From the NCBI RefSeq assembly GCF_000143415.4, contig NW_003314344.1, positions 442,336 to 506,335 of the forward strand: DNA of 64,000 bases, in the 5' to 3' direction. The notes beneath the pieces were generated by a model that searched no databases, had not been told where the DNA came from, and saw only the letters and a program-made list of their open reading frames with translations. This document shows, piece by piece, positions 1 to 64,000 of the stretch; position 1 is the stretch's first letter; each line of letters starts with the position of its first letter. The translations under genes and the position numbers were made by a program. The stretch comes from Selaginella moellendorffii. Taxonomy: Eukaryota > Plantae > Lycopodiophyta.

Positions 1-14
1 CAATGTGTTGTCTT

Positions 15-610
15 AGAAGTCGTGTTTGAGTTAAGGTTTTAAAGGACGGCATCTCAGGTTTAATGCCCTGTGTATGGTTAGCAGCAACATTGGTTTGGTA
101 TTCTAATTTTACTTTAGATTTATTCTTTTTCTTTGAAGTTTGTGTTTTTAGTTAATAGAAGTGTGTATTTTTAGAGGTATCAACATTGTCCTTGTTTAAG
201 AATGTTGTTGATGTTTAAGTGGATAAACCAATCTAGAAGATCAAATTAAGCTAACACAATAACACATCATAGCATATCTAAAGTCTTAACTTTTAAATCA
301 ATGTCATTATCAATTACTCTTTATATCAAACATCACAAAACCTTTTTTTTTTTTTGTTCAATTCTATGTTTTTATTTGGGTGCTAAAACATAAAACATGT
401 AATATAATGGTAGAGTTATGCTACAGAAGAATAAAATAGCATTACACTATGAGAAAATAATGTTTATGAGCTTGAGTGGATTTTTCAGTTTAATAACTTT
501 GATAATGAGATAATGATTTCATCAAGATGTGTTATTCTTTTTTTTTTGCCCTATTATGTTTTATGTTTATATTTTTTGAATCATTTTCAAACCATTTACT
601 CTTTTATGTG
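15..610. repeat. Diverged duplicate of the P450 upstream region (partner copy ~3911-4920)
   Basis: Collinear blocks such as 'gaagtcg.gt.tgagt.aaggttt-aaaggacggcatc.caggtttaatgccc', 'ttttactttagatttattctttt' and 'cattacactatg.gaaaataatgtttatga.cttgagtg' occur at 15-610 and at 3911-4920. The second copy has extra insertions. Confidence 0.85.
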
Positions 611-2215
611 TGTTATACCAAGTGTCATAGTTTAAATCATACGCGGCAAGATCCAGAATATACTGAAGACTTAACAGAACAGTCTTCGAAGATGAGCACC
701 GTTGAGAAGATGAAATGATCTGGATCATTTTTTCTGTACGATAGAGAGCAGCAGCAAAGAAGCTTCAGCAAGTGCAGGACTAACAATTGCGTTTTTATTA
801 TTATGTTGTTTCAGTATGTTAAGTACAATAATTTCTTTCACTTCTACTCTATCATAAAAAATAGATATGTATTTTATTTCTTGAGAGCTCATTGAATTTT
901 CTTAACATGTTATTTCTATAGAGTGTTTTTTTCTTTTGTTTAGCGTTAATGTGCATTAATAGTAAACTTCTTAAAAGCTTTTGGAATATTCCAGGGAGGC
1001 CGAGCAATGTCCATTGCCAACAACTCTTGAGAACTCCAGAAGAAGCTTGGCCATGGCCCGTTCTAGATAAGGAAAACTTACAAGCACAGTTTATGTGAAG
1101 AACATTGTTTGGTCCTGCATTGATCCAAGATCCCAAGACCATGTAAATGCTGGAGGCGGGAAAGAGAACGCGTGTCCGCTTTACAAGCCAGTCCGATTCT
1201 TTCAAAGTTGGTCATCTTCTTTTTTCGTTTTTTCTTGTTTAATGGCGGCAGCTTCGGTTGCAGCAACAAAGGGGAGTTTTCTTGGCAGATCGATCAAGCA
1301 GCAGCAGTGGGAAGTTAATCACAGCCCCCACAAAAAAGTTAGTATATTTCTTCTGGCACAGGATAGAAAGGATGAAACTCCTCCCGGCGAGGGGAGTGCA
1401 TCGCTTCTGACTAGCATCAATCTTCCGCCTCAGAGCTGCGTACTACAAAAGTCAAGAAGGGAGATGAGAAATTCGCACGAGTTGGATGTTCTTTTTCAAA
1501 GACGTGGTACTTGCTCTCGGGACATTTTCTCGCCCGACTCTGTAGCCTGACGAGCCTCGTCAATCAAATCAGCGTCCCTCGCCGACCTTGCCTGAGAGAA
1601 ATCCAGCGTGTCGGCGGTGGCACCTACAAGGATTTCTTCAAAGAATCAATCGATGGTATTTACAAGTCTTTTGAGTGTTTTTTTCTCCTAGGCTGTTTTC
1701 TTTTTCGTCCTCATTTTTCTCAATGCCAAGATGTTGGGTGACCAATCAGTGAAGGGTGCGTACGTTGAAACTGGATGGGTGGACAGGCGATGCAAAGCTT
1801 GTGGCAAAGACACATCGAAAGAACCACTCTCCAAAGATAAACTCGGGAGGTACGCTCACGTAGGGAATCGAACTCTTCCACGAGTTTCTTTGGTCGCTCT
1901 TCGGGAGGTGATCACTTTCATGTAATATCTTTCTATTTCCACTTCCACCATTTCTAGAAAATCTCCAGCCTCCAAGATCAGTTGTGGAGGTAAGAGTTTA
2001 TACGGTTTGGAACTATTGTATAGATTACTCTTCTTCCACATGGTCCATGTGAATTGATACATTGTTATATTGATCAGTTGTATCATTGAAAGGCTAGAAA
2101 ACCAAATGGTTGAATTATGATAGTTCCTCGATCGTCACACACGAAATTATGATAGTTTTCCTGGAGAGGAAGCAAACTTTATGGAAGAAACAATAGCTGG
2201 TATGAGCTAATGTTT

Positions 2216-3783
2216 CTAGTAAACGTGAGAATCCAGCCTGGGGATTGGGATAGCTACAAGAGGTTGACTCTTTTGACAAACCAGTCCAAATGTTTGATCC
2301 ATGTTCAGCTTTGCCGGATCATCAAGATCTCCATCCAGCTTCCAGTCAAATCCTTGAACGAGCGTTGCAATACCCATCTGGACAGCATCAAATCCAAGCT
2401 TTGCACCGGGACAAACTCTCCTCCCTGTTCCAAACGGAAGTAAGTTGAAACTTTGGCCAAAGACATCGATGTCTGGCAAGTCGATAAAACGCTGCGGCCG
2501 AAACTCAAGAGGATCTTTCCAGAACCTCTCATCCAGACCGATCGAGTAGCTGCTGATGTAGATCACAGTCCCGTCCGGGAGGGTGTAGCCATCGAGCTCG
2601 ATTGGGCCTCCTTGGACGATCTTGGGAAGAGCTAGCGGAGCCACTGACCGGAGCCTCATTGTTTCCTTGGCTATGGCTTCGACGTATGGAAGTTTTGCGA
2701 TGTCCGACTCGTCCACAAGTTTTTCTTTGCCGACAACTGTATCAATCTGGCTCTGAGCTCTCGAGAATTCGACTGGATGCTGGAGAAGCTCAGCCATGGC
2801 CCATTCCAGTGAGAGAGCCGAAGTATCCACAGCACCCAGCAACATATCCTGTGGGATTCATCTAGCTTTAAAAGAAGAACAACTTTGACCAAGAGAAACT
2901 TACGAGCAAAAGTGTGATTTTGGTGGTGTCTGAGAGCTTCTCTCCCATGGAGATGAGCACGTCGATGAAAGACATGGGCTCCTCGCTGGTGAAAACCGGA
3001 GGATCCCCTCGCCGGTCTCGTAAGATCGACAAGAGGTGCCTGTTTACCCGGTCCATGAGCTGCTTGTATTTCTTCTCCAGGCCTTGGACGTCCAGCCAGC
3101 GAATTCCAGGGATGTAATCGCTCACATTGAAGATCCCGGCCAGCCTAACCATCTCCACGATCGCTTGCACGAACTCGTCGACATTCGCAGTGTTCTTGTA
3201 GTGTCCACAGAAGCGTTTCCCAAATAGCATGTAAGTTATAACGTTCATGTTCATGTCGTGGATCTTTTGCCGCAGGAGAACCGGATTCCCTCGCTCGTCT
3301 CTGAGAGATTGAGCGAGACGGCACTGCTCCTCGCGACGGATTCCATCGTAAATTTTGAGCTTGGTCGGGGAGAGCAAGTGAGTGTTGATGAGCTTCCTGT
3401 AGAGCTTCACTTCCGGAGTGTATTGGCTGAAAACTAGACCATTGTAGTCGTTGCCAAAGTATTTCCCGCAGATCAGTGGAGCTTTGGAGGCAAACTCGAG
3501 GCCATGGCGCTTGAAAATCTCTCTGGCAGCTCTCTCGGAGCTGATTATGACTGTGGACACGCTGCCGAGCTTCAAGTGCATCACATCGCCATATCTCTTG
3601 GAGAGTTTGTGGAGTGAAATGTGAGGGAGCGAGCCGAGCTTGTGGAGACAGCCAATGACTGGCAAGTTGAGTGGTCCTGGAGGGAGATTTCCTGGAGGAT
3701 TTCTTCTTCTAGTAGAAGAGAACCAGAGAGCTGCAGCAAGCAGCACTAAGGCACTCAAACTTGGGAGGGAGAGAAGATCCATG
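2216..3783 (-). CDS. Cytochrome P450, CYP71 clan (A-type), 2 exons (3783-2904, 2848-2216)
   Basis: N-terminal TM helix, PPGP hinge, I-helix GAVDTS, ETMR (ExxR), FRPQRF (PERF-like) and heme motif PFGTGRRVCPG. One GT-AG intron (2903-2849) at the typical A-type position. Confidence 0.95.
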
Positions 3784-5819
3784 AATGGAAGGAAAAACAC
3801 AACAGTGATAAGTCGTACACTAAATGGGAATGGGGATGAGGTCTTGCTTTCAAAACCCACTTGCTTGACTTTGTCTCATCCCAGTAACAATCTGGAGGCA
3901 GTGAGCCAATGAGAAGTCGCGTCTGAGTAAAGGTTTAAAGGACGGCATCGCAGGTTTAATGCCCAAGAGAATTCTGTGTATGGCTAGCAGTAAATGCCCA
4001 GTATATGCACAAATTCCCTCCATTGGAACAAAACTCAGTGAGTCTTCCATATTAATTGAGAAGGTTTGCCCTAATGAATAAATATTATTCCCATTTACAT
4101 TGGTGGAGGCTTTTTTGGTATTCTACTTTTACTTTAGATTTATTCTTTTGCTTTTTGTCAGATCACCCTTATCAATAAAGGTGTGCATTTTTAGAAGTAT
4201 CAATATTATCCATGTTTAGGAATATTGTTAGTGTACAATGAGGTGTGATTATGTTATCTCCTCTAGATTGGTTCATTCATAACTTTTAAATCAATGTTAC
4301 AATTAATCACTTTTTATATCAAACATCACCAAAGAAAAAGATTTTTTCCCTTATTCAATTCTATTGCCCAATTACCCAAAATAGACATATATAACATGGG
4401 CATGTAATACTGGTATTAGAAGCATCCAACTTGGCAGTGTCCAGGCCCTAATTCCTGGCCTAGGATCCTATGGGTCGACCTAGGAGGAAACTTGGTTATA
4501 CATGTGAAAAAAGAAAACTAAATCTTAGAGATAAAATAAATGGGTAGTTAAGGCAAACTAGGGTGAATTAAAAACTTTTAAAAATTACCACATATAATAT
4601 AGTAGTGGCCCTCAACTTGGGAATTTAATCATGAATTTGGGATTTAAATTGGGATCCCTCTATATGTAACATTAATCATTTTAAAATATAAAACATGTAA
4701 TAATGTTATAACAGAATAAAATAACATTACACTATGGGAAAATAATGTTTATGAACTTGAGTGAATTTTTTAATTCATTAACTTTGATGATGAGAAGAAA
4801 GATTTCATTAATATATATTTTATTCTTTTTTTGATTCTTTTTTTTAGTTAATTTTGCCTTTACTATGGTTTTATGTGTTTGATTCTTTCTTTGTCATTTT
4901 CAATTATTTACTGTGTTTCATAGATATATCATATTATATATGGGACTCATAAAAATGCGTAGATCAAAGTGTTTAAGAATTCTTTGACATTTATAATTTT
5001 TATTTTTTAAAATAATGTTAGCTATGTTGTTAAATGTCATGTATAACTATATAGCTTAAGGAAAGATTTTTTTTTTCTTTGTTGTTTCTAACTTTATCTC
5101 ACCAAAAACCATATTTTTCTTTAATATTTTTTGACATTTGGATAATTAAGTAATAGCATTTTATTTAACTATTTATTTTTGTTAAATGAGTTAGAGTTTT
5201 TCCACATTTGATTCTTTCATCTCACATTTTTAATTATTTTATAATTTAATTTTAATTAATTACATTTAGAAGTTTTTCTGAGTACAATGCTATATAAGAA
5301 AATAAAGAGGCATCAAACAAAATCAAATGCCACGATCTAGTTTCATTGACTAAGAAATTTTCACTGAATAGTCCTACAACAACTCAAACTTGTGCTGTAG
5401 CGGGACTCTTACGTTTTCACAAACTCACAAAATTGTATTTTCAAAATAAAACTAATTGTAAAATTTTGAAATTTCGTTAAACATAATTGATTTTTTATAA
5501 ATAATAATTTTTAAAATTTTAATACTATATAATTATTTTTTCTCAAGGAAAATAATGAACAATCTTTGTCTTACCATTTCTTAATTCTCGAGAACTTAAT
5601 TTAAATCAAAAGTTTCAATATTAAACAACATTATTTATGAAGTAACAATGAGTATAACTATTAAAAAATAACTCTTATTTAATAATTTAATAGATTAAAA
5701 AGCCGTTAAAAATTTATCACCTTGTAGACAAACAAGGGTTTAAGGGAAATTGTTGATTCTCTTTTCGTCGCCCTAGCTGGGCTAGCACGGAAAACTTTTT
5801 AGGGTTTAGGTGCGAGAGA

Positions 5820-6205
5820 ATGCGGAGGATCATCGGCATTGTGGTGTCTAACAAGATGCAAAAATCGGTGGTGGTGGCGGTGGATCGATTCACGCAGCAC
5901 CCACTGTACAAGAAATACGTCAAGAAGACGACCAGGCTCATGGCACACGACGAGGCCAACGCTTGCAACATCGGCGACCGGGTGCGTGCTCCCCTATTCT
6001 CTCTTGCTCGACGATTCTTCCTTTCTTCCAGGTGAGGCTCAACCCCTCGAGGCCGCTGAGCAAGAGAAAAGCGTGGGTTGTGGCGGAGATCTTGCAGCGA
6101 GCAAAGATTTACGAGATGGGAGTTGCCCTGCCGCAGGTTTTGAGCGACGACGAAGACGACGTCCTTGATGCTCTTGGCAACCTCAAAGTGAGCACGGCTG
6201 CCTGA
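5820..6205 (+). CDS. RPS17: Ribosomal protein uS17, bacterial/mitochondrial type; intron 5982-6031
   Basis: [44 protein letters not shown]|[13 protein letters not shown] is the S17 signature. Confidence 0.92.
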
Positions 6206-6255
6206 AAGCATTTGGTTTTGTTACCTCCAAATATCAAAAGTTGAGAAGAACTGGC

Positions 6256-7962
6256 TCAAGAGCTCTTCTCCAATATCTCATTCCTGTCCGCGACCACTGG
6301 CGATGGAGCAACCATCTCCATTTCCACCTTGAGCTCCGTGTCAAACGGTGCCTTGCTGGCCTGCTCTCGACCCAGCGGAGACGGCTTCGGCGAAGACGAT
6401 GGCGATGGCGATGACGACGAAAACGACGAGCCTTCCCGATTCCTTCTCGGTTCCTTGACGTAAAACTTGTCATCGCGGACGTCGTAGCGAGCTGCCGTTC
6501 GGACCTCTTGACACAGCGAGCACAGACTACAGAACATCCACAGTGCACAGTCTGTCATATTCGGCTGCCCGCAGCACCACCTCTGACCAGGAAGCCCGAA
6601 AGTTGTCCGCATCTTGATCCTCCAGAAACCACCATACATGAGCCCGAAGACGCACAGCACTATCCCTGCGAATCCCAGCCCCTGCCTCACGTACCTGTTG
6701 TCGATGTTGCCCGCTGCCAGAAGGAAGATCCAGTATGGAGCCGAGCATATGAGCAAGAACGTCGCAATGTGGACGAACCGGTTGCCGAAACCCAGCCTAT
6801 CCATGTTCCACCCGAAGACGCAGAATCCACACAGCGTAGACATGAGCGCCACCTCCCGGTCCATGCAGCAATCTAAAACACCACCTTGCCACTCGGGCCG
6901 CTCCACCAGCTTGCCATCTCTCGAAGCGAAAGACTTCCTACGTTCCAAAAGGCTGTAGAACCGACCACCTGTGCGACTCGGAGCTTGGAGCTTGGGTCTA
7001 GCATCGGCTTCTAGATCCTCATGGAGGTGTAGCTGGCCGGCCTCTTCGTCCTGGACGTAGTCTCTTCCCAGCGGGCTCAAAGTGTTGTAGATCCCAGCCG
7101 CGGCAGCGCAGCCGATTGCTGCTGCCAGGCACACCGCCACTCCGATCGCTGGCCTCTCCGATCTCCTGTACCCCCAGTTGAGTCCACACAGCGCGTACTG
7201 TGAGAAGCAATTGAGATGGAGGAGGATCACCACGACGAGCATATGACCCCATTCGTGTGGTTTCCTCAGACCGTCTTTGCAATAGATCTTCCGGAGCGCG
7301 AGGACGTCGGACCTGTTCCAGCGGTGGAGCTGATAGAGATGGAGGAAGCGCTGGGGATGAAGGTAGAGACACATGAGCGTGAAGAGAGCGTTGAGTATCT
7401 GGTTGTTCACTTCGTAGTAGGCGTCCCTGGAGCTCTTCTTGGGAATGGCATGGTTGAGCATGCCCGTCATGACCATGAAGAGAATAGCCCCCGAGACCGC
7501 CACCGCCAGGATCCACACCAGGAGAGCTAAGTTCTTGGGATTTTTCAGCCACTCCATAGCGTAGTTCTTCATGATCTTCCAGCGAATTTCGCCCACCCCT
7601 GGAAGGTTGACGCCCTCTCTCAGCCGGATCCCGTGACTGCTGCTCGCGGGCTCCTCCACGTCGGGGGTGTTGATCGAAACGAGCTCTCGGGCTATGGCGA
7701 TCCTGCGGAAGGTCTTGGTCGGGGATAATACTGGCTGGGCTTGCGATGCCAACGAGGAGTAGCCCAGAGTGAGGCGCTGGAAGAACGCTAGATTGGAAAT
7801 CTGCCATCGCTCGCTCGCCTCCTGCTGCTGCTGCTGCCGCGCTTCATCCTCGAGCGTCTTGCCAAGATCACTACTCACCTCTTTGCCGTTTTGCAGCAGC
7901 GATCTCTGCGACGACGAGGACAGCGATCCAACCAGATGTAGAGCGTCAGGGGCCTGCGCCAT
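6256..7962 (-). CDS. PLAC8-family membrane protein with DUF2985 (intronless)
   Basis: 568-aa ORF with TM segments, NNQILNALFTLMCLY.HP, WQGGVLDCC, CGFCVFGWNMDRLGFG and CSLCQEVRT. Confidence 0.9.
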   Translation of the reverse strand: MAQAPDALHLVGSLSSSSQRSLLQNGKEVSSDLGKTLEDEARQQQQQEASERWQISNLAFFQRLTLGYSSLASQAQPVLSPTKTFRRIAIARELVSINTPDVEEPASSSHGIRLREGVNLPGVGEIRWKIMKNYAMEWLKNPKNLALLVWILAVAVSGAILFMVMTGMLNHAIPKKSSRDAYYEVNNQILNALFTLMCLYLHPQRFLHLYQLHRWNRSDVLALRKIYCKDGLRKPHEWGHMLVVVILLHLNCFSQYALCGLNWGYRRSERPAIGVAVCLAAAIGCAAAAGIYNTLSPLGRDYVQDEEAGQLHLHEDLEADARPKLQAPSRTGGRFYSLLERRKSFASRDGKLVERPEWQGGVLDCCMDREVALMSTLCGFCVFGWNMDRLGFGNRFVHIATFLLICSAPYWIFLLAAGNIDNRYVRQGLGFAGIVLCVFGLMYGGFWRIKMRTTFGLPGQRWCCGQPNMTDCALWMFCSLCSLCQEVRTAARYDVRDDKFYVKEPRRNREGSSFSSSSPSPSSSPKPSPLGREQASKAPFDTELKVEMEMVAPSPVVADRNEILEKSS

Positions 7963-8349
7963 CCGAGAATCTAGGCGCTATCAAAAAACCCTAGGAGAGC
8001 TCATCGTGCTGAAAAACTCCACCACCGACTGCTACCTACATTTCCAGTTCTAGCTCGAAAAGATTCTCTGCATATTCCTTGGAGGTCAAAGGCTCGATTC
8101 CAATTTGCTAGGAACGAATATCCTCTCGAATCTACTTTTCCACAGCGCGTTGACTTTGACTTGTCTCGTCGAGTGGGTAGTAGTAGTGTCGCGGTGGAAC
8201 ACAGTTCTTGGCTCTAGGGTTTCTTGGAAGCTCTCTTCTTTCCTTGTTCTTCTTCCTCTTTTTCCTCAAAGATTCAGGGCTGCGATCGATCGCATTGGAA
8301 TCCAGCGAATTTGCGCAAGTAAGTAGTATCGATCGATCGTCTCAAGTCT

Positions 8350-10526
8350 ATGGTTATGGCTGGAGCGGAGGCCAAGGCCGTCGCCGCAATTCGAGCGCTT
8401 GGCCGCGGATTTGACGTGACTTTGGATCTCCAAGTGGAGTACGCCAAGGGCTGCCTGATCGACGTGGATCAAGAGACCCGCGAGCTCATTGTTCCTGGGA
8501 ATGTGGTTGTGGAGAATGTTTCCAAGGACATCAAAGTGGACAAGGGAGAAAATACGCGATTCCGGAGCGACGTTTTGGATTTTCACCAGGTTTGTAGCTC
8601 TTGCGAACTTCATCTAGTTCCTTTCTAAGTCATGTAAAAAAAACTTTTTTTTTCTTTGCAGATGTCCGAGAGGTTTAATCACAACGTTGGAATCGCAGGG
8701 AAAATGCCGCTGGGATTATTCACTGCCATGTTTGATCTCAAAGGTCCGTGGCAAGTTGATGCATTGTCCACAAAAAGTCTAGCAATCGATGGCTACTACG
8801 CTATCCTTTACGAAGTGAAAGTCACGAAAGCGCCCTTGAGGCTCATTCAGGAAGTCAAAGACGCTGTCTCATCGACTTGGCAGCCTTTAGAACTCACCAG
8901 GTATTATCTCTTCGTTTTTACTCTCTTTGCATCTCTGTTGTGAGCTCCTTACACCTTCATTATCTGCAGGTTTATCGAGAAATATGGAACTCACGTAATC
9001 ACGGGCGTAAAAGTTGGAGGCAAGGACGTGATTTATCTCCGACAGAACCAATCCTCGACACTCAATGCGGCCGACATTCAACGATATCTAGAGTCAATTT
9101 CCGAACAAAGATTTGCGGATGGTGGTGGAAGGAGTAACAGACGGTTCAAAGTTTTCAAGAAGGGAGCAAAGAAGAAGGTAACTACATGTTTTTCTAGAAG
9201 CCTCTCGTCCTTGAAAGGTCATATCCTATGCTTTTTTCTTTCTTTGTCTAGGTTGCAGACCCATTTGCGATGATAGACCGCTCGAAAGTGATAAACAACT
9301 ATAGCTCCATTTCAATCTCGAACGACGTGAGCATCTGACTATTTGTTCTTTAGTGATTATTCTAACGTTTTCGTGCATATGCTCAGAATGTGGAGGTGAA
9401 GTTCAAGCGAAGAGGCGGACTAGATTCCATAAGGGACCACAACCCATGGTTACTCTCGGTTCCTGACGCCCCGGAAGTTGTATCCATGTCGTTTGTCCCA
9501 ATAACTTCTTTGCTGGCTGGTGTTCCCGGAACAGGGTTCTTGACTCATGCCATCAATCTCTATCTCCGCTGTAAGTTTTGTCCAGTTTCATCAACTTATC
9601 TTGCTTGTCTTTCCTTGGTTTTGCAGACAAGCCTCCGATTGACGAGTTGCTATATTTTCTAGAATTCCAGGTACCCCGTCAATGGTCTCCAAGTTTAGAT
9701 CCTTCTACGAGTCAAACGAGCAGCGCAAAGCTACCAGCGCTGCAATTCTCTCCCATGGGGCCTAAGCTACATGTAGCTACGGACGAGGTACGTCTCTCGG
9801 CTGGTCACCGTCTTGCAAACGCATTGTTTTTTGCAGGTAACTGTTTCCAAACGACCCGTGACTGGCTTGCGCTTGTATATCCAGGGGAAAAGTCTCAACA
9901 GACTATCAGTTCACTTGCAGTATCTCTCCAATCTTCCGAAAATTCTTGAGCAGCACTGGGGTACAAGCACGTACAGCGACGCACCGCGCTGGAAAAGGTC
10001 AGAGGAACATCCACGGTGGTTGGAACACGTCCAGTGGAAGAGCTTCTCTCACGTCAACACCGCGCCAGTCGAGTACGTTGAGCCATGCATTGGTGACGAG
10101 GCCAGTGCTTTCATAGTAACCGGCGCTCAACTCCAGGTCTCGGACTCAAGAACAAGGCCCGTGCTTTTCCTCAGGCTCCAGTTTACGAGAGTTCCTGGAT
10201 GCAGTATAAGGCGGTCAGTGTGGGATCACATGCCAGCGTCGTCTCAAAAGTCATCCAGCACCGGCTTCTTCTCCCAGTTTGGATTCAGCTCCAGCGTCAA
10301 CCCACAAAATGCGCAACCCCAGCGCTTTGTTCAAAACTCGGCAGTGTTTTCCGGGGGTCCATCGCAGTCTGTGCACGGTTCCAGGTTATTAAAGTTCGTG
10401 GACATAAACGAGATGTCCAAAGGGATCCAGGATGAGCCAGGACATTGGATTGTGACCGGAGCGAAGCTGGACGTGGAAAACGGAAAGATCTGCTTGAAAG
10501 TCAAGTACTCGCTGCTGAGGTACTAG
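8350..10526 (+). CDS. MACPF-domain protein (CAD1/NSL1-like), multi-exon
   Basis: ALGRGFDVTLDL, KVDKGENTRFRSDVLDFHQMSE.FN, FIEKYGTHVITGVKVGGKD, PPIDEL.YFLEFQ.PRQW, and C-terminal PGHWIVTGAKL..KVKYSLL.Y. GT-AG introns join the ORF pieces. Confidence 0.93.
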
Positions 10527-12912
10527 AAGCTTCAGGTGGTTTTTGGCTCGTTTGCTCGGTGGTGGACAGATATATTTTTATCTCGGGGGACTCTGCCAAC
10601 AACGTTCGTATATAGCTGGGAGTGTTGACTGCACGAAAACCGATCCGGTCAGCCTGGAAAGAAGGCAAGAAAGTTTGCAAGATGGCGAAGAGGATCAGAG
10701 TTTTTGCACTAGCTGTGAATCTGGCGATTTTTCTATGGCAAAGAAGCTTTTTGCCCGGTTAAGTGACGGGTACTACTTCGGGACAGGATGATTGGGCGTG
10801 CACGCGGATGCGGTGCTTTTTTTCCTTTCGGTACGTTCGCAAAAGGCAAAGGACGCGGGCGAAAGCTTAAGAAAGAATTGGTGGAGATGAGGCAATGAGT
10901 GGCATCATTTGGATCTAGCATCAAAACAGGATGGGGAAGCTGCTCCTGGTCGGGTCGTGGAGTGAGTGATACTCTGATTCACTCAAGCTCAAAGCTATTT
11001 AGTGAACAGGAAACAACAACACAGGTGGAGGATCGACTATCATGCTACTACAACAGAGAAATTCTGGAAGCTCGGCTCGAGGAAAGCTTTTTTTTTACTA
11101 CTACTTGTTTTCTTTCTTTTCCTATCATCTTCGAGCAGCTGGGAACCAACGTGAGTTGTTCCGCATCCCAGCAGGACAAGGTTCCTATGCGGAGAAACGT
11201 CTAATCAGGTGATTAGTTCTTCCGCCTCTCTCTTTCCTCGAAGAGGCTAATGGTTTGTTTCTTTTCCTTTTCGCAGCACTCGATAGAGAAACAGTAAACG
11301 TCACAGGTGGTTTATACAGCTGCTAAGCAATTGTTTAATCACGATGCTTTGAAAGTGTGGGGCAGAATGATCGACCACGATGAAGAATAATGTATTGAAA
11401 GCCCTGGGAGCAGCAGCAGTGTGAGCAGCAACAGCGCAGCAAGCAGCAGGCAAATCTGTGAGTGAGCGCTCCATATTTTTCCTTTCCACGTTTCTCAAGC
11501 TATTTAATCTCTTAGTCGTCGTTCTTGCGGTTCCAGAGGATCAAAGAGGAAGAACACACAAGAAAGATAAAAGCGAGAGTACCGAGCGCCAGCTGCGTAA
11601 CAGAGAGGATCACACACTCTCTCTATTGGAGAGCATTCAATCTGGGCCGTTAAAAACGGATGTGCGAAACCGACGGCGGTGCGCCACGCGAGACAGTGTC
11701 CGTCGGATGTGAGCTGGAAGGGCCTCGGCTTATGGGGTGTCGCCACGTCATGCGGCCATGGGGCCATGCACGGCACTATGCCCATGCGCCGCCGCCACGC
11801 ATTAAATGAGGATAGCCCGCAGGAATCGAACCGGACGAAGTAAACGGGGATTAGGGTTAGGGTTTTAAGAAAGCTCTTTGTTTGCATTAGCGTGGAGGAG
11901 GAGGAAGGAGGTTTGGCTGCTGGTCTTTGGCGTGATCCAGGCGGCCAGGACGCGATCCCACGTCGTCGGCAGCTCCTACATTCTACGATCGCGCGCTGTC
12001 TGGTCGGTTTCTCCTTCCTTTTCAGCTGAAATTTTCTCGTTTTCTTGCCGCTTGTGGTTTGCCTGCGTTGCTCGGTGCTTTTGTGTGCGTGAAGAAATTC
12101 TTTATCATTTGTTGGGTCATGGAGGAGCAACAAACAGTGGCGATCGTACCCTGTGCTGTGTAAAATATGGTTTTTTTCTCGCTCTTCTACCCTGGAGGTT
12201 TGCTACTTAGGCCTAGTTGTGAACAGCAGGGTGTGTGTGTGAGGATTTGTGAAGACGAAGAGAGTGGTTTTTTTTCTTTTTTTGCTTTGTGTTTTGTTTG
12301 GTGCTTCGTTCAACACAAAGAGGACGGACTGGCCACGTCGTCCCCGATTGCTTGCTTGTCTCAGCATTGATCGCATCCAATTCTTCTCGGTCTAAGTTCT
12401 TACGAGGCTCTTTCCCTTCCAGCTTCATTCTCGCTGTCGGTCGGCAAACGCAGTAGCAGCGCACCGGGCTTTGCTCCCTACGGTCTTCCCTTTTGTTTTT
12501 TCGGGCGCCGGAGCGCTGCTGCGGTGGTGTGCTGTGAGAGCTTGTTTGCGGCCAAGACAAGCCTGTTGCTAGGCGCTTCTCCGGCTCCGGTTGGTTGGTC
12601 TTTTCGAGGACAGGCGGGATGTGTGGGAGGGCGGATAAGAACACGGGGCGTAGAGTGTGGCGGCTACTGTTGGTATCGTGCTCCTCCAGCGCCGCCTCTG
12701 CATATATCACTAGCTTCCCGAGAGCATGATCGTCGGCGACAGCTCCTGGGGATAGTTTTGGGACAGGATAGCAGGAAAGCAGGAAGAAAAGAGGGATTTT
12801 TTCGGCTCGCAATCGCTCGCCAGAGCAGCCAAGGTACTCGGGCCTAATTCTTTAGCTTGGTCGATCGGCAGCCAGCAGCCGCAGCAGCAGCAAAAGCATC
12901 AGAGAAGCAGGG

Positions 12913-15689
12913 ATGTTGTCCAAGTCTTATTCCAATCTTCTGGAGCTCGCAGCTGGCGATCTGCCTCCGTTTGTTCGGGGCAGGATGCCACGCGTGATGA
13001 CAGTGGCAGGATTTCCCGCAGAGCTCCAGCAGCACGAGGATGACAACAACGGCAACAGCGGGAGCAGCTTGATACCCGACTGGAACTCGTGCACGGCGCA
13101 GGACCGGACGATCATCGTCGCCAACATGCTCCCGTTGAACGCGGAGAGGAATCCCAGCAGCCTGTGCTGGGACTTTAGCTGGGACGAGGAGTCCCTCCTC
13201 CTCAGGCTCAAGGATGGCCTCCCTGAGGACATGGAGGTTCTTTACATCGGCTGTCTGAATGTCGAGGTGGAGGCTCAAGAACAGGACGAAGTGGCTGCCA
13301 GCCTCCTTGATCGTTTCAACTGCGTCCCGGCATTTCTACCGAGCCATCTCCGTTCCAGGTTCTACCATGGTTTTTGCAAGCAGCACCTGTGGCCGCTCTT
13401 CCACTACATGCTCCCTCTCAGCCCGGACAACGGCGGCCGCTTTGATCGCTCGCTCTGGCAGGCTTATCTTTCCGTCAACAAGATCTTTGCGGACAAGGTC
13501 ATGGAAGTGATATGCCCGGACGACGACTACGTTTGGATCCACGACTACCACCTCATGGTGCTGCCTACGTTCCTCCGCAAGCGCTTCAACAGGATAAAGA
13601 TGGGATTTTTCCTGCACAGCCCGTTCCCATCCTCGGAGATATACCGCACTCTACCTGTCCGGGACGAGATACTCAAGGCCTTGCTCAACTCCGACCTGAT
13701 AGGATTCCACACTTTCGACTACGCGAGGCACTTCCTCTCGTGCTGTAGCCGGATGCTGGGGCTCGAGTATGAATCCAAGCGGGGGTACATTGGTCTCGAC
13801 TACTACGGGCGGAGAGTCGGGGTGAAGATCATGCCTGTTGGGATCCACAAGGGACAGATAGAAGCCGGCTTGCAAATGGAGAGTGCAGTTTCCCGGCTGG
13901 CGGAGCTACGGGCTCAACACGAGGGGAAGATCGTGCTGCTAGGTGTGGACGACATGGACATCTTCAAGGGGATAGGCCTCAAGTTTCTAGCCATGGAGGA
14001 GCTGCTGAGGCTGCATCCGGAGCTGCGAGGCAAGGCAGTGCTGATACAGATAGCAAATCCGGCACGGGGCAGAGGTAAAGACGTCGTGGAAATTCAGCAG
14101 GAGGCGTATGCTGTGGCCAGGCGGGTGAACGACACGTTTGGATGGGAAGGATACCAACCTATCGTGCTGCTCGAGAGGCACGTCCCCTTCCACGAGCGAA
14201 CAGCTTACTACGCCATCTCCGAGTGCTGCGTCGTCACAGCCGTCAGGGACGGTATGAACTTGATACCGTATGAGTACATTCTTTGTAGAGAAGGCATTCG
14301 TGACGAGCAGCAGCAGCAGCAGCAACAGGCTAGTGGTCAGCGATCTTTAAAGAGGAGCATGCTCGTGGTGTCGGAGTTTATAGGCTGCTCGCCGTCACTC
14401 AGCGGGGCCATACGAGTGAACCCGTGGAACATAGAGGCGCTGGCAGAGGCTCTCAACGCGGCTATCTCCATGCCGGAGGCGGAGAAGTGTGCAAGGCACG
14501 AAAAGCACTACAAGTACGTGAGCTCGCACGACGTCGGGTATTGGGCTCAGAGCTTTGTGACGGACCTGGAGAGAACTTGCCAGGATCATGCCAGGAGGTT
14601 GTGCTACGGGATTGGATTTGGGTTGGGATTCAGGGTGGTGGCATTGGATCCAAACTTTAGGAAGCTTTCCGCGGAGCATATAGCGTCGGTTTACAGGAGG
14701 TGCGGTAGCAGAGCTATACTTCTCGACTACGACGGCACAATGGTGCCCCAGTCCTCGGTGAACAGGACGCCTAGCGAAGAAGTCGTAGCAATTTTGAACA
14801 CGCTGTGCAATGACCCCAGGAACGTGGTGTTCGTCGTAAGCGGTCGGGAGAGGAAGACTTTGAGCGATTGGTTTGAGCCGTGTGACAAGTTGGGACTTGC
14901 GGCAGAGCACGGGTTTTACTACAGGTTTTTGTTTAGCTTTATCTTACCGCGGGGCAGACAACTTACGTTTGCCTGATGGTTGTACAGGTGGTGCAGGGAC
15001 AAGGAATGGATAATGAGCGTGTCGGCGACGGAGTTTGAGTGGAAGCAGATTGTGCTGCCTATAATGCGGCAGTACAAGGAGAGCACCGATGGTTCTTTCA
15101 TCGAAGCCAAAGAGAGTGCTGCAGTTTGGCACCATGAGGATGCCGATCCCGACTTTGGTTCGTGGCAAGCCAAGGAGCTCGTCGACCACTTGGAGAACGT
15201 CCTGGCAAACGAGCCGGTTGCTGTCAAGACTGGTCAGCACATAGTCGAGGTGAAGCCACAGGTAAGCAGGAAACGTGTCTTTCTTTCTTTCTTGCTTGCT
15301 TGCACTGGCCTGGCTGATCCCTTTTTTGTTTTTGGGAACTAAAGTGCAACCTTTTGTCGGCTTGTTTTCAGGGAGTGAGCAAAGGGATCATTGTCGAACG
15401 TATCTTGCAAACGATGGCGAGCCAGGGAACGCCCCCGGATTTTATTTTGTGTGTCGGAGACGACAGGTCTGACGAGGACATGTTCGAGAGCATCGCTTTA
15501 CAGCACTCGGCGGAGCTGTTTGCTTGCACAGTCGGGCAAAAACCCAGCAAGGCCAAGTATTTTGTTGACGACACGCCGGAAGTTATCAGGATGCTGCAAG
15601 GACTGGCCAAAGTGTCCGGCTCCGGCGTCAATTCCATAGCTGGACTCGCGACCTCATTCTCTCAAGTCGCTCTTTCCAGTTCGATATGA
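12913..15689 (+). CDS. TPS: Class II trehalose-6-phosphate synthase/phosphatase (TPS5-11 type); introns 14925-14987 and 15262-15371
   Basis: MLSKSYSNLLELA, WIHDYHLM, FFLHSPFPSSE, RDGMNL, LDYDGT and GDDRSDEDMF. The two-intron layout is typical of class II TPS. Confidence 0.96.
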
Positions 15690-16582
15690 GCGCCAAGTCG
15701 TCGTGCTGGTGAGAAAGCTCCTCGTTTTTCTTGCTTGTTTTGAGCCGGGCTTTTACTCTCGTTTGAGTTGTTTCTAACGTACTTTTGCCTTTCCTCAGGC
15801 CCCGTCTCTCCATGGACGCTTACGTGCGAGCTACCGGAATGAAAATGGTCTAAAAGTCACAGCAAAGAAAAAAGGTTCGTGTCAATCCTTAGCAGCGAAT
15901 TGATGAGCTCCTGCCGCTCGACTTATCACCAACTGGATTGTTTCTAGATTGAGACCGCCCAGGAAGAGAGAGAGTTAGAACGACGGCGAGAGAAAATGGA
16001 AAGAAATGAATAAACGTGGCTCTCTCGGAGGAGACCACCACGCCACCATGCCTCGATCGATGATTACTTGACAAGCACAGGAAAATCGCCAGCGCAACAA
16101 ACCAAGACGATCATCGCGAAAACTATGTGAATATATTTAAATGCTTTATAGATGCTCTAAACGATGCCGAGGATATTCGACGCATTATCCGCTCGTGGAA
16201 AAAGAACGCGACGAGATTCAATTCAATGGACCAACACAGATTGGATAAGATTACAGTACGAGAAGTGCCAACAGGCTGGGCACAGCTGGTTAGATCTCGA
16301 CCATTCCTCGCATCCGACGGCTACGCACACAATACGAGGAAAACAAGATGGTCAAAGGGCCATGGCCATGCATCTCCTGCCATGGCCATCTATGGTCATG
16401 CGCATGCCCATGACCATGCCATGGTGGCCAAAACGCCAAAGAGAGTTATAGAAATACTTTGCCTCTTTGTTTGCTACCTCTTCAACAAGTTGCAAATCAA
16501 AACTAATCTATCAGGACTAATGCAAGTGTTTTGCCCAAAACTTTGTTTTTTTTTTTTTTTGTCAAAGAACATTTCCAACTCT

Positions 16583-17387
16583 TTAGCCGAGCATCCCTTT
16601 GATCTGTAGGATCTTTTCAGCGGGATTTAGTCCCTTTGGACAAGTATTTGAGCAATTCCGAATGGTGTGGCATCTTCCAATCTTCATCTCTCCCCGGAGG
16701 GCCTCCATGCGCTCTTTGGCAAAGTCATCACGGCTATCAGCAATCATTCTAAACATTTGGAAACAATTTAGTAGGGAAAAACAATGTGGAATGGCAATAC
16801 ACTTACTTATATGCTTGGAGCAGAATTGCTGGACCAGGGAATGTAGGTGTGTTCCACCAGTAGCTAGGGCAAGAAGTATTACAACAGGCACACAGGATGC
16901 ACTCCCACATTCCATCCAATTTTGCTCTCTCTTCTTTGCTTTGCAAGAACTCCCGCTGCCCATCTTCTTTTTGGTGTTTGGTCTTCAGCCATGGCTCAAT
17001 GCTCTTGTATTGCTGATAGAAATGGGTCATGTCCACCACCAAGTCCTTAATCACAAACATATGGGGCAGAGGCAACACCACAGTCGAGGCAATACCATCC
17101 TCATCCCTGCCAACTTTTGTTAGGCAGGCCAAGCAGTTCTTACCATTGATGTTCATAGCGCAAGAGCCACACACGCCTTCGCGACAAGAGCGCCTGAAGG
17201 TGAGGCTCGAGTCGTGCTTGTTCTTGATCTCAAGCAAAACATCAAGCATCATAACGCAGTTGCTGGTGTCAACCTTGTAGTCTTGGAGGTGGGGTGATTT
17301 GCCATCCTGGGGATTGTATCTGTACACCTGAAAGGACCGTAATGCATTGCTGGTCGAGCACTTTCTTCCTAAAACTCGTGAAAGCAT
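16583..17387 (-). CDS. SDH2: Succinate dehydrogenase iron-sulfur subunit; intron 16806-16749
   Basis: [30 protein letters not shown] and [15 protein letters not shown] Fe-S clusters. Telo-box aaaccctaa at ~17405 upstream. Confidence 0.95.
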
Positions 17388-17748
17388 CCTCCTCCTCGAA
17401 AGCTAAACCCTAAAAGATGGCCTTATTTTAAGTTCTAATCATCTAATGGGGTTTAACCTTGTGAACAAAAACAAAGATCCATATAGCGTCATCATATCTT
17501 CGTCTTTGTCACTTGGCCAAAGCGCCAAACAGATCTAGAGATACTTTGCTTCTTTGTTTGCTTCCTGTTATAAAACTATCAAGCCGCGACGCAACGAATC
17601 TGGCTTAACTTATAGCGAGTGTTACGAATGAGGGAATAAAATGAAACGCATCGTCACTTCGCTTGCTGCCAAGCCTCCGTAGATCCTTATCGGAAGATTG
17701 TGAGAGTTTTAAGACGAGAGAGCGAGAACTTGGACAAGCGAGCTTACA

Positions 17749-19420
17749 TCACTCGCATTTCCGGATGCCACACACACATGCCCAGCCATTTTCGTCGCTG
17801 ATTTCTATATCGCGCAGGAACGGGGAATAAGTCCTCACAACGCTTTCAACCTGTAAAGACGTTGATGGATTTGGCATCAAATTAAAGACAAGATAGAAAA
17901 ATCGCAGAGGAGAAGAAAAAAAAGAGATGCTTTACCTGTTCGAGTATAATGCCAGAGAGGCCAACTTTTCCTTTTGGTCTTGTGTAGCCGGCGATGGAGT
18001 TCGCGAGAGTGAGAAGCGGGTTGAGAAGGATGTTTGCGACGACGACGTCGAAAACTCCGGGCCCATGCGGCACGGGATCGTCTTTATCGTCGGCTGCAGC
18101 GATGAAAACCTCGAATGCGTGTGGATCGAGAGCGTTCAACGTCGCGTTTGAAGCCGAGGAAGATACTGCCATGGGATCAATGTCAACTCCAACTGCATGT
18201 GAAGCTCCCATCTAAACAAAACCAAAGAGAGAAAAAAACAGAGAGTAAGAACAAGAGTAAGTAGTAAAAAATGTTACCTTCAACGCCGCTATCGCAAGGA
18301 TGCCTGAGCCTGTCCCATAGTCTAGAATATTGTCCCCGCTTCTCACTGACTTGTGCAGCCATTTCAAACAAAGCTTTGTTGTTGGATGCTCTCCAGTGCC
18401 AAATGCCAGTCCCGGATTAAGAATGATGTTGGTCGCCTCACTGTCCTGTGGAACAAAAAACACAATGCTTGTAGCTACTTGTCACCAGCAGCAAGTGGCT
18501 CACCTACAGGAGGCGTGCACCACTCTGGCACGATCCAAAAACGTGGAAGCACTTGCACCGGTTGGAACGAATCCTGCGTTTTGTTTTTCTGAGAGAGTCA
18601 GCTTCACGCCCCGGAAAAGGAAAAAACCGAAACGAAGAGAGAGAGAGAAGGGAAAACAAAAAAAAAAAACAAAAGGAGAGGAGAAGAGAAAGACCAACCT
18701 TAACTTGCTGCAGCCAATCGCACTCGTGGATTATTTTAAGCTCGTACTTTGGAACCTCTTTCAGCCCCAGCGTGTCAGCTGCGAGCGCAAAAACCTCCGA
18801 GACATCAACGTCTCCTCCGAACATGGCTGTGATGCAACTCTGTAAAGCGCACAAAGTCAGGCCGACTTTCACAGAAGGGAGAAAGACAAAGAGAAATCAC
18901 ATATCCCAAAACGAACCTTGCTCCAAAAACTACGCGAATCCCCAGCCTGCCAGGGAACTGGACCATCTTTCTACAGAAGCGAAGAGAAAGAAATCATTAA
19001 AGTTCGAGCAAGGCAATGGAAAACTATGCACGGAAAAACGCAAGAAAAAAAACCCAAAAACTGAGTGGAACTGTCGCCAAACAAAAGGAATTATTCTTAC
19101 CTCCTCTTCTTCCTTGTTTGCATCCTCAATGCTGCAAGAAGTAGCTCCAAAACACATGAGCGCTTCCATGAGCTCGTCCTGGAGCGAAATCAGTGTGGCG
19201 CTCACTCACATTTCGCGAATCAAACACTCACAGCTGCTTTGCCGCTACAGAGAATGCTGGCCGACTGCATCGCCGAGGGCGAGGATTTGAGCGCCAGCGC
19301 GCGCCCGTTGCCCGCCGCCGTCGCCGCCGCGCGCGCCAATGCCGGAAGAGCACACGCCACTGCGCTGCGCAAAGCCATAAACCCTTGGCCCCCAAAAGCC
19401 CTAATTTCAAGTGGAGGCAT
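17749..19420 (-). CDS. PRMA: Ribosomal protein L11 methyltransferase (PrmA), organelle-targeted, multi-exon
   Basis: [56 protein letters not shown] and GLSGII, plus an Ala/Arg-rich transit-like N-terminus. Confidence 0.92.
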
Positions 19421-19577
19421 ATTCGCCAAGGCACACAAGAATATGCTTTGGTCCACGTGTGTACAAACAATGAAAGATATTTTGTAAGGGAATCCAAGCA
19501 GAGTGGCAAGGACCAAGTACTACTTCAGAACTCTTTCTCGATTCGATCTGGGCATTTGCGACCATAGCCTAGCTCGA

Positions 19578-21642
<2,065 letters not shown>

Positions 21643-21693
21643 GAAACTAGAATGGAGTTTCTCTGTAAAATGTCTGTGTGTTTGTGTGTGGGG

Positions 21694-21718
21694 AAGAGAG
21701 AGAGAGAGAGAGAGAGAG
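21694..21718. repeat. (GA)n microsatellite
   Basis: Run of gagaga between HXK and the PPR gene. Confidence 0.9.
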
Positions 21719-21755
21719 GTTTAATTGGGGTTTATACAGAGGTTAGGGTTTGCAT

Positions 21756-23765
21756 ATGAAAATTTTGGCGCGCAGATGCCCTCCGCTAGGGTTTTTGCGC
21801 GACGAGGAGGAGGAGCTCGCGGCGCTGCTCAGGTCTTGCAACGATGCCGCCCATCTCTCCCAAGGCAAGCGCATCCACGCTCACATCCACCACAGCGGCC
21901 TCGCCCACAGCACCCATCTCCAGAACCGCCTCATCCAAATGTATGGCAAGTGCCGCCGCCCTCGCGAAGCCCAGCTCGTCTTCGATCATATCCGGGCCCC
22001 CGATGCCGACTCCTGGATGAATCTCATCGCCGCCTTCGTCCGATCTGGCGCCGAGAGAGAGGCCCTCCATCTCTACGCCGCCATGGACGTCTTTCCGCCC
22101 AATCCCTTCGTCTATCCCAGCGTCATCAAGGCTTGCTCGGTTCTTCGCGATCTAGCGCAGGGGCGAGAGATCCATCGCAGGATCATCCAACACCAGCACT
22201 GCCTCGATGCTGTCACCTCCACCGCGCTCGTGGACATGTATGCCAAGTGTGGGGATTTGGAGACCGCCGCCACCATCTTCTCCTCGATCCAGGAGAAGAC
22301 GCTCGTCTCCTGGTCTGCCATGATCTCCGGCTACGTTCGCAACGAGCGCTACTCCCAGGCGATTGGGATCTTCCACCGGATGAACTTGGAAGGCCTGGAA
22401 CCCGACGACTTTATCCTCTCCAGCCTTCTCCTGGCGTGTTCTAAGATCCAAGCTCTGGATCAAGGCCGCACTATCCATGCCAGGATCCTTTCTTCTTCTT
22501 CTCCGGCAGCCACGAACTTGGTTGTGGAGACTGCGTTGATGGTGATGTACGCCAACTGCGGGAGCTTGATCGATGCAAAGTCCATGTTTGATGGCATGAG
22601 CAGCAAGGATTCCATCGCCTGGGCCACCATGATCGAAGCTTACTTCCGGTACGGCGACGCTGGAGCCGGGATCGCTGCTTTGAGAGTGATGATCCTCGAG
22701 GGCGTCAAACCGCAAGCTAAGTTCTTCACGGCCTTTCTCAGCTCCTTGAGAAGACTGGCCGCTCCATCCCTGCTGCTTCTACTTCCCGACGTGAGGAGAG
22801 TTTTCTGCTGGATTGCTTCCACCGGGCTGGACGTGGCGAATGCGGGCGTTGGAAACGCTCTCGTGAGTCTCTTCGCGGCCTGTGGTGCCGTGGACGACGC
22901 GGTGGCGGCGTTCCAGCGAGTGAGTTTCCGGACGGTCGAGTGCTGGAACTCGGTGATCCTGGCACTGGCAAGCGCTGGCCGGGAGAGAGAGGCGCTGGAT
23001 CTCTTCCAGGAGATGGAAAAGACGAGTGCTTTGGTTCCAGACGCGGTGACGCTGAATAGGATCCTCGGTGCCTGTGCTGCCATCGGTGCTCTGGACGAAG
23101 GAAGAGCGATACACTCTCGGCTCAAGCTCCACCCGGACGGTCCCGTGGGAAACTCTCTCGTCCACATGTATGCCAAGTGTGGAAGCCTGATGGAAGCTCG
23201 CCAAGTTTTCGAGGGAATGGTCGAGAGGAACGTCGTCGGCTGGACTGCTATGGTCGTTGCTCTTGCCCACCACGGCTTTCACGGAGAATGCCTGGAGAAG
23301 TTCCGGTTGATGAGGCACTATGGCATTGATCCCGACGGTGTCACCTTCACGAACTTGCTGAATTGCTGCAGCCACGCCGGACTGGTATCTCGGGGATGGA
23401 TGTTCTTCGCAGCAATGACGCAGGATCACGGGATGGAACCCACGGCAGAGCAGTACGAGGTGATGGTGGACTTGGTTGCAAGGTGTGGAAGACTGGAAGT
23501 GGCGGAGGAGCTCATGGAAGCCATGCCTTTTCAACCGGATGAGGAGGGCTGGCTCATCGTTCTAGGAGCTTCCAAAACCCAGGGAGACGTCGAGCGTGCT
23601 TGCTGGGCGGCCCGAAACTCTCTTGCGTATGGGAGAGTAGAGTCTTCGCCGTATGTGCTCCTCTCCAACTTACATACCAACGTTGCAAATCTTCAAACTA
23701 TTGCTCCTATTTCTATTGAGAGTGAAAATATAACATCACCAGCAAACCATTTTGAGATTCTTTAG
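21756..23765 (+). CDS. PLS-class pentatricopeptide repeat protein ending in an E domain, no DYW
   Basis: Repeated LIQMYGKC/LVDMYAKCG, VSWSAMISGY, LNCCSHAGLV and SPYVLLSN; intronless. Confidence 0.93.
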   Translation: MKILARRCPPLGFLRDEEEELAALLRSCNDAAHLSQGKRIHAHIHHSGLAHSTHLQNRLIQMYGKCRRPREAQLVFDHIRAPDADSWMNLIAAFVRSGAEREALHLYAAMDVFPPNPFVYPSVIKACSVLRDLAQGREIHRRIIQHQHCLDAVTSTALVDMYAKCGDLETAATIFSSIQEKTLVSWSAMISGYVRNERYSQAIGIFHRMNLEGLEPDDFILSSLLLACSKIQALDQGRTIHARILSSSSPAATNLVVETALMVMYANCGSLIDAKSMFDGMSSKDSIAWATMIEAYFRYGDAGAGIAALRVMILEGVKPQAKFFTAFLSSLRRLAAPSLLLLLPDVRRVFCWIASTGLDVANAGVGNALVSLFAACGAVDDAVAAFQRVSFRTVECWNSVILALASAGREREALDLFQEMEKTSALVPDAVTLNRILGACAAIGALDEGRAIHSRLKLHPDGPVGNSLVHMYAKCGSLMEARQVFEGMVERNVVGWTAMVVALAHHGFHGECLEKFRLMRHYGIDPDGVTFTNLLNCCSHAGLVSRGWMFFAAMTQDHGMEPTAEQYEVMVDLVARCGRLEVAEELMEAMPFQPDEEGWLIVLGASKTQGDVERACWAARNSLAYGRVESSPYVLLSNLHTNVANLQTIAPISIESENITSPANHFEIL

Positions 23766-23935
23766 TTCCTCACAGTCACGCGAAGCTTACCGCATACCAT
23801 GCAAGAAGTCTCCTCCATTTTCTTCGATTCCTTCGGTGCCGTTACAAGAAAGAAGATGATCAGCTTCGAGTATAAGTAAGAAACTCGGGGTTTGTGCGCA
23901 CCAGTTTGAAGCTTTTTTTCATCTCAGCTCCCAGG

Positions 23936-24319
23936 ATGTCTTCTTCAACTTCGTTGGCCTGTGTGCTCGCTGTTGCGTCTCTGGTTTCCATGGCTGCCAC
24001 CCAGCAGCTGAGCCACTGCAGGGAGGAGAGGGACGGTGTCTTCTCGAGCGAGGAGATCGACTTCTCCACCCCATACGCCACCAATCAGAATCGTCTCCTC
24101 GACATCCTCAAAGACACGGGCAGCGACTCTTCCAACTACACCAGCGTTGGAGACGCTCCATACGTTGCTTACGGTTTTGCCGAGTGCTATGGCGACTGCG
24201 GTAATTGTCTCGTTGAGGCCAGGAACACCATCAAGAACACATCTCCACGGGCCGTGGGTGCTAGCCTCTGCACTGATGCCTGCTACTTGCGCATCGAGAA
24301 TTACAGCTTTTTCAACTAG
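23936..24319 (+). CDS. Secreted Gnk2/DUF26 (ginkbilobin-2-like) protein, copy 1
   Basis: Signal peptide, PYATNQNRLLDIL, AYGFAEC..C..CL, AVGA..C..CYLRIENYSF. Confidence 0.85.
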   Translation: MSSSTSLACVLAVASLVSMAATQQLSHCREERDGVFSSEEIDFSTPYATNQNRLLDILKDTGSDSSNYTSVGDAPYVAYGFAECYGDCGNCLVEARNTIKNTSPRAVGASLCTDACYLRIENYSFFN

Positions 24320-24887
24320 TCGCAAGCCTGCAGCACGGTAAGAGGTTATAGACACTCTAGCGGAGAATAACATAGCCTCTGTTTGCAAGTACCTCGAGAG
24401 CTCGCATGGGTAGGATATGATCGTCGGACATGCCTGTGTATTGTTCAGCTTCCACTGACTGGGACGTGATAGAAGTCCGACGCTGCATCTTGTTTCCAGT
24501 TTCTAAACGAAAGCCTGCAATGTAAGAAGTTAATCCCAACATTCAATGAAAGTATAGAACAACCTCGTGATTCAACTCCAAATAATAGCAAAATTAGATC
24601 CGGTCTTCAAACCAACCTGGTCAAGGAGACACTGTTGATCTCCTCCCAACGTCATCTACGCCAGCTGAAGCATAACAGACAGTTTCGAAATTAGATAGTA
24701 ATGCCAAGTCACTGGATGACAATGTCTTACCGCGTGCCTAAGAAATCTTCTCCAAAGTTGTGCCGTAAGCGAATCAGCCACCACGCAAGAAGTTCCTCGA
24801 GTACAAATAGGGGCCTCAAGGCCCTGCCGAAACCATTGAAGGATATTGTTTCATCCAAGTTGGTCCTTAGCTCATCTCTTGTTCTCG

Positions 24888-25265
24888 ATGGCTTCTTCGA
24901 CATCGCTGGCTTGTCTGTTGGCTCTTGCTCTGCTGGTTTCCATGGTTGCAGGCCAAGAGCTGAGTCACTGCACCGAGGACAGGAACGTTGTCTACTACAG
25001 CGGAGAGATCGACTTCTCCACCCCATACGCCACCAATCAAAATCGCCTCCTCGACATCCTCAAAGACACGCGCAGCGACTCTTTCATCTACACCAGCGTT
25101 GGAGACGCTCCATACATCGCTTACGGTCGTGCAGAGTGCTATGGCAACTGCGGTAACTGTCTCGTTGAGGCCAGAAACACCATAAAAAACGCCGTTCCTC
25201 AGGCTGTGGGTGCTCGCCTCTGCACTGATGATTGCTACTTGCGTTTCGAGAACTACAGCTTCTAG
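24888..25265 (+). CDS. Secreted Gnk2/DUF26 protein, copy 2 (tandem paralog)
   Basis: Highly similar to copy 1: AYGRAECYGNCGNCL, AVGARLC..CYLRFENYSF. Confidence 0.85.
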   Translation: MASSTSLACLLALALLVSMVAGQELSHCTEDRNVVYYSGEIDFSTPYATNQNRLLDILKDTRSDSFIYTSVGDAPYIAYGRAECYGNCGNCLVEARNTIKNAVPQAVGARLCTDDCYLRFENYSF

Positions 25266-25374
25266 ACGAATCCTGTACCAAAGTCAATAAAACTGTGAAG
25301 TATTCACTCTCTCTGCGTACCTCCTGAGCTTTTGTCAGGAAGATTATGGTATATACGACTGTACATGGGTCGCT

Positions 25375-27008
25375 TTAGTGGAACCCCATCGTGTTGCCTA
25401 GTATGAACAGTACGAGTGACAGCTCGAATCCAAATATCGCATACAGGAATCCTCGATCCAGAACGAATCCATAAAGAGAGATTCCCGCATTGCAATGTTG
25501 GAGGTACGTTACTGCATCAACATAAAGCCAGCATCAGCTCAAAGGCACGCATGAATCAAAGAAACCAAAATCCAGCACTAGAATGGAAAGCGTTGTCACC
25601 TAGTGCCTGACGCTTCTGGAACGAGTCAATATCATACTTTGATGGTTCCTTGGGCGTAGAACATATATCTATCGTTGCCTCCAGGCGCGCGAGAAAGGGA
25701 TGCGCAGGCCCGACCACTGCACTCGCAACTGGCTCGGTGGCCTTGTCCGCGTCGCACGAAGGCATGGCCACTGCGTACGTTCCGCAAGTTGCTACTGCGT
25801 GCCACTGACTGACTATAGCAACTATCCTCTGAGCTCTGTGAGTTATCCTTGCGGCTCCATTCAGGCAGACAACAAATCCAGTAAGCTGTACTGCTGAGCA
25901 AACCTGCCAAAGAGTTTGAGAGAGGAAGTTAGCACTGCTTGCTTCAACAGAAAAAAAAACAAGAAAATGAGAAAAGTTTACCGCTAAGTCGCCAGCTCTG
26001 AAGAAATTAACAGAACCGCGAGAGGTGGTGAGCATAAATAGCGAAACGAATTGGCTGAAAGTGATGGTCAGTAAAGAGGATACCATGAAAACCCGGAACC
26101 GATGGCTGATTATAAGGAGCTGGTCTCGAATTCTCATGTGTTCCGAAAGAATAACGGAGACATCCGGCGTCTCCTCAAGAAGCTTGTTGTAGCTCTGGAG
26201 GCGAAGGATCTGGAGCGAGCATAGTAACCGGAACAGGACGCAGACGAAAAGAAAGATCGTTGTCTTGTAGAGCCATGCTGCCATCACTGATACGCACATT
26301 ACCGCATTTATCAGCGAGCTCTCGGAGACCCGTGGAAGGTTCACCGACACGTAATAAAACCACCAAAGTTTGTGGACGAGTGCCACTAGAAAACTCGGGA
26401 AGAGGATCATTGCTAGAACACGAAAGGCGCTCTGCGAAGAAAAGTATAAAAAAAAAAAAAAGAAGAAGAAAAGGCTTCTTGTCAGCATCACCATAGAAAG
26501 CGCAAAAAAGAAAGGAAGAACTTCACGAACTTACATGGAGCTCTTTTTTGTAGCCCACTTGTACTTCGGTGGAGTCTCTCGCGATATAGTCGAAGAGAAG
26601 AAGCTTGTGAAGCCCATAAACCGAGAAGATGTGAGACACGCAAAGGAACGAGACCATCGCGAGCGCTGATTCCGAAATCTCCACTATTCCCTGATACGGA
26701 TGCTTGTGGTCTTCGTCACAGTGGCGGCAATCCACCAGAAGCGCATTGAGCAGCGGCACGAGCAGTGTCATGAGGAAGAAGAGAACCCAGGAGCAGATCA
26801 TCCGCGGCGCCGTGGATTGATCCAGTCCCAGCCAGAACAAGCTCGCCTTGAATTGCTGTATCTCCTCATCGGAATTGGGGAACCTCTGCCGATAATCACC
26901 GGGAGAAGACGACCGATTCGCCTCGGAGCTTCGATCCCCGGGTGATTCCTGGCTTACCTCATCGCAGAGAACGAGCGGAGCGGCAAGATTGCCGTCGGCC
27001 TGCGCCAT
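25375..27008 (-). CDS. DUF3537 family membrane protein, 4 exons
   Basis: FWLGLDQS, EHMRIRDQLLIISHRFR, AARITHRAQRI...QWH, FQKRQALVTYLQH..GISLYGFVLDR. Confidence 0.88.
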
Positions 27009-27377
27009 CGGAGAGGAAATCTTGGATCCCTAGCCTTGACATGCACGAAATCCCTTCCAGCTCCGCTACATCCGTGCCGACGAAGGAACCAGAGCGATCC
27101 CTGGCCGCCTTCGCCCGCAAGCGAATCCAGAATTCCTGCCACCAAGGCCCTGGAGCTTGGAGATCACGAAAGCGCGCGATCTTGGTTTGGATTTCCCACA
27201 GCAAGAATCCAAAAAGCCTCCATTTCCCCCGCGCGCTGCAAGAGCCCTAGAAAACGAAGCATCGAGCGCCGGCACGTCGCCGGTCAAAATGCCGACACGT
27301 GGCCCGGTCGGACGGCTGGAAAAGCGCGCCAGGATATTCCACTTTTGAAAATGGAATCTTCGCCAACCGGGGCTAGC

Positions 27378-29179
27378 CTAGTCTTCTTCCCGGACGAAGC
27401 GATCTTTCCTTGATTTGAAGAGAATCCTCTGCGAAAAAAGCATCGATTTCTTACCAAAATTCTTAGCGAATATGGGAGAAAGGTGGGTCGATCTTACTTT
27501 GAGAATTTGAGAGTAGGCCTTGACGCCCGTGAGAAATCGAATGTACGTGCTCTTTGGGTTCTTCTCGGCGACGACGCTCCGGATTCGAGGAACCAAGAAC
27601 GCGGCAGCCTTGAAATACTTGGAAGTTAGAAATAGTTTCACACGTTCTCATGTTGCTTACCACTGCGGGAGGTTCTGCCAGCGCGTTGATAAAGAATTTG
27701 GCCTGCGAGACAAAAGCATAGAAAAATCAAATCTTTGGAAGAAAAGAAGGAAGAACCCAAAAACCTGTTTTGTGTCAGTTCCCGACATTAGGAGATCGGT
27801 TGTCACCATGCCTGGCTGAAATATCGAGGGAAAAAAAACTATAAGGAATAGAAACAAAACGAGAGATTTAATACCGAGAGGTTGTGCACGAAGACGTTCT
27901 TCACGCCTTGCATGGAGAGTTCTGCCTGAAATCCAAAAAATAAATTATTTATTTAAAAAAAAATTAAATTTCTAAGACTGTGGTGCCTGTAAAGTCTTTG
28001 TGAATTGCGTGATGCTGCGTTTGGTTGCTCCGTATGCTGCAAATCTGTAAGACATTGACTCGTGCTTTTAATTCTTGTAAAGAGTATAGAGGAAAAGAAG
28101 CATGAAAATTTTTAAAACCTTGGCGTGGGACGTCCATCAGCACCAGCACCATCCATGTTGAAAATATGTCCCTCCGATCCTTGGTCTCGCATCAGCTTGA
28201 TTGCCTGGAGCAAGCTTTTCCAGCGGAAAAAAATCAAACAGCGAATGACAAAGTTGCGTGGATTGATCGAAACACACCTCTCGGCAGCACAGCATGACAC
28301 CGATCAGATTCGTCTCGACGATCTCCCTTGCATGCTCGGATTAGATTCCAGAAGAAAGTGAAAAGCAAAAGAAGAAGAAGAGAAAGCAAAAGGAGACGCT
28401 CACAGGATCACCTCGTCGCTGGTTTCAACGAGTGGCTTATACGTGTAGCCATTGGAGCCAGCGTTGTTGATCTGACGAAACAAAGTTAGAATCTCTAGAC
28501 TATACAAATTCCAATTTCATGAGGAGTAAAAATGTGATCCTAGAAACCTGAGCTTGACTTTCTCACCCAAATGTCGACTTTTCCAAACGTGTCCCTCGCA
28601 AACTCTACCATCTCCCGGATGCTCTTGGGGTCCCTCACATCGCACGCTTTTCCCTGTGCAAAAACTCCATCCCTCGTAAGCAAGCAAAGAACAAAAAAGA
28701 AAAAAAAAAACTTTCGCAAGTCAATCGAGATAAGCAAGCAACCAAACAAACCAAGAACCTCCAACGTTGAGTTTTGATTCTACCCAAGAGCGCTGGCTGC
28801 CAAATTCGCTGCTCAAGCTTTGTAGAGCCGCATTTACGTGTTCCTCTAGACATGGAGTATAGTAACTTACAATCTTGCTAGAACAGACTTTACCTCGTCT
28901 CGAGCAGATCATCACATTGTCTCCGGATCTAAGAAACTCCTCCGCCAGCGCCATTCCAATCCCTTCGATCACAAACACTCGAGAAATCGTCTCTTTTTGC
29001 GATGGATAAGAACTTTCTATACCTTTGCTAGAGCCAGTGATAAGAACTTTGTAAGGAGGCGTGCAAGCGGCCACAATTCTAATCCCCCGCGCCTTTCTGT
29101 GACGAATCGAAGCTCCATAGCTAGAATCCTCCAAACCCAAGAGCGAGTGACCATCAAACCGAGTGGCAGCGAGCAGCAT
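27378..29179 (-). CDS. NOL: Chlorophyll(ide) b reductase NOL-like short-chain dehydrogenase, multi-exon
   Basis: PYKVLITGSSKGIG, INNAGSNGY, GHIFNMDGAGADGRPTPRF, HNLSPGMVTTDLLMSG and YIRFLTG. Confidence 0.9.
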
Positions 29180-29421
29180 TGAAGAGAAACCTATGCCTAG
29201 TTCTCCTAGTTCTCGCTCGAGGAAGATTTCATACTATCTCAATGTTTTATTTCTTTCCTTTATAACGCTAATATAGATCGTTGTTGTATCACCTATCTAG
29301 ATGTTGTCTCTTTTGTCTATGGTTCTTTTCTTTTTTTTCTTTCGATCGAGCTGCGATGATCTTGAGCTCACCTACATTAGCCGGAAGTAGCAACTGCAAA
29401 AACTCAAATGCGCTTCTTCGC

Positions 29422-32304
29422 TTACAAAATTACGTCGCAGCCGCAGCATTGAGAGACACTGCGTCCGCTGCTGCTCCAAACCACGCAGCCACCGCCATCG
29501 CTCCCGGATCCGGCACCGCCGTGAGGAGATCGGGGGAGATATAGCTCGATCTCCCAGCCTGCCAGCCAAGTAGCTAAGTTAGTATCTCCTTTCATAGGAG
29601 AAACTTCACCTGGGCTTGCATGTCTTTCGTAGACTCAGCTCCAGCTTGAGCTGCCTCGGCTGCAGCCACGAATGCTTTCACGGGATCTTCTCCAGCATCC
29701 ACTTTCTGCGCAAACGAGTTTGTTTCTCAAGCTGCCAGTAAAACGCATAACTTTGCAAACCTCTCTTAGAACTGCTGCTGCAGGCAGCAACGCATCAAGC
29801 ATGGTTCTGTGTCCTGCCGAAGCTCCGCCGTATGTACTCACAGCGGTAACGGCAGCATCAAGAGCATCGCTCCCTGAAACAACGAAAGCGTGTTTGCATT
29901 TGAGTAAACACATACATCAGCGAGAAGAAACTCACAGCATTTGGCAGTCAATGGCTGGTCTGCGTTGTCCTTCAACTTTACATACGCTGCCTTGGAGAAT
30001 ATGTCATACCTGCAACAATAGGCATTAGACGTGATAGATTCCATGTAATTTTAGAACTCACAGAACACCGCTAGTGCCACCCATCACTCTCCTTATAGTC
30101 CCGCCTAGCTCATTGATTGTAGCAGCGGTATCATTGAGGGGGTAGCTGCAAGCACAAAGGGATCAGCAACAAGACAAGGACATCGTGCGTTCTGACGTAC
30201 CACTTCCGCAGATCTTCGAGTACGGCATTGGCTCCTTTCCACATCTACAAGCACGAACAAAGTTTATACGATAGATAGCTATGAATCCCAATGCTTACCG
30301 TTGTGCCACAGTCTCCATCCCCTACTTTGCTGTCCCAGTCATTCAAAGAGTCCTTTATTTTTATGATTGCCTCAGCACCAGCCTCGATAGCAGCTTCCAA
30401 CAATTTCCCAGGCCCAGTAAGCTCTGGTGGTCGTGAAGCTGTCTAAACCAAAGTATGAAAAAATTAGGAGCGACAGTGCATGATATAAGAGTTTTTTCCT
30501 TACTGTTTCATTGTTTGCAGGAGCAGGAGGGAGTGGGACGGGTATTGTTGTTGGAGGTCGTGGTCCTAAAAGAAAATGAAAAGCAAAGTGAGATTTCAGC
30601 AGGGTGCGATATGGTCTCACCAGAAACACCAACAGGCCATGAGGGGGCCTTTGTTGGAGCATCCAATCTTGGTAGAATCGTATCATCCACCTTTAAGATG
30701 GATATTGACATTCCTGAAGCAGGAAATTAGATTCTGAACTTGGAACCGCTATTCAAGAAAAGAAGAATACCCGCCATGTCAAGCGCTGTCATGAAGCAGC
30801 CAGTATAGACACGAGCAACAGCGACACCATAGTCCAATTGGAGCTGTGCGACTGCCTTGCCTGCCGCAATCATCAGTTCCATCAAAGGAGTCGCTCCAAG
30901 ACTGCTCCAGCAAACATATCTCAGTCTCAACAGCATTCAAAAACTTAATCACAATAAGTACCCATTCACCATCAACGCGACCCTGCTTCCACGCTTAACC
31001 GGGATGCATTCCTGGACAACGTAGAAAGTCAGGTCTTAGTTTCTGCGAGACGTGATCACCAGTTGTTCTTACAGCGCTAAGAATCCGCTTCAGAACGTGT
31101 GAGACCACGACATCCACAGGCTGTATATCAGCCATCGCGGCTCCAGGCTCTCCGTGCTATATATAAAGCAGAAAACATTCAGTCTTCCCTGGGTGCTAAA
31201 CATAGAGTACTTACGATGCCGAGTCCGAGCTCCATTTTACCGGGACCAAGACGATCTGACGGACCCTGACCCGGAAGTGTGCACACTGACAGCGCAACAC
31301 CCATGGTTCCCACAAGCTGGGCCACTCGCTTGGCTTCGGCTTTTACTTCATCCAAATTCAGGCCAGCATCCGCAGCAGCACCTGCGACCTGAGAGAATCA
31401 AGCAGTTTTACGTTATTGCAATGGAAGTTTAGATATCACCTTGTGAACAAAAATGGTTCCAGCAAGCCCCCGGCGTCCCGCAACTCCACGAGGAGTTTGT
31501 ATGGCACAGTCGTCTCCAACAATTACCATCTGAGAGAACTTTAAGTCAGCACAAAGTTTCCAGCATATCTATTTCGCTACCTCCACTTTGAATCCCTCTG
31601 CCTTAGCTTGCTCGGCTGCCAGTCCAAAATTCAGCCGGTCGCCGGTATAATTCTGGAGTGAAATACAATGTAAGAGTTTATCCAGTCCAAGATTACCTAC
31701 ACTTTACTACCTTCACTATAAGAAGACAACCTTTCGGTCCAGTCACGGATCTTATTCCCTGAGCTCAGCAAACGAAACATGTTATTCCTCAAGAACACGG
31801 ACCAAACTCATCTCGAATTCCACTCACAGCAAGTATGGCATTCACTGATGGAGAGGCAAAGACATCTCCACACACAGCCGCTGTTAGCATACCAGGGCCA
31901 ACGTATCCGGCATGAGCAGGCTCATGCCCGCTTCCACCACCTGGATGGGACGATCAAAAACTATCGAGTCAGTCACCCAGCAATCACGCAGCAAGCTTAA
32001 GAACCTGATAGCAACGCGACTTTGTCATAGGTGCCCCTCGAAACATCAGCTCGGATGACCACTTTCACCTATCACAAGTGAAAAGGAGACGATCATCCAA
32101 GAAGCTCAATGGATATGGAATAAAAGTCACCTCTGGAAAGCCGTCAAGGTACTGGAGACCTGGGTAAGTTTCTACCAATCCCTCGATGCATTCGGTCACC
32201 ACATCTGTGTCACACTCAATTCAACCCATTGGGCTCTTCCTTTTCCTTTTTCTCTCGCTCGACTTACCATTGGCGTCGTTGATCAGCTTCTTCACAGAAG
32301 CCAT
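29422..32304 (-). CDS. Dihydroxyacetone/triose kinase (DAK1+DAK2), many small exons
   Basis: [73 protein letters not shown] and [11 protein letters not shown]. Confidence 0.93.
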
Positions 32305-34170
32305 CTCGGCTCCAGATATCGCGCACAGCCGAGCCGGGAAATTAATGCAGCATTCTCGGAATTTCTTGCTCCGCCAAAGACCTAAGGATTGCGGAGGGAG
32401 AGGAATAAATCACGATACCGCTACGCGGACAATCCGGCAAGCAGCATTAGCCGCAAAAGAGGGCAGGCAATCCAAGCAACACCAGGAGAGAAAAAATTGG
32501 AGCGAGGAATCTGAGATTTCCGGCAGCGGCAGCCAGCACGAGGAGCAGCAGCAAAGATTAGGCTAGCAGATCAATCACGCCGTGGCGGGCGCCAGTGACG
32601 ATCGGCGGCAGCGCCCCAAAAATCCCTCTCTCACGGAAGAACAAAACCCTCGAAAGATATGCGCCATGGACACATTGCTTTGAGCACCAGATGAGAGCAC
32701 ATACGCACACACAACATGGCCGGCGCCATATGGCACAAATTTACCTCTCCTACGGCCCTGCCCTTCACTGTCCAGTGGTCAATCCTGAGCGTTAGATTGA
32801 TAAGCGTGACACGCCAGATTCCGCCACGTCGGACCCGTGTACGTCGACGCCAGGCCACGTGCAGCACTTGATGCCGTCGGATGTCAGATCTGACGGCCGG
32901 CTGTGCTCTACCGCATTAAATACGATGATAGGCTCTGGTAAAACGGAACACGTGTGAGCATCGCAGCGCTCCTTATCCACAAAAATCTGTTTCACCTGGC
33001 GGGTAAAAGAAACGTTTTTTCACCCCGAGGGCGGATATTTTTCCCTTCGCGTCCGTACGTACGGCCATGGCCATTTGGAACATCCCTTGTAGTGGTCCCT
33101 GTTTAACATGCCCTTGTCTCTGGATCATCACAACAGATACCATCAATGTCTTAGTCGGAACGCTCGCAAGAAAATAATGCTTCCATCCAACCTTGATGAG
33201 AAGAAGAAAAAAATTTAGTGACCCCAAAGCTTTCCCTGTCAATCAAAGAGAAAGATTTAAGGATCTTTCACCCCGTACGAAACCCGCGTAAAAAAGCTTT
33301 CTTCCTCCACGACTTTCAGTGGCCACCAAGGCGACGTAATCGCTCCTCGATGAACAACGTCCATGGATGGCGCGATCGATCGATTGGCGCTGTAAGTCTC
33401 TCGCCATGATTCCACCGCTCTCTTTTTAGTCCTCGTCCAAGACAAAATTCTCTCAGTGCTCGTACCGGATCTCTCGACGCTTGTCCGACAATGCAAGCGA
33501 CGAAACTGCTCGCGTCCTCCAGCCTCCATTTTACGCCTTGTTGACGCTCCGTTGGGTGTTCTTCCTCTGGCGGGCTCCAGCTTCTTTTGTTCTCGCTCTC
33601 TTTTTTCCCTTGCTGATCTTTCTCTCATCCCAGCGAGCCGAGCCGAACGCGTCAAAAACTGCTCTATCTTCGCTTTGGTTTCGACAGCGGCAGTCGAACC
33701 TTTCCCTGCTGCTACAGCCAAACGATCACAAACACACCTATCAGTCCAAAATGCATGCATTCTCCCACCAAAGTACAGGAACCTGGACTTCAATGTGATA
33801 TCCACCCACCAGCCAACGCTCCCTTTGCAGCTCCCTCAATCACTCACTCGCTGAGGATGGTTTCCGTTGCGTGAAAAGAACTCGTACGCCCGAGCCTCCC
33901 ACTTGCGACTGCTGTTACGAAATGGGACCGTAAGTACGACGAAACTTATAAAGGTACCTGACCCGGCTCACGCTGAGACGATGCCCACGGCTGTTGAATC
34001 ATATAGAAATCTTCTCCGTACCACAAAACTTGATGGCTCCAGCACGAGAGATACCAAAACACCATTAGTTGGTTCACGCCTGCATGAATAGTAGGAAAGA
34101 AACAACACCAAAGCATCGTCCCAGACACAAAGTTTCACCTTATGTCTTATTCACGATTATCTCTAACATC

Positions 34171-35012
34171 TCACAGTTTGGTGTAGCCAATCTTCCTATT
34201 GAACAAGTGTTTTAGGACGAGAACCTGGGTTACGCTGGCTGCGGCCAGGGCCAGGTACTCGCCAATAGTGTAGAAAAGGAGCCTCTTTTGAGTGCTCCTG
34301 TTCGCTGTAAAAAAAGAAAAGCACGTCTCTCTCAGAAAAGAAGAAGAAACAAAAAAACGAGAAAAATGAGACAAATGCACTGCAGAGCTTACTGTTATGG
34401 TGCCGCTCCACTCGCGATCTGAGGTAGTGCTGATCTGCCATAAGTGATTCCAGGGCCTCCTTCAACTGCGAAATCTTTACGTGTACGGGATTGAGGTGCT
34501 CTGGAGCAAAGAGACACGAAAAACTAAGTATTCGGTGTCAAAGGAACAAAATCTTACCGTCTTTAGCGAGGTTGTGCTCGTTTAGAATGTGACCAACGTG
34601 GATATAGAAATCCACAGTCTCGGGGCTCGGAGCAGTGTTATGGAAGCAAAACTTGTACAGCCCTGGCATGGCAGCCGTGAAGGAAAACTTGTCTCCAGCC
34701 GACCCCCTGATCGAAGAGACAATGACTCCCGCCGGAGAAGTGGCCTGCGAGAGAAATCCAAATGAGAAATCTAAATGTTTCTACAAGAGATGAGCTTACC
34801 ACAAAGTCGATCCCTGGATGATCCGAGGCCCAGAAGATCTCGTGATCCACCACAACGAAGTTCCCCGTGACGATATCGTTCGCATACTCGACGTGCTCCT
34901 GGACGCACTCGGTCCTGTACACCGTCATGGAGAGCGCATCGGCCGATCGAATCGACGCCAGTAGCAGCGCCGCGAGCGCCAGAGCCAGCGCCAGAGCCAG
35001 CGCCATTGCCAT
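34171..35012 (-). CDS. p24/emp24/GOLD family (TMED) cargo receptor, 4 exons
   Basis: Signal peptide, GNFVVVDH..HPGIDFVV, GLYKFCFHN, C-terminal TM followed by LFNRKIGYTKL. Confidence 0.92.
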
Positions 35013-35047
35013 TGCCAGTGCCTACCTCTCCTCCCCCGCCAAGAACC

Positions 35048-36760
35048 CTAAATCACAGTCAATGCCCTCTCCGTACTAGATAGAACCACGTACGGAGAGG
35101 CGCGCTGTGGATCATTCCTGGAGACAATCCCCGCGGCTTTCCCCGATCTAGCAGCATCGCTGTGGAAATTGCAGGCACCGAGCAGCGTCGCCCACGATTC
35201 GGCGCTAGGGATCTTGTGGACGAGCTCCTCCGCGATCGCCAGCCACCCAGCTCGCCCCAGAAGATCGATCACGCAGGGGTAGTGATCGGCGCCTGCGACG
35301 AGGCCGTAATCTCGCGACATGGCGGCGAAGAGATCCATCCCATCGGCGATCATCCCCGCGTGGCTGCAGGAGGAGAGAATGCTCACGAATGTGATCTCCA
35401 CCGGGCGAACTCCCTCGAGGTTCATGAGCTGGAAGAGCCCCAGCGCCTCGATCGATCGCCCGTTGTGCGCGTATGCCGCGATGATCGCCGACCACGACAC
35501 CACATTCTTGGCCGCGATCACCTCGAAAGCACTGCGCGCCGCCGCGAGATCGCCACACCGCCCATACATGCTCACGATCGCGGTCCCCAGCACCACGTCG
35601 ATCTCGAATTCCACGGCCGCCATGGCGGCGTGGATGGATCGCCCCAGCGGCAGCCAGGAGAGATCCGCGCACACATCCAGCACGGTGGAGAGCGTGTTCT
35701 TGTCCGCCCCCACGCCCTCCAGATCAAGAACCCTAAACAGCGCTATAGCTTCCCTTCCCAGCGAGTTCTTGCAATATCCATTGATCATAGCGTTCCAGGC
35801 CGCCACATCCCTGCACGGCATCCGATCGAACAGCGCCCTCGCCTCGTCAATCCGCCCGCCCTGGGACAACGCGACGATCATCGCCGTGGTGGTGATCACA
35901 TTCCACACAGGCATTCTCGCATAAATCTCTCGCGCTTGATCCAATCGCCCGGCCTGCGCCAGCCCCTGCGTGATCAAAGTCCACGAGATCTCATCCGGCC
36001 GCGCCATGCGCGAGAAGATTTCCAGCGCCGGCTCCAGCATTCCAGATCGAACATAGCCCTGGATCAAAGCATTACACGCCGCGGCGTCCTTGCCCGGCAT
36101 CTCATCGAAGACCCTCTTTGCCTCTTCCAGATGCCCCACACGGGCATATGCCGATACCATGGTAGTCCACGTCACCACGTCTCGGTTAGCCATGGCCTTG
36201 AACATTCTAGCAGCAGCTTCTACCTGGTTACATCCCACGTAAGCGGCCAACATGGCGTTCCACGTTGGAAGATCTCGGCGGGGCATGCTATCAAAGATCG
36301 TCCTTGCCTTGACAATTTGCCCCGCCTTGGCATATCCCGCGATCATGGCTGTACACGTTGCCTCGTTTGGACAAGGCATTGTCGCAAACAACGCACTTGC
36401 CTCGTCCACGTCACCATTCCGCGAATATGCTGCGATCAGCACATTCCACGACACGGCATCTTTTTGCGGCATTCCATCAAACAGCTCCCGCGCGTCGGCA
36501 AGATGCCCATTCCGGGCATAAGCCGTGAGCATGAGATTCCAGGAGTAGAGATTCGGCCGTACGAAATCGTTCAGCACGGCGCGAGCCTCGCAGAGGCTCC
36601 CACACCTGCCGTACATTTGTATGAGCATATTCGCGAGGAAAACATCCTCGCAGAGCTGTGGCGAGTGCCTGACCTTGGCGTGTATTTCCCGGCCCAGGGA
36701 AAGATCCCGGGAATATCCGCAAGACTTGATAATGTCCACAAACGAACCATTGGCGGACAT
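35048..36760 (-). CDS. PLS-class PPR protein rich in short (S/SS) repeats, ending in an E domain
   Basis: Tandem ~31-aa repeats (ARELFDGMPQKDAVSWN), SSCSHAG, DLLGRAG and SPYVVLS. The start ATG at 36760 is inferred. Confidence 0.92.
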   Translation of the reverse strand: MSANGSFVDIIKSCGYSRDLSLGREIHAKVRHSPQLCEDVFLANMLIQMYGRCGSLCEARAVLNDFVRPNLYSWNLMLTAYARNGHLADARELFDGMPQKDAVSWNVLIAAYSRNGDVDEASALFATMPCPNEATCTAMIAGYAKAGQIVKARTIFDSMPRRDLPTWNAMLAAYVGCNQVEAAARMFKAMANRDVVTWTTMVSAYARVGHLEEAKRVFDEMPGKDAAACNALIQGYVRSGMLEPALEIFSRMARPDEISWTLITQGLAQAGRLDQAREIYARMPVWNVITTTAMIVALSQGGRIDEARALFDRMPCRDVAAWNAMINGYCKNSLGREAIALFRVLDLEGVGADKNTLSTVLDVCADLSWLPLGRSIHAAMAAVEFEIDVVLGTAIVSMYGRCGDLAAARSAFEVIAAKNVVSWSAIIAAYAHNGRSIEALGLFQLMNLEGVRPVEITFVSILSSCSHAGMIADGMDLFAAMSRDYGLVAGADHYPCVIDLLGRAGWLAIAEELVHKIPSAESWATLLGACNFHSDAARSGKAAGIVSRNDPQRASPYVVLSSTERALTVI

Positions 36761-37702
36761 TATAAAATCAAAGTCCCAGGCATCGCTCGAAGCTCCATAA
36801 TACTTTACACGTACAATACGACTAGCTACGGATACGGCTACGGCTAGTCTAGGATTCAATCCAACAAACGGAATATATTTCAAGAGGTTGACTCGTCGAT
36901 TTTCTTTTCTTTTTTGCGTTTAAAGCTACCTACGGGTACATTGCTTAGCATAGGAAGATCCAACTTAAGTGGAATCAGGCATATTCGAATCTCTTTGATA
37001 AAGCAAGAAATCCCTCTCTAGGTAGAAAGAAAGAAAGAAAGAAAGAGGTGTGCCCGATTTCTTTTCGCTCTCTCCATCCAATTTTTAATCGTTGTCTGAT
37101 GATTGATGAGAGGAGTGGAGTGGGATCGATCAGTTACAGTAGAGCCCCGGGAATAAATGCCTGAAAGGATCTCGAGCACACAACCCAGAGCAGCAGCGAC
37201 AAAGCACGCCATCGCCAACGATCGAAAAAATCTTTTGTTTCTCGCGAAATGTTGGCGTTGATCGGATCAAACCCCTCGTTGCCCGCGAGGTGGGTTCCGG
37301 CGAATTGACGCGAGATCGAGGTGGGTTTTCTAGGATTGCTCGCGTTCTTGCGTTTGATCGTCTTGGGCGGTGATGGAAAAAATCTCGCAGTGTGTTGGCT
37401 ACCTTGGCTGGGCTCTTTGTTTTTGTTCTTGGGCTATTAAATCCCTGTGTGAGGAACATGGCTGTCAGCTCATTCATCGCTCCCCCTTTGCTTCACGTGT
37501 GAATCCCTCTCCCATCCCGTTATTTTCTCGCAATCGCTCGCTTTTCCCCTTAAAAATGCTGCGTTTCAACGTTGTTGTTGGGCTGTCGCCGAGCTAGAGC
37601 TATGGCGAGAGAAGAAAAATCTCGCGTCAATCTCATGACTGGGCCTTGTTCCAGGATATAGGAGCGATCGATTCCATTCGTCGATCGATCGATTTGGCGA
37701 GG

Positions 37703-38614
37703 ATGCCACCCAGGTACTTGAAGCTGGGCGTGGGCAACAACACGGACAGGGACACGAGCTTGTTCCAGTTCCAGCCGGATGATCTTGGCGAGCAGCGGCA
37801 GCGAATTTCCTCCTGGCCGGGATTGCGGAGAGCGCAATCCACGCGGGAGAGGCTGGAGTCTCCATCTCTCCAGAAATCGGTAGCGTATAATCTGGGCGGC
37901 GCTAGAGCTAGAAAGGAAGAAGAGAGCGTACCAAGGAGGGATTTCGATCTAGCGGTAGCGCAGCGGCAGATCGAGGTTCCAGAGCTCCGGCGCGCAAGCT
38001 CCACCAGGGAATCGACAATCCACCAGGGACTGGGCGGCGATCATCAGGGCGTGGTGTCCAGCATCGTCAAGAATCTCAAGCAACACCAGCCAAAGATTCA
38101 TCTCCCGCGCACGCAATCCATGCGCTACAACCGGATCGTGTCCGCCGATAGCAGCAGCGAGGAGGATCTGGCAGCGGCGGCGGCGGCGGCGGCGGCGAGG
38201 GAGAATCATCATCCGCGAGTCCTAGGGATCGCGCCCCCGCGGCATTCTTGCGTGGAGAAGCTGTCCCTGGACAAGGTGGATCGCAGCAGCAAGCGCCTGG
38301 TGAGGATCTCCGACAGCTACCAGACGCGCGACGGGGAGATCCTCTCCATCGAGTGCGCGCAGTGTGGCCGATGGCTGGGCACCGTTTCGCAGCGCCTCAA
38401 TCTCGACGAGGGATCGCTCAAGCTGTGCCAGATTTGCCATCCCGTGCAAGAATCCATGGCGGCTATGGCCAATCCAGGGGATAATCCGACCAAGGCGGCG
38501 GCGGCGGCGGTGGAGGATCATCACAAGAAAGCGAGCGGCGGATTCCTGCGAGGATTGCGCCGGATGCTCGGCCTCAAGACCTCCAAGAACAGCAAGAATG
38601 CGAGCGCCAGATGA
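37703..38614 (+). CDS. Uncharacterised intronless protein with a C4 zinc-ribbon-like motif
   Basis: GC-rich ORF of ~300 codons, CAQC-x19-CQIC, amphipathic C-terminal GFLRGLRRMLGL. Confidence 0.7.
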   Translation: MPPRYLKLGVGNNTDRDTSLFQFQPDDLGEQRQRISSWPGLRRAQSTRERLESPSLQKSVAYNLGGARARKEEESVPRRDFDLAVAQRQIEVPELRRASSTRESTIHQGLGGDHQGVVSSIVKNLKQHQPKIHLPRTQSMRYNRIVSADSSSEEDLAAAAAAAAARENHHPRVLGIAPPRHSCVEKLSLDKVDRSSKRLVRISDSYQTRDGEILSIECAQCGRWLGTVSQRLNLDEGSLKLCQICHPVQESMAAMANPGDNPTKAAAAAVEDHHKKASGGFLRGLRRMLGLKTSKNSKNASAR

Positions 38615-39009
38615 GATCGATCGATCGCTTGACTACCGCTAAAATTTTCTATGCGATTTGTCCCTCCGGAATAAGAAACGACCTGGAAGAAGAAGAATCC
38701 ACCAAGAACCCTAACCCTTATTAAAATATCCCCGGCATATGCTTCGTCCCCAATGCAAACAAAATAGAAGGTTGTTCTCTCTTTTTCCTTTGTCCTGTAC
38801 ACAAAGTTTCATCAACGAAAACAGTGAGTGGCTTACTCTAAACTTCCAGAACAAAGAATCTTTCGCCTTGCACGGAAGAATTTTTTTCTCGAGTAGAAAT
38901 GGGAGCTTCTCAGCTCGTCATTCATCACGGCTGCTCCACTTTGATCCTGCCAAGGGACGCACCAAGTCAAGTAACTTTCCACTGGACGCTGGCTACGAAC
39001 CTTTTGGGA

Positions 39010-41048
39010 CTAGCCGAATGCGTAGGGATCGTCAGCGTAAGGGTCTAGGCATCCCTCTCCAAACAGATCGTTGCCATCGTCATCGTCATCGTCGTCATTC
39101 AAGCTCACAATCTGTCCATTACAAATGCTCGCACTGTTTTTTTCACGAACTTAGTAGAGGTTTACCTGTTTTTTGGTCGGCTTCTTTCGGCTGCTAGCTC
39201 TGGGCTTGGTTTTGGGCGTTGCCTCCTGCAAACAAATGACGCGAAGTTTTATATGAGAGCTTTGCTACGTAAGGAGGAGGCGTCTACCTTTGTGGCCGTG
39301 CTTTGAACTCTCTTCCTTTTCGCGTATGTCTTCTTGGCATCAGGTGGTGCTTCGGCCGCCTTCTTTTCAATCTGGCTCTCGAGTTTACTCTGCAGCTCTT
39401 CGATTTGATCCTTGAGTTTCTTCTCGATGTCACTTTTCTCGAGCGAGACTAGATCCAGTTCCTTCTTTTTGTCGGCCTACAAAGACAAGAATATCTGTGA
39501 TAACTTTCATACTTGCGCATATAGGCTTACCAGGTCGGCCTGTTGTTGCTGCTGTCTCTCCAAAAGTTCCTCGTTTCTGGCCTTGACCCTCTCCAGCTCC
39601 GCCTCTACCCGTGTAAGCGATGCCATATGTTTCTTCTGCAGATCTTCAACCGTATCGTTGAGTTTCTTCTCAAGCTCCCGCTTCTCAACGGCAACAAGCT
39701 CCAGCTCCTTCTTGTTGTCAGCCTGAAAGAAATCTCGTCAAATCCTGTCACGTGTTTTGTCACTGTAAGTACCAAGTCCGACTGCTGCCGGCGGTCTCTC
39801 TCCGAAAGCTCCCCGAATTTGGCCTTTGCAATCTCGAGCTCCGCCTCCACCTGATCAAGACAAGAAAATTGCGCAAGTCTTGTCAAATATTTGACAGGAA
39901 CCTTTTTCATGGACAGAAGGAGCCCGTTGTACTTCGATTGAAGCTCCTCATGCTTCGCAGAAACCTGTTCCAAAGCTTGCTTATGGCTCTCTTGTAGCTT
40001 GTTTATCTGGATAAAAACATACACATGAGAACGATTCAGTTGGTGGCTAATCACCTCGTGGCGTTTCATCTCAAGCATCGCCTGTAAGAAAGAAAAAGCG
40101 CTATGTTATGCAAGAGGCTGAACGAAAAAGCTGATTACCTGATCGTTCTTCTGCGATAACTCCCTGAGGTGTTTCGCAATGTCTGCTTGCTTGGCTTCTA
40201 ACTGAAGCTCCGATTGCTTGCGAGTTTCCAAAAGCGTCTTTTCCAGAGCGGCGATCTTCTGAGCTGCAGACTCTTGTTCCTTGAGCAGCAGCTGCTTGTA
40301 CTCGCTATTCTTCTCGGCAGTCTCGAGCTTTAGCGTAGCTTCTTGCAAGCTGGTCCGCAGCCTTGCCAAGTCCTTTTCAATTACCTCGTCCCTGGTTAGC
40401 AACCTTTCTTCAACGAGCTTCTTGGTCGCCTCAGCTAGTTCACATGAATTAGAACAAAGCAACATGGTTTTCAAAGCGATGAAAAGATGATACCTTGTTG
40501 GACTTGATTCTCAAGAGCGTGTAGAGTCTCTGTGATCTGCTCGAAGAAGGCGCTGGCTGACGAGACTTTGGTCTCCACACTGGTCCAAAGCTTTGTGTCC
40601 TCGCTGTGCTTTACTTTCAGCATGGCATTCTCGTTGGAGATTTCCTGGTTCTTCGCTTCCAATGCTCGTAGCTCCTCCTCCGCCTTCGCAAGCTTGGAGT
40701 TCTACAGAACAAGACGCTGTTGTCGAGAATGGGAATTGCAAATACAAACCGCGATTTCCAGGTCGCTCCTGACGCACGCTTGTTCTTGGAGCATTTTCTC
40801 TGATCAAGGGACAAAGAATGCCCGCATTGCTGGCCTAGATCGCGAAAAAGACTCGAAATATCACCTGCCGTGAGCTTGAGATGCGTGAAGCTCTCCCCAA
40901 CCCTGGGATTGGCGATGTCCGGAGGACGAACGATCCGCTGCTGCACAACCGGCTTGCCGATTCCAACGAGCCCTCGCAGACCTTGACGCGGCTGCTCAAA
41001 CATCTTGATGCTCGATGTCTTCTGGAGAGCGAGCTGAAGAGTAGCCAT
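39010..41048 (-). CDS. ZYP1: Synaptonemal complex transverse filament protein ZYP1, 11 exons, ~496 aa
   Basis: SFTHLKLTAEKMLQEQACVRSDLEIAN, NENAMLKVKHSEDTKLW.SVETK and terminal DLFGEGCLDPYADDPYAF match the plant ZYP1 ends. Exons (184, 50, 208, 296, 27, 105, 78, 192, 189, 60, 102 nt) join in frame through GT-AG introns. Confidence 0.9.
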
Positions 41049-41149
41049 GGCGCTGGAAACTACAAACCCTAAAGGGCTTGATTCAAATACTGCGTTAGCT
41101 ATCGGAAACAACGGCACATAAAGAGCATATTCTATTACCAACCTTCTTA

Positions 41150-42700
41150 AACAATTTTAATCATAAAGTGTTAATATTAAGAATAATCTAAAAAGATAAA
41201 CCTCTTATCATTAAGGATATTTGTATTATTCTTATATTTTATTTTCTTTTTAAAATTAAATAAGAAATAAAACATTAAAAATTATTAGGATGTAATAATA
41301 AGATTGTACAAAATCAACAAAGAACTATATTAATACAAATAAAATATGTAGTATCAGTATTTCATCTTATATTTCAAGTTAAAAATTAGTTATTAATGTA
41401 GATAAAATAAAATATCCTTTATAAAAGTAATTGATGTTATATATTGAATGGTTTTGTGGTGATTTTAAATGTTAAGAATTAGGAATTACTAAATTTAAAA
41501 ATTTTATTATATATTAAAATTAAAGCAATTTAAAATATATAATTTCACGATTGAAGATATAAATTCATTTGATTTAGACAAATTCCAATTTCAATTATTC
41601 ATACAAAAAAAGTTATTTTCATAAAATTCATAGAGTTTAACAAGCTATAATGAATCATAAAATAATTTTTATTAATTAAATTAATTGTTTATCTTTAAAA
41701 TTAATGTATAATTTTTATACTTGATCATAAATAATAAAGTGCTAACCAAAAATATTAAGGAGCCATCCCTAATTGAGGAGAGCATGACATGATTACCATA
41801 ACTGCCACACAAAAATTTGTTAGATGAAACATTTTAGGGTAATTAATATTATAAACTTTAATTAAATGTTAGGCTATTAATGCTAAATTGAACAGATTTA
41901 GTGTGTGAGTAGCAAACAATAATATAAATAAATTTTATAATTATTAATTAAAAAATTAAAAAATTAAATTTAAAGCTGAATTAAATAAGCATACTCAAAA
42001 ATGTATATATAACCCATATTTATAAACTAGAATATAATATTAAAAGATTATTATAATAAATCAATTTAAAATTTTTTTTTCTAAAAATATGAAAATATTT
42101 ACAAAACTATTCTATATACTTTGAACTTAATAAATAAGTTATAAAATTAGCTTGATAATAAACTCATTAACTATATTTAAATCATAGTTATATATTTCAT
42201 TCTTAAATTACATAGTGGGAGCAATATAAATGGCTTGACAATAAATAAGGCTCTCAGACCAAGTAATAGCAATTAAATGAATCAAACTATATTTTTATAG
42301 TGGATATAATAATCTTTTAGCAGGTAAATTAACTAAGTTGTTGTATTAGCTTTTTCAAGTAGCAGAATTTTTTTTATACAGCCATTATAATGAAATTATA
42401 AACAAAGTTATCTAGTTAGAAATAACTATTATATTTTTTACATAGTATATTTTCTGATGATATAATATAGACTATAACATAATCTTCTTTATAAATGCAT
42501 TACATAAAATCTTTTTGTAATTAAAATAACTTAATTTTAAACAATTATTAAAAACCAAAAATTTCTAAATCAATTTTGTGAACCTACCTCATAGATTTAT
42601 ACAAAATTTATAAATCATCTTTAGAATATAGTTTTAGAAATTTATTTTAAAACCTATTTAAATAACTTTTTATATAAAAGATAATTATAAATAAAACCTA
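41150..42700. other. Very AT-rich non-coding tract at the left edge of the accessory island
   Basis: Abrupt change in base composition and no credible ORFs. Confidence 0.8.
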
Positions 42701-43528
42701 CTTTTAAAAGAGAGAAACATATGTAAAGGAAATGTTGAGCACTTTTCACAATCTTGAGTTGAAAGGATACACTCAGGTTTTCAAACCATGTTGCAAGGTG
42801 TACACACCTCAATCCACTGAATAAAGTAATCAGATACAATGACAATATAATGATACCCCCTATGAAAATGGCCCATCAAGTTGTATATGACCAATTCAAA
42901 TGGACTAGAAACTTGCATAAGTGGCACTATAAAGATGTTGCCAAACATTGACAATAAAGCAGTGAATGGAGGAGATTGTTAAACCTGAATCCACGAAGAC
43001 CATCACTTTAGTAACATTAACAACACAAAAGAAAATGAATATAAACCAACCATTCATCCTCCATCAACTCCACACAGCATGCTGTGAAAGAGTGGAGGAG
43101 TACTCCTGTTATCCATGAACATCTAGATACATCCATTACTTTTCCAATTGTTCAACAGGAAACAATTCTACATCTTCACCACCAGGTGCAACTGTAGCTT
43201 GACATGGATTCCTATGTGGCAATGTACACGAGCACGACCACCACAACCACCACCGCCACCTTGTTCTTGTGTTGCTAAACTGGCTGGAGGGTCGACCTCC
43301 ATCCGCGTGGTAGACTTGCCAAGTGCAAGCTGAGGGAAGGAAGAAGTTGCAGCTCCTAATAACATCATGCCCACCACAAACAAAATAAAACAACTCCAAC
43401 CTGATAGACTCTGACATATTGGGATCCACGTCTATGTGATTACTGGGTGTTGCTACGAATGGCACTTGAGGAACATAGTAGGTCTTAATTTACAAACCAT
43501 TCAATAGGCTCAGTTTATAAATTTAGTA

Positions 43529-45329
43529 CTAATCTTCTTCGAGTAGCTCCAAGTTGAGTTGCATCACCGCTTCTTCCACTGCCTGGATCATTGCTCCAGG
43601 GAAAACATCCGGCTGCAGCTCTCGGAGTAAGATATGGAGCCGGCCCGCTTTCGAAGTCGTTGTCGTTCCAAACTTGAGAGCATAGAAAGAGAGCGCCAGA
43701 GACAACACGTCGTCCTCCTCCGCATACGGCAACATATCAGAAGGAGACCGGTACCCGACAGTTCCCACCATCTCGCTGTAAGCACGGCTCTCGCCTTTGA
43801 AGCACGACGCATCGTAGTCGTTTATCTTGAGCACGTTGCCCGGAAACACGACCAGGTTGTCTGGCTTCACGTCACGGTGAAGAACACCCTTGGAATGGAG
43901 ATGCTTGAGCCCCCGGTACGCCTGATTCCACATATCACTCATCGCTTCCATGTCGGCAATGTGCTCCCGCCCCAAAGGCTGGCCATAGCCCTCGAGCTCC
44001 AGAAAGCCAAACACGTCATTGTTCTCCCCAATGCTCACCATCCCCCAGTTCACAAGCCTCCGCACGTTGGAGTGGCCGTCGGATGCTGCATGGATGCGTC
44101 GCTCCATCTCAGCACTCGATGGCGAGCATATCTTGAGGACATTGAACGCCGATCGTCGGAGCACCACAAGAGACTTCTTGCCATAAGCCACCGGCGTCAG
44201 ATCTGAGAGCGGGATATCAGTGCTTGGTCCCACGACACGAACACTCAGCACCGGTAGATCGTACATTCGCTGCAGTTCTTCCGTATAGGAGACCAACGTA
44301 CAGAATCCAGGCATCGGTTTAGGAGGTAGAACGTCCTTCATGCTGATGCTCTCCAAGCTGGTCTCATTTAGCCACGAAAGCTTCATCAGCACAAAATCCG
44401 GACTGAAGTCGGCCAGCTGCAGAGGCAAAGGAAATCCCGGCGTCACCTGAACCTTATCCGTCTCTCGCAGGTACTTGACAATCCAGAACCTGTCCATGCG
44501 GCAAAACAGGCACCCCAGACGAGCCGTCTCATCCGTTCCCTCGATTCCCGTTTTCAGATAGTCTGCTTCCTGCTTTATCAGCGTAGCATTGGCCACCATA
44601 CCCGTCTCATCCTTATCAGTTGCATAGAAAACCTCTGTTTTCACTTCCGACACAACTCTTGGCTTGCCGCATATAAAGCCCTGCAAGCCCTGCCCACCGA
44701 AATTCAAGCCTTTCTGACCAAACGAAGCAGCTCGTAAGAAGGCCAAGACGCCGGGATAATAGGCGCTCTCCTTTGGCTTCACCTTGGCAAGCCTGAGCTC
44801 TCTCAGGCTTGTAAGGTCTACCTTGGCGGCCTCGCGCTCGAGCAAAGCTAGCCACTTTAGAGCCACAAGCATGGTACTCGACCGGCCGCCCAGTAGGATA
44901 TCCGGCTCCACGAGCATGGGCTCGTATACTTGGTAATCCTTCACCCTCTTCGTCTGACTCCTTGCGACTGTCACAGCGGTGTTTTCGTCCCTGCGTCGCT
45001 TGCCTGATCACCTAAGCCAAGAAATGAGCGGAGACCAAGAGCAAAAGACCAGTTACTTTACCTTCGGATCCACGCACATGAAGCGCAAAGCTCACAGGAA
45101 GTGGGCCGTCTGGTAAGTACTCCGGATTGTACCATCCATCGCCGGGAACGAGGACCGAATCCACAGAAGGCAGTTCTTCCTGCAGCCATCCCCGAAGGCC
45201 GGCCACATCGGGCAGAGTGCTGGGAACTGGCCTACCTCTCCTCCCCTTGTGCCGCAGCACTCCTTCGTCTAGTTCCGCTTCGCTTGTGGGATGGATGTAC
45301 AAAACGCGCTGCGCTCGCAGAAACGCCAT
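43529..45329 (-). CDS. Crinkler/CR-effector-like protein: N-terminal header + restriction-endonuclease-like domain + divergent protein kinase; intron ~45060-45004
   Basis: Kinase motifs VLK, E(RRIH), HRDVKPDN, INDYD, GTVGYRSP, DDVLSL. Upstream VVSEVK...QEADY...GCLFCRMDRFWIVK resembles a PD-(D/E)xK fold. Exon 1 ends FALHVRGSEG and splices in frame. Confidence 0.72.
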
Positions 45330-45822
45330 CCTTTGTTCTGCGTATATACTTCATACGCTTAGAGATAAACTGAACACTGACCCTAACGCTAACTTTTCTT
45401 ATTGAGGATGGAAAGAGTTTGAGCTTGCTCTGGACGAGGACGCGCGTTCAGTCATACGTTTCTGTTTCAAGGTGCTTTTGTCGTAAATGCAAAGCAATCC
45501 CATTACGGTGGAGGTGAGGAGTATGCACAATCTCTGTTCTGAGCAGCGTGTGCTTGTCCTTCATCCATGAGATCATGCCGAAAACACAATGCTAGCGATG
45601 TTGAGCTTGTCGAGCAAGTGACAAGGGTTGTCAAGGTCTCGAGGCAATATGATCTCTATTGGAATGCATGGGAGATGTTGAGAGGACATATGACCCAGGA
45701 GACTTTTCTTTCAGAGGAGGCAAGAAATCCCCAGGGGCACAAGCTGGAAACTTCCTGGTGCTGGATATAGGACCAGATAGCAACGAGGAATCCTGCGGGT
45801 TCAAGAGCAATGAATAGAAACT

Positions 45823-46291
45823 TCAAAGGTGGGAAAGAAGTTGCTGCTGCTGTGATTGCTGCTGCTGCTGCTGCTCCTCCTCAAAGTATCTCCTTATGTC
45901 TTGGAGTGTCCGCGAGCACTCGTTAACCTGTGGCACCACATATATCATCTCCAACAGAGAGAAGCGAAAAACAAGAAAGCTTACGATTTCGGTGGATCCC
46001 AGCTCCACAACTCCGTTTCGGGTGGGAACACAGACGATTGTCTGCAGCGTGGAGTACGTGAGAGATCTATACAACATGGCCAGTTCAACTTTTCGTTACC
46101 TGAATTCCTGCGCTCTGGGCACAGAGGGGAGGAGTGAAGTCAGCACGCAATCTTGGAGCACAGGTGATGAAAACAAAGGAAAAAGAATACGTTACCTTGG
46201 CAAGCTCCAGTCGCGCACAGTGAAAGTTAATGGGCTTGACAGTGTCGCAAATCCATATGTGCTGCCCAAACTGGAACGCCCGCCCTGGAAT
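45823..46291 (-). pseudogene. Truncated bHLH-MYC_N (R/TT8/GL3-like) gene fragment
   Basis: IPGRAF..GQHIWI..ARLELAK | 15-nt microexon SAGIQ (46114-46100) | TIVCVP..NGVVELGSTE | poly-Q then stop. No upstream exons and no bHLH domain visible. Confidence 0.75.
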
Positions 46292-47778
46292 GCTGCGAGT
46301 TCTCCTGGAGCTTATCAGCCTTGGAACAAGACAAGAAGCGTTCTTCTCACTTGGTTGCGATGAGAGAAGCAAATAAACAAGCGCGTGCTGCGAAGGAGTG
46401 GCGCGCGCCTTCCATATGTATATAATATTCTCTATAGTGGTTGAAGAAAAATTAGCAGTCCAAATTGCTAAAGATGAGCTATTTTTAAAGCATCTGGCAA
46501 TTTTGATAACTCATGTTAAAACCCAGGGTTTAAATCAGAAATTTTAGAAAGAGAAGATTGATGTCTTACTAAAAATTCCTTTCTGAGTTGTTTTTTGCCA
46601 CTAACTAGTTTTTCTCCATTCGAGATGCTACTTTTAATATTACTTTATAATAGTTTAGTTTGGGTAAGAAATTTTTTATGGTAATGGATATACCTAGAAT
46701 ATATTTAAATATTTGAGAATATCTAATGGTTGTTATTTATTTAGATTAATCTTGTATTTATAAATTGTAAACATGTTTATAATTATAAACTTCCATTTGA
46801 TTAATTTGATTAATAAATAGGAATAACACTACTACTAAGCCCATCAAGTGTTGCTACATACAGCACGCAATAAATTATTATTATTATTATTATTGCATGA
46901 ATTGACTTAAGCTATATAATTAAGAAGCAAATCAAGTTTTAAAATTTACATACTTATATTTTCTCAAATTAAATAGATTTATGTAGCCTTTTTCCTTGAA
47001 GGGCAATAAAATAGATTATTCTTTCAGAATATTTTTTTTTTCTAAAGGATGAATAAGTATTCCAAATGTGATGAATTTCTCTATCTATTTTATTAGTGTA
47101 TATTTTTATATTCCATTTTTCTCTTACCACCTCTTTGGTATGGCAATGAATATAATTGTATATATTTGTTATAATGCTTATATTATCTATCATATGCAAA
47201 TTTATTTATTTTTTTGAGTTGCATACAAAAATATTATGTACACAATCACTTTTCAATTGCTATATTAGCAATAAAAATGTGATTATGTGCATAATATTTT
47301 TATCATGGGATATGCCCTATACACATGGTGTGATATCCTATGCAAAAGTGATCTTACACAACATAAAGTCACTACAAATTTAATAAGCACTTTTCTGTCT
47401 TGTATCACTAAGTGTAGATTTGTGATCTTTTGATTGTGATCATTTCTTTACTCTTATTTCATGCAACTATGGCTCATTTCTTATAGTTTAGAAGCATAGT
47501 TTAATTATAACATTCCCTTGGTCCCCACATCATATGTTGCAAGAAAAGCATTTAAACCACAATAACACTCTTGAGGTGATACACCCCTTCCTAGCCTCTT
47601 AACCTATAGTATTAAGATATCAGTGTGCTGTACATTGGTGTAAGTTTTTGAATTTTCATTTTCTAGGAAATCATCTAACTCAATATTATTCAAACTCAAA
47701 TATCCCAAAAATTCTTAACTAATTAAAAAAAAAGTTGCCCTTATATTTGAATTCTTATAGATAGAATTGTTTTAAACA

Positions 47779-48068
47779 TATGCTTTATTTCGTTAAAGTG
47801 GGACTTTTCATTATCCCACTTATGGTGTGTGGCCACATGCCATTTTTATAACAACAATAAAAAATTAAAGTTTTAACTTTATAATTTATAAATTAAAAAC
47901 TTTTCATATGATTTTGTGTTATAATATTGTGAAATATAAAAAAATAAATTAAAAAACTGATAGAAATATTAATAAATATTAATTAAGTACTAGAAAATGG
48001 CATGTGGACACATGCTAATTAATGTCCCACTTTACTGAATAAGTCCCACTTTAACGAAATAAAGCATA
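47779..48068. mobile_element. MITE (~290 bp) with 28-bp perfect terminal inverted repeats, nested in the left arm
   Basis: tatgctttatttcgttaaagtgggactt ... aagtcccactttaacgaaataaagcata, with TA at both termini and subterminal ccacatgccatttt/aaaatggcatgtgg. Absent from the right arm. Confidence 0.85.
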
Positions 48069-48853
48069 CATCACAACTACAAGCCCTAACCCAAAGTGTA
48101 AACCCTTCTAACATATTAAAAAAATTTTACATATGGGCATGCAATGGTGCCTTTCTAAATTAGTGTCATATATACAATTTTCTATTGAATCAATGTAAAA
48201 AAAAGTTGTGTTTTAAAGTATAATTTGTGAGTCACACATGTGTATTACAATAATTTAAACACAAGTTGCCTATCTAAGATACACTTCCCCTCATATTACC
48301 AAGTAACTCACATGTTTTATGTGAGGATAACTAAGGTAAGCTTAAGGAAGAACCATCCCCACTACCCAACAAGAGCCACTTGACAGTCAAGGACAAGAAA
48401 AGAACTTTCAAAATCTTTAAGCTTTTGCATTTTAAAAGTTTCTTTGTTTTGAAAGTTAGCCCTTAAAAACAAATTTCTACCCTTTTCAAAAATGGTAAAA
48501 AAAAAATTATTTTCTTTACCCCACCTCAAATTCATGCCATTCCACCAATGTCATTCCGCACACAATATTTCATTTTCAACTAACATAATATATTTTATTA
48601 CTGTTTACATAGTCTCAGTGTCACAGATTTAGGATTCGGACAATTTCTTTTGCAGCTCTGGCCAGTGTTAAAGCTGACATATAGCATGTGAATACATACT
48701 ACGTTATGTACAATGTTTTACAGCAAGCATACACGTAGCTCAATATAATTGGTTGCTTGCAGCAGCACGTTTTAAATATAACCAGCTCTAGAATATATAA
48801 ACTGTAGGCTTCCAAGATTCCTAGCGCTCATTCAATCGGTTGTATCCAGTCTC

Positions 48854-49277
48854 ATGCCAATGGCTCTCCGCTTTACTCTTTTTCTTGCTGTAGCATGCAC
48901 CATGGCAACGTTTATGGCATCTGCTCGTCCTGCTAATATCGGTGAGTGTGAGATGTGGTTCAGGTTTCTTGGTCACTCACATTCCCTGTGCTGCAGGAGA
49001 AGAGGTTTACGACATAACTCGGCAGAACAAGGAGGTAGCTGGCTTCGCTGAAGATCATCCTGTTAACACTGGTGAGTGTGAGGTTTCATTGGCTCTTTTG
49101 GTCACTAAGATTCTGTGTGATGCAGAAGATGATCATGGGGATCCAGCTCTCACCTTGAAGAGTTGTGCCGGCAAGGGCCACAGCTGTGCACCGTTCTATG
49201 TTCCACAGGGAGTACAGTGCTGTTCGGGGCTCCACTGCGTGGCAGCCATCTTTGGTGTTGGTGGATGGTGTGCATGA
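48854..49277 (+). CDS. Secreted knottin (inhibitor cystine knot) peptide precursor; exons 48854-48941, 48997-49071, 49126-49277; 104 aa
   Basis: Signal peptide MALRFTLFLAVACTMATFMASA, acidic pro-region, then mature SCAGKGHSCAPFYVPQGVQCCSGLHCVAAIFGVGGWCA (C-x6-C-x10-CC-x4-C-x10-C). TATA-like tatataa at ~48794. Both introns are phase-1 GT-AG. Confidence 0.85.
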
Positions 49278-52200
49278 TTGACTCTATGTTTCTTTGCCTA
49301 CATCGCAAAGGTTATAATAAGGTTTCTATTTCCTCCCTAGAATGTCGTGAGGAAAGATTGATAGAAGTTCGTGGCTACCGATTACTCAACGCTTAATCCC
49401 ATCTATTAACAATGTAGACCTCCCTGATGCCATTGCCATGAAGCAGAGTCTGACGGACAAGAAGAGGATGCCAACCCGCTCAAGAACTTCAATGCGATGG
49501 TGAAGCTCAACCACTGCGAGGAGCTCTCTCAAAACTATCGCCTCCAGGACACAACACAATACCGACTGCAAAGTTTAGACAAGTCCAGAAGTCACCATCT
49601 CGATCCTCAGGGGCTGCTGGGGGCATTCGAAGCGGGCGTACGCAGAGACCCACGACGGCGATCAAACACGAGCTTCGCTTCGTCTCGGTGAGCTCTCCGA
49701 GCCACGTCCAGTAGCCCGGCTCGGGCATGGAATCAAACACTTGCCTGGTTGTCTTCAGAAACGTACATCTTTCAAGGGTATCTCCAAGTTAAAATCGAGA
49801 AAGGATAAAATCTATTTTTACCCCACCCCGTATCAGTAGAAATCAATCAGTTCTGCTTCTCCACCTGACTGAAATACAAGAACGAAATAAGAAATATTGT
49901 GTGTGGAATGACATTAGAGAATAAATTTGTGGTGGGGTAAAGAAAATAATTTTTTTTACCAATTTTGAAAAGAGTAGACATTTGTTTTTAAGGGTTAACC
50001 TTCAAAACAAAGAAACTTTAAAATGCAAAGTGGCTTTTGTTGGGTAGTTAGTTATCCTCACATAAAATGTGTGGTGCCTTTTTAAATTAGTGCCATATAT
50101 ACAATTTTCTACATTTGACTCAATGTCAAATTTTTAAGGGTTTAAACTTTGGGTTAGGGCTTGTAGTTAGATTTTGAATGCCTTTTTTGATGTTAGAGGA
50201 TAAATTACTGAATAAAGGATCTTGCCTCCTTATTTGGAGTGGATTAATTGTAGGTAATAAAAAAACAAATAAGAATAAGGGCAAGGGCAATCTTTTTTTA
50301 ATTAGTTACAAATTTTGGGGTTGGGTGATCTCCCAAAAAATGAAAATTCAAAAACTTACACCAATGTACATTGCACTGATATCTCAATACTATAAGTTAG
50401 GAGGCTAGGAAGGGGTGTATCACCTCAAGAGTGTTATTGTGGTTTAAATGCTTTTCTTGCAACATATGATGTGGGGACCAAAGGAATGCTATAATAAAAC
50501 TATGCTTCTAAACTATAAGAAATGAGCCATAGTTGTGTGAAATAAGAGTAAAGAGATGATCACAATCAAGAGATTATAAATCTGCACTCAATGATACAAG
50601 ACAAAAAATTGTTTGTTAAATTTGTGGTGACCTTATATTGTTTGAGATTAGTTTTGCATAGGATGTCATGCCATGTATATAGGGTATATCCCATGACAAA
50701 AATATTATATACATAATCACATTTTGATTGTTAATATAGCAATTGAAAAGTGATTGTGTGCATAATATTTTTGTATGCAACTCAAAACAAACAATAAATC
50801 TACATATGATAGATAATTTAAGCATTTTAACAAATATACACAATTATATTCATTGCCATACCAAAGAGTTGGTAAGAGAAAAAAACAAAATGGATAGAGA
50901 AATCCATCACATTTGGAATATTCATTCATCCTTTAGAAAAGAAAAAACTATTCTGAAAGAATAATATATTTTATTCCCCTTCAAGGAAAAGGGCTACATA
51001 AATTTATTTAATTTGAGAAAATATAAGTATGTAAATTTTAAAACTTGATTTGCTGTTTAATTATATAGCTTAAGTCAATTCATGCAATAATAATATGTTA
51101 TACGCACCAACACTTGATTTGCTTGTTATTCCTATAAATTAATCCAATTAATCAAATGGAAGTTTATATAATTATAAACATGTTTACAATTTATAAATAC
51201 AAGATTAATCTAAATAAATAACAACCATTAGATAGTAAAGTATTCTAGAATATTTACACTGTTCGTAGAGCATTTCGTATCAAAGCCTATCATGAGGCCC
51301 TGCATTGTCCAGGGCAGTCGGCAATGAGATCCAAGTAGCTCTGCCAGAAGTTTTTCCTTGTTTCTATTGATCACAGTATCAACTGCAGCCTTTTATGTGG
51401 CACTGGTGAGCATTGTCCATGGGATAACCAAACAGTCGACTTTACTTACAATAGACTCGCGACTTGCGACTGATGTGCATCTACCAAACGAACAAACATG
51501 AGCTTTTGTTTTCAGAGTACCTTTCCAGACGCGATGTAGCACAAGACAATGGACAGGTGGTGCGGGCGATGTATCTTGTGGCAAGAAAAGTCGAAGGAGA
51601 AAGAAAACCACAGAAGCCTGCTCGAAGCCGTTCTCCATTCCAGCCTGCAAAGAGACGTAAGGTGGTGCAAATGGGCTCACCTCTTGGATGATGGCATAGG
51701 TAGGGTACAAATTTTGCGAGTGACAAAAACATTTCTTGATCATTCATTATTCGATGACTTACATCCACTTGGAGGCAAGATCCTCCTGTCAACCTGGGCG
51801 AGTGAACGCTAATTCATTATCCAGGATGGAGCCTGATTTACCTTGATACTCTGGAGGATGAATCATCAAATCCACAGCGCCCATAACAAACCCAATTGGA
51901 GCGTATAGTGCCCAATACACTTCCGTGGCTGTGCAATGCCGACAGCTCCTTTTCCTTCCTGTCAAACTTCTAGTTTTAAAACTGATTGATATACTCTTCT
52001 TTAGGTCTAGTATCTATATATCCTGCTTTTCATGAACTGCCACCTTTCTCCGCCCTAAAACTATCAAGGGAACAAGACAAGTGAAAAGGAAAAGGCTAAT
52101 ATCTGAAGCGGATGTGAAATTCTTTTCAGCTCTCACCATAAGCTCGTGAAGCCCCACTCGTGGTTAGGATTTCAATTTTGAGAGCACTCAGCCAATCATC

Positions 52201-52499
52201 CTTGCATCTCTAACTCTCAACACTTTGCTCCAGCTTCCAAATTTCCAAAACCAAGTTACTGGCTCACTGTTATGCCAGTACAATCAGCTGGAAGCTGCGA
52301 GTTCCCAGGTGTGCTCTGGGATCCCTAGGAAATTTCTTTGCATGTGTCACAAACAGTCACAATCATTGATCATTGGGAGGGTGTTTCTAGCATCCACAGG
52401 GAGATTAAATTTCATTAGCCAAGTGATCAGGTATCTGGAGGGAGTGAGACTTTTGTGTCACATCCATATACCCTAGTGTTGCTTCATATTTCTCCTTTT

Positions 52500-52599
52500 N
52501 NNNNNNNNNNNNNNNNNNNNNNNNNNNNNNNNNNNNNNNNNNNNNNNNNNNNNNNNNNNNNNNNNNNNNNNNNNNNNNNNNNNNNNNNNNNNNNNNNNN
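52500..52599. other. Assembly gap (N run)
   Basis: 100 N characters. Confidence 1.
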
Positions 52600-52666
<67 letters not shown>

Positions 52667-52670
52667 ATAT
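52600..52670. repeat. (TA)n/(TATG)n microsatellite
   Basis: Seen directly in the sequence. Confidence 0.95.
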
Positions 52671-52702
52671 GAGGACCTTATATACATATATATAAGGTCC
52701 AA

Positions 52703-54183
52703 GTGTATGGTTACGATGCCATATACTAATATTAAGATAATAAGATTTTGGTAGCTATCAGATTGATTTCAGTCTAGACCACTCACTTCTGTATATAAAC
52801 TAGGGTTTTTGGGCTGATTGTCCTTAAGAAGTGCTTAGATTTGGGATTTTGGTTTAGATTTAGTTTTTGCATTGTCTTGATCTAGCTTTTTCCATTTTCT
52901 TTCTTTTTTTCTTTCTTTTCAGGATTTTAGTTTAGATCTAGCTTTTTGTATTATCTAAATCTCCCTTTCCTTTTAACTATTTTTCATTTTTCTTCTTTTG
53001 CTCTTTTCTTTTCATTCATTTTCATAGTAGATCAGCAATCTTTTCCTCCTTTAACTCTGGAGCAGCAATTGGTACAAATGCTTGATGCTATGTGATTGCA
53101 ATTGAACAACTAAACTCAATTGATGGTGGCATTTACGGCATGTGGTACAACTCCTTGTTTGATCTTATGGGATTTTTTCAATACGACCAATCAGGTTTTT
53201 CCTCTTCAATAATAAAGTAACGATAGTATGATCACCTTCAAATAACATTTGAGAACTATGTAGATATATATGAAGTTTCTCAAAACCCCAGACTATTGCT
53301 AAACACTCATTTTCTATTGTAGAGTGGTTCACTTTCCCTAGTTATAATGTATAACTTATATACGCAATAGTATAGCATTAACTAGGCATACTTGGGCTCT
53401 TTTGCATTAACACACCCCAAAACTAATATCAAAAGCATCCACATGCAAAATAAAAGGTCTGGGAGACACTCCAATCCCCATGACAAACCATTGTACCATT
53501 GCAATACTGTCCTTTAGAAATATATGGGAAACTCACTATATCATCTCAAAAATGATATATAGCAATTACCGTGAAGTGATCGAACCAAAGGTATATATCA
53601 TCCCAAGGATTCCCACGAAAGGACTCCAACCGAACGTGAGGATTGGCACCAAGAGCAGGAGTTGTATCATGTGCCATGAATGCTACCATCAATTGAGTTT
53701 AGTTGTTCAATTGCAATTGTATAGCATCAAGCAATTATACCTACTACTACTCTAGAGTCAAAAGAGGAAGAGATTGCTGATCTGCCATGAAGATGAACGA
53801 AAAGGAAAGAGCAAAAGAAGAGAAATGAAAAAAAGCTAAAAGGAAAAGGAGATCTAGACAATGTAAAAAGTTAGATTTAAACTAAAATCTTAAAAGGAAA
53901 GAATAAAAGAAAGAAAATGAAAGAAGTTAGATCTAGACAATGCAAAAGCTAGATTTAAACCAAAATCCCAAATCCAAGCACTCTTCAAGGATAATTAAAA
54001 ATGCCTCTTAACTCCATTAATGTGAGTGCATGGGATATGGAAAGGGAATACAGAAAATGTGTATGTCAATTAGCCCAAAAACCCTAGCTTATATACAAAA
54101 GTGAGTGGTCAAGATTGAAACTAATTCGACCGTTATTAAAATCCCACTACGCTAATATTAATATACGGCATCATAGCCACACA
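52703..54183. mobile_element. Foldback/MULE-like non-autonomous element with ~450-530 bp diverged inverted arms (52703-53160, 53650-54183)
   Basis: gaccactcacttctgtatataaactagggtttttgggctgattg vs caattagcccaaaaaccctagcttatatacaaaagtgagtggtc; ttgcaattgaacaactaaactcaattgatggt vs accatcaattgagtttagttgttcaattgcaa. Confidence 0.85.
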
Positions 54184-54214
54184 CACACAGACACACAGAC
54201 ACACAAACACACAA

Positions 54215-54265
<51 letters not shown>
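54178..54265. repeat. (CA)n(TA)n compound microsatellite
   Basis: Seen directly in the sequence. Confidence 0.95.
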
Positions 54266-54951
54266 AAATTTATCTTATATATTATGAATTATCTAATTTT
54301 ACTTTAGATTCTCTTTTGCCATATATGGTTTTTAAAGAACCTCATTAATTTTTTTATATTAAAGATTGAATTTAAAATTCTAATGGTTACCTTAAAATTA
54401 TTATATATTTGAATATAATTGCTAGTGACATGTGATTCTTGAAGCTGCAAGGGCAGCACAACTATGATCCCATAAGCTACCAAGAAATCTAGAGGTTGGA
54501 GCTTGAGCCCATAGCCATATGGAACATTTAGAAATGGACAAATTGTGGCCAGTAAAAGTACATGGTACAGTGGTGAAATCCTGCTAAATTGCACTTTGTC
54601 CCCAAATATAAATTTTGAAGAAGAGGATTGAAAAATCTGTAGCAAAATGGCACTGTTAATTTAAAACTCAACCACACTATCAACCAGTCAACAATGGAAT
54701 GCGGTTGGACGGAATTGAACGAGTGACCCATTGTTCGATTTGGTAGGTAAGCTCATCCAGTCAGCGATTTGCCACGTGCCAGTGTCTAATTCGTCCTGAC
54801 GGGGCCCATTGAAGTATAACAAAAAGGGTTTCACGGGAGTGAGGCGACCTCGTTCTTTCAGGCTCTTCCAAGGCGGCGGCAGCGGCATTCGACGCTCTCG
54901 CAGCTCAGATCTCTCTCGATCTCTCTCGATCTCTCGGCGCTATCAAGGTGA

Positions 54952-56714
<1,763 letters not shown>

Positions 56715-57066
56715 AGCGAGCGCGCGTCTCTCCCCGGATCGAACGGGAGGAACCGGGAGGTACTCGAGCAAAAAACTCCGAGCTTTTAATCCTTTTTCGT
56801 TCGTTACTATTTCTTACGAGAGTGGCAATGCCAAGCTCTCGCGTTTTGTCTCACTAAAAGTTTCTTAAAAATAACGATGTTTTGGGCTAAGATTGTTTAA
56901 AGGATAAAAGGTCGCGGCCTTTTAGGTTATTTTAAAGCTGCCCTAAAACGGCGAAGACAGGCTAAAAGGTCGTAATAACTTTTAAGTTATATGCCCTAAA
57001 AGGAGAAAAGGTTCCTTTTCCATTATATAAGCTGTTCAGTAGATTAGGGCAAAGTATTGCGAGAAG

Positions 57067-59883
57067 ATGGGGGGTAAGCGCTTGGATTTCCTCACAGCGA
57101 AGGCGCCGCCCGGCTACGTCGCTGGCTTGGGCCGCGGCGCCACCGGTTTCACCACTCGATCGGATATCGGCCCCGCCAGAGCGGCGCCGGAGACCACCAC
57201 CACCAGCTTTGGGCGGGGCAGGGGCAAAGCGGCGGCGCCGCCTATTGGCGGCGGTGGTGCGGAGGACGAGGAAGATGAGCACGAGGTGAGCGGGTATGGC
57301 CAAATCCAGAACCAAGAGTTTGACGAGTTTGAGGGTAACGATGTGGGGCTGTTTGCCACAGGTGTGTATGACGCCGACGACGATGAGGCCGACGCGGTGT
57401 ATGAGAGCGTCGCCGCCAGGATGGATTCGCGACGCAAGGAGCGACGGGAGGAGCGGCTCAAGCGCGCGATCGAGCAGCGCCGCGAGAGCACTCCCACGAT
57501 CAAGGAGCTCCTGGCAGACGTGACGCGAACTCTGGTGGAGCTGCCCCCGCAAGAGTGGGAGAAGATCCCCGACGCGACGAATCTGTCGCGGCGGAAGAAG
57601 AAGGCGCGGTTTGAAAGCTACGTTCCTCCGCCGGACACACTCCTCGAGAAGGCCCAAAAGGAGCGTAACACGGTCCTGGACCAGGGTGGTGGCGGCGCTA
57701 CCGTGGTTGGCGGCGCCGCTAGTAGTAACATCAGCAGCCTCACAGCCGTGGGCGAGGGACGCGGCACGGTTCTCTCGCTCAAGCTGGATCGCTTGTCCGA
57801 CTCGGTCAGTGGGCTCACGGTCGTGGATCCCCGAGGCTACCTCACCGATCTCAAGAGCATGAAGATCACCAGCGACGCGGAGATCTCCGACATGAAGAAG
57901 GCGCGGCTGCTGCTCAAGTCCGTGATCCAGACCAATCCAAAGCACGCGCCGGGGTGGATCGCGGCGGCGCGGCTGGAGGAGGTGGCGGGGAAGATCACCG
58001 CCGCGCGGAGCGTCATCCACCAGGGGTGCCAGGAGTGTCCGAAGAACGAAGACGTGTGGCTCGAGGCATGCAGGCTGACGAGCGGCGCCGCCGCCAAGGG
58101 AGTGATCTCCGCGGCAGTGAAGGCGATCCCCACGTCGGTGAAGCTGTGGATGGCGGCGGCGGCGCTTGAGGAGGAGAGCGCCGCTAAGAGCCGCGTTCTT
58201 CGCAAGGGGCTCGAGTTTATACCCGACTCGGTGCGGCTGTGGAAGTCGGTGGTGGAGCTGGCGAGCGAGGAGGAGGCGAGGATCTTGCTGGGCCGCGCCA
58301 CCGAGTGCTGCCGCCACCACGTGGAGCTATGGCTGGCGCTGGCGAGGCTGGAGACTTACGACAAGGCGAGGGTGGTGCTCAACCGAGCTCGCGACGCGCT
58401 GCCAACCGAGCCCATGATCTGGATCGCGGCGGCCAAGCTCGAGGAGGCGGCGGGGAATGGCTCTCGCGTGGCGGAGATCATCGACCGCGCTATACGGTCG
58501 CTGGAGAGGCTCGGGGTGGTGATCGACCGCGAGTACTGGATGAAGGAGGCGGAGGCGGCGGAGAGAGCGGCGGCGGCGGGGACTTGCGCGGCGATCGTGA
58601 GGAGGACGATCGGGGTGGGCGTGGAGGAGGAGGACAAGAAGAGGACGTGGGTGGCGGACGCGGAGGAGTGTCTCAAGAGGGGATCGGTCGCGACCGCGAG
58701 GGCGATCTTTGCTCACGTGCTGGAAGAGTTTTCTGGAAAGAAGAGCGTGTGGATCAAGGCGGCGCTGCTGGAGAAGGGGCATGGATCGAGGGAAGCGGTG
58801 GACTCGCTGCTGGAGCGCGCTGTGGGGTGCTGTCCAAAGGCCGAGGTGTTGTGGCTCTTGGGAGCCAAGGAGAAGTGGCTAGCGGGAGACATCGATGGAG
58901 CTCGAGCAATCCTCACGGCGGCATACGTTGCGATCCCGGAGTCTGAGGAGATCTGGCTGGCGGCGTTCAAGCTTGAGTTTGAGAGCCGCGAGCCGGAGAG
59001 GGCCAGGATCTTGCTGGCCAAGGTCAGGGAGCGCGGTGGCTGCTCGGAGAGAGTGTGGATGAAGTCGGCGATGGTGGAGCGGGAGCTGGGAAAGGTGGCG
59101 GAGGAGAGGCGGCTGCTCGAGGAGGGGCTCAAGCGCTTCCCGGGATTCCACAAGCTGTGGCTGATGCTCGGGCAGCTCGAGGAGAGAACTGGGAACCTCG
59201 CCGCCGCGAGGAGCGTGTACGAGCGAGCGCTGGAGAGGTGTGATCCAGCGACGAGCACGCCAGTGTGGCTGGCGGCGGCGGAGCTCGAAGAGAAAGGTGG
59301 CAGGATCGCGAAGGCGAGGGCGCTGCTCACGACGGCGCGGCTCAAGAAGAAGGAGGATCCGGAGCTGTGGCTGGCGGCGATTCGAGCGGAGGCGCGGGCG
59401 GGGAAGTGGAAGGAGGCGGAGGCACTCATGGCGAAAGCGCTCCAGGAGTGCCGGAGGAGCGGGATCCTGTGGGCCGCGAGCGCGGAGATGGCGCCGCGGG
59501 CGCAGAGGAAGGCCAGGAGCTTCGATGCGGTGAAGAACAGCGAGCAGGATCCGTTCGTGGTTGCGGTGGTGGGGAAGTTCTTCTGGCAGGACCGCAAGGT
59601 TGACAAGGCGAGGAGCTGGATCAAGCGGGCGGTGGCGGCGGCGCCGGATATCGGGGACTTTTGGGCGGTGCTGTATCGGTTCGAGCAGGGGCACGGGAGC
59701 ACGGAGGCGATCGAGGAGGTGGTGGAGAGATGCAAGGCGGCGGAGCCGAAGCACGGCGAGCAGTGGATCCGCGTGTCCAAGGCGGTGGAGAATGCGCATC
59801 AAGGGGTGGAGTTCGTGCTAGGAAAGGTGGCGGCGGGGTTTGGGAGGGACGATGGTATCGTCATGCCGAGCTCCAGGCCATAG
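57067..59883 (+). CDS. PRP6: Pre-mRNA splicing factor PRP6 / STABILIZED1 (intronless)
   Basis: YVAGLGRGATGFTTRSDIGPAR, KARLLLKSVIQTNPKHAPGWIAAARLEE, HAT/TPR repeats and EPKHGE.W. Confidence 0.96.
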   Translation: MGGKRLDFLTAKAPPGYVAGLGRGATGFTTRSDIGPARAAPETTTTSFGRGRGKAAAPPIGGGGAEDEEDEHEVSGYGQIQNQEFDEFEGNDVGLFATGVYDADDDEADAVYESVAARMDSRRKERREERLKRAIEQRRESTPTIKELLADVTRTLVELPPQEWEKIPDATNLSRRKKKARFESYVPPPDTLLEKAQKERNTVLDQGGGGATVVGGAASSNISSLTAVGEGRGTVLSLKLDRLSDSVSGLTVVDPRGYLTDLKSMKITSDAEISDMKKARLLLKSVIQTNPKHAPGWIAAARLEEVAGKITAARSVIHQGCQECPKNEDVWLEACRLTSGAAAKGVISAAVKAIPTSVKLWMAAAALEEESAAKSRVLRKGLEFIPDSVRLWKSVVELASEEEARILLGRATECCRHHVELWLALARLETYDKARVVLNRARDALPTEPMIWIAAAKLEEAAGNGSRVAEIIDRAIRSLERLGVVIDREYWMKEAEAAERAAAAGTCAAIVRRTIGVGVEEEDKKRTWVADAEECLKRGSVATARAIFAHVLEEFSGKKSVWIKAALLEKGHGSREAVDSLLERAVGCCPKAEVLWLLGAKEKWLAGDIDGARAILTAAYVAIPESEEIWLAAFKLEFESREPERARILLAKVRERGGCSERVWMKSAMVERELGKVAEERRLLEEGLKRFPGFHKLWLMLGQLEERTGNLAAARSVYERALERCDPATSTPVWLAAAELEEKGGRIAKARALLTTARLKKKEDPELWLAAIRAEARAGKWKEAEALMAKALQECRRSGILWAASAEMAPRAQRKARSFDAVKNSEQDPFVVAVVGKFFWQDRKVDKARSWIKRAVAAAPDIGDFWAVLYRFEQGHGSTEAIEEVVERCKAAEPKHGEQWIRVSKAVENAHQGVEFVLGKVAAGFGRDDGIVMPSSRP

Positions 59884-60030
59884 CGAGCTCGATCTCGATC
59901 CAGGGGCTCTGTAAAAAAACGATTTTGGCATGGAGGAGAACGATGGGATCGTCATGGCGAGCTCCAGGCCATAGCTAGGCTCGATCTCGATCCGGAAGCT
60001 TTGCAAAAAGAGATTTTGGCATGGAAGAGA
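59849..60030 (+). repeat. Tandem duplication, 2 x ~91 bp, spanning the PRP6 stop codon
   Basis: acgatgg.atcgtcatg.cgagctccaggccatagc..gctcgatctcgatcc...gattttggcatgga.gaga occurs twice. Confidence 0.88.
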
Positions 60031-60521
60031 TCTTCAATTCTTGACTCTTTCTTCTTCTTGCGGGGGAAACTCTACTGCCCTCTGGGCGTTGCGGATCTCC
60101 GAGGGGCCGGGGGTCTTCAAAGTCGATGGCATTCCTGAGAGTTCCTGAGATCGAGGAAGAGGTGGAAGATCATCCTGGGAGAAACTTTTGGAGAAACCAT
60201 ACCTGGAGGAGATGGAGTCTCAGCTGGCTGGGAGTAACGCTCTCGCCGATGCAAGTCATGGCGAATGGAGAGTAGTGCGTCAATGCGTGCGCCGCCGCTA
60301 ATCTCCTCTCTTCTGCCTGGAAAGTGGAGAAATTTGCAAAGGATCGCCGCCAGCATCACCACTTACCTCGCTGGAGCTCTCCATTCTCCACGATTTCTTC
60401 CAACCCTAGAAGAAGAAACTAGGAAAATATTGTCTTTCTCAAGCTTTGTTTGATCCAAAAACTCCATTTTTTACAAAAACTAGGAACAAAATGTCGTTCG
60501 ATCGATTGATCTATTGGAGGA

Positions 60522-60935
60522 TCACGAACTGGAGCTGTTCTGCCGCGCGTAGGAATTCACATTGGTGGGCTTGTAGAGCGTGATTGGATCGCAGCGGCAG
60601 ATCTTGCAGCGCCGCTTGTTGGTGTTCCTCATGCTCCTCTCGCGGCCACTACAAAAGCACAGGCAAACGCAGTGGCATTTGCAGTGGCATCCATTCCTGG
60701 ATTGGCAATTGCAAGAGGGGCAGTGGCACGTCGGGCACCGGCAGTGGCACACGCAAAAGCAAGAGCATCCGCAAGCGCAGCCGCAGGCGTGGAGCTGGCA
60801 GTGGCAATTGCAAAACGGGCGGCAGTGGCAGATTTTCTCCGACGACGCCGCCGATTCCACCTCCTCGCCATCGCAGCCCAGAGATTTGCGCCGCTGCAGC
60901 TCCGCCTCGATCTCCTGCCGGTGCTGATCACACAT
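60522..60935 (-). CDS. Putative Cys-rich (CxC-repeat) metal-binding protein, 137 aa (alternative ATG at 61025)
   Basis: 30 Cys, mostly as uninterrupted CxC runs, in an open frame with ATG and stop. Coding status unproven. Confidence 0.5.
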   Translation of the reverse strand: MCDQHRQEIEAELQRRKSLGCDGEEVESAASSEKICHCRPFCNCHCQLHACGCACGCSCFCVCHCRCPTCHCPSCNCQSRNGCHCKCHCVCLCFCSGRERSMRNTNKRRCKICRCDPITLYKPTNVNSYARQNSSSS

Positions 60936-61381
60936 CTTGGCACGGAGATTGCATCGCGCGCCCCGCCAAATCCCCTTTTCACGGAGGAGCCCTAGGTTTG
61001 ACGGCTGGGATCTCCGCTCGCGCATCCGCGCCGTCCGTTTGATCCAGCCAATTGGCGCGTTTGTGCCGATGGGATATTCCCTCCTCCTCCTTGCGGTGAC
61101 GCGGACGTGTGCGGCAAACGAAGAAAAGACATATCGATCGTGTATGTGTGGGAATTTGTAGGGTTTTCATTCCATGGTGGAGTTTGGTCAGGGGATTCGT
61201 GTGGAAGGCGCGGCCAGGGCGAGGAGTTGGCGATTCCATTGCGCGTTGTCCATTGTTTCGCAATGAGCGCAAGGAATCTCGCACAGGGATTTCTCCGGTT
61301 CTTTTTTTTTTCTTCCTCCTCTTCTTCGATCCTCCGATCAGCTCACAGCCGCTCGGCTTGGATCGCCCGGCAGGTCTGAGA

Positions 61382-63385
61382 ATGCCCGTTCTTCACGATT
61401 TCTCGTCGGCGAATCAGTCCTCCGCGGCTCGAAATACCATGCTGTGCCAAGCGCCGTGGGACTTGGCATCCTCGGGCGATTTGAAGAGGAAGAGATCGTG
61501 GAGGGAAGCCGGTCGCGCTGTCTGTTTCAAGGACGAAGCGGCTTCTAGCGCGGTGAACACGTCCTTCTCGTGCACTACTTTCAACATTTTGGCACCGATT
61601 TACAAGCGCGTCAATGGAGAGGTAACGAAAATTCTTTGGCTCCAAGAAGTTTTATCGTGGTCTTAGCAAGGAAATATTTTTGCAGGAATGTCGCGAGAGC
61701 CAATCTCGAGAGGTCTGGCTGGACAGGAATCGGAGGATACTGGACATGCTTCTGAAAGGGAAATCGTCGGCAATTTGCTTGCAGGTAAAGCAACAAGATC
61801 GATCATTATCTTTTTATTCTGTGTCTTGTTCTTCGCTAGGAATTTTGGACGGGAAACGAAGAGCTAGTTGAGTTGTATGAGAAAACTTTAGGAGCAGCGG
61901 GGTATGACATGCGAAAACTTGCTAGGCCAAACGGACGCGGTGATGGTACGTGTGTTTCATTTCTTTGTCTCCTTTCCATTCATATGGAAGTGCTGTTAGC
62001 TTTCCAGGGCTCTTCACTGCTGTAAAGAGAGACGTCTTACGGGTGATGGACTATCAGGAGCTGCAGTTTCACGATTGCGGTGACCGTGTTGCCCAGTTTC
62101 TACGCCTCCAATCAAACATTCCAATGTACAGAGACTGTTTGCACGTAGCTGGACAACAAGAAGTTCTTCTTGTCAATACTCATCTCATATTCCCGCACAA
62201 CTCCAACTTTTGTCTGGTGCGGCTGCGTCAGGTATGAGTTTGGTGTGCTTTGTGACTAGCTAGCTGACCAATTCGTGGCGAGCAGGTTTACAAGATCCTC
62301 AAGTATTTGGAGCAGTACAAAGATGACCACAATCTATCGCATGCGCCAGTTTTACTCTGCGGGTTAGTCAAGATATCTTCCAGCACGTTACATATGATTT
62401 TTTTCAGGGATTGGAACGGGAGCAAAAGGGGCCAGGTGTACAAGTTCCTGCGGTTGCAAGGGTTTGTGTCATCGTACGATGTTGCTCACCAATACTCGGA
62501 TTGTGAAGCTGATGCGCATCGGGTAAGGAGTCCACACCACTAGCCGTTTTTGACATATTTTTTTCTCAGTGGGTGAGTCATCGTAATCACCGGGGCAATA
62601 TTTGTGGAGTCGATTTTATATGGTTGCTCAATCCCAGCAAAAGTACAAGGTCGCTGAGAGAAAACTGGAAAAGCGCTGTATTCGGCATCATTAAAGTATG
62701 TCCATACGAAAGTGCTTTTCATTTTCACTTGTTTTTTTCTTTTCCTGTGACAGTCAAAACTTCTCCGTGAACACGGCAAACAAGGAAGAGACGCGTTTTG
62801 TTTTTTCCAGCAGAACGAATGCGATGAATGCTTGACTTATGAAGATTTCCATGCGACTCTAAGACGGGTAGGTCTGCATGCAGTTCTAACTTGCCTATCT
62901 AACAAAGAGATCGCAGCTTGAGCTGACGAAGGAGGACTTGGAAGGGCTCTCAAGAGATGAGATTGAGGAACTGATAAAATCTGCAGACTTTGATGGCAAC
63001 GGCGTCATTGACTACGACGAATTTCAAGTATGTATGTCACTCAACTTAGAAAAGTCTTATGAAGTCTATATTTCAGGAGAGTCTCGCGTTTGACAATGCT
63101 TTCGACTGCAACAACGGAAGCAGCCTTGGCAGCTGGTCGAAGAGAATCTTCCAAACGGAAATAAGAAAAAGCTCCTGGGAGTTTGCTCAGCCTGAAGAGC
63201 CGGATCATCATCCTTGCCTGGTGGAGTCGAGTCCTGAGCTTGACGTGAGACACGCATCGTTTCATCCCCCGGAAGTGGAGCAGGGGACATGGCCCGACAA
63301 CTACTCTTTGTCCGACCATGCACCTCTGACTGCCATGTTTGCTCCGGTGTACGCGCAAAGCAGGCAAGCTTGCTCAAATTTCTGA
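61382..63385 (+). CDS. Calcium-binding endonuclease/exonuclease/phosphatase (EEP + EF-hand), multi-exon
   Basis: CTTFNILAPIYKR, ICLQEFW, LARPNGRGDGL, NTHLIFPH, CGDWNGSK, HRNHRGNICGVDFIWL, EF-hand DFDGNGVIDYDEF and SLSDHAPL. Start codon uncertain. Confidence 0.92.
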
Positions 63386-63753
63386 CGCTAACGAGCCTGC
63401 ATGGATGCATGCAGGTTGTTGCAACAATTGCCGGCAAATTTCGGCTTTTACGATTGATTAAAGGAAGAGCTATATTGCCTTATAACGTAAGATTGACGAG
63501 GGACCCAAACTTTTAATACCTTCTCATCTGGTCCAGACACGAGAAGAGACCGCCAACGGGGATACTCAGGTGCGTTGCATTCGTGAGTTAATATGTTACT
63601 AACCAATCTCACAGGTTTCGTAGAAATATATATTATAATGTTCGTGAATGAAACTGAGAATTTCAAGTAAGTTTACAATCACAAAAATACTTTATGACCT
63701 CTTTTTTTCTGTTGTAGCAAATTATTTCTTGTTATACATTCCACAATTTTGAG

Positions 63754-64000
63754 TTACAAGCTTTGGATGAGAAGCTGGCTCTCTTGTCCAAGCTCAACTC
63801 CTTTGGCCAACTTCTTCATTTCTACAAGATCATCTTGAGCCTCACTCTCGTCCTGATTTGAAGCTACCACTTGCAAAGCAGGACCATTATCAACGAGCGT
63901 GTCGGGGCCACCGTCCGGGACAAGAGCCGTGAGGAAGATCAATGGCAACAATCTCATGATGCTTCTCACCACCACGGCCAGCCACAGATTGGTGTAGTCG
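63754..64000 (-). CDS. 3' end of a probable folate-biopterin transporter (BT1 family); partial, runs off the window
   Basis: DYTNLWLAVVVRSIMRLLPLIFL..VP resembles the last TM segment of plant FBT/BT1 proteins. Confidence 0.65.
   Translation of the reverse strand, partial: DYTNLWLAVVVRSIMRLLPLIFLTALVPDGGPDTLVDNGPALQVVASNQDESEAQDDLVEMKKLAKGVELGQESQLLIQSL

Follow-up and report, generated by a model that had tools for sequence, protein, structure and literature searches.

A sharply bounded long inverted repeat encloses a complete knottin-like peptide gene in Selaginella moellendorffii

We found that a 64-kb window of the Selaginella moellendorffii genome (the whole stretch of DNA analysed here, with positions counted from its first base) contains a discrete inverted-repeat unit at 46720-51234, in which two arms surround a 1.3-kb core that carries the complete gene of a secreted six-cysteine peptide, much as a preliminary description of this DNA had proposed. 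We tentatively read the unit as an old, non-autonomous foldback or Pack-type DNA element, an origin to which we give slightly less than even weight.

Structure and ends of the inverted repeat

The preliminary description had put the arms at ~1.85 kb and ~1.35 kb and the core at ~1.3 kb, and BLASTN returned closely matching lengths of 1852, 1344 and 1319 bp (Table 1). The outer block of the left arm (46720-47679) pairs with 51234-50320 over 964 columns (86.6% identity counting gaps, BLASTN), and a MAFFT alignment of these outer ~960 bp gave 91.7% identity (835 matches, 76 mismatches and 53 gap columns). Complementarity is 100% over the terminal 68 bp (46720-46787 / 51167-51234) and 90% between 47116-47679 and 50320-50883; toward the core, 48424-48571 matches 50029-49891 at 86.5% identity (BLASTN), and 48075-48107 pairs with 50168-50136. 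A perfect run of 81 bp inside the arms exceeds the perfect terminal run of 64-68 bp, and since such a run also lies within the arms, the terminal one can be explained by gene conversion. RNA structure was looked for in the 81-bp block and none was found.

Both outer ends are sharp: similarity between the flanks, inverted or direct, is at the level of shuffled sequence, and within the window the 25-nt terminal word marks the two ends of the unit and occurs nowhere else (expected 0). The unit thus has defined ends and inverted repeats that are terminal or sub-terminal, as in foldback elements and Pack-MULEs. The flanks have a GC content of 43-44%, close to the 46% of the core, against 27-28% in the arms, and AT-rich DNA extends ~300 bp leftward beyond the left arm. 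The unit contains no run of Ns; the sole gap (100 N, 52500-52599) lies 1.3 kb downstream.

Table 1. Positions of the inverted-repeat unit, its core gene and associated features within the 64-kb window
Feature	Position	Strand	Remarks
Candidate 9-bp target-site duplication, left copy, CTAGAATAT	46694-46702	+	17 bp outside inverted repeat
Left arm	46720-48571	+	1852 bp; 27% GC; non-coding
Internal palindrome, 77 nt	47225-47301, partner 50696-50772	.	in both arms; strong hairpin
Nested foldback/MITE-like insertion, 290 bp	47779-48068	.	left arm only
Micro-inversion block, 56 bp	48145-48200	.	matches 50072-50130 in direct orientation
Unique core	48572-49890	+	1319 bp; 46% GC
Putative TATA box, TATATAAA	48794-48801	+	~53 bp upstream of first ATG; proposed from sequence
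Exon 1, signal peptide	48854-48941	+	RefSeq start MPMALRF... at 48854
Intron 1, phase 1	48942-48996	+	55 nt
Exon 2, acidic pro-region	48997-49071	+	ORF and RefSeq protein match
Intron 2	49072-49125	+	54 nt; in frame, stop-free
Exon 3, end of pro-region and 38-aa mature six-Cys domain	49126-49277	+	stop at 49275-49277
GC-rich stretch (52%)	49380-49790	.	short ORFs on both strands
Right arm	49891-51234	-	1344 bp; 28% GC; reverse complement of left arm
Candidate 9-bp target-site duplication, right copy, CTAGAATAT	51245-51253	+	10 bp outside inverted repeat

The arms contain sub-repeats and several nested features. The shared palindrome folds into a strong hairpin (z -6.4 and -9.1), and its comparison with Rfam gave only miRNA-shaped matches, all below threshold. 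The surplus length of the left arm is largely the nested 290-bp insertion, which has perfect TIRs of at least 28 bp and, provided that its ends are taken as ATGC...GCAT, ACAT/ACAT flanks; the rest comes from other indels. The micro-inversion block, which was turned round within one of the two arms, aligns with its right-arm counterpart at 95% over 40 nt and 88% over 59 nt (BLASTN). A Pfam search of the arm ORFs returned no match and no transposase remnant, neither Rfam nor tRNA scans yielded a match above threshold between 46.0 and 52.4 kb, and a scan for bacterial promoters and terminators was empty, its models being bacterial and the host a plant.

No duplication directly abutting the inverted-repeat ends was found in the sequence, and for these positions the earlier impression that a clear target-site duplication is lacking holds. 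The longest direct match between the two 30-bp flanks is the 9-bp word CTAGAATAT. A 9-bp flank match arises by chance in ~1.2-1.5% of cases (23/2000 shuffles; 74/5000 random AT-rich 30-mer pairs), and the word is itself over-represented in the window (5 copies vs. 0.41 expected), which weakens it as evidence of target-site duplication; one of its copies falls in the TATA region of the core gene. The end sequences also failed every abutting arrangement that we tried, namely a 3-bp (PIF), a 5-bp with TG..CA ends (LTR-integrase type), a 6-bp (GingerRoot type; PMC6839031), an 8-bp (hAT) and a 9-bp duplication, and they failed as Helitron ends. A TA duplication would be indistinguishable from the two bases that open and the two that close the repeat, which are palindromic.

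The core gene and its peptide family

The core gene is already annotated in RefSeq as LOC112341459; it has three exons and encodes a protein of 104 aa. Translation of the window equals the RefSeq protein (its residues 1-31, for example, are 100% identical to translated 48854-48946), and the gene is intact, with signal peptide, pro-region and six-cysteine peptide, as had been proposed. Introns 1 and 2 are paralogous. Exon 1 has a second in-frame ATG at 48860, and a NAGNAG acceptor at exon 3 gives rise to isoforms X1 and X2. The preliminary description also placed coding scraps in the core. A GC-rich stretch with short ORFs does exist downstream of the gene (49380-49790), but its coding nature is unproven: it matched no family in Pfam or the Atlas, and tblastx within the window gave nothing credible, leaving 3' UTR and/or a captured fragment as candidate explanations.

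The mature domain has the spacing C-x6-C-x10-CC-x4-C-x11-C, which is the six-cysteine C-C-CC-C-C framework, and the six cysteines are invariant across all relatives. The full-length AF2 model was too poor for fold comparison (pLDDT 51), and we used a model of the mature domain (pLDDT 75). Nearly all Foldseek matches to this model were ICK peptides, every one at E > 0.7, and in VIA-align comparisons with 48,161 chains those with Z >= 2 were again nearly all ICK peptides (best Z 4.5). At the level of these models, the 38-aa mature domain is predicted to adopt the knottin fold, in keeping with its initial designation as an ICK peptide. Superposition of the model gave Z 4.5 with agelenin (1.7 A, 35/35 residues) and Z 4.4 with the cactus peptide Ep-AMP1 (1.7 A, 33 residues, 42% identity). 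Like these peptides, the amaranth alpha-amylase inhibitor and gurmarin, the core peptide combines the C-C-CC-C-C framework with a precursor made of signal peptide, pro-region and mature domain; unlike them, it has distinctive loops 2 and 5, of 10 and 11 residues, the latter with the motif GVGGWC. By sequence the peptide matches no Pfam family and falls in no curated knottin family (Pfam Toxin_7 E 0.7, Toxin_24 E 0.97), and a PDB profile search gave nothing significant (gurmarin E 2.2). An Atlas match with a score of 0.81 serves as a lead only.

At least five paralogous loci of the core gene lie on three other scaffolds. Allelic or paralogous loci occur on scaffolds of 853,333 bp (LOC9629796 and LOC9629800), 1,296,709 bp (LOC9654912 and LOC9654360) and 305,859 bp (LOC112343373), the first of which also carries the STABILIZED1 allele EFJ11443. 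Among close paralogs the mature domain is more variable than the pre-pro region, a pattern usual for defence or toxin peptides. Unlike known knottins, the peptide has relatives only in Selaginella and, among 1.8 billion representative proteins, in two adjacent genes of the fungus Grifola frondosa (A0H81_12612 and A0H81_12613); the literature searched held no description of this family.

Origin of the unit

If the unit is a foldback or Pack-type element, two long AT-rich non-coding arms with sharp ends would have enclosed host-like DNA with a three-exon gene, complete and under its own promoter, that encodes a secreted peptide of predicted knottin fold. The GC contrast between the arms and both core and flanks fits the pattern of AT-rich termini around host-like cargo that characterises Pack-MULEs, and the cargo has paralogs on three other scaffolds. 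Most likely, such an element would belong to a Mutator/Foldback-like superfamily in which the inverted repeats are sub-terminal and the target duplication is 9 bp long, an assignment that the 9-bp direct repeat 10-17 bp outside the ends would fit. Since its insertion the arms would have diverged by ~8% in substitutions and acquired indels, a nested MITE and a micro-inversion, and because of these changes the element is probably immobile today; the peptide gene family would later have expanded mainly through local segmental duplication. Against a transposon stand the local over-representation of CTAGAATAT, the 81-bp perfect run within the arms, beside which the perfect terminal run is not unique, the lack of an abutting duplication and the lack of a further arm copy: BLASTN found none in the remaining 59.5 kb, and sensitive BLASTN gave AT-rich noise only. 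A metagenome scan with the 32-nt terminus gave no match, and Pfam revealed no transposase or other domain in arms or core. We give only slim credence to a bolder version, in which a live or recently live lycophyte foldback/Mutator-like family would carry a complete, expressed knottin gene of defence type. Its gene family, otherwise seen only in Grifola frondosa, would then have reached the Selaginella lineage through horizontal transfer and been spread by the element.

The main alternative, which we consider somewhat less likely, is that a ~1.4-1.9-kb AT-rich stretch was copied in reverse across a resident peptide gene by local inverted duplication (e.g. through template switching or fold-back repair), after which the copies decayed while gene conversion homogenised patches of them. 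This would agree with the lack of an abutting duplication and of other arm copies in the window, with the AT-rich DNA that runs on to the left of the left arm, and with perfect patches of 64-81 bp in arms that are otherwise ~8% diverged, and the match in GC content between core and flanks is what one would expect of a gene in its original place. However, the two outer ends are equally sharp and finish in identical perfect sequence, the arms resemble repeat DNA (sub-repeats, palindrome, extreme AT content), and coincidence (~1.5%) would have to account for the flanking 9-bp repeat. Improbable in our view is the composite-transposon-like unit raised in the preliminary description, that is, two members of one repeat family inserted independently, and in opposite orientation, to the left and right of a resident gene. 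Terminal repeats and a private duplication are missing from both arms, the inner and outer ends of an arm are unrelated, and the Helitron, LTR and 3-, 5-, 6- and 8-bp duplication readings all fail; moreover, two insertions 1.3 kb apart would be needed from a family of which the remaining 59.5 kb holds no copy, and both arms finish at exactly one base, their last 68 bp being identical. The unequal arm lengths and the ~87-92% identity would suit two family members, as the shared GC content of core and flanks would suit a resident gene.

Scarcely credible is an assembly artefact in which two haplotypes were joined head to head. The assembly does hold both haplotypes, given the allelic or paralogous copies of genes of the window on other scaffolds, and a gap lies 1.3 kb downstream, but the unit itself is free of gaps, its core is unique, and 76 substitutions, several indels, the 290-bp nested insertion and the micro-inversion separate the two arms. 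Such divergence between arms is far above allelic divergence.

Relation to known elements and possible consequences

Most Pack-MULE cargo is fragmentary, and the TIRs of these elements usually measure no more than a few hundred bp. The unit described here differs in holding a whole gene with its promoter between arms of 1.3-1.9 kb, and its candidate duplication does not abut the repeat. The likeness to Pack-MULEs of rice and other plants lies in AT-rich termini around GC-richer low-copy host DNA; these elements lack a transposase, carry cargo described as genes or gene fragments, and are flanked by 8-11-bp GC-poor duplications (PMC5861414). In the Mutator/Foldback element Tm1 of root-knot nematodes, found around Cg-1, non-coding composite inverted arms likewise bracket a transcribed gene, unrelated small inverted-repeat elements are likewise nested inside, and the arms of one element average ~93% identity (PMC3169594). 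Mutator elements are expected to make duplications of 8-11 bp, and Tm1 and other MULEs have short non-inverted termini outside the repeat and within a 9-bp duplication; the candidate 9-bp repeat here also lies outside, with would-be non-inverted termini of 17 and 10 bp vs. 7 bp in Tm1 (PMC3169594). Tm1 differs further in its arms, which are built of 14-bp tandem repeats and are shorter than those here, and in being a family defined by many copies and a Phantom/MULE transposase, against one copy in a 64-kb window (PMC3169594). By description, the unit may also be likened to the plant foldback FARE of Arabidopsis, for which long composite arms and a link to a MULE-domain transposase are related (Windsor and Waddell 2000, as outlined in PMC3169594).

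If the unit is a true transposon, it would add a rare instance of a plant DNA element whose cargo is a whole, working secreted cystine-knot gene rather than fragments, and it would open a direct way for defence peptides to be copied and scattered. A local inverted duplication would still provide a natural test case for the effects of a long inverted repeat on the expression, orientation and stability of the gene that it brackets. Any siRNAs from a hairpin of the arms would miss the peptide mRNA, because this lies wholly within the core, and siRNA regulation of the peptide would therefore have to act on chromatin. Regulatory inverted repeats derived from transposable elements are short and stand beside a gene, whereas the arms here bracket one. 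As outlined in two reports, such repeats beside plant genes give rise to 24-nt siRNAs and alter chromatin topology (bioRxiv 10.1101/2022.07.05.498814; Ea-IR, PMC11746138), and the defence-type gene of the core could similarly be epigenetically switched. The setting is a lycophyte, a lineage that may differ from flowering plants in its small-RNA pathways.

Structure of the inverted repeat

LOC112341459, which encodes a secreted six-cysteine, knottin-like peptide, lies in a unique core between two inverted arms. This unit is genuine and has clear limits, and the gene that it surrounds is likewise real and annotated. The preliminary description had placed arms of ~1.85 and ~1.35 kb around a ~1.3-kb core holding a complete gene; complementarity bears out these dimensions (see table), and the translations of all three exons match the RefSeq protein exactly (P0014; XP_024517343.1, isoform X1, 104 aa, on an 859,278-bp scaffold according to the cluster listing), so the gene had already been annotated, as an ‘uncharacterized protein’. 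Inward of the 90% complementary block, smaller complementary blocks extend as far as 48571/49891. Aligned globally, the outer 960 bp of the arms show 835 matches against 76 mismatches and 53 gap columns, the latter grouped in a few indels, and over the whole arms we counted 102 transitions vs. 68 transversions. Beyond the outer ends, homology, inverted or direct, did not rise above shuffled controls, and the 25-nt word at the two termini of the unit recurs nowhere else in the 64 kb. A nested foldback, which has ACAT on either side if its ends are read as ATGC...GCAT, accounts together with other indels for most of the excess length of the left arm. Each arm also contains a strongly folding palindrome of 77 nt (z −6.4 and −9.1).

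The arms, otherwise ~8% different, share an internal perfect run of 81 bp that exceeds the perfect terminal run, and the latter is therefore not special. Neither an RNA structure nor an Rfam match came to light for the internal run, which may be conserved as an element or result from gene conversion; both runs may be gene-conversion patches.

Features of the unit and its surroundings (window positions)
Feature	Position	Length	Remarks
Left arm	46720-48571	1852 bp	
Core	48572-49890	1319 bp	
Right arm	49891-51234	1344 bp	
Terminal run	46720-46787 / 51167-51234	68 bp	perfect complementarity
Complementary block	47116-47679 / 50320-50883		90%
Internal run	~47519-47600 / 50400-50480	81 bp	perfect
Nested foldback/MITE-like insertion	47779-48068	290 bp	left arm only; perfect TIRs of at least 28 bp
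Direct-orientation block	48145-48200 vs 50072-50130	56 bp	micro-inversion inside one arm
LOC112341459 exons (+)	48854-48941, 48997-49071, 49126-49277		
Intron copies with exon ends	48920-48996, 49050-49125		
Copies of CTAGAATAT	46694-46702, 51245-51253	9 bp	
ORF	6259-7962		
Kinase	43.5-45.3 kb		481-aa ORF at 43529-44974 (-)
ORF	45.9-46.4 kb		
GC-normal ORFs	51.3-52.4 kb		
Assembly gap	52500-52599	100 N	
(TA)n tract	52600-52670		
Second inverted repeat	52690-54184		arms 52703-53155 / 53657-54184
RNase H fragment	53168-53332 (-)		Pfam E 6e-9
(CA)n(TA)n tracts	54180-54266		
ORF	57067-59880		

Ends and origin of the unit

GC content is 27–28% in the arms, 46% in the core and 43–44% in the flanks; AT-rich blocks thus bracket DNA that resembles the surrounding host sequence. 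Open reading frames (ORFs) in the arms had no family match. As had been noted by eye, no target-site duplication (TSD) abuts the repeat (lengths of 3, 5, 6, 8 and 9 bp, as well as Helitron termini, checked on sequence), and the first and last two bases of the unit are TA, indistinguishable from part of the repeat. Among direct matches between the two 30-bp flanks, the 9-mer CTAGAATAT is the longest; its copies sit 17 bp (left) and 10 bp (right) outside the repeat. A match of this length was equalled in 23/2000 shuffles and in 74/5000 random AT-rich flank pairs, and the 9-mer occurs five times in the window vs. 0.41 expected, once in the TATA region of the peptide gene; it is a weak TSD candidate. 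Nine base pairs fall inside the 8–11 bp range of Mutator duplications (PMC5861414), and short non-inverted termini within a 9-bp duplication have been described in Tm1, a gene-bearing Mutator/Foldback family, and likewise in other Mutator-like elements with ‘sub-TIRs’ (PMC3169594).

The unit is most like the known foldback or Pack-type kind, with family membership unproven, and we hold tentatively, at somewhat short of even confidence, that it is such an element, which would explain why the ends are sharp and symmetric, why the arms are AT-rich and repeat-like, why the cargo resembles host DNA and why a 9-bp repeat is present. A local inverted duplication of AT-rich flank, the main rival, which we consider somewhat less likely, would fit the absence of a duplication abutting the repeat, the absence of other arm copies nearby (none was found in the remaining 59.5 kb of the window) and the same composition in core and flanks. 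The preliminary description had offered two oppositely inserted copies of one repeat as its alternative; however, neither arm has separate ends or a duplication belonging to it, and both stop at the same base, which makes independent insertions improbable. Mis-assembly is hardly credible, as the arms are too different and the unit contains no gap, the nearest lying at 52500-52599. The remaining weight belongs to readings that we have not thought of.

If the unit is a foldback or Pack-type transposon, its full 4.5 kb, with peptide gene and promoter, would be excised and reinserted by a Mutator-type transposase provided in trans and binding to the (sub)terminal repeats; transposition today is unlikely because the arms have decayed. 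Transposon or duplication alike, recombination between the arms could invert the core, and read-through transcription could give a hairpin with a ~1.3-kb stem, whose small RNAs would match the arms and not the peptide mRNA, so that any effect on the gene would be exerted via chromatin. Two reports propose effects of this kind for Arabidopsis genes that have inverted repeats nearby (bioRxiv 10.1101/2022.07.05.498814; PMC11746138).

The peptide, its fold and its relatives

Searches with the peptide gave nothing significant in Pfam (Toxin_7, E 0.7) and gurmarin alone among PDB profiles (E 2.2), while in the Atlas its look-alikes, at 0.81, were clusters of spider toxins and serve as no more than a lead. 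The AF2 model was poor at full length (pLDDT 51) and better for the 40-residue mature domain (pLDDT 75). With the latter model, nearly every Foldseek row was an inhibitor cystine knot (ICK) peptide, none at E ≤0.001, and an independent structural alignment against 48,161 representative chains returned 54 at Z ≥2, nearly all ICK peptides. Two chains led the ranking: agelenin (Z 4.5, 1.7 Å, 35 residues) and Ep-AMP1, from a cactus (Z 4.4, 1.7 Å, 33 residues, 42% identity). The model confidence and the ICK-dominated matches therefore give reasonable support to a predicted knottin fold.

A word search with 48999-49274, open across in-frame intron 2 and scoring on exon 3 alone, returned two 103-aa Selaginella moellendorffii proteins. 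Paralogs lie on an 853,333-bp scaffold (LOC9629796 and LOC9629800), which also holds a STABILIZED1/PRP1 allele, on a 1,296,709-bp scaffold (LOC9654912 and LOC9654360) and, more distant, on a 305,859-bp scaffold (LOC112343373); the window holds one copy only. Among the aligned close paralogs, variable columns number 10/38 in the mature domain vs. 4/67 in the signal and pro region (Fisher p=0.006), the usual defence- or toxin-peptide pattern. A literature search found no paper mentioning these loci.

Introns 1 and 2, with the last ~16 nt of the preceding exons, are mutual copies (score 32.5 vs. 7.7 ± 1.4 in shuffles), an exon-intron duplication within the gene. Because intron 2 keeps the frame and contains no stop, its retention could give a product; isoform X2 reflects a NAGNAG acceptor.

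Outside Selaginella, HMMER against 1.84 billion representative proteins found a single credible relative, the 80-aa A0H81_12613 (P0017) of the basidiomycete Grifola frondosa (E 1.7e-5, 50% identity over the mature domain), and a profile search added the product of the adjacent gene, A0H81_12612 (P0020). The motif common to the proteins of both species spans the whole mature domain. This distribution is odd and would fit either horizontal transfer or a family of extreme patchiness; with ~45 residues and two taxa as its basis, horizontal transfer is a lead only.

Genomic setting

Translations of two long ORFs (57067-59880 and 6259-7962) agree in every residue with NCBI proteins of S. moellendorffii from the 859,278-bp scaffold, with near-identical copies on the 853,333-bp and 1,296,709-bp scaffolds; the remaining ORFs are common plant genes (PPR, trehalose-phosphate synthase, AdoHcy hydrolase, P450), and none of the window is of human or viral kind. 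Along the window, the kinase and an ORF precede the unit and GC-normal ORFs follow it. The 481-aa kinase ORF, labelled separately in the preliminary description as a Crinkler-type kinase, has a partial protein-kinase match only (Pfam E 4e-19, profile positions 44-199), and it may belong with the peptide gene to one duplicated cassette. Another long inverted repeat, unrelated to the unit, adjoins the assembly gap and lies between (TA)n and (CA)n(TA)n tracts; its arms are 79–85% complementary, and its 0.5-kb core carries a reverse-transcriptase RNase H fragment.
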